Shown one piece after another: positions 1 to 64,000 of a stretch of DNA of 64,000 nt. The first letter of the stretch is position 1. The number at the start of each line of letters is the position of its first letter. The position numbers were made by a program, and so were the translations under genes. Under the pieces are notes generated by a model. It did no database searches and was not told the origin of the DNA. It saw only the letters and a list, made by a program, of their open reading frames with translations. Origin of the DNA: Podarcis cretensis (Eukaryota); assembly GCA_951804945.1 (NCBI GenBank), contig OX638160.1:27342001-27406000 (forward strand). Direction: 5' to 3'.

Positions 1-707
1 TGTAATCTGTATACTATCCTCTTTTTATTACTGGGCATTTTAAAAATACTGTAACAACAAAGCTAGCCTTCTTTAGGCTAAATACATATCTGATCAGGTG
101 GTATTTCACCCACAAGAAAGCATGAGGGAAATTACAGGGAAATGTTAAAACATTGTGACCTTTTCTTGTTATGAAACAAAGGGGGGAAATATTAGGCTAA
201 AATAATTCTAGACTAACTTAGGCTGATGGATGAATATAGGCACAGTGACCAGGAAGTGGGGGGGGGGTGATTCCCCACCCCCACCCTAATGCTGGCCTGG
301 GAAGAGAACCACAATGATTACATTATTTTTAAAAGGGCCTTTACCTTTTACAGGTCAGAAAACGTTCCATCTTGCCCAGTATTATCTACTCCAACTGGGC
401 CATGAGTCTTCAGGGGATCAGACCAAGGCATTTCCCATCATTTGCCATCTGATTTTTGTAAACGGTGATGCCAGCAAACTGAACTCAATACCTTCTGCAT
501 GCCAGGCACATGCTTTCCCTACCATGGAGCTGCAGGTCCTAATGTGGTTTCTCTTTTGTCAAGTCTTAAGATCACTGTGGGGCTGGTTTTAATGGATAGG
601 AGAGGAAATATTAATTGCAATTTATCCCTCCAGGCACCCACGTGTGTGGGTTGGACAGTTTCAAAATCCCATCCTTGGCAGCAAAAATAAAAGCTTAGAA
701 AATAGGC

Positions 708-1166
708 TGTAACACATTGTTTGGAGCAAGTCCAGCTACAAAGTCAGATAGTTTCCCCCTTCTTACCCCACTCAATAAAGAATCAGGTAACAACTTGTAA
801 AGTAAAGATTTACTTTTTTTATAATCATGCTCTGGTCCACAAACAAAAGCAGCCGTAAAAACTATGCAGGCAAAATATTTACAGTATAACCAGCTTCAAG
901 CTGGTGCTTAAAGCTACAGCTTGGAGGCATGTTTGCATCTAACAGATAGAGGAACAGGAAGTACAGATAGAGGAACAGGAAGTACTATATGCTCCTTCCT
1001 CTCCAAGAGAGGAAGAGAAATGACATCACACAGAGCCCTCTCTACAAATTGTATTTCTATGGTCTGAATATCTGCCTATCAGCAATACCGCTCCATGGAC
1101 TTAGCCCCCTCTCATGCTAACTAGCAAAAATATGCATTTGTTAGGTCTGACTGCTGATCTCCTACA
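708..1166. mobile_element. Probable solo LTR (ERV-like)
   Basis: Block of about 460 bp bounded by TGT...ACA with an internal 21-bp tandem duplication. Shares GAGCAAGTC and CTATGGTC words with the similar block at 47472-47888. No clean TSD found. Confidence 0.4.
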
Positions 1167-1386
1167 GTCACAACAGTTGATTTTCCACATTTTTGTGTAA
1201 ATTCATTGCTCTAACACTGCACCTCTCACAGGAATAGATTGCTTGAGAGAGCAATATTTTTTAAACAAGTAAGCCAGCAGCTGAGCATTTTAATCAACTC
1301 TCATCCTTGTTCATATGTTCAGCACTGAAATAGCAACAAACAGAAGTGCACCATTAGGATGAATTAGCCTGCTAGCCACTATAAGT

Positions 1387-1655
1387 AGGGCCTTCTCAGT
1401 AGTGGCTCCTATCTTATGGAATTCCAAAAGATATATGGCTGGCTCCAGATTTTTCATGAAGTTTCATGTGTTTCCCTAGCCTTTATTTTACCCCCCCCCC
1501 TTTACTTCTGCTGAAGTTTTATGGCACTTTAAAATGTATAGTTTTTAATTTTACTGATTGCTTTGTTGTGTTTGGCCTATTGCTTTGTATTATGTTTTTG
1601 CACATGTTGTAAACTGCCCTGATATAATTTTAATGCAGGGTGGCATGCAAATATT

Positions 1656-1687
<32 letters not shown>

Positions 1688-1690
1688 ATA
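1387..1690 (+). mobile_element. Degenerate L2 LINE 3' end with (TAAA)n tail
   Basis: AGGGCCTTCTCAGTAGTGGCTCC (RAFSVVAP motif, as in the L2 at 29.26 kb), followed by a T-rich 3' UTR and (TAAA)n at 1657-1690. Confidence 0.6.
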
Positions 1691-1939
1691 CCAGATAGTT
1701 TGCAATGAGAATAGGGTTCTCCATTTGAGCATCCGTTTGTGCAGAAGCCCAGTTTGCAGAATTCTACAACAGGACAAGCCAGGTCTCCATGGTACAACCA
1801 TCATGTTGTATCAGCACAGACCTCAGCTGAACTTACAAACCGGAGCCTAGTTTCACTAAAATGCCCTGTGTTGCTGTGTTTCATTCAAACTGGGGTGATT
1901 GGTGCTGAGAATCTATAAGCATGAACTCAACAGTCTTCG

Positions 1940-2043
1940 TAAGAACAAAACACAAGAAGAGCTCTGCTGGGTGAGCCCAATGACCCATCTAGTCCAGTAT
2001 CCTTTTCCCCACAATGGCCAACCAGATGCCTGTAGGAAGCCCT
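1940..2043 (-). mobile_element. CR1 LINE 3' terminal fragment
   Basis: AAGAAC..AAGAAGAGC..CTGCTGG..CCCATCTAGTCCAG..GGCCAACCAGATGCC is the reverse complement of the squamate CR1 3' end. Same motif at 6613 and 32880. Confidence 0.65.
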
Positions 2044-2390
2044 GTATATAAATATTGTACAAACACTGATATAGTTGACAACCACTTTTAAAATTCAAAG
2101 ATACGAGGGTATAAATCAGCAGTCTGTTCTCTCCTAACACAATAATTCCACATCTCTCTCTGTTCCATAATCAATTTGGAAGAAACTAGTGTAGCTGCAG
2201 ACACTCTTGTGGGTGAAGATTCACCTTCTTCCTTTGCAAAAATGCAAAGACAGAACTCAGTCATTAATGAGTAGAGTGCTGAAACCTTCACGGTGCCTAA
2301 AGAGAATAGGAATAAGCTGACACCCTATCGGCTGATCATGTTGAAAGGGGTATAATCACGGGTGTATTTCTCTAAAGTTAATATAAAACT

Positions 2391-2408
2391 TGCCAGCAGA
2401 TGGCGCAT
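2391..2408 (+). promoter_or_regulatory. CTCF consensus motif
   Basis: TGCCAGCAGATGGCGCAT matches the CTCF core CCASYAGRKGGCRS and lies in non-repeat sequence with its CpG retained. Confidence 0.6.
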
Positions 2409-2918
2409 AAGAATATGTCACACCCTTCAATGGATCTTGAAGGGCCAATAAAGTTAGCGGTTGTTTCACATTGCAGATGACTTGTCACAGGCAGGTTTTT
2501 CACATCCGAGCATAACTAGTGTGATTAACTATTTGCAAAGCAGGTGTGTGTCTTTGGGCATATGAGAACAAGAGGAATGCCAGTAGGTGGAGAATCAAAT
2601 CATTAGGAACAGAACTGGTGTAAAATGATAGCAATAGCGCAAAAGATAATGGGAAGCCTTTTGAGACTGCGCTGCCTGGATATCATCCCAAAATTGTGGC
2701 CTTTCTGGACCAGTCTGAAAGAGACATAAGAGAATCAGGTTTCAACAACTCCGCCTATCAGTTTTATATGATGTCTATGGATGTGATGGTTAAGTTCCTT
2801 CTTATTTGCAGCTCTTCAGCTGGAACGAGAATTTGATGACTTCAGACCCCTCCAAGTGTCCCTACTTTCCAGGGACAGTCCTGGATTTACAGAAGCCATC
2901 CTGGTTTCTGATTTGATC

Positions 2919-2966
2919 CAAGAAGAAGAAGAAGAAGAAGAAGAAGAAGAAGAAGAAGAAGAAGAA
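2919..2966 (+). repeat. (GAA)n microsatellite forming the tail of the adjacent L2
   Basis: About 15 perfect GAA units directly abutting a minus-strand L2 3' end. Confidence 0.95.
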
Positions 2967-3177
2967 TTTATACCCCGCCCATCTGGCTGGATTTCCCCAG
3001 CCACTCTAGGCAGCTTCCAAAAAATGATTAAAATACAATAGTCCATCAAACATTAAAAGCTTCCCTAAACAGGGCTGCCTTCAGATGTCTTCTAAAAGTC
3101 TGGTAGTTGTTTTTCTCTTTGACATCTGGTGGGAGGGTGTTCCACAGGGCGGGTGCCACTACTGAGAAGGCCCTCTG
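2967..3177 (-). mobile_element. L2 LINE 3' fragment
   Basis: Reverse complement closely matches 29257-29465 (CAGAGGGCCTTCTC..AAAAGACATCTGAAGGCAGCCCTGTT..GCCAGATGGG). Confidence 0.85.
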
Positions 3178-6100
3178 TTTTTCCTTATATGGATTGGGTA
3201 GTATAGAAATTTGGGAAATGAATAAATGGGATTTGATAGGCTTTGAATCCCGACAGGTGAAATTCTATTCATATACAATGCAATCAAAATGCATAATTAA
3301 AACTTTTAATAATTAAAACTTTTTTAAAAAAAAAAATCAAGACATCACCAAGGTAAAACAAAATATACTCCACAGGATTCTATTACCACTGTTCATTAAA
3401 GCAGCGTAAGCATTAATATTTTCCTACAGGGTTGGAGGCTGTATTTCTTCACAGTCAGTCACAATAAGTAAAAAGAACATAATAATGCAGCCACTTCTGC
3501 TGGTGGTGCATTCAGGGACATTGTAATACATTTCTCAAGGGCATGCATAAAAAGTTCTCCAAGGAAGAATACATATATTCACTTTATATGTTACAAGTGT
3601 ATCTCAGGAACAGCCTAGTCTTGAGCATAAGTAGTTTAGGACTAATTAATCAAACAAACAAACAAACAAACACATAGCACTTATAGAACCTGTCACTGGA
3701 TAATAAGTGCCAACAGTGCAGGGTGAGGGCTAAAAATATGTAAATTAATCCATAATTCTGTACAGTAGTGGGATTTTGTTGTTGTTTTTACCATGAACAT
3801 ATATAAGTGGAATCTAGATTTATCCTAGTTATCTGAATATTCAGCTAACAACTGCTTGAGAGCAGTCTATCGTTGACTTTCACTGTATAAAAGGGAAGAT
3901 TTTTTTTTCATCCTTCTGGACATATTTAGAATGGAGTGTTAAAAATATACTGTGCTACAATCTTCCTTTGGGAAAAATGATTACCAGGCAGAGCTAAATA
4001 AATATTTTACATCCAAATTTTTTTTAAAAAAGAGGGTGTTTATATGTATTCTTATTTTTTGTGAAAGGGCTTTTTTTTGCTTAAATGTACAAGAATAGAA
4101 TATTAAACTGAATTCTATTCTTTGCTATGGATCATACTTTCATGTGACCACTGACACTTTAGATCGGGGTGGGAAACCCTTTATAGCCTGATAGCTGCAT
4201 TCCATTTTAGGCATTATCTGATGGTAACTGGCCCACAGTGGGTGGAACCAGGGGCAAAAAGTGAGCAGAACAATGAAATAATTGGATTTTTTTTGTTTTG
4301 TTTTCACATTTGTACAACAGGCTAGTTTCTGCACACACTCACACATCCCTCTCTATTCTCCATTCACACAAGCAAGAGGCATTATTGAAATTGAAGGATA
4401 CATCCCATTAAGGTATCACATAGTTCTCTTTGCAGTTCAAAGTGTATCACAATTGGCTCCAAGGTGCTTTGAAGTACATTGTGTATGTGTTGTTTTAACA
4501 GAGAGCAGCTGGAACCCTTGTTTTATTTAATTCTGCTATAAGGCATATAGTAGTGAAAGGGAGAACCTTGAAAGGTGTCTGTCATAGAAATAGGGGATTC
4601 TGGGCATCCATTCAGGATTGGGGTCAACAACGTTTTGGGGCTAATGGGCATGTTTGGAATTTAGAAAAGGTGCCATGGGTGCCAATCATAAAATGGCAGC
4701 CGTGGAAGGCATGTCATAATGTGAGGTGTGGCATAACACAAAATGGTCGACACATCTAAAAGAGCAGAAGAAGACACAGAACCACAATATGAAGTGGACG
4801 CACCTCACCATTAATGGGAGTGGGGGGAGACCAAATCAGCCACTTGCTCACAGAACGGAAGGATGGAGGGGGACCTATTCCTGGCATCCTGTGAAATGTG
4901 GGAATGTTTAAAGAAGAAGCTCAATGGAGGGAGGAAGAGTCAGTCCAAAGAGAAATAGTCTCTCGGGTACTGTGAATTTTTCAGGGGTTATTACTCTGAT
5001 CTTTTGTAGTCACCATAGAACATAATGATGGTCAGTTTAGCACCCAGGAATGCTGTGTTGGTAACCCCTAACTAGTATAACTTACGATGAAACTGGCTTT
5101 CTGCCTAGGTATCTGTAATTAGAATAGTGTAATCTGTTATTCCTAGACTTGTTATGAACACCTCACTCATAAACACATTAACATGAAATTAAATCCCAGT
5201 GATTTAGTCAGAACTTATATGCATTTAAGCTTTAGCCTACTATTTGAATACAGATAACAGTCCAGCCTTTGGGCTTTTCAAGCACCCTTTTATTTGAAGA
5301 TGTCAGAAATCTTTATGAACATTAATTACATCTCTCCAGGTAGGGAACTAATATATAGTCAGAAAACTGAAAAGTGGAGGGGGCCTGAGGATACACAGGA
5401 AGTCCTGAGTTTGCAAGAGCAAGGTGTGCTTTTCTTGTCTTATTTACCTAACAGCAGGGCCATATTTTCAGGTTGCGCTTGATCACAAGTACAAGGCACA
5501 GGAGCTTGAACTGCATAGAGGAGGGAGGATCTGGACGAGACGCCTGACAGCCCTTGCTCAGGCTCACAATAATGAACTCAGTATCTTCTCCCTGCAGTTG
5601 TAGCTGGAGGACTGGGATCAGCAGACTGAGTTCAAATTGCATTAAAAAACCTTTTAGGGGGAAAAATATTTAGCCTCCTGGCCAGAAGACCTTTCCCTTC
5701 ATCCTTTTCATGGGTTTTCTGTCTTGGATCAACTCTCCTAAGCTATTTCTGTCTTGACTTGACTTTGAAAGCTGTCACTCAGGGTCTGATCATTCTCATT
5801 AATACCTGAGAGCAAACTCTCCTTTTCTGTAACTAGGTTTTTACACACAGCAAGAAGAAGTCCCCAGATCAAGCAAAGACAGGTAGCTGGTGAGGGGTGT
5901 GTGTGAAGGAATAAAGTATTTTATCCAAAACTCCAGTTTGTTGTTGTTTTAAATCTTTCTGAGCATCACACAATTCATAAATAAATGAGAATACTTAAGC
6001 AGGAGATGGGCATCAGCTTGCCCCACATGAGCCTTGGCACAGTAACATTTTAAAATATGAAGTTTCAGTCACTGAGTCTTTAGTTAAGCCTGTGCTTTAA

Positions 6101-6299
6101 GTGCAGCCTTCTAATGAGCTTCTGATATGACAGCCGTCTAAAATTATTTTTAGTATAAGCTGCATAAAACTCAGACCCACTTCTGGGTTTATATTTCAGG
6201 CTAGTGGTTTGGAAATGTGTGTAGTACAATGGAGTGGCCTGAAAAAGGACAAAGATACTTTATAACGTAAAAGACAAGCACCAGAAATATGAAAGCGAT

Positions 6300-6565
6300 G
6301 AAGAGACTTGCGGCACCTTCAAGTCTAACACATTTATGGTGGTATATAAGGCTGAGGATAATTCTGAAAGCCACAACCCTTCTCTCTTTTTTTAGGGTTG
6401 TCCACTTTGACTCTTTTGCCTTGCCCATTTTCACATTCAGCCCCCAGAGGGTTTGCAATGAGGTAATATGGTCTTCAGACCATTCCTGATAGACGAGCTT
6501 TTGTAGACTAGTCTACCTAAGCTTACGTGGTAACAGGTTTGTTAGTCATTAAGGTGCTACAAGAT
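6300..6565. mobile_element. Degenerate Penelope terminal (pLTR-like) relics in inverted orientation
   Basis: GCGGCACCTTCAAGTCTAAC (about 6310) and GTTAGTCATTAAGGTGCTAC (about 6541) are approximately inverted and resemble GTAGCACCTTAAAGACCAAC at the Penelope terminus near 53740. The palindrome GTAGACTAGTCTAC resembles a hammerhead stem II. Confidence 0.45.
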
Positions 6566-6612
6566 ATGGCTTCTCCTCTGGAAATTGTTGAAAGAATTAC
6601 CGGATGCCTGTG

Positions 6613-6768
6613 TAAGAACATAGAGAAGATCTCTCCTGGATCAGGTCCATGGCCCATCTAGTCCAGCATCCCATCTCACAGTGGCCAACCAGATGTCTAT
6701 GGGAAGTATGCAAGCAAGACAGAAACACAACAGTACTTTCCCCACTTGTGATTCCCAGCAACTGGCAC
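6613..6768 (-). mobile_element. CR1 LINE 3' terminal fragment
   Basis: TAAGAACATAG..CTGGATCAGG..GGCCCATCTAGTCCAGCATCC..CAGTGGCCAACCAGATG. Confidence 0.7.
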
Positions 6769-6877
6769 ATTTTTGGAAAGCGGAACAGTGTATGCTGCTC
6801 AGAATGCGCAGAGCTAATTTATTAAATGTTCCAAAATCCAAGCAAATTTTGGCTGAGATTTCAAGACGCTAAGAGAG

Positions 6878-6967
6878 CATAGCTGTCAACGTTTCCCCTT
6901 TTTTAAGGGAAATTCCCTTATTACGAATAGGATTCCTCGCAAGAAAAGGGAAAAGTTGACAGCTATG
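6878..6967. mobile_element. 90-bp hAT MITE
   Basis: TIR CATAGCTGTCAAC / GTTGACAGCTATG; perfect 8-bp TSD TAAGAGAG (6870-6877, 6968-6975). Confidence 0.9.
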
Positions 6968-7051
6968 TAAGAGAGGAGATTGTTTTGGAATCCTTGCCCG
7001 GTACCCCCAGTTTTTGGCAATATTTTCTGTACAGATATGCTCCTAGATGTA

Positions 7052-7317
7052 CCGTATTAGCCTGAATATAAGCCTCACCCCCCCCCCCATTCTAACCATG
7101 AAAACTTAAAGTGCAGCTTAAATTTGTGACCTTACAAAAAATGGCTTTTACGATATCGCTGCTGAAACAGACATACTGTAAAACAGAACAGGCGTGAGTG
7201 CCTGTGGAGTTTTAAGGGAGCGGCTTATATTCGGGTATTGTCTTTTTTTCTCCCCCCCCCCTGAATTTTAAAGGTGCGGCTTATATTCGGGTGTGGCTTA
7301 TATTCGGGCCAATATGG
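7052..7317. mobile_element. TcMar-Tc2 (MER104/Kanga-like) MITE
   Basis: TA|CCGTATTAGCCTGAATATAAGCC ... GGCTTATATTCGGGCCAATATGG|TA; TA TSD; repeated subterminal GGCTTATATTCGGG. Confidence 0.85.
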
Positions 7318-7767
7318 TACATGGAAAATTTAATCCAGTCCCCTTAGGACTTTTGTCACATTTCATGTGTCATGTACTAGTATGTTGTTATTCTCATTTC
7401 ACAAGGCCATGAATCTGTGGCCATGGTTAGATTGAAACATAAGCTAAGAAATAAGTCCCTTAGTTAGGTGTTTTCCCTTGCCAACCACGTTCCCTCATCC
7501 CTACCACCTATGTCCCATCAGCCCCTGTGCATTCAGGATGATCCTCTGCAGTGGGGAGCTGGCTCTCCTAACAGTTTCCCTGAGCAATTAGTGATGATTA
7601 GGAGGGATTCTACATTGCAGGGGGAGTGTCCATGAGGACAGCTGACTCTCTGCTGCAGGCATTCCGCCCCAACATATGAAGGATGGTGAGAACACAATGG
7701 AGGGAGAAGGGCAGGCAAGTGCCCCCCCCCTCTTCTCTCCCCTCATGCCGGAACAGGGCTAGAAATT

Positions 7768-8062
7768 GGAAGGCCAATAAGCTCAATTTTTGAGCATCTG
7801 GCTTGCATGCAGAAGGTCCCAAGTTCAATCCCCAGCATCGCCAGGTAGAGCTGGGAGAAATCCTGCTTGAAACCCTGGAGTGCTGCTGTCAGTCAGTGTA
7901 GACCAGGGTTTCCCAAACTTGGTTCTCCAGCTGTTTTTGGACTACAGTTCCCATCATCCCTGCTGGCAAGATGTAGTCCAGAAACAGCTGGAGACCCAAG
8001 TTTGGGAAACCCTGGTGTAGACAATACTGACCTAGATGGGTCAATGGTCTGACTCATGTTCC
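7768..8062 (+). mobile_element. Squam3-type tRNA-derived SINE interrupted by a hAT MITE
   Basis: Degenerate A box, GCATGCAGAAGGTCCCAAGTTCAATCCCC (B box), GAAACCCTGGAG..CAGTCAGTGTAGACAATACTGA..TAGATGG..GGTCTGACTC. Confidence 0.8.
7904..8014. mobile_element. hAT-Charlie-type palindromic MITE
   Basis: TIR CAGGGTTTCCCAAACTTGG / CCAAGTTTGGGAAACCCTG; perfect TSD GTGTAGAC; same family as 43861-43981. Confidence 0.92.
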
Positions 8063-9043
8063 CAGTGCTGTCAGAGTCCACCCTTCAAGAGCCATCTGGT
8101 GATCAGCTTGGTGGGGAATAATGGAACCATTAGCTCAGCTTTCTGAATTGTATGTATTAAATGGACAAGCCTTCCTGTTTGGCCACACAGGTGCCTCTCA
8201 TTTATTGTCCTCTTGTCAAGAAGGTATGAATTGTTTCTTCCATCCTCCTTTTTCTTTCTGAGGATAATAAAAAGATCTGCTGCCACCTGTCTCATGCCCA
8301 CCCTTGGCAGGTCTGACGTTGATAGGTTTTGCAGAGAAGGAACTTAGGTTTATTTGCTTTTTGAGAAGCTCAGTTGCTTCTCTCCACCCCAGGCTTGCAC
8401 ATATTTCACTAGCTGGTGAGAGCCTGCATGCTGCTGGCTTAAAGTCAGGGCTTTAAAGAATCTCATAAAAATTTGAAATACCTATCTTTATTCAGTCTTC
8501 TCAGGAAATCTCAGCAAAGCCCTTTGTAACTGAAAATGTATTATAGCTTTTAAAAGGCACTGTGGGTAACAATTTCACATTATTATTTTTTTCCCAAGAT
8601 ACTCAGAAAATCACCTTATGATGCCAGTTTCAGACGAAAGGAATCTGGGCGATTGCATGGGAGCGTAATTCAAGCCTGACCCTTAATTCCTTAGCAGTTC
8701 AGTGCATACTTTAGTGGTAGCGTAATGCCAAAGCTCATTTGTTAAAATGACATCCAGTGGAAGCACTTTTATAACAAGTGGGCTAAAAGTCTGATGTTAT
8801 TGAGACTGTCTGAACTAGAGACAAAGCCATCAGGAATAACGCCTCCAAAGCCCAAGCATAGGAAGTCTCTGCAATTCAGTGGATATATATGATTTAACAC
8901 CTAAGCGAAAGTAACTGTAGTTGCTCATGTTCATCCTTTGTCTTCCTCATTCCTTTCTACTCACTGATGCTTGTTACTCTTGCCTTGTCTTTCACTCCTC
9001 TCAGCTGTTGGGTTATATTTATTTATTCAATATCTATCTATCA

Positions 9044-9179
9044 CAGGCATAGGCAAACTCGGCCCTCCAGATGTTTTGGGACTACAGCTCCCATCATCCC
9101 TGACCACTGGTTCTGTTAGCTATGGATGATGGGTGTTGTAGTCCCAAAACATCTGGAGGGCCAAGTTTCCCTATGCCTG
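9044..9179. mobile_element. hAT-Charlie (MER5/URR1-like) palindromic MITE
   Basis: TIR CAGGCATAGGCAAACT / AGTTTCCCTATGCCTG; perfect TSD ATCTATCA; internal GGACTACA..CCCATCATCCC. Confidence 0.92.
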
Positions 9180-12100
9180 ATCTATCATCTATCTACCTAT
9201 AATCTCAACCCTCCTCATCATTTAGGGTGGCTAACAGTGATTAAGACCATCTATAAAATTCAATAGCATTCCAACAACAATATAATAAAAACAGGGACAA
9301 GTGCAAACGCCTGCCTAAATGGGAAGCTTTTTTTTTCCCATATAGCCAAACTGCATAAGCAAGGTGTCCAACCAAGTCTTCTGGAGCAAAGAATTTTAGG
9401 TGTGGGTACAGAGAAGGCCCTTCTCTTCTTTCCATCAACTGAGCCTAACCATTGTCAATGGGACACATAATTAAAAAAATATATATTTAATTATTTAAAC
9501 AATTTCTATCCCACCTTTCCTGACTGTGCACAAGATGGTTAATAATAAAACAAGAGATCATAAAATATAAAACCATAAACAAGAGGCCAGAGAGACAGAG
9601 ACAGAGAGGGGCAAAAGAAAGAGAATGCTTGCGGGGATGTAATAATCTTCACAAAAAGCAGTCGGGGAAGGGGCAAAGCGCAACTCTCTCTGCAAGCTTT
9701 TCTACATTCTAGGTGCCACAACTGAGAAGGCTTTCTCTCTTCCGCTTGGGTGTCTAACTTCAGATGACAAGGAAATGCAGATGATGCTTCCTAATGGAAG
9801 ACAGTCCTTGATCAAACCCTGATGTATTGCACTAAGCTGTGATAACAGAATTATGGCTGATGGCAAAGATGGTGTCTGTCTCATGTAGATGATCCCTGCA
9901 TGTACCATGGTATATGTACATAGCATTTTGCATATGCATAGTACATGGAATCATAAAAGAGAAGAAAAGTGATAAAGCAATACTGCTAAACAATCCACTT
10001 TGCACTGGAATCTAATCAACATAAACTCTTGGTTGAGCCTAGAGCAGTTCTACACTCCATTAATTACAATCATGAATTATTCTTATTCCAAAATGCTGTT
10101 CTCCTTGGATTTCCAGTGCTTCCACTTGTCCTCTGATCATGAGTCGTTTGCAACTGGACATTACTACATCCTGACAGTCCTGCAGACATACTTAGATATA
10201 AGCTGCCAAAGAACATCTCACAGCATTAATGTAATGGCACGTGAATTTGCTTGACTTGATCTTACATAATCCATTAAAATCTTCACAAATAGCATGGGCT
10301 GAATCAGACTTGCTAATAGAAATAGAGTCCTTGCTCTTGTTTCCTAGATAAATTGACTACTAATATAAACGCAGCAAGATGAGCACTCAGACCCTTTCGT
10401 GAACGCCTTGCGATTGTGAAAGTGGCACGTATCATTGAGCAATGGTGTGAATTATATATAATCCAATTGAAAGTGCTGCTTGCTTCTAAACTTTGCCTTG
10501 TAATCCTGCTCAGACTGTGACTTCTTATATTTCTTGAGGATGAAGGACCGAGGGCTGTAGTGGGTGGATAGGAAATAGGTTTACGGAAGGGAGCAAGCTA
10601 ATAGGTCATGAGCGTCAACATAAATTAAATGCTTTAGCAAGGTTTATTGTCATTAAGGTTCATGATTTTCATTAGAAAAAGATGTTCACTCAAACACATC
10701 TAAACTTCTGGAAACTTCAAATCACATAAGTGGGTCATGATTTTGCAGCGCGGGTTTCTCTCTGCTTGTTTCATTGATTCTAGGGCATAGTTATATAACG
10801 TTTTCCAGACCACACTGTTTATACATTGATAAGAGGGAAAGGGACATAATTAATAGCTTCAGAGTTCCCTCCCTCTATTTTTAATTTGAGGGAAAGGGGT
10901 TGGGAGAAACATCCTTGCCTTGCCTTGAGGTGAGAAGGCCGTGTCCTATATTTAAATGAAATCAGCCAGCTGGCAATTCATTGAACACTGACTGAGGAAG
11001 AAGAGTGTATTGAATTTTTTTATTAAAAAAAAAAAAAAACCTAACTGGAGGACATAGAAAGATGAAAGGTGAAATGCACCAGGAACAGTTAAATGAAAAT
11101 GTTGAGTGTGTGTGCAGCTGCTGTGAAAAAAGGTGAATTTCATGTTGGTGATCATTACCCTTTGACAGCGAAGGTATTTTGTTCCGTTTTCTCAGTGTTT
11201 GAAAATTCATCTAAGGGTCAAAATTAGTTCAGATGGGGAATTAGGTAGTATCTGACTGGCTCCCAGGCAAATAGGACCAGCAAAGTATGTTATGTATTTG
11301 CTGGTTGTCATTTAAACTGTTAAGAAACCTGCACTGGCTTGGAGCCATAATTTTAGAGTCCCCCCTATTCAGAAATATCACAGGCAGTTTAGCAGACCTG
11401 CTTGCAAGGGAGTCTATCACTGAAGATTTGCTTAGATTCAACACTATCCAGGGACAGTACATTATCTATTAAGCTACATCCACTCTGGATCAAACTTTTG
11501 TCTGACACAGGCAGCCAGCCTTTGCAAGTTCTTGGTTTTTTAAAGCTACCTGCAAAAGCCCCTTCCCCCTCAACAGTGTCCCTTCTTTGGGTGGTGATGT
11601 TGTGCTAATGTTGTGGTAATCTTCTGAATTCAGCTGAAATATATGTGGATGCATAGTTTCTCCTTAGTGTTCCTGCTCCTGCTGTCACTCTAGCCCTAGC
11701 CCTAGCTATCAGGAAGCAGTCCCATTTATATAAGGAAACTGCATTGCAAAATGTGGAGGAATAACAACTTTTAGAGGTTCTTGCATTGTTTTGGAAAGGG
11801 TGAAATAGGTAGGTTTGTCTTTTAATGCAAACTACATCAAATCCCTCCCCCATCCCTAGTCTGAAGGCATCTGATCTGAGGCATTGTGTTGAAGCTAAGA
11901 AAGTTTGGGTTTAGTCAAGTCTTGGACAATGGACTGTCTGGGAATCCCATCTATGCTGCCTTTGGTTGTGTGTGGGAGGAAAGGCTGGATATATATGTAC
12001 TGAAAACCAAACTTGGGAGAAAGGTGGGATATAAATATATTAAAATAAAAATACTCTTTGTTAACCACTTTAAGCTTTCTTAAAAAACAAGCAGAGTGTA

Positions 12101-12205
12101 CATTTTATGAAATAAATATAAAATAAAATAAATAACAGTAAAATGAATTTGTTTTAGTATCCCACCTTGAGCTCCCTTGTGAGGAAGGGCAGGATGTAAA
12201 TTTAA

Positions 12206-12206
<1 letters not shown>

Positions 12207-12236
<30 letters not shown>

Positions 12237-12245
12237 ATAAATAAA
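12207..12245 (+). repeat. (AACT)n/(AAAT)n microsatellite at an L2-type tail
   Basis: Direct inspection. Confidence 0.85.
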
Positions 12246-13011
12246 TCCATCAATTTCAGTCAAACATGCTCTCAAGTATATTTGCTCCAGATGACAGCCT
12301 TGCAGGGAAATATTATTTATTTTATTTAGTCAAAAACATTCCTGTGCCTTAGCAGCGATTGTGGGGGAAGGGAAGAAGGGAGTTAAATGTTTATCAAATG
12401 GCTACAGCTCATGTTTGTAGTGTCAGTGTGTACTTTATTGAAGTAGCTGCATTGAATATTCCTTGGTAAGATTGCTTGAGACAAATGCTACAATAAAATA
12501 AAATATACACCAGGGACCAAGTGATGGTTATGCACCAACCATTAAATGGTACAGAATATTTTCAATTTTTGCTATATTTTTGCAATTTTTGCTTAGTCAA
12601 TAATACCATTATTTATTTATTTTTAAAAATCTAGATTGTTTTAGTTTGGTGAAAGCTTCACTTAAAACCTTCATTTACCTATCTCAGTGCATCATTTAAT
12701 CCCCCCCCCCCAACATGCTGACATTTGCAGTGTCAACAAGGGAAAATATTGCTGGGGATGGCAATGTGTCTGTGGTATAGACAGATGTGGTTTTAAAGTT
12801 CAGTGACATTATGTTGAGAATTTCACACAAACCAACAGGACACTTTTCTAGCTTATTTTGCATTTGTGTAATATCATTGACCTTGGCTACTTTGATAATC
12901 TGCAGGGTGCTTCTCTGCTCATAGGAAGGGAAAAAACTGTGATGTTGAGGATGCAACTAGTAGCTCTGTTTCTGTCTTCCTAATCCCCACTTACCACAAC
13001 TTCCTTTACTA

Positions 13012-13148
13012 CAGCTTTCCTCAACCTGGTACTCTCCAGATATTTTTGGAATCTAGGTCCCATCAGCCCGTTACCATGGCCAATGGTCAAGCATGATGGG
13101 AGTTGTAGTTCAACAACATCTGGAGGACACCAGTTTTGGGGAAGGCTG
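13012..13148. mobile_element. Older hAT-Charlie (MER5-like) MITE
   Basis: CAGCTTTCCTCAACCTGG..CTCCAGAT .. GATGGGAGTTGTAGTTCAACAACATCTGGAGG..GGGAAGGCTG. Further decayed copies near 16.2, 17.5, 31.5, 39.8, 48.7, 53.0, 57.6, 58.8 and 61.2 kb. Confidence 0.75.
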
Positions 13149-13527
13149 CTTACTACAACGTATGTTTGCATGGACTCCAACACTTATACCAAATCAATCA
13201 CCCTCCTATGTTTATCAGATAAACCCCAAGTGCCATTGCGACATAGAAGGTAAACATCTGGAAAAGTGCTGCTTAGTTTCATTTGTGTCTTCTTCTGAAC
13301 AAGAACTATAGGAGATAAAAAAGGAAGTATGTTTTCGTTTGCTTGTTAAAGAAAAGCAGTTAGGGTTGTCATTATTGTTAGTGTTTGTCTCTTATATATA
13401 TATTTCTCACCATGCAATCCCAGAATATAATTTGAATCTGCTCAAAAAAAAACAGGGATGGCTATAGCGATTATAGTGCAAGAAAATCTGGATGACCACA
13501 TTTTAGCCAACCCTGATATAGAAGGTA

Positions 13528-13783
13528 CTGTATTTTTCGCTCTATAAGGCGCACCAGACCACAAGATACACCTAGTTTTTGGAGGAGGGAAACAAGAAAA
13601 AAAATATTCTGAATCTCAGAAGCCAGAACAAGAGGGATCACTGCGCAGTAAAAGCAGCGATCCCTCTTGCTGTTCTGGCTTTTGGGATAGCTGCGCAGCC
13701 TGCATTCACTCCATAAGACGCACACACATTTCCCCTTACTTTTTAGGAGGGAAAAAGTGAGTCTTATAGAGCAAAAAATACGG
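13528..13783. mobile_element. TcMar-Tc2 (MER104/Kanga-like) MITE, complete copy
   Basis: TA|CTGTATTTTTCGCTCTATAAG ... CTTATAGAGCAAAAAATACGG|TA; TA TSD; internal palindrome. Its right about 85 bp match the element end at 56836-56918. Confidence 0.9.
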
Positions 13784-16700
13784 TACTTTCCTAGACTTTT
13801 ACAGCAATGGAAAGATGAGATGCACTCTTAAAGAAAAGAGGGATATTTTGTTGACTTAGGTGAGTCAACAAAATCAAGCGAGTCTCTCTATCTCTGTCTC
13901 TCTCCAGCCACATGTCTGTATTGCTGTGTGCAATCACTACCTTGCTTCAAAGGTATTTGCAACTTGGAAATAATCTGTTCCGTATCATTCCTAGTTTGAT
14001 TATATATAATAAATTGAAAGCCATATATGTAAATGACTCAACAACATCTGGAGTGCAACACATTAGCTATCCCTGGTATATCTTATGGGTTTACTCTTTT
14101 GGTGGAACACACTTATTTGCTCCACTTTCCTCCCTCAACTTGCTTGTGATATGGTACGCCCAGAGACCTCCAAAAAAACCACCTTTGCTTGATAACAAAC
14201 TTTTTATTTTTATTTTTGTTAGGCCTCAGGATCGCTCACTTCAGAAAGGAAAATCACCACAGTTGCTTAAAATATTTCCCAACTGATGGGGGGGGGGGTA
14301 AATGTTAATAATTTATTGAGCCAGAATTGGCCTGTAGCTAGATCTGCAGTAGTACACAGTCACTCCTTGTATGATTCTGAAGAAGCAGTCATTGAAAAAG
14401 GTCAGTCTTCATGATATAGTATGCCTGGGAACTCTGGGCAATGCATCAGAAATATAATGAACATAATGCCAAAGGTCCACATATATTTGAGAAGGATGAA
14501 AATCACCACAAAGAACTTTTAGTCTGCCCTAAAGGGCATCTCAAGTGTAAACTCTTGATATAATTTAGAGAACAGTTTTATGGCCACAAGAATTATTTTA
14601 ACAACCTGAAAGAAACCACAATGCAGACCTTTTTTAAAACTTAAAAAACAATACGATATATTACTGGACTGGTCTCCAATATGCAGCTGAAATTAAGAAC
14701 CGGAGAGTTTGGACCTCAAACATCTCCTGTTTGGAACTTCTGGGCTAATTATGAGCAGAGCCAATCTCATAATTAGTCTGTAATTCCTCAGCTTGTCATT
14801 ATTTCAATACCAGCCACAGCAGCAGCTCTTCCTGCTTCTTTAGTTAGCCCCTGAAGCTTAATGGTGGTGACAGAAGTAGTGAGAGAATCTGTTGCTATAG
14901 CCTGCAGTGGCACTGTGACCACCAAGTCCTCTCAGAAATCTAGTTCCTTTGATCTTTCCTAAAAACCTCAAAAACTCTGGTTAAATTCCTAGGGATCCTG
15001 GTTTCCTATACTCTGTTGCTGAAGCACTCTGGGTGCCAATGACGGCTACAACTTTCTTACTACTGCTGCTGCCAGGTAACTTTTGGGTACAGTTGATTAT
15101 TATTACCACTACTACTACTAACTTCTAACTTAACCCAAAGGTCTCCAGGTAACTTACAAGACATGAAAAACATAACCATAAATACATTATACTGTTAACA
15201 AATTAATACAAAATGCTTACAATTCAACAAAGAATCTTTCAAAAGTACCTTAAAGTATCATAAGTATTGGATAACACACCACAAGTGGATCTGGCAGCTG
15301 CCCCATAATCAACTGGAGCTCATAAAAACCTTATTCCAAAACTCCCCAGTCACTGGGCAAGTCCACTACATATAGTAAACGATACCTAGCTCTCCACACC
15401 CCCTCCAACAATTATTAATTATCCTACTCAGAGTGCAAGGAGTCAGATGTATGAATCAATGTAAAATAATTGAACTTTCTCCCACACTCTGTTCCCCACC
15501 CCGAATATTACCTTACCAATATCCTGTTCCCATACCTGATGCAGACAATCAAGTGTACCACTATATTCAGCAAGCAAAATTTTATACATTCTAGATAAGA
15601 CACTTTTGTTAGCAGATGAATGTTAATCGGCATATTCTTCAAATGGTGTCAAACAACCTAGTAGTTTGTTGTCTTACCATAGGAATTGATGAAATATGCT
15701 GAATTTGATACATTTGTTGCCATGGATAAGGGACACTATCCAATTCACAAAGTCATTTGTTCATAATTTACACCATATTAGGGTAAATATATCTAGCCTC
15801 AGAGCATTTCTGATGCTATCTTTGACTATGAATTCCAGCAGTTTGTTCTGTACACAGATGCTGCCCAGATGCTGAAGACCATTACTTCCAGGACATATTA
15901 GTAACCGCATTTGGTGTTTGAGTTCGTTTGTATGAAGCCAGAAAAATTCAGGAGGATTTTCTGTTAGACCTACAGTTGTGGCTGCTGTTATTATTTCTTA
16001 TGTACCCTTTACCACAAGGTCCCTGAGTGGGTCACAACAATATAAAAATATAATATGTTTGGTTAATGGCAAAGCAACCCCCAATAAATTAAATCAGATT
16101 TTTAAAAAATAAAGTTTAAAAGAAAAGGGCGGGGGAATACATTTTAAAATGTTCATTTAGAAATAAATAAATGTCAAGCCTGATCCCTCCAAGTCATCAT
16201 GCCTTGACTCAACATTTGCCAACCTGGTGCCCTCCAGGCATGCTAGGTATGGCTGATGAAAGCTGTGGTCCAAAAGATCGGAGGGATGGGGGGGTGGGGT
16301 GGACCAGATTGGTGAATTCTGCATTAATTCATTATGTTTGAGAGTACAAAAAGATTAAAGGATGTAGCAACATTCACAAGGTCATATAGTTGATACAGAA
16401 AGTCATTATAAATGTCTTTTCATTTTTCACTGTTAGGTATTTTTTCCCATGCTATGCCTGAATACAATTCTTCTAGAAAGGAAATTGGTGTGTTTTTATT
16501 ACTAGAGCTAACCTATGCAAAGGCAAGCAATCTGAACTTTGAGAAGGTGCCTGTTCATGTCACTTACCTATTATGGGTGCACAGTTATCAGGCAAAGACA
16601 TATACGAGTGTGTGCATTCATGAATACAGAATTCTGTTCTCTTACGGATCACTGCTGGACAATCAGTATTGAGATGGCTTTCATAAAATGAGATTCTGGC

Positions 16701-17964
16701 AGAATCGATAGCTGCTGACACGTAATCATCACAGGACTGTCTGGAAATGTCTGGCTGTATGTAGTGTGAATTGCAAAGTGATCCAAATAAGTGATACTGA
16801 GGGCAACACACATATACCATGAAAAGTTTCAACCCCCAGAAAACTTTGGAGGACAGTAAGAAACACCAAAAAGGAGTCAGGTTGGAATGAGCCCAGCGGG
16901 CCAAAACCTGACTAGTTCTGAATTGTTTCATTTGTGGGACGGGTGCTTTAAGTGAGAATGGAAGGTGATAGACCAGGCAAAATGCTCTCACCACCAGTAG
17001 AATGCAGTTGTGTTGACAAAGCTCATAACTATAGCTCTCTCTACTCACACCTCTTTAGTCTGGCTTGGCAAATAAGTAGAAAATGGTTGGTATCCTTCAG
17101 AAGCTGAATTTGGCCCAGAATTTGCTGGCCATTACTGCATGGCAACAGAATCCCCAATGGAAGTTTGTTCCAGATTTCCTTTGGCAGGGTGGAGGGGAAA
17201 GTCAATGGAGATTCCACACAGTTTCCTTACGCAACTTGTTCTACTGGAGAACTATGTGATGGAGCACTTGAAAGGCAACTACATCTAGCAAAAATGGTCA
17301 GGAAAAATCCATTCATCATGATTTCACTGTGTCAACAAAGATGTTAGTGTTTGATGCTGGATTTTAAATGTCACTGACAATTTGTCTTTCACTGGATACC
17401 ATCTAGACACATTCTCACTAAATCGTCTGCTTGTAGACTTCCTTTCTTTCTCCTTGCTAACAACTCATATTACCGTAGATAATTAGGCTGCCATTTCCAG
17501 TTCAGAGCTGCTTAGTCTGTGCCAGCCTTCAGTAGCCTAGCACCATCCATCCTACAACTCCTATAATCCCTGACAATTGGCCACACTGCCTGGGAATTGT
17601 AGTCCAAAACATCTGGAAGGTATCAGGTTGGCAAATGCTTTACTTCTCTCATGTTACCTGAAAAACCAAATGCTGCAAGCGAGTTCTTGCTGATTTAGTG
17701 ATTTTCAGTTAAATGATGTATCAGGTAGGAATGCAATAAAATGTTGCAGAATGGCATGCTTCTATTCAGGCCCACCTGCTGCCAGCCATGCCCTTTTACA
17801 AGATACTCCATTCCACACTCCTCCCAATTTTCTGTTTCTCCACTCCAACATTCAATCAGCATTCCAGGCCCAGTAAGCATACTCATTCTTCTTTGGTCTG
17901 TTTTGGGCTTTCCCCCTGGTAACTGATACCTTCCTCTTGTGTCTGGATCATCTGATTTCTGTTT

Positions 17965-18155
17965 ATATTATTATTATATATTGAATTTATATACTGCCCT
18001 ATACCCAGAGGTCTCTGGGTGGTTCACAGAATAAAATCAAAATATAAAAACCACAAAATATATAATCAAAATAAAAAAACAACCCAATAATCCCCCTTCC
18101 AAAAACCCCCACCACATTTTAAAAGGGCATAGGATGTCAATCAAATCAACCAAAT
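17965..18155 (-). mobile_element. L2-type 3' tail
   Basis: TTATTATT..AATTTATATACTGCCCTATACCCAGAGGTCTC..GGTTCACA..CCACATTTTAAAAGGGCATAGGATG is the reverse complement of the tail at 55.2-55.37 kb. Confidence 0.65.
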
Positions 18156-20521
18156 ATTCCCTCTGTATTCTTTCATGCCTTCTCATTACTGATCTTATTT
18201 ATTTACTTTTGTTTAAATTTTCACTAAAGCAATGTTCTATTCATTGCAAAAAGCCCTGGGCCACACTGACTACTCTCACAGCCCAAGGGAAAATAAACCT
18301 ATTATATTGTGTGCCCAATACTGCATACCCACAACCAGACAAAATAATATATCTATGAAAATATGAAAGAGATTCATAGCCATTATCAGCAGGGGAAGAA
18401 CTGCATTTCATTGTGAAGAGGAAATGCTTCAGTGCCCTGTTTTGCTAATAATGGGACCAGTCATGCACAAGATGTTTGGTTATTGTAATCTTCATGCATG
18501 GTATTTGCACATGCATGCAGTATGATTTTAGTATTCTGCACAGCCTTGAAAAGAGCTGGGCTGTAAAGCTGACTTTTGCAAAGGACACGTCAGAATGCTG
18601 GCTTAGCCTGTATTTTGCATAAATAAATACACTGTCTTGATTTTAAAAAGAAGTACTTTGCTGCAGTGTATCCTAACAGAAAGATTCATTGTCACAATCC
18701 AGATGGCATCGTGTGACAAAGGAGGCATGATGACTTAATCCTCTCCTATCTCTTACAGCTAACAGTTTCCGGACTTCTTTCAAAACATTTTGTAAAAGTT
18801 TTATGGAACCTTACTTTTCAATAAGTAAAAGATTACGGCAAGAATATGCATTGTTAACTACGGCTGCAATCAGGGGTGGACTTTGGTCTCTCAAATTTCA
18901 GCAGTGCCCTGTGCAAGGCCAAAATACAGCGACCCCCTGCCTCTTGCCTTCCATTATGCTCAATTCACTATGTCATAGCTGTGACGCCCTGCAGCACTCC
19001 CTAGGCTTGACACCCAAAGCAGTGGAATCAGTCATGCTGCCCTAAATCTACCTCTGGTGCGATTAAAAGGAGGGTGGGGTTGGGAAGAACCAAAGGCAGT
19101 CAAGCTGCCTCATCCAACACCCTGTTAGGCTCTTCTGGCAAGGCAGGAGATGGGGGGAGGCACTCTTGTGCTCCTACAGCCTCAGTTAGTTTGCCGGTTT
19201 GTTTAAAATCAGTTCCTCACCCATAGGGAAAGTGACTGAGCTGTCCCTAAGACTATATGAGCGTGGTTTACCATAGATTCTGTTCCTGGCTTATTCATTA
19301 AATAGCGTTTAAACAAACCAGAGTTCCCTGACTTTGGATGTAATAGGGAACTCTGGTTAGCTTGAAAGTGAATGTGGGAATTTGCATTCTTCTCCTGGTG
19401 GCCAAGGAAGGAAAAAGAAGGGGGTCATGAGCATCATTCACTGCAGGAAATTATAGCTTCCCATTATTCCTCAAATGGCCAGTATGCAGATATTTGTTCT
19501 GTACACTAGAATAGTAGAATTGTCAGGTGTGTAGGCAAAATGCTATTATGCCTGACCCATTAATAGAACACAGAAGATACACTAACACCCCTAAGAGACC
19601 AAAACCCAATAAAAAACAATAAGCCTTAGCAACACAGAAGTTTAGAATAATGAAAAACCATCCAGGAGGCAAACATTTGTAGTCCAGGCATTCATGTACT
19701 TAAGATCAAAAAGCCTCTATACAGTCATTTCAAATTCAGTGCACTGTAATACTGTGTATGTTGCTAAAAACCAGAAACACTGGATTCAATAAAAGCTTGC
19801 CATGTGGGTGTATTCAGACCACCATCTCAATCACTATGTATTTTTATTTTTATTGAGTGTTGCTAGATGTGAGGCTTACTGTGCCGTAACATGCCCGTAC
19901 TTTAAAAAAAAAAAACCCAGTCCAATGATTTCTCATTAAGCAGTTTGTCATTTTATCTGTGAAATCAAATTCAACAGAAATAGCAGCAGCTACTCCTGTC
20001 TAATAGCAAATGCCTTATGGACGTGGAGTTCCAGATAAGCCAGGCCAGGGCATATTGATTTCTGTGGTTTCTGCAGAAAAGAGGATTATTTAGGGGAGAA
20101 ATCTTTACATGTTCAGGGATACACATGGCTGAAGGAGTCTAACGAAACTGTGGATAATTCACAGTAGTCACAGTGCAATTGTATAAGAGTGTAATAAACA
20201 AAATTTCACAGTAGAGTCAATCTCTTATGTGTGTCTGACACTAGTTTTTAAAATGCTGGACACAACCCATCTGGATGCTCCCTGCACAGGTGCTGTTGAG
20301 CTGAATGGCAACTAAGAAACTGAGTGGCAAACTTTTATATTGTATGTTAGGTGTCAATATGATCTTATATTTTCAAAATGCCAGCCTGAAATAGCTACTA
20401 GTTACAGATAACCTAATTATTGGAGATTATGAGGACTAGGATGATCAAGAGCTGAACCAAAGCTGATCCTTGGTACAAATTGCTATGAACCATTGGGAAA
20501 CACTTGAAATGGGTTCAATCA

Positions 20522-20564
20522 AATAATAATAATAATAATAATAATAATAATTATTATTATTATT
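20522..20564. repeat. Head-to-head (AAT)n/(ATT)n microsatellite
   Basis: About 10 AAT units immediately followed by about 5 TAT units. Confidence 0.95.
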
Positions 20565-21796
20565 CAGGTGCAAGGAAAAGCATTTTATAGAACTGCCCTG
20601 ATGTAGCAAATCTTTAGAAAAGTAGGATATGTGAAATATAACTGGAGTGGAAAGGATAGGATGAAATAGGGAGAGCAGGTGTGAGTCAGAAAGGCAAAAA
20701 GAGGTATCTGCTACTGGAGAAATAATAGTTTAGTGAGGTAAAACCCTCGAGATTCCCACCATGCAATTCAGCATAGTGCCTCCAGATCCTTTAATCTGGC
20801 CTTGTGAGTAGAAAAGAATAAAGGGCTTGCTCTCCAGCTATGAATGAACTCTACATAACCCATTTGGTGTTTAATAAATTCCTGCAATGTACATCATTTC
20901 CAGCACATTCACTAACTTAACACAGTTTTGTCCTGCTGTGATGGGCATCTAAAGTGTTAATGTTTTAAAGAAATCATTGCTATTGCTATTGCTGCTGCTG
21001 GAGTCCAGCAAGCCATGAAATATTTAAAAAGTGAAGTTTTTGTTTCCCCTGGCTGCAGAGCACAGCCCTACAGCTTTAAATATTAAAACAACAACATTTG
21101 AAGCATTTGAAACAAGCACAAGAATTCACTGGCACTTGAATGCTCTCCCTCCACCCCCACCCATTGCTGCTACAGAAAACTAATCCTTTTATAATATAAT
21201 CAAAAGGGAAGAAGACTACTTAGGAATGCAACTGGCCAGTGTGTTTTTTGCATTGAAGAAAGATGTCAAAGTGATACTCATCTAAAATGTGCTCAGAATA
21301 GCAGCATTCTTACACTCATACCGCTGCAGTTGATGTAGCCACGCATATTTTGCCAAAAAAAGTGGACACAGTTTTGGAATAAATGTGCATGTTAGCTGAT
21401 ACATATAGATGCAAATTTACAAATAATAATTATTATTTGTTCGATTTATATATACCACCCTTTGTCAAAAGATTCCAGGGCAGTGTACAACACATTTTAC
21501 AGAACATCAGTAATAAAAACATAATGAAAAGCATAATAACAGACAGCATAATAAAATAATCATAATAACAGTACCCCCCCCCCTCAACACGTCATAGATT
21601 ATTTAATGGCCAAAGGCCTGGGTAAAGAGGAATGTTTTTGCCTGGTGCCTAAACACATGTAATGATGGGACCAGGTGAGCCTCTCTGGGGAAAGCAATAA
21701 TTTAAATAGAAAGCCACAACATCCTAGTGGGAAAGACTGTGGACAGGTGACTTGTACATCTTCTCAGTCTGCTATTTGTGGTCAGTGGATGATAAA

Positions 21797-21992
21797 GCTA
21801 TCAATGGTTACTAGTCACGGTGGCTGTGTTCTGCCTCCACTCTCAGAAGCAGTATGCCTTTGAACACCAGTTTCTGGGAATCACAGGTGAGGAGAGTCCT
21901 GCTGCACTCAGCTCCTACTTGCGGGCTTCCCATAGGCATCTGGTTGGCCATGGTAGGCCTTTGGGCTGATCCAGCAGGGATCTTTTTCTGTT
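21797..21992 (+). mobile_element. CR1 LINE 3' fragment
   Basis: CTATCAATGGTTACTAGTCA..GGCTTCCCATAGGCATCTGGTTGGCCA..GGCTGATCCAGCAGGG. Confidence 0.7.
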
Positions 21993-22309
21993 AACTGTTG
22001 ACAGAAAGCTCCCCAAACCCTGCTGCTCCTTATGGATCTTTACCTTTAAGCCAGACTTAAGGACTGGACAGCCCTTCAAACAGAAGACTGTAGGATAGCA
22101 GCAAACATTGTTTGCCTGCTGCTGTCTCTCCCAGTTCCACAAAGAGTTCTGCCCTGAGCAGGGCTAGAAGAGGGGGAAAGGGCCTACTGAATGGAAGCAA
22201 GATGGCATCCCATTCAAGCACTGGCTAGTCTACATCCAGTGTGAGATTTTCAGGTAATCACTTGTGCTGATGTCGTTCGATTGTGTTGAATAACTTAACT
22301 ATCTCCTTT

Positions 22310-22500
22310 CTTAAGAACACAGAAAGGTGTCTTATAAGGAGTCAGACTACTGGTCCATCTAGCTCAGTGATGTCTACAGTAAAGGGCAGTGGCTCTCCAG
22401 GATTTCAGTCAGAGGGTTTCTCCCAGCCCTACCTGGAGATGCTGGGGATTGAACCTGTACCCTTCTGCATGAAAGGCAGATGCTCTGTCCTTGCTACATC
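22310..22500 (-). mobile_element. Squam3-type SINE
   Basis: GAGTCAGAC..GGTCCATCTAGCTCAGT..CCCTACCTGGAGATGCTGGGGATTGAACCTG..CCTTCTGCATG; reverse complement of the family at 7768. Confidence 0.8.
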
Positions 22501-25500
22501 CTACATTGGTCTATATCTGTTACTACCACTTTCACTTTTCTCCCACCCTCAAAGCCCAATTGAAGTCAACTGTTGCAGAGATCACTGGAGCTCCATCTTT
22601 GCTAAAACCCAGTTACCAACAACCCATGATTATGGTATTCTCTGCAGCCAGAATGGACTCACCTTCACAACTTTTTACTCTTCTTTTTCACATTAGCTGT
22701 TCCATTTTGATGACTGCGTCCTGTTTCATCCCATGCTAACATGACAGTGCTACAGTCTATCTGTTATGGACGTGGTTCAGAAATGCCTTTTCTATTTTGC
22801 AGACCTACATTCTCCCCTTGATAAGAGACATGTCTTAAAATACAGGGGCATCTGGCAACCTTACACTGGCATTTTTTTCCAGCTTAAAAAAAAAGCATAA
22901 CTCAAATTTGATTTTCTCTGTGGTTTGCATAGCTCTGAGCTAAGACACTTTGCACACATTCTGCTGATGAAATTTCTAAGCACTGCTGAATTATGAAGAA
23001 TCTCTTTTCTTCTCTTACCCACCCCCCTGTTCATGTGCACGTGCACACCAGTCAAGAACACATTTTGGAATTGAAGGATATGAAAGCACAGTCAGTTTGG
23101 GAATATTATTAGCCAGACCTCATTAATTAAATAAGACTAATGATTTATTCATAAATCTAGGACAATGAGAGGACAATGCAGTGCATTTACATTAGAGATG
23201 AGCACATACTTTGAGGAAGAATAAAAGGCTTTGAGCCATAAACATTGAAATCCTTGTTTCTAACACTTGAATGTATTGTATGGGCCATTTCCCTGCCTTA
23301 TTTTATATCTCAAATGAGGAAATTGTTCCGGTAAGGAGTATGAATGGCTGTTTCTGACCCTCTGGTGTATATATAAACCTCTTAAAGAATTGCCTCCTTC
23401 TCACTTTTCATTTTTACTTGGAAAATAATTCTTAAAAACATTTAATCAAAATCAAATACAGATCCAAGAAACAAAAGACGGAACAGTATCAATATTAGGA
23501 TTTCAGATATAAGCAAGCTGTCACTGGGAGTTTAATCTTAGCCAAGACTTAACTCCAGAACCCACTTATGGACTCAGCCTGAAACATGGAAGTCCAAAAC
23601 CCAATATTATGATATATGTATTTCTTGCCAAAGATGATAAGCAACCTATCACTTACTAACATATGTTTCTAGGCCCTGCTATTCCTAGTATACATAATTA
23701 ATATTTGGAATGGAATCAAACTATTCTATGCCAGTTCCCATTATCAGGGAAAATATGATCACCCTGTGGGTAGGTTTATGTACCAATAGGAAGGCAAAAT
23801 ATGATTACTTTTCAGTGAGGTTTATGTGAGAAGTGCTTTGAGTCTATGCACCACTAGATTTGACAAAGGATACTCTGTCCCTGTATGATGCCCATTACAA
23901 GCCAAAGAGGGACTCAATTCATCCTAAGGTCATTGGATTGGCCCAGGCACCCTATCAATGTCATCACTTTGCATCAGTAAAACAGCATAGCAAGGGATTT
24001 TACAGTGTTATTTGAGCCAAGTATTTGAGCATCTGAATTTGGTGGCAAGCCTTCCAGGCATGCTAAAAACCCAGGCATCTCTTCATACAAAAGAGAAGAT
24101 GTGCAGTGTTATATAATAATTTAATGCACAACTACCCGTTTGTACTTACAAGAGATTAAATGTGTCTCCCACATGGCCAAAAAAAAAAAAAAGTAATATA
24201 TGTGACTAGGAGGAGAAAGCAAGTTTCTTTCACTGCTGTCCTAGAACCATTGGCAAGACATCAAATATATTGAGCCTTACTCTTCAGGGTATGGGAAAGG
24301 ACTCTGGTGCAGCAGAAACAAAGCCTTGTCCCTACCTGCATTTGAGCTCCTGTAGTTCCAAAAGCGAAAAGTTGGGGAAAGCCTAGGGTTGTGTTGAGGG
24401 AGGACCAGGAAATAGGCTTGGATCCAATGCCTTCTCAGCTGTCTGACACACACTCCAAACCAGGGAGAGTGTTTTGCCATTGGAGTCAATGTCTCCGGTG
24501 AATGCACTTGCCATTGTTTCTAATGCGGGAAAACTGCTAAGATGAAGAAATGCAAGAATGTTCCTCCATCTTCTGCCCTGCTGGTTCCAGCCAGTATTCA
24601 GCTTGGATTTGGCTGCTAGGCAGCCCTTGCTTTCACTAACGCTATCGCCCCCTTGTTCCCAATCTTTACTCACCCATTCTTCCCTGACACGGAGACGCAC
24701 ACACCCTTTTGTGGATCGCCTCAGCAGGTCCACTCTGATCTTTGTTATCTGATTGGTGCATCTATCTGGATTCAGAAACAGGAGGGGGAAATGGGTTGGC
24801 TTTATAACCCATTTTAAGCAAATATCTGTTCAGAAGGGTGTACAGAATAAATGGAGTGGACTGTAATTTCATAAGCTCTCTGGATAGAGCACATTCTAAA
24901 TCCCAGCACAAATCTCTATTAATTATTTCTAATCCATGTAATTATGTTCAGCTCATATCTGATTTTCAAAAATTATTTTGAGCAACAAACTGCAAGCTGC
25001 CCTGCTTATGTAATTTCTTATCAGGCAATATCCAAAGAACATTTAAAAAGACAGATGAGGAACTTCTTTAAAGTAATGGAGGAAGATAAGAGTATGTTTA
25101 TATATGATCAACAAAAAAGTTTTTGTGTGGGTGTGAACAAATGAATGAATATTTATGTGTGATGTATTATAGGTTGCTTGGAAACCTTTTGGTTAACAAG
25201 AGATTAACAAGTCTAATAATGGTAAAATAATAGTAATGTGTGAAAATGTGTTGTGTGGGTGTTAGGTGTTCATGTGTATGAATGGGTGTGAGTTTGGGGT
25301 GCTCCTTTGCACTGTCTCAATACACTGCTTGCATGTGGTTCCTGGAAGGTCAACCTACGACCCTCAGCCTGAAAACAGTGCCCCACCCTTGATGTAAGAC
25401 TAAAATATGCATGCCTAAAGCTACCACCATTTTATTGATTCTGCTCTTATGCCTTTAACAGCAGTCAGGCACATACAAATTAAGCAGGTGGCACTTTTAA

Positions 25501-25984
25501 TGGCATGGAGATTAGCCGTACCATCCAGCATTTTACGAATAAAAACAGGGCATGATAATATCCCAATTTCCTTACCTAGGATCATGTCCCCAAGTGTCAC
25601 CCCAACAAACTGATGAAGGCTCTTTTCTCTGTGCTGTTTTTGTAAGGCTGAACAGAAAGTTGTGCGAGTTTACCTCAAAAGGTTTGACGCCGATCCCATT
25701 CCCCACCTATTCCAGTTGCTGATAGGATGGTCAGGTGCAAAAGAGGACAGGACCCCTGAGGAAATGTGAGGTAAAAATGTAATCACTAAATAATAAAAGC
25801 TCATATGCCAAAATCATTATCTAGCATTGTACATAGAGATACCATTCTGAGACTTGGCTAATGTATGTTTCTCCCACTTCATCATGGCCTTACAACAATC
25901 CTGCGAGGTAGGTTAAGCCAAAAGACAGAGGGTGGCTTAAGGTCACCCATTGAGCTCCTTAGCGGAGTGAAAATTACCCCACTG

Positions 25985-26225
25985 TACTTTGGCCACCTCA
26001 TGAGAAGAGAAGACTCCCTGGAAAAGACCCTGATGTTGGGAAAGATGGAGGGCACAAGGAGAAGGGGACAACAGAGGACGAGATGGTTGGACAGTGTTCT
26101 CGAAGCCACAAACATGAGTCTGACCAAACTGCGGGAGGCAGTGGAAGATAGGAGTGCCTGGCGTGCTCTGGTCCATGGGGTCACGAAGAGTCGGACACGA
26201 CTAAACGACTAAACGACAACAGCAA
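25985..26225 (+). mobile_element. Bov-B (RTE) LINE 3' fragment
   Basis: Translates YFGHLMRREDSLEKTLMLGKMEGTRRRGQQRTRWLDSV...WRALVHGVTKSRTRLND, the Bov-B ORF C-terminus; (CAA)-type tail. Confidence 0.95.
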
Positions 26226-26646
26226 TAAACACAATGATTTAGACCTCAGGACTCCCATCCTCTTTATATTATATAAAGAGGCACTTATACCACATCCACT
26301 AAATAATAAAAGCTCATTATGTTATATATAGAGATGTTACTACAAAGATAGCATCCCGAGGCCTGGCTGAGGGGCTCTTGGATGTGGTATAAGTGCTGTC
26401 CCACCACCAGAGAGGGAGGCCTGCTGGAAAGAGATGGCACTTTCACTGCCAGAAGTACCATGGCATGTCCACAAAAAAACTTGAATTTAGAATATCGGTG
26501 GGTATGAGGTTTTGAGCTTACCTTATTGTTATGAGGCAGATAAGGGTTGGTACATGTGTTTTTTTCTTTCCAGTCAAACATGTCTGCAGAGCTCTACAGT
26601 CCCCAGGCTGCCTGTGCTTCCTCTTCTGAGAGGTTACCTCATGCTG

Positions 26647-26972
26647 GCCACCATAAATTTAAAGTCCTACCACTTTAAACACTCAAAGTTACCCGCAAAG
26701 AATTCTGGCAGCTGTTGTTTGTTAAGGGTGCTGAGAGGTGTGAGGAGACTCCAATTCCTCTCCCAGACCTGCCGTTGGCAGAGTGGTTTAACAATCAATC
26801 CTTTCTTCTCAGGGAACTCTTGAGAATTCGAGCTCTGCGAGGGAACAGAGACCTCGAGTCCTGACAACTCTCAGCGCCCTTAAAAAACTACAGCTTCCAT
26901 AATTCTTTGGGAGAAGCCATGACTGTTTAAAGTAGTATCACAGTACTTTAAATGTATGGTGTGAATGTGGCC
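26647..26972. mobile_element. PIF/Harbinger-like palindromic MITE
   Basis: GTTAAGGGTGCTGAGAG..CTCTCAGCGCCCTTAA inverted core; ends GTGTGAATGTGGCC|TAA; same family as 44703-45000 and the split copy at 56.7-57.45 kb. Confidence 0.65.
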
Positions 26973-27954
26973 TAAGTTTCCCCTTGAGCTTTACCTGTAG
27001 CATAGGCAACCCAGGAAGCCTAAAGAGTGCAGACCACTGCTGGTGAGGTGATTTGTATAATGAAATAACAGACATTCAAACAAAAACCCTCAGCCACTTC
27101 AAAAGGTGAGCGCACAACAAAAATTCCACCCTTGAAAATTTCACTGAATTTTTCACTGATTAATTTTGCATGCCGTTTTGTTTATTCGTGAGGTTCATTC
27201 ATTTAATTTCAGCAATTTATATGCCATTTAATCACTGAAGCCTGGAAGTGGTAAATATAAGAATCACAAAAATGCATATACTGGATGAAATCAGTTGCAA
27301 TTAATTATGAAAACAGAAAATTGATGGATAATGGCGGGGGTGGGGAAAATTGTTTTGACACAAAACTACACCCAGCCAAGCAAGCCCTGGAGCTGGTATG
27401 GCTAACTGGTTCCTATTCACTGCAATGTGAGGGGAAATAAGGGGGAAAGGCAAAGAGGGGAAGGAAAAGTCACGCTACGCATCTCAAGTAGGTCAGAATG
27501 GGTTTATGATGTGGTATTCCAGTGAATCTCCCTTACACACACACCACTACCACCATCACAGGATTTTTAGCAATATTAATAAATATTGCTAAAAAGGTTA
27601 CAATCTCTCTGCCTATCCATAATTACCCTACTAGTCATATACCCCTCCCCCTCCAACAGTGGGACCCTTTGCTCCTGCTTGATAGAAAATATAAGACAAA
27701 GAGTCCAGCAAAGAACCCTAAAGCCTTTATTTTTAGGCCTGTGGTTGATAAGGAGACTAAAGCAACTTAGGCGGGGAAAACAATGTCAACAGTTCACACA
27801 AAGTTTCTTTTCATGTTTAGGAAAAGCCAAGCAAGACTGAAACTATATAACTATGATGGGATTTTTTAAAAGAAGAAATGCACAATAAAGGCAGCCACAA
27901 CCTATACCTGACACATGGAAGGTCATTTCTAGGAGGTTTTAACGTATTGGAACT

Positions 27955-27959
<5 letters not shown>

Positions 27960-28010
<51 letters not shown>
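27960..28010 (+). repeat. (CA)n(GA)n compound microsatellite
   Basis: Direct inspection. Confidence 0.95.
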
Positions 28011-28011
<1 letters not shown>

Positions 28012-28920
28012 GCTATATTCATTCTTGCCCAAAGGCAGAGGATGGCATAGTTGCTTGGGGACTGCAATAGTAATTGCTCCTAAGAGGGAAAAGAAAACGT
28101 TCCCAATTGCCTTGAAAAGAAAGAAACATCTGAAGGACTCTTCAGGGCCATTCCAAGTTCAACTGAATGAAACCTTTAGCAAAGTGATGCTTTTATCCGA
28201 GAGTATTGCTGCAATCAACAGAAATGGACCTAGACGGAGACAAGCCAGGAGGAGAGACCGAGAGATGGCTATTGTGATGGGCATATCAGAACTGGGAGGG
28301 GAGGGGAATCAGCAAAAAACTTAAAAGAAAAGTAAAAGTAAAACACCAGGCAGTGAGTGTCTTCTCAGTTGTTCAGCATTTCTGCGCATACACTACTAGA
28401 CAACAGAGGAGAAAAGTGTAACACACCATTTATTCATTCATTCTGTGGAACTGGGCTATACTGGTTATTTTGCTACATTGTTGGCTAATGTAATTGAAGT
28501 ACACATAACAGAAACAGAAAGGGGAAATAAGACTTCTTCAGGGACCCATTAATTTCTTAAGGATAAAGTGTTTGAAGGTTCAAAGGCTTTGTTGAAGCTT
28601 ATTTTAAATTTAAAATTTTCACTGCCAGGGGATTGATTACTATTCTTGCTTTAGCTTTATCAAACAATAAGTTGATCCCTGTCCTTTCAAAATTTTATGG
28701 TACTGCTCTTAGTATATTCAGCTAATTCTTTGTTTTATTTTTTAAAGGGAGGGCTAACTTCTTATAATTATTTCAAGGACAGAATTTATTTATTTATTTA
28801 TTTATAAAATCCCTCTAAACTCTCAAGTTCTAAAAGCTGAGAAGCAATAAGGGTTCCTTCACATGGGGTAGATTCAATACATAGTATATTTGTGCATAGC
28901 TTTCCCTCTCTGGTACTAAT

Positions 28921-29483
28921 TGGACTTGGACTACTGCAACACACTCTACGTGGGGCTACCTTTGAAGGTGACCCGGAAACTGCAATTAATCCAGAATGCG
29001 GCAGCTAGACTGGTGACTGGGAGTGGCCACCGGGACCACATAACACCAGTTCTGAGAGATCTGCATTGGCTCCCAGTACGTTTCCGAGCACAATTCAAAG
29101 TGTTGGTGCTGACCTTTAAAGCCCTAAATGGCCTCGATCCTGTATACCTGAAGGAGCGTCTCCACCCCCATTGTTCAGCCCGGACACTGAGATCCAGCGC
29201 CGAAGGCCTTCTGGCGGTTCCCTCATTGCAAGAAGGAAGGTTACAGGGAACCAGACAGAGGGCCTTCTCGGTAGTGGCGCCCACCCTGTGGAACACCCAC
29301 CCTTCAGATGTGAAGGAAATAAGTAGCTATCCTATTTTTAAAAGACATCTGAAGGCAGCCCTGTTCAGGGAAGTTTTTAATATTTAACGCTGTATTGTTT
29401 TTAATACTTGATTGGGAGCCGCCCAGAGTGGCTAGGAAAACTCAGCCAGATGGGTGGGGTATAAATAATAAATTATTATTATT
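28921..29483 (+). mobile_element. L2 LINE, 5'-truncated (ORF2 C-terminus plus 3' UTR)
   Basis: ORF 28920-29387 reads LDYCNTLYVGLP...LQLIQNAAARLV...HITPVLRDLHWLPVRFRAQFKVLVLTFKALNG...RAFSVVAPTLWN, the L2-clade C-terminal signature. Uninterrupted frame; AT-rich tail. Confidence 0.95.
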
Positions 29484-32400
29484 GTCAGATGCAGTGGCAG
29501 ACCAAACACATCTAGATCATTTGTAATGTAATAATAATAAACTTTCCACTTGACAACCGGCAACTGAATATGTGAACTGACTCCAATGAATATATCGGGA
29601 GGGGTGGGGGGCTTCAGACATGCAAGTCATCACATGAAAAACATGATTGTGTGCACCCTGGCAGAACAAAATTTCTACCCCTTCCCTCCCACCAGTCATC
29701 ATAGATTTCCAAGTGCTGCTATTTTCACACTTTTCAGTTTCAGTAAAGTCTTTTGAACATGTCCAGCAGGTTCCATATGCTCTAAGGCTTTCAGAGCAAT
29801 CCCGCAAGTGTGCATATGGATGTTTTGCAGAAGAGGACAGTCCCATCCATTTCTATGGAGGAAGCAGCTCTTGTGACCTCCAGAGGAGCTCCATACCTGT
29901 ATTTTGCATCTGCAGCAAGTTGTTAGATCAGGCAGCCTGATCTGAATAATCTTAACGGTGACACTTCTTTCATTATTGGCTAATTGCTTTCTACTTTATC
30001 ACATCTTGTATAATATGGGGTTTAGCTGATAAAGTTAAGCACCAAGGTTCCGCCAGGTGAACATTAGGCATCTGCCATTAAAACGAATGAGAATGGAATG
30101 TGCTTAATCTTAGCTGGATTACACTCCGGTTAGTTATAGTTATATATGGTTAGTTATAGATATGCTCAAAAGGCTGTAATTCAGCCGTGTGATCCTATGC
30201 ATGTCTATTCAGAAGGAAGGCCCACTGGGTTCAACAGGACCTACTCTCACATAGGAGTATACATGATGGCTGCTTAGAAGTTGGATCCAACCTGTCAGTT
30301 ACACTTATGTCCCACTGAAATAAATGGGATTTAAGGGCAACTAAATTAGGTATGAAAATAATGAGAGCTTAAAAATCTAAAAGAATGTCTGCTTTGGAAT
30401 TCCCCCCCCCCCCCGCCCCCGGGACTAAAAAACAACAAAAATCAGTGAGGTTCCAAGTATATCATTGAACCAATACAAACTTACCAAAAGGACAGCCAAA
30501 TAGCTTAAGTGTGTGTGTGTGTGTGTGTAGTTTTGTACTATTTTGTTGTTGTTACATTAAACTATGCAGTTGTCATTTTCTAACATTTTAATGGCTTCTG
30601 GATAAATCTTCCTAACTCAATCGCCAAATGTTCCATTAAATAAATATGCATAGAATTTTCTGGCTAATCATCTGTCATCATGAGTTGAAGCCCACAGCTG
30701 CTAAGAAAGACATCTAATTGATGTTTCATCAGGCCTGGCTATTCTATTTACATAATTCTCTTACTGATCTTAATATAGATAGATAGATAGATATATAAAG
30801 AAGGATGCTAACGTAATGCCTCATTAAATGTAGAAAGCTAAAGAAACATTTCTAGTCACAGCTGGTGGCTGATGCATATTTTTCTTTTCTTAAAATGTGA
30901 TGGATCTTTGTTTAAATACATATATAAAGATATGTACATCCATGCATGTATATTATGCCTATATCTATGTCTATAAAATATGGGCATGTGGTATTCAAAT
31001 TGAGAGCTAAATAAACTAGCTCTTTAAATGAGCAAGAGAGATAAAACATGACCAAAAGAAATTCTAATCCATGGCTTTTTCCTTTGATTTTGTGCAGTGT
31101 TTTGATTAAAGAGAATGTCAGCTGCAGATAGAATTAAATCCATAGGAATTAATATGTTTTCCTAAAAAGCATATTAATTGCCTTTCTTTTTAAAACAGAA
31201 CTCTAATCACAAATTTGATAATACACCTTGTTAGTGCTCCATATGCAAATGTGTTTTAAAACAGTATTTATAGATTTTGGATTTGGGAGGTTCTCCTTAA
31301 GATCGGGAGAGATTGTTGAAAGTTTCAGTTTATCTGTAAAATTGTACTGCTAGTACTACAGCAAATATAACGGCAGTAGGAGTTAAGACTTGGGAAGTTG
31401 TTGTTTTTTATTTCAACCCCACCAATTAGAATTGGTTTTTGTAAACCACACTACCAGTATCAGTGCTGCTTAGGATATCTGTTTCCTGAGTATCAAGAAT
31501 GTGCTACAAGAGGGATGGGAAACCTGTGACTCTCAAGATGCTGTTTCAACTCCAACTTCCATCAGCCACAGACAGCATGGATAATGGTTAGGACTACAAC
31601 TTCCTCATCCCTGCCAGCTGTGGTTCATAGTGGGAGGGGGAAGCTGCACTGCGTTCACTGGGACAGGAATGGGGCAGTGCAAAGTAGGGGGAGCTATGGG
31701 TTGGAGAAACACCTTCCAGTGATGCCTTGCCTCACCTCATCCCTGTTCTGATGAGCACAGAATGTTATGTTGAGGTACACAAGACCACTAAATGCCCTTC
31801 CTTGGTAACGGGCCCCATAGGTTTCAGTTAAATCTTCCTTGAAGTGGAGTATTCTTAGAACTGCAACCTGACACTAAAGTTATTACATGGAAGTCAGTTT
31901 CGTTGCAGTCAATGGAGATGGTGAACCATAGATCTAAGAAATGAGAAAAAATGTAAGTTGATAGGAGAATGGTACAGGGAGCCCAAAAAGACATGTATTA
32001 CCATAGCAATGTGGCAGAATGATTTAGTATTCTAAACATGATGAAATCCTCTATTCAGTGCTCTCTTCAGTGAGGAAACATCCTCAAGGTCATATTTCAT
32101 GCATATTGCATGCATTTAGTATGCATTGTCTGATGAAATTCAGGATTTTTGTAGGCTGATGAACCCACACATTTTTTGTTTTACTTTTAACCTGTGGTTC
32201 ATTTCACAGATGTTGAGATATTTCCCTGCCTAGCTTCCCCCATCACACACTATCTATCTCAAAAATTAACCAGCATTCACAAATGAAAGTTTTTGAAGGA
32301 GGGGAATATTTATAGGGAGGTTATGTGCTAAGCAATTGCTGCCCACGCTTTCCAGTGCATTTACCCATCAGTTGCCTTACTGTAAAAAGTCGGATCTGAG

Positions 32401-32879
32401 GTGGTGAAGGGCGAAAGCAGGTTTTTTGCACAAAAGCACCAAATCAACTTCTATTACATAACGTGAATTTGCTGGTGATTGAATTTCACTTGAAAATAGC
32501 CCATAATCTGGAAGTGCCCCTTGTCTCTTAGGTGAGTACTCCTTAGGAAACCACATTTGGTCCTGGGCATCCAGTTTCTGATTCTTCCTATTTATAGAAC
32601 AGAAATTGTAGGGCTGATAATAATCTCTGATTCACGTCTTCCCCATGTCCAGGGTTCACAGAAGTAGTAGGGGAAAGGTCGGCTCTTAACTTTTTGCTGT
32701 TCCAAGCAATATGCAGTTAGCTAAGGCACAGCTTCCCTTTGATTCAAAATGGATTTTCAAACACTGTAAGCCTCGATTATGTATGAGCATATATGAATAT
32801 ATTGATTTCTGATAACTGATTATATGAATAGCATAGGGTTAGCCCTTCTTCCTTGCCTCAGTTTCAAAGCAGGGATAAA

Positions 32880-33103
32880 AAGGAACATAAATAAGAACAT
32901 GAGGAGAACACTGTTGGAACAAACCAAAGGCCCATCTAGCTCAGCATCCTGATCTTAGAAGGGTCAACCAGATGCTGATGGGGAGCCTGCAAACCGGACC
33001 TGAGTGCAACAGAACTCCCCCCCCCCCACTTGTGTTCCCCTTGTATACAAAAGCATCTTGCATCTGACAGTGGAAGAAGTGCAGTCATGATGCCCAGTAG
33101 CCT
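32880..33103 (-). mobile_element. CR1 LINE 3' fragment
   Basis: AAGAACATGAGGAGAAC..AAAGGCCCATCTAGCTCAGCATCCTG..CAACCAGATGC..GGACCTGAGTGCAAC. Confidence 0.65.
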
Positions 33104-35530
33104 TAGGAAGTGGGATTCTACAATGCCTGAAAAGAAGTGAGATGGTTGTAGATTAATCTGAAAACAAGCAGGGTGGTATCCCTCCCCACTACGATAACTG
33201 GTTTAAGCATATTAGCTCTGTGCTGGATGACAGAATATACAATTTACAGTATATGGGAGTTTCATTCTCCTGTACAATTGGCACCAGATGAAGACCTTAT
33301 ATTTCCTCAGATCTTTAATGTTTTAGCAGCTATATATTTTTGGTGCTAATCTTGCACTAATTTATTTCCCTCTTTCTTATTTATATGGGGTTATTGTTTT
33401 TTATTTCATACTGCTTGTGCATCTGTTGGTTTTTAGATTATGTGTGTTTAGCTGATGTTTAGTATTATATGTAGTTATATGTTGTTTGTGAACCGTAAGG
33501 GTTTTATACACATATACAACTTTTCATTGAAGTCATTGATAGCACTTTCTATTTCTCAACTGCAGGGAGCCTCAATGAGACCCAACCTACTGATTCATTT
33601 TTGGGGTAGCAAATACCTCATGTAATCTTATCACTTCCTTTCACAGTGGGAATCCATTTATATTTCCCATTGCTTAGAAACTCTGGCATCCATTTTTGGC
33701 CTCACGTAAGCATTAAATAGAGAAGGTACCACGTAAACATCTTAGCCACTTAGAACAGCACGTGGATAAGTTTGGTGCTTCAGGGGGCGGCAAGATTTAT
33801 TCTTTCTCTGCGCAAAGCATTTGGGGCTTCTGCGCTGTCCTTCAAGATTACTTTTCCATTCTGTGGGAAATTATGACATATTCAGTTCCTCCAGGTTGGT
33901 TGTTCAGGACGTTTGGGCCATGAAAGAATATCCATGTCAATCTATTAGCCCTCCTCTGGATACCCCCTATTGGGTCAACTTCAAAATGCCCAGCATGCTT
34001 CAGCTAGGAAACCAGTCCTTTAAGGTACAGGTGTCACACAGGTAGATTTGTACAACTACTCAGAGAACTGGCCTCCTTGTGATCTCAGCTACCAAAGGAA
34101 AACTTGAATAAGCCCTTTTATGCAACCATATTGCACTATTCCTCCAAAATTTTCAAAGCTACTGGATGGGGGGAGACCGTTGCTCTCATTTAACATAGAT
34201 AAAATGGAAGAAAAAAATGATTTATGCTTTGGGGTTTCCCAGATGTTGTGATATTGAGTACTGTAAAATTCAGGAAAAAAGCAACAAATTGTTCAACAAA
34301 TAACTCTAGAGCGAAGAAGATCAAGCTTATCAGACTTTACAAAATGATTTAATGTCAGGGTTAGGCAGACATCAGAAACATGCCATTAAGCTAAGCACTG
34401 ATTATTCACTGATGTAAGAGCTTGCATTTAATGTCAATGAAAGGAAACTGAAAATGTTGATGGTCTCCCTTAATATCCTGCTCCTTGTTTTATAAAATGA
34501 TGCAAGCCCACTGTTTTAATTCATTAAGTGTAATGCAGAAACAAAACCACACCATGCCATATTAAAGTAATTAATGAATTATTCAGTTCTGTCTTAGGAC
34601 TTCATGAGTTAATACACACAAAGCCTCTGACCCCCTATAACACGGAGGTTTTAGTGATTAAAGAGTCATCTTGGCATAAATAGGTCAAGAAGAAGAAAAA
34701 ACTCTGGAGCTTCTTTCCCCATCTAAACTATTTTCCTTAATTATAAAATGCTAGCAAAAGGAAGCAACGCAGACTCCTGAAACCCTATAAACTGCATATA
34801 GTCAGGCTCAGCATTCTTGGGATTTTCCAGATGTTGTCATGTTCAGAATTGTACAGTCAGCAGCACCCATTGCGTATTAACAACCAAGGGGTGAATCTTT
34901 AAGAGGGGGAGAAAAACTCTGAATAATTTAAAATGCCTGAGAAAGAACAAGAAAAGCGAACTCAGTTTGCCTGATATTGAAGGCAGCAAATTCTTATATA
35001 TTTCCTCCCAGTTGTCAAGGGTAGAATTATTATTAATTAAATTTCTATTCTGTCCTTCTTCCCAAAAGAGCCTAGGGCAGCAAACACCAAAGTGGTAAAA
35101 TAACACTATTAAAAGTAAAATAAAAACATATTTAAAACAACTAATAACAATTTAAAGCATCTAAAGACAATTAAAATTATCAAGAGCATCATGCTGGTCT
35201 TCTTAAAATAGGGCATGCCAGGGCTTAATGTGGAACACTGCAGTTGTCCTTAATCAACACAATGCTGTATGTGAAATCAGTACCTGAAGCTAAACTAGCC
35301 TTTCTTCTCTTACTGCAATGAAACCAGATCTCATGTTTCTCTCTTGTTGGATGTCTACTAAAAGCTGAATTTCTACAATCAATCCAGGGCAGAGCTGCTT
35401 CTTCTTCTTCTTCCTCTTCCAGCCCCATGGTAATTTAACAAGAACCACAGGAGAATCGGATGAATCATTTAGTCCAATTCTGGGCTCTCGTACAGGCTAA
35501 CTTATATGTTAAATATTCTATATCTCTGTT

Positions 35531-35665
35531 CAGGGCTTTTTTCAGCTGGAACTTACTGGAAATCAGTTCTGGTACCTCTTAGGTCGGCACCATGGCCATT
35601 CTAAGAGAACGAGGTAGGGGTTCATGGTGAGCTCTGGCACATCTCTTTCTATAAAACTAGCACTC
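35531..35665. mobile_element. hAT MITE
   Basis: Ends CAGGGCTTTTTT ... AAAACTAGCACTC; perfect 8-bp TSD TCTCTGTT (35523-35530, 35666-35673). Confidence 0.8.
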
Positions 35666-35841
35666 TCTCTGTTGTTCTTTAAATGTTACACTTCCATGCA
35701 TATTAAGAAATGGAATGGCAGCACATTCCTTAAATTGTGAGGTTCAGGATGTCACAAGTTTGCCACAAACTCTCTTTTCCAGGGATAGCATAACTAGATA
35801 TTATGTGCCATAATGATGGTTTTTCAGAAAGTTTACATGTC

Positions 35842-36023
35842 AGGAAGGATAGGAATATAAGCTGCTGCGAGACCACTGGTCTATCTTTTACCTCAGTATT
35901 GCCAACACTGACTGGCAGTGCCACTCCAGGGTTGCAGAAAGGAGTCTCCCAGCCCTAGCTGGAGATGTAAGAGAGTGAACCTGAGATCTTTTGCATGCGA
36001 AGCCCAGGCTTTACTACTGAGCA
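35842..36023 (-). mobile_element. Squam3-type SINE (old)
   Basis: AGGAATATAAGCTGC..GACCACTGGTCTATCT..ACACTGACTGGCAG..CTCCAGGG..GAACCTGAGATCTTTTGCATGC. Confidence 0.7.
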
Positions 36024-36104
36024 ATCCAACACTATTACTGGATGCTTAGGTGTGCTTTGGTATGTTCCCGCTCCAGACAGCTAAAGCCCCTGTTTGACAT
36101 AGAA

Positions 36105-36405
36105 CTTGGCCACTGCACTTTATGCACTGCTAACTTCCGGATTGGATTATTGCAACATGCTTTTATGTGGGGCTGCCCCTGAATATGACGTCAATTGAAA
36201 CAAAATGCAATTGCTACAAAAGGCAAAGACCAAATAACTGGCCAGGGTTCTATTTAGAACTCACGAAACCTGTTCTAAAACAGCTATACTGGTTGCTAGT
36301 TTGTTTCCACACCCAATTCAAGGTGCTCACATTAGTGTTTAAAGCCCTAAACAACTTAGGCCCCAAATATCTGCAAGATTGCTTCCATCCCTACAAACCC
36401 TGGGT
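36105..36405 (+). mobile_element. Old L2 LINE ORF2 fragment
   Basis: TTGGATTATTGCAAC (LDYCN) and PVLKQLYWL..QFKVLTLVFKALNNLGPKYL, with frameshifts. Confidence 0.8.
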
Positions 36406-36420
36406 GAAGTGTACCTAAGA

Positions 36421-36531
36421 AACCATAGAATCGTAGAGTTGGGACTTTATCAAGTTCAACCCCTTGCAATGCAAGAATCTTTTGCCCAACATGGGACTTG
36501 AACCCACAACCCTGAGATTAAGAGTCTTATG
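36421..36531 (-). mobile_element. tRNA-Lys-derived SINE with CR1-type tail (POM/SINE-like)
   Basis: Reverse complement CATAAGACTCTTAATCTCAGGGTTGTGGGTTCAAGTCCCATGTTGGGC matches the 3' two-thirds of tRNA-Lys(CTT). It is followed by AAAAGATTCTTGCATTGCAAGGGGTTG and a CAACTCTACGATTCTATG tail. Confidence 0.8.
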
Positions 36532-36953
36532 TGGCACTATTCTCGTACTCTTAATAAAAGTTGTAGATATATGCTTCCTTTGGAAGCAAGCAAGAACAGA
36601 TCTCTAACTTTATGGACACTTTAAAGGCAGATAGCATAGGATTTTCTTTTGCATTTTATTAAACTTGCACAACTATGGCTTATGTGTTAAGGTAAGTTAT
36701 CTTAAGAATTCATTGAAGTTTCCTGTTCTTTCTTCCGCCCTCCAGCAGCCACTGTGCTCTCTCCTACATTGGTCAGAAAAGTCCCCCAAACTTCTGGAGA
36801 GGCTTGGTTGGGGGGACGTTGTAGTGGGTTTGAAGGGGAAGAGGGGCCTGGAAACTTTCCTTCTGTGAACTTCCTTAACTTATCGTAAGCCTACATCTAG
36901 TGGTTTATATTGACAAATTCACATGTCATTACACTGACTTCTAGATGAAAATC

Positions 36954-36955
<2 letters not shown>

Positions 36956-36990
<35 letters not shown>
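36956..36990. repeat. (AT)n microsatellite
   Basis: Direct inspection. Confidence 0.95.
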
Positions 36991-36993
<3 letters not shown>

Positions 36994-37247
36994 GGGGGAT
37001 TCTTTGTCCATCACAGTACTCATTTACAGGCACGTCACTTTTCACAAACAGAATGTATCAAATAATCCAGCGAGTCATTACTCTCTTATTCTCTTTCACG
37101 ATACATTTCATTTGAGGCAAGATAATTGCACTTTCTACTCTTCTCATTAGTAAGCCTCTGCTGATGTTGGCTATTGAATTAATGAGAACAGGTGGCATTT
37201 GGTTTTCTTTTTCTTTCTCTTCACCACCCACCCCTTGAGCCTTTCTG

Positions 37248-37248
37248 A

Positions 37249-37291
<43 letters not shown>
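37248..37291 (+). repeat. (GT)n(GA)n compound microsatellite
   Basis: Direct inspection. Confidence 0.95.
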
Positions 37292-37486
37292 TCAGTCTAC
37301 CATTGCTTTGTTAATGGATAATCAGCTCAATTAGTAGAGACTTGACAGGTGCTATGCATGGCTAAATCACCTCCATTTCTTGTAATGAGCAGAAACACAC
37401 TGTATCTCAGACGTACAAATTATATTACCAACACAAAACTAAAGTGAACAGAGTTTAAAGTGCATGATGGGTGGTGGTATATATGT

Positions 37487-37490
<4 letters not shown>

Positions 37491-37523
<33 letters not shown>
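37491..37523 (+). repeat. (AC)n microsatellite
   Basis: Direct inspection. Confidence 0.95.
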
Positions 37524-37526
<3 letters not shown>

Positions 37527-37637
37527 TTTTTCCAAGGCCCTACATAGTCAACACCACAGTTTAAATTAAGCTGTGTACAGTGTAAATGTCAAACATAAAC
37601 TCCTCACTTCACTGATACTGTAAATATTGTAACCAGA

Positions 37638-37825
37638 GAAGGCCCTAGTTCAGTGAAAGAGCACATGCTGTGCATGTTCACCATCTAAGATTCATTCCTT
37701 GGCATCTATGGCAGAAAGGATGTCACATATTAAGGGCAGGAAATGAGGCCTTTGAGAGCAATTGCCATTCAAGGCAGCATTTGGCTGGGTGGATCTACTT
37801 GTCGAGCTGGATTGACAGTCTATAA
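37638..37825 (+). mobile_element. Old Squam3-type SINE hosting nested insertions
   Basis: GAAGGCCCTAGTTCAGTGAAAGAGCACATGCTGTGCATG..; its 3' end TATAAGGCAGCTT resumes after 38212. Confidence 0.6.
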
Positions 37826-38212
37826 CAGGTGTCCCCAAACTAAGGCCTGTGGGCCAGATAAGGCCCGAGGGACTTGTTTATCCAGCCCATGGCGACCCCC
37901 GCTGCCTGCTGCCACCACCTGCTCTTACCGGCGCTGCACTGCGCGGCTTTCCACTTTCGGGCGGGGGGGGGGAACTGGAACTAGCTTGTGCGCATGCACA
38001 AACGTTATTTGCGCATGAGCAAGCATTATTTCCTGTGCACATCCAGGTCCGAGGAGGCCCATGCACATGCACACAAGCTATTTCCAGTGCTCCTCTGACC
38101 CGGAAATAGCGTGTGTGCACGCGTATGGGCACGCGCTCCCCCGTCCTCCAGCCCGCTGTGCGATCGGCGCTGGAGACACTGGCCTGAGATGCGGTAAGTT
38201 TACTGACCCCTG
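37826..38212. mobile_element. hAT-Charlie-type non-autonomous transposon
   Basis: TIR CAGGTGTCCCCAAACT / AGTTTACTGACCCCTG; perfect TSD GTCTATAA; GC/CpG-rich palindromic interior. Confidence 0.9.
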
Positions 38213-38232
38213 GTCTATAAGGCAGCTTTGTA

Positions 38233-38599
38233 AAAAGGTAAAGGTAAAGGTACCCCTGCCCGTACGGGCCAGTCTTGACAGACTCTGGGGTTGTGCGCCC
38301 ATCTCACTTAAGAGGCCAGGGGCCAGCGCTGTCCGGAGACACTTCCGGGTCACGTGGCCAGCGTGACATCGCTGCTCTGGCGAGCCAGAGCCGCACACGG
38401 AAACGCCATTTACCTTCCCGCTGGTAAGCGGTCCCTATTTATCTACTTGCACCCGGAGGTGCTTTCGAACTGCTAGGTTGGCAGGCGCTGGGACCGAGCA
38501 GCGGGAGCGCACCCCACCGCAGGGATTCGAACCACCGACCTTTCGATCGGCAAGTCCTAGGTGCTGAGGCTTTAACCCACAGCGCCACCTGCGTCCCGG
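38233..38599 (-). mobile_element. Full-length Sauria SINE
   Basis: On the minus strand it starts GGGACGCAGGTGGCGCTGTGGGTTAAAGCC, has B box GGTTCGAATCC and ends in (ACCTTT)n. Perfect 16-bp TSD ATAAGGCAGCTTTGTA (38217-38232, 38600-38615); CpGs largely intact. Confidence 0.95.
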
Positions 38600-41500
38600 A
38601 TAAGGCAGCTTTGTACATTCATATAAATAAGTCATCAACACAGTGCCCATGAACACCACATAATCCAAAGTCACCTCTCATGGACCCACATGGCCCTTGA
38701 CCCCTATCAGTCAAGTGAAGTGTTTGCCTCCAGCAACCTATCTTCTGTAATTTCCCAGAGCTATCTTCTGTAATTTCCCAGAACTTACACCAGAGGTGAG
38801 CAGCAGAAGGCAAAAACTGGAAAAAGAAGAATCTGCAGCCACCTGGATGGAGAATGAGGAAAAGAGAGAAAGACTCCACCAGTACCTAGGAAATGGGGGA
38901 AAGCAGTGGAAAGTGAGCAATGGGTTGGTGAATGTAACCCATTCATGAACTTCACCAGTTTGCATTCTCAATTTCATCTGTGAAATGGGTATTTTGTTGT
39001 ACATTGTGAGGGCAAATATTTGGCATTAGGGGCTCAGGTCCAACCTCTGTCTTTTACTCAGTTCCTTGGGGCAAATTATTTATCCTTTATTACTAGCTAG
39101 GCTCCCACGGCAGCAGTTTTGTGATGCTGCCCACAAAACTTATCAAATTTCCAAACAAAGCTACAGGCCCCAAAGGGTTAGTATAAATATTACTAACATT
39201 ATTCTATCAATATACTAAGCAGAAATAAAGCAGACTCCTTCTGGTTTTATTTTTCTGAAGTTATATTCATATGGAGTGATATGAGGGAAATTGTTCCTTG
39301 GACTTTGATTAATTGCATTTTAATAATGTGCCTTTCCTGTCTTAACTGATGAACTTCTGGGCTAAGTAGTACAGATGCCTGCAGGAACATCCTGAGAAAA
39401 CTAGGGGACAGGTAAGTGGGGGGAGTCAGCGAGCTAGTTCTGACTCACTTCCCAAGGTATGGTTGCATTCCACCTTCTGCAAGTGGGCAAGTTATAGCAT
39501 GAGACCCTGCAGGATAAGCCAGTCTACAGAACTGAGCTCTGTAGTTGGACTTGCCTGGTAAAATATTTTTGGAGCTCTCCAACAGTTCTGTGACATAAAA
39601 GCTCACAGTACATTTCAAAGTATCTTTCCCAGATGGGTAAAATGCTAATATAACATATAACAATAAGTACTTCGGCCTGATAATTGGTACCTTGATCCTA
39701 TACAAAGGCACAAAGAAGAATACAGTCTTGCTCTTGTGAGACAAGGCTATATGACAGGGATGGGAAACCTGTGTCATTGTCACCCCATCCCCCCAATGCT
39801 CTTGGACACCTATTCCCATTAGGTAGCATGACCAATGCTCAGGGATGACGGGAGTTGGAGTCAACAACATTTGAGGGCCAATATTAGTGACACCTGTGCT
39901 AGGTGGTTGTGATTATTAGGTCCAGAGGACCCTAGGTTAACTGGAGGGCCACAAGTTAGCTGACTCTGGCCTACAGGGAGAGAGTCGGGCAGATAATAAA
40001 TGCTACTCCATTTGCTCACTAGTCATTTGCTTGCATGCTTGGAGGGAGCAGGTTAACGTGCAGCACTAGCAAAGGGAAGATGTCCAAAGGCTTGAAGTTA
40101 ATAGTGGCCCACTATTTGGCATTTGCACAGTGATGCTGGTCATGAAGCTGATCATGCCAACATTTAGCTCTAATATACCACAAGTGTTGACATTCCATGA
40201 TTATGTCATAAGAGCCCTTGATCAGTCTTGGCCTAGATTTTGAACAGCTACTTCATGATTACACATCAAATGTGTAAGACAGTTTTTCTCTTTGTTTGAT
40301 AGCTCAGTAGATTGATAGCTCAGTAGTACCCCAATGGGCCAACACTCACTCATTCATCTCAGTAACTCCTCCCAATTTGGGAGAAAGGAAGGATATAAAT
40401 ACATTTACTAATAAAAATAATTTTTCATACTGTTAAAGCTGTAACACATCACATCTTTCTCTTTCAGAACTGAAATCTCCAAAAGGTCTCTTCATATTAG
40501 CTTTGGGGTGCTTGCAACACTTTTGGGGGGCGGTATCATTTTATTAACTGCTATCCCTACCAAGTTGATATGCGTGTGTGCGCGCGCACATATAACAAAT
40601 CTACATATATGTTTTGTGTTCTTTAACATAAAGTCTTGTCTACAGGACACATACCAATTTGGAAGAATTACACATTTAATCAGGCAATGAAACACATGTT
40701 GTTTATTGAAGACTGAGGTGGGTTATGATAATTCACCACACACAGAGAGAGAAAGCACTTTGGTAACACTACTATTTCAGCCAGAAAGCCCAAAGGTGAA
40801 ATTCTAGCACTTTCATACACCCGACCATCAAGTCATCTAAGCAATTACTCAGTTAAAGGAAATGATGTGTAGATACTGTAGGTTGATAAAGTTAAAAGGT
40901 GGTTCATTAAAAAATATTTTTCTCCTCCAAGAATTAATCTGCATTTTGAAGTAACTCGAACACAAAGAACAGGAAGAAAGAAGGGACATATGGGTTTTTT
41001 TATCATATCATTTCAAGTTTGATTAAGTTACAGGAAAAAGTAAATGGCATTAGAATATAAAGGAAGCTAATCTATAAAGGAAGTGGGGGGGAAGGTTAAA
41101 GAAGTCAACAGTAATTAAATGGTGATTGAAGCTGAAAGAAAATTGATCTGTGTTAGCTGAAGGCCGTTCTTCCCTTTTGGGATGTTATGCATGGGTGAAG
41201 AGGGGAAAGAAAGGTTTCTGCTGTTTTGATATGGAAATACATGTCACATCATCTTAGCTTGTGGCACTGTGACTCAGGGCTGCCATGGATTTCTGGTACA
41301 CTGCTCCTAGTGTCCTATGCATGCTTGGGGGGCATTGTGTGAAGATGAGTTGCTTGAACAAAGACCTGTGAGGTCAAAAGTCATGGGAGCTTGGGAGCTT
41401 TGTATGCTGTTTTGTCTCAAGCGTGGGTGAAAAAGAATCACTCTAAACTAGCAGACGGGATAAGAGCAAATCTAACAGATATCTGTCTTGAAACTATGAA

Positions 41501-41645
41501 ACACATACAGCACTAATACAGGGGGTAAAGGTTCCTTTGTTGGTATTTTGTGGTGTCTGCAAGAATACTGGCATGATAAACTCTAGAACAATCCAGTTGT
41601 TTTCCCAAACACACTGAAGGTATTTGATCCATTATGACTAAAATA

Positions 41646-41978
41646 CAGCGGTGCCTCGCAAGACGTTCCGCGAGTCTCTTCGTCTAGCGGTTTTTTCGTC
41701 TTGCGAAGCAAGCCCATTGACGGATTAGCGGATTAGCGCTATTAGCGGTTTAGCGGCTTTTAGCAGCTTTTAGCGGCTTATCGGTTTAGCGGATAAGCGG
41801 CTTAGCGGCTTAGAAAAGGGGGGGGAGGGAAAAAACCCCGCAGGAACCCGCAAGACATTTCCGTCTTGCGAAGCAAGCCCATAGGAAATTTGTTTTGCGA
41901 AGCACCTCCAAAACGGAAAACTCTTTCGTCTAGCGAGTTTTCCATCTTGCGAGGCATTCGTCTTGCGGGGCACCACTG
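41646..41978. mobile_element. TcMar-Tigger-like MITE with internal minisatellite
   Basis: TA|CAGCGGTGCCTCGCAAGACG ... CGTCTTGCGGGGCACCACTG|TA; multiple CGTCTTGCGA subterminal repeats. Confidence 0.9.
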
Positions 41979-43032
41979 TAGTTAGATGATTTCATTCCAA
42001 GTAAGAGTTTGGAGCACATCTGAAGAGATGTTAGGATAGAGCAGACACTAACTAAAAAACATGCTTTTAAATTATCTACCTCCATCTCATACATGTCCTT
42101 CGGGAATTGATACAAGATAATCAGAAGAGCCTTGCTAGATCATATCAAAGGGTCTCTTGTGTACAGTGATCAGTCAGTGGACAAGTCTTGAGAACCACAG
42201 GTAGAAGGATACTCACCAAAGAGGGCTTCCAATCCCTTCCTCCTCTCTCCCATTAAAGCCAACTCCTGAAGAGCTTCTAAACAGCGTGGCACGAAGCAAC
42301 GAGAGGTTGCTGAAGGAAAGAGAAATTAACCAAAATCAGGTGAGGGCACCTTGCAGGTGTATAAGCCCTACTCAGCAAAGGGGTATCTGTCTGATTTTGG
42401 TCAATTTGCCCTCCCCTGATAACCCAGTGCCCCAGTCCACACCATGCATCATCTCATAATGGCAAGGAGGCTCTTTTGAGCCTCCAGACAGACTTTTTGG
42501 TGCACACAGGGAGCAGTAGAAAAAGGAGGGGAAATGAAAGTCCTCTGCCTTGAGTTTCCTTGTGCTTATGGCTCTTGGGACAAAAGACAAAAGCCACTAT
42601 TTTCCCCGGCCCTTTGAACCACCACCAACCTTCACAGTTGGCTACAGCAGTACTGCAGATGCTTGTCCTTCCCTTTTTACCAGTGACACCAGTATTCCAA
42701 ACTGTTTACTATGAAGTGGTCTCCTGAAGGTCTTATATAAATGGCAGAAACCCAGGAAATTATTGGCAAAATTTGAGAGTATGGGAGCAGGGATGTGAAA
42801 TATTGTTTATGCAGCTATGAACTGGGCTGCCTTGAAGCAATTTAGTTTTGTTTGCCAGTGCAGGGGCACAATAGAATAAAACAAAACACTGTTGTCATTC
42901 CCTCGAATGCATGGATTCAAATAGCCTGCTCAGTGCTTTCACAGTTGCACTAAGTCAGTGCAGCCTGCCATCATCAATGGTTCATGCTAGCATAATAATA
43001 ATAATGGGAACTTTGCTCTTCTCACTCCCCAG

Positions 43033-43059
43033 GATCCATCCAGAAAATGCTCTCCTACG
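43033..43059 (+). other. Candidate 27-nt frame-preserving microexon (host gene unidentified)
   Basis: ctttgctcttctcactccccag|GATCCATCCAGAAAATGCTCTCCTACG|gtaagt: strong acceptor, consensus donor, open in all three phases. Confidence 0.5.
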
Positions 43060-43223
43060 GTAAGTGCCTTTTGGAGACCAATTGGGATCTAAAGAACCGT
43101 TTCATTCTTGAAAGAATTATTTTCATTCACAGTGAAACACTCTTGAATTTTACAGATCATCACCAAAAGTGGGGTGGGTGAGGTTTTTTTTTTTTTTTTA
43201 AATAGTTGGTGAAAAATGCCTAA

Positions 43224-43395
43224 NNNNNNNNNNNNNNNNNNNNNNNNNNNNNNNNNNNNNNNNNNNNNNNNNNNNNNNNNNNNNNNNNNNNNNNNNNNNN
43301 NNNNNNNNNNNNNNNNNNNNNNNNNNNNNNNNNNNNNNNNNNNNNNNNNNNNNNNNNNNNNNNNNNNNNNNNNNNNNNNNNNNNNNNNNNNNNNN
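43224..43395. other. Assembly gap (N run)
   Basis: 172 N. Confidence 1.
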
Positions 43396-43860
43396 CATCC
43401 TCTCGCCACCGAGGCAGTAATCGCTCCTCTCTGCTGGGGGTTGCTTGGTACTGTGGTGGGGATATGCAAAGGCTGCTGGCATTTCCAAACATAGAAGGCC
43501 GACATTTCTTCCGACTTTGAAGTTAATAATCCTTCAGAAGTTGAAAAACTGTGGGATTTTCAAAACGCTTTTAATGTTCTATATGCCATGCGCTAAAAGT
43601 AAATATCTGCAAGTAATCACTGAAGGCTGGCACATGGAATTATTTTACAGCACCAACCACTGTAGCCTAATGTGCTCTGTGACAGAGTAAATTGTGTTTG
43701 TTTTTTCACATTGATCGTGTTTTTAGGGAAGGAGGAAGACTCCAATCACGTTGTGTAATAAAGTGCCAAGAGTACTGCGTAGGCATACAGTCTCCACCGC
43801 AGTGAGAGCAGACTTTCTTTCAAGGAAACCTCAGCATACCTCTTTTGATATATCTTAGAA

Positions 43861-43981
43861 CAGGGTTTTCCAAACTTGGGTCTCCAGCTGTTTTTGGACT
43901 ACAGTTCCCATCACCCCTGCTGGCAAGATGGTGGGAATTGTAGTCCAAAAGTTGCTGGAGACCCAAGTTTGGGAAACCCTA
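43861..43981. mobile_element. hAT-Charlie-type palindromic MITE
   Basis: TIR CAGGGTTTTCCAAACTTGGG / CCCAAGTTTGGGAAACCCTA; TSD TCTTAGAA/CCTTAGAA; same family as 7904-8014. Confidence 0.9.
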
Positions 43982-44184
43982 CCTTAGAATATGAAGAAGA
44001 CTGAATATGCCTTGTGGGGATATAAATTGCACATTGCCACTTCCCTGGAGACAGGCAAAGGGAATATTTCTGTATTGGTTCCAGGAGGCCTCTCAGTCAC
44101 TTGTGAAACTGTGGCTATCTGCTTTCCTTAAACCAATTTGAAAAGCTAGTTAGTATTCAGCCAATAGTGATAGACTTGTTACTT

Positions 44185-44345
44185 CTGCTCAGAGGTAAAG
44201 CACACGCAGAAGTTCAACGATTCAATCCCTGGTGTCTCCAGCTAAAAGCAGCAGGTGATAGGAGAAGACTTTCCTGAGACCCTGGAGAGCTGTTGCCAGT
44301 CAGAGTATACAATACTGGCTAGATAAACAAATGGCTTGACTCCTG
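44185..44345 (+). mobile_element. Squam3-type SINE (old)
   Basis: GCTCAGAGGTAAAGCAC..GATTCAATCCCTGG..CCTGAGACCCTGGAGAGCTGTTGCCAGTCAGAGTATACAATACTGG. Confidence 0.7.
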
Positions 44346-44702
44346 AGTCTTCTGCTTTTTCGTAAACCATATCCATGATGTGAATCTTGGGGATATGTGA
44401 TCTTCATACTGGAATTGGACAATACAGAGGTCTGTTTTGTTATCCCTTTTCAATCCAACATTTACAAGTAGGATCCTCAGCAAATTTTGAAGGAATTCTC
44501 CACGGCCAGGCAGCCATGCCCTTCCCAGGATGCACCTTTCCATTTATCTCCCTCAATGATCAGTAAGTATTTAATGCCCACTGAGCATACTCAGTCCTCA
44601 CTGTGCTGTTCTTGAGGTTTTCCCCCTTAAGTAATCTTTCTGAAATAGGTTGCACTGGAGGGAACTACTAGTATGGAAATGCCTTTGCAAGTAAGCTTAA
44701 TT

Positions 44703-45000
44703 GGGGCCCCATCTGCACTGCACATTTAAAGTGGTGTCGTGGCACTTTAAATAGTTATGGCCTCCTCCAAAGAATCCTAGGAACTATAGCTTCTTAAGGG
44801 TGCAAAGAGTTATTAGGAGCCCCTTATTCCCCTCACAGAGCTATAGCTCTCAAGAGTGGTTTAACAGTCAATCCCTCTTTCCAGGAAAACCTGGGAATTA
44901 CAGCTCTGAAAGGGGACTAGGAGTCTCCTATCAACTCTCAGCATGCTTCCCAGAATTCTTCAGCAGAGCCTTAAAATGGCCTTATAATGCAGATAGGTCC
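44703..45000. mobile_element. PIF/Harbinger-like palindromic MITE
   Basis: GGGGCCCCATCTGCAC...TGCAGATAGGTCC termini; same interior as 26647-26972. Confidence 0.7.
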
Positions 45001-45633
45001 TGAGAGAGAAGTCGCCATAGTACTGGTCAAAGACTGTGTGCGCTTCTTATTTGCAGCAAATGAGCTTCTGCACAGCACAAAGTAGTCCAAGTTAGTCCAT
45101 TGATGATCTATCTGGAGCAATAATTTCGTGGAGCAGATATTCATCAGATGTGTATAAAAAAAATGAGAACTGAATGGTAGATCTGCAAATAGCCCTAGGC
45201 AGCAGCCACACATTGGTCACAGCATGAAGAAAAATATGCAGGAAAAGTACAGTAAGGTGGTGCACCTTCTCAAGGCCTCTTTTAGCTGAGTGAAAATAAT
45301 AGCTTGTTTGATGAACATTCAAGTGAAAATTTAATTGGTCCTAGACAGTCACCCCTCCTGCCACCTAGCATGTGGGCTGTTTCTAGTTCTTAATCACTAC
45401 CCAATTGCACAGACTGAGATTAAACTAAAAAAAGAAAGAAAAAAGGTTGCACCTTTCAGATTATCTGGTTTATTGTGGCAAGACAGCTGTGTGTTTTGCC
45501 TAGAGCCGTTCAACAATGTCATCTCAGTACCCCATTTGTGGGCAGAGAAATTGGAGAAAAACATTTCAATGTACTTCTCCAAGGATCAGAGAAATTCTCC
45601 AAGTGTTTTTCAGGGGTAGTTGTCACAATTAGC

Positions 45634-45764
45634 NNNNNNNNNNNNNNNNNNNNNNNNNNNNNNNNNNNNNNNNNNNNNNNNNNNNNNNNNNNNNNNNNNN
45701 NNNNNNNNNNNNNNNNNNNNNNNNNNNNNNNNNNNNNNNNNNNNNNNNNNNNNNNNNNNNNNNN
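45634..45764. other. Assembly gap (N run)
   Basis: 131 N. Confidence 1.
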
Positions 45765-47471
45765 TTGTTTGGCTTTGCTGCTGCAATGCTGATGTTAAGT
45801 GGCAGTGGCAAAAATTATGCTGGCAGCCCGGCCACCAATTTGCATCCACAATTCCCCAGACCAAGCATTTCAGGGCATTGTTTAATAAAATGTCAGCAAT
45901 CATACTTCTTCTTTTCTTTTTTTAAGTGTAGAATATTCAGGAAAAAAATATGGCCTTCTTTTTCGAAGGGAGATGAGAAAAGGGGAAACCTCAGAAATTT
46001 TCTCAGAAAAAAAGCCTTACAAGAAATTTCAGCTGAACACTAGAAAGGACATAAAAATAATGGGAATGCAAAATAAAAATGTGGTCTCAGTAGCTGGTAT
46101 TGAAAGGAAATAAGCCTAGAGCACATAATATGTAATGAAGAAGTAGCTTACCTGGCCTGATTTTTGAGATTCCTGCAAGTGACCTTTCATATATAATATG
46201 GAAGAACAGGACAATGCTAAATTTACACACAAGCCATCCATCCCATCCAAAGACATCTGGACTTGAAGGACTTGTCAGAATGAATATGAGATGAATCCTG
46301 TGTGTCTGTATATATAGAAAAAAGCATAGCACAGCAGTGACTGCACAGCACTTTCTGTATTCCTACTGTGTACAAGGCAAAGATTTTTCAGTTCATACAT
46401 CATTTACAACTTGCTACAGGGATTCCACAAAGCCGGTACATACCCTTTACACAAAGAAAAGAAAAGAAAGATTCCGGAAAGAAAAGATTCTGAAAGTATG
46501 TCTGCTGAATAGGCAGTGAGTGTCAGGGGGTACCTAATGAAACGCAATGCTCGCCAAGAAACGAAATAAATAAGTAAACAATAGTGGCATTTCCACATGC
46601 TACTACATGTCCAAAAGACTTCTGCTGAAATTACTTGAAGAAAATATTATTCCCTCACCAATCAGTGGTATCATTAGCCAGAGGGAGGAAGAGACATTGA
46701 AGGATAGATACCTCGTTTCCCACACTCCATCTCCTGATAAATAAGATCCTGTATGTACCATTTGACCCACACCATTCAAATTGTTATTGGGAAGACACAT
46801 GTCTAGACATGCTGTAACAAACATTTGATGTCTCAGAATATGGCCAGAAAAGCAAAGTCCGCTTGAGGTAGGCTGGTGGGGGAGATGCCAAAGCAGCAAA
46901 AGGTTTCTTTCTACTTAGTAGACGACAAAACATTTTGTGTTGCCATACAGAAATGTTTGTTTTAATGAATTCATCATTGTTATCATTTAGCTTAAATATA
47001 TATATTAAGGCCACAAAGCAAATTTCAAAAGTAAGGAAGTTAAACAAGAAAAACAACCGATTTAAGATAAAAATAAAACAAAATCAACCTCAGTGTATAA
47101 CAACCTTTTTCATTATTACACTCACATCCCATCCTCCTTCAAGGGGGCATACATGGTTCTCCACCTGCCCATTTTTTCTTCAAAACAAATTGTAAGGTAG
47201 GTCCTTAATTCATTGACAAATTACATCAGGATGAACAACATTTAAAAATCAAAAAGTGCCTTCTTCCACTGTGCTGTTAAGTTTGCTAGCTGTTCTTGGC
47301 ATCGCTAGTGTTCCTTTTCTGTAAAATGGGACCAATGATGTATATGCAATTAGAGCTTCTATTTTATTTATTTACTTATGACATTTTTGGCCCTTAGGGT
47401 CTGAAAGTTTTTGTCTGAGGAGATTCTGAGGAGAAGAGATTCAGAGAGAAAAGCAAGACTTGAGGGACTTC

Positions 47472-47888
47472 TGTGAGCAGAAGTTTTGAGCAAGTCAGAA
47501 CAGAAAATATCCCCTTCTAAGTTTCTTCCAAAGCTCCCAACTTCCCCTTAGCACAGAAAGAGACCACACATTTGGTAAGTTAAAAACAGTTTACTTACAA
47601 ATTAATGTACTTTTCCATACAATAGCAAAATTGGTAAATGTTTCTAAATTATTTGCACAGAAACACAAAGATGGCTTGCTAAAGCCACACAGTCTGGGCT
47701 TGGAGCAAGCAGCCCAGACATATTTACTAGTTGGTTACATGGTGGAAAAGAGCGAGAATAAAGAATTAGGGAACCCTCCCAATGTGACCTAGCTAAGCCA
47801 GGGAGAACAGTTTACTCTATGGTCTTAACCCCTTCATGGAGTAAATAGAGTTAAGCACATTAGTTATATGAGGCTGGCTTATCCCACA
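47472..47888. mobile_element. Probable solo LTR (ERV-like)
   Basis: Block of about 420 bp bounded by TGTGAG...TCCCACA; shares words with 708-1166; no clean TSD. Confidence 0.35.
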
Positions 47889-49103
47889 CAAAACAGGGTG
47901 CTCATGTAAAATTAGTAGGTTTCCCCCCAAAAAAATTTGAGAACTGGATCCAGCTATGCTCATCCACATGTTTCAGCTCATCCACTCAGCTAGTCAGAGA
48001 GTAAAAGCCAGGAGATTTATCAAGGCTCTGGTGGACCACCATGCATGGCTGGAATGTTACATTCTGCTTAGTGGGTCACAAGTTGTATAGGTTTGAGTTC
48101 CTACACAGTGAACTGTTAGAAAAGGGGAAGAGGGCTTGTCAAACTTAAGTGTTTAAGAAAGAACTTGTGGAGTGGATTGGAGGTTCTTCAAAACCACAAT
48201 GAGAGTTATAGATTCTTATTTGGAACATAAGCATAAGGAAAGAATTCTGTAGAAAGATTGTAGTGCTTCAAAACTAACAATTGGTTGTGCTACTCCTGTT
48301 CTTAATAAAACACATGGATAACTGAAACTGATTTGGCATGCCCCCTGACTACCTATAGTATTTTTCTGGGCACCACTTCTTAAAGACTTACTTCCCCCAC
48401 CCCACCCCAACTTCAGGGAATTGCAATTTACTACAACTGGAGAGTTGGAGACTGTAGTCATAAGCAAGTTAATAAGTATTACAGTCTGGGTTCAAATGCG
48501 TCATGTATAAAATGCCTTCTTTACTTGACAGAACTCCACAGGAATCTTTATATGAACCTTAAACTGAAAACACAACTGTAACTTCATCTGGGCCTGTGTC
48601 TGTTTGCACTACAATCTTATGCCTGTTTCAAAATTATTTAACCATCATGGTTCTCAGTTGTCATGATCCTGAACCCTAGAATTATGATTCTGTATAGGAG
48701 CAGAGCTGGGGAAGTTGTGGCACTCCATATACTGTTAAACTTGAATGCCTAACAGGCCCAGCCAGCCAAGGCCGATGGTCAAGGATGATGGGAGCTGTAG
48801 TCCAGCAACATTTGTGGGGCAAGAGGTTCATGATTTGTTCATCAATGAAACTGAAACACAGTTTTTACATGAGCTCTATGGAAGTAACATCAGAAACCTC
48901 TTTGGCTCTAGCTCAGGGACAATGGACCAGGCCAGTGGCAGCTGATCCATTACAGCAAATAGGGCACTGTCCCATCAACTTAAATCTGCCCTCAACCAGT
49001 ACCACCCACCCTGTCTTTTTTCTTACAACCAATTCAGGAGGTGGCACTGCCTGTTAGCTTCTTCCTCTGAAGTCTCAGTGTTGCCCTTATAGAACTCAAA
49101 GCA

Positions 49104-49298
49104 TTGTTGTTGCTGTCGTTTAGTCGTTTAGTCGTGTCCGACTCTTCGTGACCCCATGGACCAGAGCACGCCAGGCACTCCTGTCTTCCACTGCCTTCCG
49201 CAGTTTGGTCAAACTCATGCTGGTAGCTTCAAGAACACTATCCAACCATCTCGTCCTCTGTCGTTCCCTTCTCCTTGTGCCCTCCATATTTCCCAACA
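49104..49298 (-). mobile_element. Bov-B (RTE) LINE 3' fragment
   Basis: Minus strand encodes MLGNMEGTRRRERQRTRWLDSVLEATSMSLTKLRKAVEDRSAWRALVHGVTKSRTRLND; CAA tail. Confidence 0.95.
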
Positions 49299-50292
49299 TA
49301 GTGGAGATTAAATGAGGAGTGGGAGAAAAAGGAGGTATATAAATGCAATAAATAAATAAGATGGGGGCAAATCTAAAATTAGTTGACACTGTTTATCATT
49401 GGCTCTGGTTCCACCTCCTGTCTGGGCCCCTAGCTTTCTGCTGCAACAGTCACAATGGGCACTAGCAGCTACTGGACCACACCAAGGCAAGACACCAAGG
49501 AATGTGATTCTGCTGCTGACACACTTCTTTTAAAATGTCCAGCTTTTACAAAGTGTGTTTGTAACCATTATCAATGTGGCCTTAAGACAAGATGTGTTTT
49601 GAAGGGTTCAGGAATTACAAAGTAAACAATAAAAATCCTTTTCTGCAGTAACTATGGTTTCTTTTAGTATTATTATCTTAGACAATCTCTCAATTTTAAA
49701 GGAGTAGGTATTGCAAATAAAGGCTTGAAAATTCTAAATCTCCCTGAACAGTGCTGTTATACATTCATGGTGTTTTTTTAAAAAAAATGGATTGTTCATA
49801 TTTTAGGAGCTGTTCTGCTCTTAACAAGCAGACAATTTATTGTGGATGGAATTTGCCCATTTATTGTGTGAAGACAAAAGTGTTTGTATGAATAAACTTT
49901 AATCAATTCTGCCTTCACTTTCAGAAATATTTGTAGGCCAGGCATCAAAGAGTGACAGCAACTATGCTTTCAAATGAGAGAAAGTGAAACAGGGTAATAC
50001 GGGTAAGTTATTTTATAAAAATATAACAGGATTTATTTCAATAGTTTTCTTTCGTGATCTACAATAAGAGCTACATAAGATATGTGTCTTGCAAACTCTT
50101 TCATTACTCTTGGAAACTATGAAAGGAAATGCCTAAAATCAGTAATCTTCTGATGGAGAACCATTAGCGCTCAAAACACTGTGTAGCCCATTGCATACTT
50201 GCCAATAAAAGCTTTGCTGCATCCAAACACTTTTTATTGTGTGGAAACCTTCCCTCATTACAAGAATGGGTCTTAGCCATCCGGACTAATTA

Positions 50293-50551
50293 CAGTGGTA
50301 CCTCGGGTTACATACACTTCAGGTTACATACGCTTCAGGTTACAGACTCCGCTAACCCAGAAATAGTACCTCAGGTTAAGAACTTTGCTTCAGGATGAGA
50401 ACAGAAACCGTGCTCCAGTAGTGCGGCAGCAGCAGGAGGCCCCATTAGCTAAAGTGGTGCTTCAGGTTAAGAACAGTTTCAGGTTAAGAACAGTTTCAGG
50501 TTAAGAACGGACCTCTGGAACGAATTAAGTACTTAACCCGAGGTACCACTG
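50293..50551. mobile_element. TcMar-Tigger-like MITE
   Basis: TA|CAGTGGTACCTCGGGTTA ... TAACCCGAGGTACCACTG|TA perfect TIR; repeated TCAGGTTA(AGAAC) subterminal motifs, including a 17-bp tandem triplication at 50461-50510. Confidence 0.93.
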
Positions 50552-51444
50552 TAGAAGGCTCTCTAATCTGAACTCTCATGTGAATTAAAACATTCTGGCA
50601 CCTAGGTAAGAGGAGTCTACTGCTAAAGGAGGAACATTTTGTAAAAAACAACAACCCACAAGTCGGATAACAATATTTAAATACGTGAGGTGGAGAAAAA
50701 CAGCTGGGCAGGCAGTTGGGCAGGGCTAGTCCTTCTATGGCAATGGATAGTGCCTCAGGCAATGGATAGTGAGAAATGACAGATTGTGCACCTCTCAAAC
50801 CAGCTCACTGCCTATAGGCCTGGCCATCCCCCATCACAATTAGCTGGTCACCCACCCACTGCCACTACTAGCCAGTGGCTACCACTGCTGTCTGCCACTC
50901 TTTCCTTGTTTCTTCCACCTCCATGCCTTCCACCACCCATCCAACTGCTTCCACAGACTGTCACTGGGCAGGGGCACCTGGCCTTGCTCTGAGGAAGAGG
51001 TTCCTTCTCAGAGCAAGGCATTGTGGGTGAGGTTATCCGTCAAGTGCTTATGCCACTACTGATTTGCAGAGTGTTAAAATGCACAGCTTTAAAATAGAGT
51101 TTAGCATTTCCTTGCATTTTGAAGCTTAAAGAATTTTTAAATTATATATTTAAGCTGCATTTTTAAAGCTGTGGCAGCACAGGCACTCTTTGCCTCATTC
51201 AATGAGCTCTTCGTAAGACTGAGACCAGGAGTGAGTTTCATTAACATGTCTCTGCAGCCAGCTGAGCAAATGGAGAAGCGGAGAGCAGGCAAAGGAAGAG
51301 AAGAACATTGAATAGGCAAGCAGGTTGAAAGGAGGCAGCAGAGGAAGGGAGGGAGGAGGAAAAGGTGGGGTGGAGGCAGCAGAGAAGGGATGGAGGTGGC
51401 TGGGTCAATCTCAGGTAGCAGAATGTCTTGTAGCAGGCCTGCGG

Positions 51445-52143
51445 TGGTTGGACCTTTGGACAACAAAGTAGTCCTGACTTTGCTGAAGGAGAAAAGGGAG
51501 ATTGCAGAGAAAGTGAATGAATTATTTACAGATGTCTTCACAGAGGAAGATGCAGGGCAGATCTTTGTACTGGCAGTAACTTTCTCAGGAAAAGAGAAAC
51601 TGACGCAAATGGTTGTGGCAAGGGACAAAGCTGTAGGCCTTACTGACAAATAAAAAATGAATAAATCACCAGGTCCACCTAAGAGCTCAAGCACAAAACT
51701 GATGATTTTAAAAATGCAACTTGTCTGTATTATCAACTTCCATATCTGAGGACTGGAAAGGGGCGAATGTAACAGCATTTTTAAATAAGGGATTCAAATG
51801 ATATTCCAGAAATTATATGACAGTTAGCTTAACACATGTTCTAGGGAAACTAGTGGAAAATATTATTAATGGTAGAATTCTCCTTGTCACAATGCTGTAT
51901 TAGACAAATTCCTGGAAGACAAAGATTATTAGTGGCCACTAGTCATTACGGCTATACATTACCTCCAGGATCTGAGGCAATATGCATCTCAGTACTGATT
52001 GAGTGGGGCAACAATAGCAAGGCGAAGGATATTGCTCTCATATCCTGATTACAGCCTTCTTGTGGGCATCTGGATGACCGCTATAAGAAGAGGATGCTGG
52101 ACTAGATAGGTTTTTGGTCTGATCCAGTATGGCTGTTCTTAAA
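51445..52143 (+). mobile_element. Degenerate CR1 LINE (pre-RT ORF2 piece joined to the 3' end)
   Basis: GPLD..EIAEKVNELFTDVFTEED, AATAAATCACCAGG (NKSPG), GAGGACTGGAAAGGGGCGAATGTAACA (EDW..ANVT) and AATTAT..GTTAGCTTAACA (NY..VSLT). It then jumps to TTAGACAAATTC...GGATGCTGGACTAGAT..GGTCTGATCCAG..GTTCTTA, the CR1 3' end. Confidence 0.8.
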
Positions 52144-53717
52144 TACTTAACATCTGGAGGACAGGCTACCACCAATAGCTAGTGTCCTCTATTTGGCTTG
52201 ACAGGTCACAAACAGTGAAAGCCTAAAAGGGGGTCCTTTCCATGTTTCACCTAAACTGAAGGCAAACTGTGACATCGATTACCTTCATGCAAATATTGTG
52301 CAGTCATCAGTCATCTCCAATTTGGTGATCACTGATCAATGAGCTATCCGATCCTGCTTTAGCCATTGTGATCTCTTGCCAGGATGCCCAACACATACTG
52401 CTTACAGCATAAGGGTCCTGCAAGTAACTGATAAATCCAATTAGAGGTTTATTGTATGAGTGTACCCCTTGTTGTTTAGTCCGCAAAACATAAAACTGTA
52501 GCCAGGGTACATTTGTGGGAGCTCAATCTGGTGAAATCTGGTGAGAGAACAGGAGGGTATTGTAAAGCTTACACGCCTCACCTTTTGTGTTCTTGAGTAA
52601 AGAAGTAGCACGAGGAAGATAAATGGGGGCTTTAGAGACAGGTTAACTGCATGGTATCAGGTCTGTGTGATTTTATGCTGCCATTTCCTCAGCTTGTTGG
52701 TATCAGGTTTGCTAATCGGTGATATTTAAGTATTCTCAATGAATTATAGAAAACTCTAAGAAGATATCATAATATTCACTTAGAATCATACTGCAAGATA
52801 TCCTCATCTAGGAGTTCCAAGCTTTAGTTACTAATACAATCAGAAGATCCCTAAAACTGAACTATTTATTTTACATGCTTTGGTTCAGTACTACCATGAT
52901 GTTTTAAAGTACCCATTTTAAACTTTTTTTTAATTGATCATTTCATTTTTTTGTAAACCGCTTCGAGGTTTCCTTACAATCAAGCGGTATGTAAATTTCG
53001 TTATGATTTCACTCTTACTGTCTAGGGCTTTGCAGTAGGAGTTGGGAACTTTTGGTCCTCCAGATGTTGAATTACCAATCCCTTCAGCTCCAGCAAGCAT
53101 GGCCAAAAGCCTGGGAAGAGGGGAGTTGTAGTTCAGAAACATCTGGAGGGACAAAGATTCCTGTATCTGCTTTATGGGGGTCTCATGCAGTGGTCTTTCC
53201 CATCACCTGCTCCCTGATGCTTTTAACTGCAGGTGCCAGGTACTGAAAGTGGGACTTTCTGCATCTGAAGCATGAGCTCTGCCACTGAGATATAGTGCTT
53301 ATCCAGTATATCATTGTCCTGGAAAGCAAACCTAGGCATTTACTGCATTACCTGCAACTATTTTCTTGATATTAACTCACTACTACTACTAGTACTACTA
53401 CTATTATTAGTGTTGTTGTTTTTATATAGCAGTTTAAATTTGGAAAGTGCATTTGGATCTTTATCTAATTCATCACCATGTGAGAAGGTTCTGTATTATT
53501 AACTACAAGCTGGGACTCATTAAAATTTCATGGGTGAACAGGGAAAGCTGGGAATTGACTTCAGAGGATGTGTGTTTAAACTTCCCTCAAGCTATGCAGT
53601 GTGTCACAGATGCCCTCGGAGATACCAGGCTACCAGAGTCCTTCCGCAACAAACAAACAAAGGGGGGGGGGAGATGGGCAAAGTTCAAGGCACCACATGT
53701 TTTACAACCATTCAGAA

Positions 53718-54407
53718 CAAAATAAAAAAATTCCTTCCAGTAGCACCTTAAAGACCAACTAAGTTAGTTCTTGGTATGAGCTTTCGTGTGCATGCACACT
53801 TCTTCAGATACACTGAAACAGAAGTCACCAGACCCTTCTATATAGTGAGAAGGTGGGGAGGGGTATTACTCAGAAGGGTGGTGGGATTGGGTGATTGGCA
53901 GATAGCTGTGATGAGCCTGCTGACGACTCTTAACGACTGCAATAGGTCTTACAGGAAAAAGCAAGGGGTGAGAAGGTGAAAAATGGCTTTGTCATGTATA
54001 ATGAGATAAGAATCCAATGTCTTTGTTCAGACCAGGTCTCTCCATGGTTTTAAGTTTGGTAATAAGTTGCAATTAGTAGCTTCTCTTTCCAGTCTATTTC
54101 TGAAATTCCTTTGTAATAGAACAGCTACTTTGAGATCTTGTATAGAATGTCCTGGGAGATTGAAGTGTTCTCCTACTGGTTTCTCTGTCTTGTAGTTCCT
54201 GATGTCAGATTTATGTCCGTTTATTTTTTGGCGTAAGGTTTGGCCTGTTTGTCCAATATAGAGAGCTGAAGGACACTGTTGGCATTTGATGGCATACACA
54301 ATGTTAGACGATGAGCAATTAAATAGTCCCGAGATGGTATGTGTGATGTTGTTGGGGCCAGTAATGGTGTTGTCCGGGTGTATGTGGCAGCAAAGTTGGC
54401 ATCTGGG
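53718..54407 (-). mobile_element. Penelope-like element (Neptune-type GIY-YIG), 5'-truncated
   Basis: Encodes C..C..H...CSSSNIVYAIKCQQCPSALYIGQTGQTLRQKINGHKSDI...VGEHFNLPGHS (GIY-YIG endonuclease). After a 1-nt frameshift it continues LQLITKLKTMERPGLNKDIGFLSHYT* (stop at 53992). Flanked by a perfect 12-bp TSD AACCATTCAGAA (53706-53717, 54408-54419). Confidence 0.95.
53774..53811 (-). ncRNA. Minimal type I hammerhead ribozyme in the Penelope terminus
   Basis: Minus strand GTAT-CTGAAGA-A-GTGTGCATGCACAC-GAAA-GC-TC-ATAC: CUGANGA and GAAA cores, palindromic stem II, GUAU/AUAC stem I, minimal stem III. Confidence 0.8.
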
Positions 54408-54663
54408 AACCATTCAGAATTAAAGGAAACTGGTGCAGCTGCAATATGGCACCCTGGAACTGGCAAGCTTTTGCATTCATCTATGCATGGAAGAGGCTAG
54501 GAATATTATGTATAGAATCAGAGCTGGAAGGTGTCTCCAAGGTCAACTAGTCCAAACCACTGCTGATGCTTGAAACCCACCAACAAAGCCACCCAGTCAC
54601 TGCTAAAAACCTCTAGGGAAGAATTCAATATAGCACTAAAGTCCCTTAGCAGTGTACTAGATG

Positions 54664-54962
54664 TGAAGGAAATCAGCCCTGAGTGCTCACTGGAAGGACA
54701 GATCCTGAAGCTGAGGCTCCAATACTTTGGCCACCTCATGAGAAGAAGAGACTCCTTGGAAAAGACACTGATGTTGAGAAAGATGGAGGGCAAAAGGAGA
54801 AGGGGACGACAGAGGATGAGATGGTTGGACAGTGTTGTCGGAGCTACCAGCATGAGTTTGACCAGACTGGGGGAGGCAGTGGAAGACAAGAGTGCCTGGC
54901 ATGCTCTGGTCCATGGGGTCACGAAGAGTCGGACACGACTAAATGACTAAACAACAACAACA
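54664..54962 (+). mobile_element. Bov-B (RTE) LINE 3' fragment
   Basis: KEISPECSLEGQILKLRLQYFGHLMRRRDSLEKTLML...WHALVHGVTKSRTRLND; (CAA)n tail. Confidence 0.95.
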
Positions 54963-54989
54963 GATGTGCTAGCGGAATGGCTTGCACAA

Positions 54990-55385
54990 AAAAATGGCTG
55001 CTTTCCATATGAACCTACCTGGACCCTGAGATCATCCTCTGAGGTCCTTCTTTGTGGGCTTCATCCAGAGGGTAGCAACATTAGAACAGGCTTTTTCTGC
55101 AATGGCTCCCTGTTTGTGGAATGCTCTCCCCAGGAAGGTTCGGCTGGTCCCTTCACTATACCCCTTTAGGCACCTGGCGAGAATGTTTGTCTTCAACTAA
55201 GCCTTTGGCTGATTAACATCCGATGCCCTTTTAAATGTGTTGTGTGAGGGAGGATTTTTGGTTTGGTTTGTTCTTATTTTTATTAGGTATTTTGTGTTTT
55301 TATATTGTAATTTTATGTTGTGAACTGCCTTGAGATCTACGGATGTAGGGCAGTATACAAATTTAAGAAATCAATAAAATAAAAA
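54990..55385 (+). mobile_element. Old L2 3' fragment
   Basis: CCATATGAACCTACCTGGACCCTGAGATCATCCTCTGAGG..GTGGAATGCTCTCCCC..GTTGTGAACTGCCTTGAGATC..GGGCAGTATACAAAT, then an AT-rich tail. Confidence 0.7.
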
Positions 55386-56835
55386 TAAGTGTGTGTTTGT
55401 GTACACACACACTCACACACAAAAATGAATGGAGAATATTTTTCTCTGTATTTCAGTCAGTTTGTATAATTGGATATGGGCAGCATGTAATTAATTTGCA
55501 ACATTTGCATACTGTCAGTACAAAAGGATATAGTTCCTTTATTTGAATTTGCTAGCAAAATATAGGATTGGCTTTAGAAGTGCAAAACTCGTGGGGGAAA
55601 ATAATCTGTTAATATTTCTGTAAATCATTTTCATGCCTTTCTTATATAATTATAAGGGGAAAGAAGGGGGGGGGCTATTCATTCCTTTAATGGAAAGGAG
55701 CCAGTCTCAAAAGCTGAATGAGCTTTTATTACTATTGTTCAGCAAAAGACAACAGATGCTGCAACTATCTTTTTTCATGCCAGACTCACAATTTAGATCC
55801 GGCAAGGGACTTCTATTGAAATTCTGGAGAGACCTCTGTTCTCAGCAGTGCTGCTGTGCTAAGATTAATATTGGAGTCCATTGGCAGGACAATTCACATT
55901 GATGCACTTGATGTGCTTTTCAAAAGCATTCGTTTTAATAAAGAAATACTTATTTTACATAGCTGAGTTAGCAAGTGGTAATTAAAGGTAATCATTCTAT
56001 TCATTTAGGGTTCCCCCCTCCTCCTTATTCTCCACAACTGAATAATAGGACTGTTGTAAGGCAGAACATTGCCACTGCCCAACATTCTTTTGATAAAGCA
56101 ACGAAGATTTAAGAAAATTCTGTGATGAAAACAAAGTTGCACTAATTCCAATCTTTCCTTTGCAGCTGTGGTCCAAATTACAGAAGTTTTCCAGATACTT
56201 AAGATTGAGTCTAATTCACAGCGGAAAAGTTTACCAGTGGCATCTGAAAAATGTGTGATTTTTCTTTCAACATGGTGATTTGTATGACTATAATTATGAT
56301 GACTGTGGTCTTTGGGCAAAATACTACCTTTATTGTTACCTGCACGTACTTGCTTGCTCTGTACACACTCTAGCAGGGCCTTTTGTTGACCAGAAATGCA
56401 GAACTGAGGAGCCTTCAACAATATTCAGAGTAGTGTTTTATACAAATGGGCTCTAGAAATTTTCCACCCAATTTCTGGGCAGAGTAACTGGAGGAACAAT
56501 TTCACTGAATTTCTTCAAGAGTGAGGGGCAGAGAAATTCTCCAAGTTTGGAGAGGATGGACTCACCATTAGCAGCTGAACTCATTTTCTCTCCTGCCCCC
56601 GCCCCCCATGTTTCAGCAGCAACAGTAACTGTGTTGGCAGTCTAGCCCACCATTTTGAATGCCCCAGACCCAACATCATTCCAGGGCACTTGGGAGGCAA
56701 GGTAGAGAGAATGGCAGATGACACCAAAAAATGTGGAGTCATTCCCTCTTTCCAAGGAACTCTGGGAATTGTAACTGTGAAGAGAATGGAGTCTCCAAAC
56801 ACCTAAAGGGTGTTATCAGCATCTTTAACAAGCTA

Positions 56836-57031
56836 CCGTATTTTTCTCTCTGTAGGACACACTTTTTCCCCTCCAAAAATGAAGGGGAAATGTGCATCCT
56901 ATGGAGTGAATGCAGGCTCCTTGGCTTCAGCAATAGCAATGGGAAGCCTCCGAAGCGCAGAGGGAGCGCTCCCTTCGCGCTCCGGAGGCTTCACGTTGCT
57001 TTCGCTGAAGCCTGGAGAGCGAGAGGGGTCG
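56836..57031. mobile_element. One end of a TcMar-Tc2 (MER104-like) element
   Basis: TA|CCGTATTTTTCTCTCTGTAGGACACACTTTTTCCCCTCCAAAAATGAAGGGGAAATGTG..TATGGAGTGAATGCAGGCT matches the reverse complement of about 13700-13783. 90-bp internal palindrome at 56923-57012; no second TIR. Confidence 0.88.
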
Positions 57032-57400
57032 GCTGTAGGTGAGGATGTCCTGTGGCTCGACGGCTTTGGGCACGGCCCACAGCCCTCGGTAGGTGCACAG
57101 GACGTGTTGCTGCTGGCAGTCGCATGGCTCCGGGCACACAGGCTGCGCGGCGGGAGGCAGCAGAGCCAAGGAGCAGCAGAGGAGGAGGAGCGATATCAGA
57201 TGGCGGGGGCACGGCAGCTCCATCCTGCGAGGGCGGGCGGTGAGTGGCAGCTTCCCCCGATCCCTCGGCGTCTCTCCGGCATCCCACCCTCTCCTCTCTC
57301 CTGCTTTCTCTCTCTTGCGCGGTGGCTGCCGGTCAGGCTCCTCCTCTGTCGTTGGGGGCGCGCCTCTCAAACCCGCTGCCGAGGAGGGGATGGGAAGACC
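57032..57400 (-). pseudogene. TRIL: Captured 5' fragment of TLR4 interactor with leucine-rich repeats (upstream/5' UTR sequence plus 64 codons)
   Basis: ATG at 57223 (GCAGGATGG Kozak) gives MELPCPRHLISLLLLCCSLALLPPAAQPVCPEPCDCQQQHVLCTYRGLWAVPKAVEPQDILTYS. This matches the recalled TRIL N-terminus (human ..LALPPLAEPVCPERCDCQHPQHLLCTNRGLRVVPK...DVLTYSLGGNF). Similarity stops exactly at LTYS, where transposon sequence begins. Confidence 0.85.
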
Positions 57401-57487
57401 CTTAAAGTGGTATGATACTGATTTACATGTATAGTGCAGATGGGGCCTAAGTAAGTGCATGGAAGTGGATAGAGTCATGCACTAGAG

Positions 57488-57627
57488 CAGGCATAGGCAA
57501 ACTCGGCCCTCCAGCTGTTTTTAGACTACAACTCCCATCATCCCTAGCTAACAGGACCAGTGGTCAGGGATGATTGGAATTGTAGTCTCAAAAAACTGGG
57601 GGGGGGGGCCGAGTTTGCCTATGCCTG
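57488..57627. mobile_element. hAT-Charlie palindromic MITE
   Basis: TIR CAGGCATAGGCAAACTCGGCCC / GGGCCGAGTTTGCCTATGCCTG; TSD CACTAGAG/CACTACAG; family of 9044. Confidence 0.92.
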
Positions 57628-59607
57628 CACTACAGGAGAGGTGGGGGAACCTATTGCTCTCTAGGTGTTGCTGTACTCCAACTCTAAGCATGACCCAACT
57701 ACTGGCCCAGCTGGATGGTACTTGATGGGAACTGGAGTCCAACAGCATCTGCTTTAGGGGATACTTTCCCTGACATTTAGAGTTATATTTGAAATATGGT
57801 GCGGGTGTGAGACCTGTCTAAATATACCCAGTTGGGCATTGCTGTTCGAAAATGTATTCACACAAGCTGTGAAAAAAGAACTGTTCAGACATGCCAGAGG
57901 AAACTCCCCAGTGCTGTTAACAGTTCTATAGAATAAATTCAAGTTGCTACGTTGGAGGAAGCTTATGAAGCCTTTCAAGATGAGCCCGTCTTTTGCATCA
58001 ACTCGCCAGTCAGTTCCTTTCATTATCATTCAAACCCAGAAGGATCATTAGCTGAACACTTACTGGTTCACCTTCACCCTATGAGATACCACTGAATGCT
58101 ATAAAGAGACAGATAGGGAACAGCTTCTTGAAACTATATCCTTTATTGTCTTTAAGTCAAGGAAGACTCTTGAAAAGAAAAGATTTTTCTGGGATTATCT
58201 TGGGAAGCTATATTTTAAAAAGAAGAAGAAGAAGCACACCTTACAGTCTCAGACATGTCGAGCGAGTCTCCAGCTAAGCTATTTTTCATTACATATTAGC
58301 AAACCAATGAAATATGTTCAAGGGAGATCACTCGCATTTCTTATCCATCTAAAAGAAGGTGTCACTTAAGTAAAAAAAAAAGATTCTGGAAAGTGTGTAG
58401 GGCTTATTCCTTCCTGCATTATGTTAGTAAAAATGAATATTCAAGTCAGATTTTCTTTTCAAAAATTAACATTAAAAAATGGATGGAGTAAACATTTGAT
58501 CACACTAACCAAAACTTACCATCTGAAGCTATACAGTCTGGAAACAGGTCTGCCATTTCTTTTATTGTTTGTGAGAGCTATGCTGTTGTCTTTTATCTTC
58601 CATAACTAGGGGCTAGTTTTCCTTTGTGTTCCCCCTGAAAAGAAAAAAAAGATGTTTATTTTGCTAGAATTGACCTAGAATAATGTAGGTGAAAGTGGGG
58701 GACGGAATCCTGCCCAGTACAGAATATTGCAGAAGGGAGAATTCTGTCATAAGTAAATTCAATCCCTACAGCTATAGCAGAAAGAAGGGATACACAATGT
58801 GTTGCCCTCCAGATGCTTTTTTTACTACAACTCCCATCATCCCTGGCCATCAGTCATGCTTGCTGGGGCTGATGGAAGCTGGATTCCAGCAACATCTGGA
58901 GGGTGCCCTGTTGGCTACATTTTCCCCAAAATAACTCCAATCAATGTAACCCTTTATAATTATAATAAAAAATCATACTTATGATTTGCCAAAGAAGTTG
59001 GAAGAATCCCACACCAATTTCAAATAAATATAGTTCTATTGTTCAGATCTAGCTTCTGACAGATAATAGCTCCTTTCCCCAACCTCAAAGTAGGAAGGGC
59101 AAAGTATTCAACCCTCTACTTTGTGCAAATTAGAATAGTTTCAATGAATTTATGAAGATAACTAAACTGCATCAACTAAAGATAACACCCAACCACTTTG
59201 ACTATAATTGCCCCTTCCTCCTTTTTTTAAAAAAGGTACCATAGAAAGAATTCTACAAAAAACCTCAAGATTCTCTGTGAACCTTTTAATTGATGATTAC
59301 AGCTACTGTTTAGCCTAATGTGACCATGGACTAGTGGGCTCTACCAGATGGAAAGTAAACCCAACTGTTAAAAGATCTGTACCAGGTGACAAATTACCTT
59401 AGGGAGAAAGAGCTTTTGTGTTCAATAATTCACCATAGGAAATGTGGAAAATATTTCATTTTTTCAGGTGCCTGCCCTGTTCAGTCTATTCTTCACAGTG
59501 GATATTACAATCCATTCTTAGCGATTTGAGCTCATCTTATGGAATGTGATTTCATTAAACCATTTGCTAGCAGAGATGGACTAATATCTCCATGACTTCA
59601 GAATCTT

Positions 59608-59650
59608 CTTCCTTCCTTCCTTCCTTCCTTCCTTCCTTCCTTCCTTCCTT
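59608..59650 (+). repeat. (CCTT)n microsatellite
   Basis: Direct inspection. Confidence 0.95.
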
Positions 59651-62093
59651 TTACTTCCCTTCTCCAAAAACCCATGTGCAATGTTTTACTGATCTTTCAT
59701 AACCAATAACATAGAAACACTACACATAACGCCCCCTTACCAAAATAATAATAATAAAAATAATTATTGCAAATGCCCTCCCAATGGGACTTAACTCCAG
59801 GATACAGGGTAGCAGTCTAAAACTATCCAAACCACTGCATATACATGGGAATGCTATTAATGTATACTTAATACATTAGGGGCAGAGCAAATTAGGATTT
59901 TGAAATGTTATTTTTTTATACTGAAGGTCAGATTAGAACTGACATGGCATTAAGAGGCAAAAAAGATCGGTGAATAATCATTTGCCCTGACAACTCTCAT
60001 CTTCCAACCCTTCAATTAATGAATAGGAGCACTACCTTAAGCAAGTTTACACAGAAGCAAATCCCACTAAATGAAAAACAATTTACTCTCCTGTAGGTTT
60101 GCATTGGATTGTAGCCTGTGCAATCTTATACATGTCTACTCATAAGAAAGTCCCACTGACTTAAATGAGGCTTATTCCGGGGAAACGGGTATCCGACTGC
60201 AACCTAAGAGTCATCTCAATGCATTTACTTTGTGTTTAATTGAATAAGGTTATGATCATAAGCATAAATCACATGCTAAGGCAGCTCAGCCATTTCAGAA
60301 ATTCCTTGTGTGAGTTCACAGCATATTCAGTAGTAAAAAGTGCTCTCTGCACCCCTGCCAGTACATCTTTGTGATCCCTGGTGGTCTGCACTACAAGAGT
60401 TCACCTGACCCGGTTTAGCCAACGACAGTACATATGATCACAGTTGGAGATGGTATGAAAAGGGTATGGAACAAGCTGTGAGTGGTGCTCCTCAATTAGA
60501 GTGCCTTGAAGGTCAAACACTTCAAAAAAAAAAATATGTTCCCCTTGTGTCTACAAAAGAGTAGGGCATGCACTCTAGATCTATTATCACCAAGAAGCCA
60601 GGGCTGTTTTTTTCCCTAAATAAAAAAACCTATCACAATCCAATGAACTATGCTGTTGCATACATTGTTTTTGTGTGCTGCTGAAGGAATTTTGTATGCT
60701 CTGTTGCATGCATAGAGAATATCTATCCTGCAAGAGCTTTGTGCGCTAGAGATGGTTGCCATAACTACTACCATAGAAAGATGCATTGACAAATTCAGCC
60801 CTACAGTGTCTGTGGCTGGCACATTACCTTGTTGAATTATTCAATTAAATGTGATAATGAGAGCTCATTGACATCATTAAATACGCAGGTGAATAAAGAA
60901 TTCACTTTGAAGTACACTATTATCTGAAGCCAATTGTGAGTGAACAAGCAATACTTCTCACTACAGGGTACAGGTTTCGGAAAAGGAAACTGCATATGCC
61001 TACAAAAAAAGAGGGAGGAGTGCTTATGAGGTTGCATTTGCTGCCATCAATTAAGAATATATCGGGTTTTAATTAGATTCTCTCTGTTTACTAAGCTTTA
61101 GTTATTGTCCATTTTGAAGAAATAGGAGAAACAACAGGAAATACTCTTGACAAGGTGCAAAAGCAAATCACATCTGCTATCAACTACTTGATTGCTATGT
61201 CTGGAAATATTCTATGGCAGCCTTCACCAACCTGGGGCCCTCCAGATGTTTTGGACTACAACTCCCATTATCCCTGATAATTAACCATGGTGGGTATGGC
61301 TGATAGGAACTGTAGTCCAAAACATTTGTACTCCCAGTTGGTGAAGACTGTTCTGTCCTAGCAAAGAGAACCTGGAACAGTTTGCCTTTGGGCTCTGAAT
61401 GATGTTTCACCCTTCTACATCCATGAGCAATAATGCTTCAGAACTTGTGCTCACTCTTAGATATAGACAGAGATTTGGTAGAGAAGTTAATCATGTCAAT
61501 GCAGACAATGCTGAGCTAGATGGACTGATAGTCTATTATCAGGCAGCTTCTGGTGCTCCTGCTACCTGTTTTTTTTAACTGAAGATGTCAGTGTGATTGA
61601 ACCTGGGATCACTGGCTCCATCTCCAGGAGACCCAGGCATCCACAATTATTTTGCTGTGGGTGCCCAGCCTCTGCCCCTGCCACGGAATTGATTTGCACC
61701 ATAGGGCAATCCTAAAACCCAGTTATCAACCCTGAAGGAATCAACCCAGCAAACAGGCTGGATGATTCAGGACATGCACCCAATGCCTATGCCAAAACCT
61801 ACTGATATCTGTCATCAACAAAGTTGTGGCCGTTAGATCCCATGCTATTTGTTTTGTTATTATTTCTCATTGACACACCCTATCTCCCAATGGCCTGGGC
61901 TCACTGCACCTGGTCCTGCAAAAATTCACACCAAAATGCTGATTAAATTTCACCAATACTTTAAAATATATATATAAACTAATAAGGAAACATGGATAAC
62001 TTAAGAGAGGGAAAATGAGATAAGCTGACGGAATCACCCATCCCTAACTTCAACACAGGCCACAGAACCACAGAGCAGCAGGACAGCTTAGAG

Positions 62094-62229
62094 CAGGCAT
62101 GGCCAAACTTGGCCCTCCAGATGTTTTGAGACTACAACTCCCATCATCCCTAGCTAACAGGACCAGTGGTCAGGGGTGATAGGAATTGTAGTCCCCAAAC
62201 ATCTGGAGGGCCAAGCTTGGCCATGCCTG
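62094..62229. mobile_element. hAT-Charlie palindromic MITE
   Basis: TIR CAGGCATGGCCAAACTTGGCCCTCCAGATGTTT / AAACATCTGGAGGGCCAAGCTTGGCCATGCCTG; perfect TSD GCTTAGAG. Confidence 0.93.
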
Positions 62230-62409
62230 GCTTAGAGGCCATAGGTCAGGCTGTGTGGCATGCAGAACTCTGTTCTTCAACATAGTACTGTCTCTGTCTG
62301 CCTCACTCCCAGTACCTAACATCTGAGGCAGCTGCCTCAACTCTATCTAATGGTAGGGCTAGACAGTCCTGGAAAATAGATATATTGGCCTCGTTTGTAT
62401 ATGATAAAC

Positions 62410-62640
62410 TATAATAAATAATAATAATATATTTTTATTTATACCCCACCCTTCCCGGTTCAGTAAACCGGGCTCAGGGCAGCTAACAACAATTTTAAAA
62501 CACTTAATTGTAGAAGCAGCATAAAATACAATATAAAAACATGAATAACAATAAAATTCAAAGTTCAGAAATCAATTTGGGGAGAATCCATCTAATAAAC
62601 GTTAGATAATCACCAGGGCTAGCTGGCTGAATTAGTCCTA
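62410..62640 (-). mobile_element. L2-type 3' tail
   Basis: AT-rich tail, then TTTATACCCCACCCTTCCCGGTT..AACCGGGCTCAGGGCAGCTAACAAC (L2-type terminal stem-loop in reverse). Confidence 0.6.
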
Positions 62641-64000
62641 CATGTAAACAGACAGGTTGCTTTCTCTGGGAAGAGATGATTTGCCTCCTAGGGAACAGCA
62701 GTCTTTTATTGGAGAAAGCAAAGCCTCTCTGCTGCTTACTGTAAAGCTAGGTGAACTGGCTACTGAATAGGAGGGGGACTTAAGATATATGCACGGTGAC
62801 TATAACATGTGAATCAGCTCTAAATTCAGAGATGCAAATCAAATGCATGAGCTAATTTGGAACTGAAATAGGGAAGCGTTTGACTCAGTACAGAGTCTGG
62901 GCTATGCCATGCTTCAATAAAATGTGCCAATAAAAGGACACAAGCATCAATGTGCAGTAATTTATTTCTCCTTGAGAATCAAGTATGATGTTTGGAACCC
63001 TGAATGAGTCACAGTTACTATCCACTTAGTTCTCCTCCAGGATTTTCACAGCTGTACAGCACCCCATGTACAGTGCTGAGCCTCGAGATTCAAACTATTT
63101 ATACGTGTTTGTAGCTTGGGGGGGGGGGAAAGTGCCATTTGTCGCTAATGTGACATTCTGAGTCCAAGGAAAGTAAAATTCAAGGTGTGAAATTTTAGGT
63201 TAGTGGAGAAGACTGTGTTGAAATTTCTATTTCAATGGATGGGTAGATAAATTAGATTTAGTTTAAACTGGTTCTACTGAAACTGTTGCTGAAATAACCT
63301 ACTTCCTCACTCACTATGCACCAGGATAGAGTATGCAATAATATGGAAACTATTGGGATGTCCCACTGTGCATACAGAAGGTTATAAGATAAAAGTGGCA
63401 ATAATTAACTAGAGTTTTCACATTCAATCTTCATTGGCACTTTCATTCTCAGACAGATGTTTTTATGCAGCTTGTGAGACTTAGATACAGATGTAAACAT
63501 TTAGATGTAGTATGTAACGTTTTTCTTTGTCATATATTATAGAAAAAACACTCATGATATCGGCTAGAGAGGTCCCAATGTACAGGAAGGAGCTGCTGTA
63601 TTCTGAATTACTCTGCAAAAATATCTTAATTCTTTCCATAAAATCTGTATTAAAGAAGCACTGCAGATGGTTCTACCATGATGATTCTTTGTAGAACTAA
63701 AAGGAGGGGGGGTGGAGAGAGACTCTCTGTGTTTCAAAGTGCCTTGCCCCACTCTGTGGCTTAGGAACTCCCAGGGACTTTGCTGGATGGCCCATTGGAG
63801 CTAGATATAAAAGTTTTCTGGAGGGGATTGCTAGGCACTAGTTCCACAGGCTTTGGGGCTACTCTGAGATGTAAAGATGCTGAATATTGTTAACTGGTCT
63901 TTTGGTAAGACTGATGCTCACTTTTTGATCTATCTTAAAGGAACTGTTAACGTTATACTGCAGCAGTTTTATGTCTTCTATTACCCACACCTCCCTCAGA

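Follow-up and report, generated by a model that had tools for sequence, protein, structure and literature searches.

We found that a piece of the TRIL gene, consisting of part of its 5' upstream/UTR sequence, the start codon, the signal peptide and the LRRNT cap, lies outside its native locus in Podarcis cretensis, where it is joined to a truncated Tc1/mariner-type MITE within an older repeat. The window analysed is a single stretch of 64,000 nucleotides (contig OX638160.1, positions 27,342,001 to 27,406,000), and all coordinates given here are positions within it. We favour, with rather better than even confidence, an origin in which the TRIL piece filled a gap where a resident MITE had broken, independently of transposition. 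The features on which the analysis rests are the following.

56737 to 56835, plus strand: left part of the host repeat, an older palindromic MITE-like repeat
56834 to 56835: TA dinucleotide adjoining the transposon end, corresponding to the MITE target site and read directly
56836 to 57032, plus strand: truncated Tc1/mariner-type MITE with one TIR, a terminal region and a central hairpin
56836 to 56861: TIR of the truncated MITE, the only match to the TIR at the insert
56917 to 57017: central palindrome of the truncated MITE, an inverted repeat with 49-nt arms that are 86% complementary
56927 to 57223, minus strand: chimeric open frame of 98 codons, 64 from TRIL and 34 from the MITE, followed by a stop
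57032 to 57223, minus strand: TRIL coding fragment, with the ATG at 57223, the signal peptide and the LRRNT cap, 64 codons to ..DILTYS
57224 to 57400, minus strand: GC-rich upstream sequence of 177 nt, with TRIL 5' homology at least to about 57352
57400 to 57452, plus strand: right part of the host repeat, from the same older repeat copy as the left part
13528 to 13783, plus strand: intact MITE of the same family, used as the reference; 256 bp, with TA on both sides, 26-nt TIRs and a central palindrome

A TRIL 5' fragment joined to a truncated MITE

The sequence-only reading, made before this analysis from the letters alone, had described a minus-strand ATG followed by 64 codons for a signal peptide and LRRNT cap, and had assigned the peptide to the N-terminus of TRIL. 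The frame is present as described, from the ATG at 57223 to 57032. We searched its 64 residues with phmmer against 1.84e9 (1.84 billion) representative proteins. The top nine matches were all TRIL (E 1e-14 to 4e-9, 65-80% identity), and other LRR proteins scored at least 15 bits below them. NCBI/UniRef gives the name TRIL to those of the top matches that were looked up, although UniRef calls one of them just an 'LRRNT domain-containing protein'. A follow-up protein search returned 288 TRIL-like proteins, squamate TRILs among them; the cluster of Podarcis muralis XP_028606036.2 includes P. raffonei, P. lilfordi, Lacerta agilis and Zootoca vivipara. Identity between the fragment and residues 1-65 of P. 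muralis TRIL was 88-89%, with 57 of the 65 positions identical. The phmmer matches and this identity to a lacertid TRIL confirmed the assignment. At the level of the domain, the Pfam LRRNT model matched the fragment with an E of 7e-5 and 22.8 bits, below its gathering score of 25.8, and a PDB sequence search yielded generic LRRNT only (biglycan, LRRC4 and LGR4; E at least 4e-4), which does not discriminate between families.

The homology ends sharply. When four full-length squamate TRILs were used as tblastn queries, it stopped at 57032 each time, and no TRIL sequence beyond residues 1-65 was detected in the 64 kb, all other HSPs having E > 0.1. The 64-kb window also contains no long LRR ORF. 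LGGNFI comes next after YS in 124/124 TRIL proteins; here the sequence instead runs into the MITE, which bears out the break after ..LTYS that had been proposed. Missing from the fragment are the LRR array, the LRRCT, the C-terminal domain, the transmembrane helix and the cytoplasmic tail of a protein of about 760 residues. P. muralis TRIL (XP_028606036.2) has the homologous signal peptide and LRRNT cap; it also has everything after residue 65 and the invariant residues of the cap, whereas the fragment lacks the former and carries replacements in the latter. Judged from these alignments, the peptide is the N-terminus of TRIL, and what the window holds is a fragment, not a gene.

An intron in TRIL after LTYS was considered and rejected, as the minus strand has no GT donor at the junction and the window no downstream TRIL exon; the in-frame continuation into LGGNF in all TRILs also counters it. 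Read on the plus strand, the junction is CTGTAG/GTGAGG (window 57020-57045, with the MITE/TRIL border at the slash). This is a good match to the splice-donor consensus, and a cryptic donor is possible if the window is an intron of a plus-strand gene.

The TRIL codons continue into the MITE as the 98-codon chimeric frame, which is probably fortuitous. Selection on the chimeric peptide is unlikely because invariant LRRNT residues have been replaced. A comparison of a 183-aa frame with proteins, seeking the chimeric ORF or orthologous copies in other assemblies, gave no significant match among 444 candidates.

We then considered the sequence upstream of the ATG, which had been described as about 180 bp of GC-rich DNA. 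A Hemicordylus capensis TRIL model aligned in one frame with 57352-57032 (tblastn, E 9e-29), its N-terminal extension reading through the upstream region, about 500 nt 5' of the ATG. The description stands in that 177 nt are present, with TRIL homology at least to about 57352, covering about 130 nt upstream of the ATG; the final stretch of about 48 nt (57353-57400) lies beyond the alignment. The total non-TE insert measures 368 bp (57033-57400). Just 5' of the ATG, the minus strand (..CCGCCCGCCCTCGCAG, then G ATG) resembles a splice acceptor, so that one may ask whether TRIL has an intron in its 5' UTR.

On its other side the fragment is fused to the truncated MITE, which starts with CCGTATTTTT immediately after the TA at 56834-56835. 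The first 83 nt of this element (56836-56918) align with 13697-13783 in reverse complement (82% identity over 87 nt, E 5e-19), in agreement with the claim that a TA-flanked transposon end homologous to the intact MITE at 13528-13783 is present. Its TIR is unlike those of the intact copy at 5-6 of the 26 positions, and the two TIRs of the intact copy differ from each other at 4 positions. No ORF was found in the 256-bp intact element. The family thus has the marks of Tc1/mariner-type MITEs (TIRs, no transposase, non-autonomous), the truncated element having its TIR in common with the intact copy.

The intact MITE has TA on both sides, whereas the truncated element has it at its left end only, and no matching TA was found at the far end of the insert. 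We scanned the entire window with the reverse-complement TIR, allowing up to 7 mismatches in 26, and found no second TIR in the 64 kb except that of the intact MITE at 13758-13783. The central palindrome (56917-57017) gave a DNA fold of -42.5 kcal/mol (z -6.3), and none of 200 shuffles was as stable. The MITE/TRIL junction at 57032/57033 sits 15 nt beyond the base of this hairpin and is internal to the element. By comparison with the layout of the intact copy, the element appears to lack its other terminal region, some 85 nt that contain the second TIR. This 'half' MITE is a truncated member of the intact family of which about two thirds remain, namely one terminal region plus the whole central hairpin.

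Decay and base composition of the fragment

Next, we compared the fragment with the TRIL of related species. The N-terminus of TRIL is identical in three Podarcis species, with Lacerta and Zootoca 1-3 residues off. Relative to the Podarcis N-terminus, the fragment carries 7 replacements and lacks one Gln codon. A near-identical match to an intact TRIL had been expected from the sequence-only reading, and at the protein level these changes contradict it, two of them falling at invariant residues. N45Y and R49W lie in columns that are invariant in 124/124 TRILs, and the invariant Asn and Arg of the cap (CTNRGLR) are Y and W in the fragment. Four of the 7 replacements imply CpG transitions, with CTG from CCG, TGC from CGC, CAT from CGT and TGG from CGG. 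This pattern points to an old copy that has probably undergone neutral decay after duplication, probably driven by methylation. A divergence of about 5% and an age of the order of tens of millions of years are rough values, inferred from the replacement count and not measured.

The replacements and CpG transitions therefore argue against a chimeric misassembly of the real TRIL and indicate a separate locus. Reads from the CpG island at the 5' end of the real gene might have been misjoined into this repeat-rich region, since GC-rich 5' ends and repeats are both difficult to assemble. We nevertheless regard such an artefact as highly improbable. The 7 replacements and the codon deletion separate the fragment from five lacertid TRILs and include residues invariant across all 124 proteins; moreover, beyond the insert the sequence returns to the older repeat copy that precedes it, which would not be expected from a mis-join.

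Base counts for the insert (57033-57400) gave a GC content of 0.68 and a CpG observed/expected ratio of 0.67, and the GC-rich sequence 5' of the TRIL ATG (57224-57400) a ratio of 0.72. The wider interval 56940-57400 (461 bp, GC 0.675, observed/expected 0.73) qualifies as a CpG island, defined by a length of at least 200 bp, a GC content of at least 0.5 and an observed/expected ratio of at least 0.6. The background ratio was 0.19 and 0.13 in the two 5-kb flanks and 0.21 in the entire 64-kb window. A CpG-rich island in otherwise CpG-poor DNA, as originally noticed, is what these values describe (0.67-0.73 versus 0.13-0.21 around it). Young SINE/MITE copies at 37800-38600 are equally CpG-rich, and so is a tandem repeat at 41721-41813. 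Because the young repeats at 37820-38600 are equally dense, CpG richness alone is no marker of host-gene DNA in the window. The CpG richness that the TRIL fragment has retained could reflect either a moderate age or protection from methylation.

The region 37820-38600 consists of two adjoining young, CpG-rich repeats with the same CpG density as the TRIL island: a young, CpG-rich MITE-like element at 37820-38210, and a tRNA-derived SINE-like element at 38230-38600 that starts with GGTAAAGGTAAAGGTACCCCTGCCCG and is bounded by the direct repeat ATAAGGCAGCTTTGTA. The CpG-rich tandem repeat at 41721-41813 is built from 8/16-nt units (CGGCTTAGCGGTTTAG) in about 5.5-11 copies, and has the highest local CpG observed/expected ratio of the window, 1.27.

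Position and proposed origin of the fragment

The DNA on the two sides of the insert belongs to one repeat. On the left, 56737-56804 aligned with 44866-44936 (76%, E 2e-7); on the right, 57402-57452 aligned with 26927-26977 (76%) and 44750-44705 (78%), with an E of 4e-5 each. When joined, the flanks are colinear with three copies (26770-26985, 44845-45005 and the reverse complement of 44690-44770), and they leave about 25 nt of the host repeat or less unaccounted for when compared with the copy at 26770. From its flanks, the piece is an insertion in an older repeat and not the native TRIL locus, because these flanks are colinear parts of one repeat copy and because the 64 kb contain no other TRIL sequence. 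In its own place, a gene would not be expected to have its promoter and initial codons enclosed by a single, divided repeat copy. Both the non-native position and the single older repeat forming the flanks had been put forward earlier, and both survived this comparison. In human, TRIL is located at 7p14.3 (PMC4080317).

The old repeat copies are too diverged for the right-hand junction to be placed at the nucleotide level. A 30-bp target duplication appeared in a first multiple alignment and was rejected, as the similarity of the flanks at that place is only about 65% and the host repeat is palindromic in its own right; the colinear reading fits better. The host repeat is a large inverted-repeat element, and its copies at 26649-26990 and 44680-45010 each match both themselves and the other in both orientations.

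One could suppose that transposon insertion together with deletion destroyed the native TRIL locus, or a once-complete paralogue, where it stood, the start codon and a still CpG-rich upstream region being what was left. We find this scarcely credible. An intact TRIL of 762 residues exists in lacertids, a single repeat copy forms both flanks, and no other TRIL residue could be detected by tblastn in the 57 kb downstream or the 6.6 kb upstream.

Our model of gap filling at a MITE break suggests the following course. A Tc1/mariner-type MITE would first have inserted at a TA inside the older repeat. That the MITE was resident first is most likely because its TIR terminus adjoins TA within this repeat, the signature of Tc1/mariner-type integration. 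Later, a double-strand break would have occurred at or in the MITE, caused either by a transposase cut at its right end or by breakage at the strong central hairpin; both sources are possible because the right junction cannot be placed to the nucleotide. Repair synthesis, starting at the left end of the element, would then have passed through the hairpin and switched template to the TRIL locus, where about 370 nt may have been copied, beginning at codon 64 and proceeding in the upstream direction. Finally, the new strand would have been joined to the right-hand flank, with loss of the right terminal region of the MITE (about 85 nt) and of the second TA. The expected position of the right end of the MITE and of its second TA coincides with the second junction or is no further than about 25 nt from it. 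From then on, CpG transitions and other changes would have accumulated as in neutral DNA. The anatomy itself, the match to TRIL, the position outside the native locus and the decay are observed; the order of these events, the use of a DNA rather than an RNA template and the type of break we infer.

Comparable events have been described in a survey of 100 animal genomes, in which 370 Pack-TIRs were found (Tan et al. 2021, Nat Commun 12:4280, PMC8277862). In animals, most single-copy duplicates associated with TIR elements originate without transposition, by gap filling in which the template is switched (PMC8277862). This gap filling is guided by microhomology, and its breakpoints are skewed towards internal fragile sites (PMC8277862).

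The filler could also have been derived from RNA, as a partial cDNA of the TRIL mRNA 5' end, generated by LINE reverse transcriptase or template switching and captured at the MITE break. Breaks are known to be repaired at times by the capture of cDNA. All of the piece, upstream part and CDS alike, looks like transcribed sequence, and its homology to the TRIL transcript model of another squamate extends at least 130 nt 5' of the ATG. However, this Hemicordylus model reaches about 500 nt 5' of the ATG, and the limit of the fragment need not correspond to the transcription start. Target-primed retrocopies, furthermore, keep the 3' end and poly(A), whereas here the 5' end alone is present, with no A-run. 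As nothing positive points to RNA, we consider this source unlikely. The TRIL coding sequence is a single exon; thus, the absence of introns cannot separate a DNA from an RNA template.

A processed retrocopy would carry the mRNA 3' end, a poly(A) tract and a target-site duplication of 5-20 bp. We found no A-run at either junction, no flanking direct repeats and no mRNA 3' end. An ordinary LINE retrocopy had already been judged unlikely, and we concur: only the 5' end is present, poly(A) is absent, and the end is a transposon terminus adjoining TA.

Relation to Pack-TIRs and significance

The locus had been interpreted as capture of a gene fragment by a transposon, in the manner of a Pack-TIR. 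By definition, the captured sequence of a Pack-TIR lies between two TIRs that belong to one element, each covering at least 10 bp of the termini, and has a unique parental copy elsewhere that is not itself next to a TE (PMC8277862). With 368 bp of internal non-TE sequence, the insert falls within the size range of the class (100-5000 bp), but the window contains no second TIR for it, and the interpretation as capture by a transposon is not supported in that form. Having only one TIR, the fragment therefore cannot transpose as it stands. In our analysis it would work like a gap-filling Pack-TIR, yet it stands outside the class and appears immobile in its present form.

The resemblance to single-copy Pack-TIRs (PMC8277862) is nevertheless close. 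In both, a host-gene fragment of 100-5000 bp abuts a TIR transposon at a breakpoint inside the element, away from the terminus and beside a likely fragile site. The TRIL piece is, like them, fragmentary and probably single-copy, and it forms a chimeric open frame. Unlike them, it has transposon sequence on one side only, the second TIR and TA being missing. The Pack-TIR set was restricted to at least 90% nucleotide identity to the parent (PMC8277862), whereas the 88-89% of the TRIL piece is a protein-level value.

Two other known systems invite comparison. The Pack-MULEs and Pack-CACTA elements of plants also involve the duplication of a GC-rich gene 5' end in association with a DNA transposon. 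In contrast to the TRIL piece, which is not mobile as it stands, they have two TIRs with TSDs and are often multicopy and mobile. Abortive gap repair (P element, Ac/Ds, Tc1/mariner) leaves, as here, an element with an internal deletion that extends to its end and has ectopic filler at the junction. Such repair takes place at excision sites; for the TRIL piece, the mechanism is one suggested by the anatomy.

A true mobile Pack-TIR might have formed elsewhere between two TIRs, transposed into a TA and later lost its right TIR. The TIR terminus flanked by TA agrees with such a history, and multicopy Pack-TIRs favour GC-rich sequence and soon lose the TE on one side (PMC8277862). Against this, there is neither a second TIR nor a second TA, and an extra deletion would be needed that ended by chance near the boundary with the host repeat. 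Most animal cases are, in addition, single-copy and transposition-independent (PMC8277862), and no further copy was found in the 64-kb window. Taken together, we hold this history to be quite improbable.

If gap filling at the MITE break is correct, the locus offers a clean squamate case in which the break of a small DNA transposon pasted the 5' end of a gene into a new place. Displaced 5' ends of this kind provide material from which new first exons or promoters can arise. Events of this class have been documented before, in a survey of 100 animal genomes (PMC8277862) whose main text does not contain the word 'lizard'. As the copy seems to be decaying neutrally and is immobile, the value of the locus would be that of an illustrative case and of a phylogenetic marker within Lacertidae. 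It introduces no new mechanism, and the biology of TRIL and the TLRs is unchanged.

A more consequential outcome would be that the TRIL 5' end has been kept as a working unit, either as an orphan intronic CpG-island promoter or as a secreted peptide of 98 residues, or that it is a member of a multicopy mobile Pack-TIR family in lacertids. We think it very unlikely that either applies. The 98-residue peptide, if expressed, would consist of the TRIL signal peptide and LRRNT cap followed by a transposon-derived tail. Were the fragment a working unit, its high CpG content would mean protection from methylation and not youth; were it part of a mobile multicopy family, that family would be the first described in squamates to carry a piece of an innate-immunity gene.

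Other features of the window were also recorded. A family of palindromic MITEs of about 145 bp, with the core ACTACAACTCCCATCATCCC, is represented at 57483-57632, 62089-62229 and 9044-9184 by copies that are mutually 86% identical, and by partial copies at 58800-58900, 61230-61330, 53045-53175, 7914-8004 and 43871-43918. The window includes 303 N, with a run of N at about 43200-43480 inside an ORF at 43089-43505. On the plus strand, 28920-29387 holds an open frame of 155 residues (..LDYCNTLYVGLPLKVTRKLQLIQNAAARLVTG..), which may resemble a conserved segment near the C-terminus of an ORF from a vertebrate retroelement.
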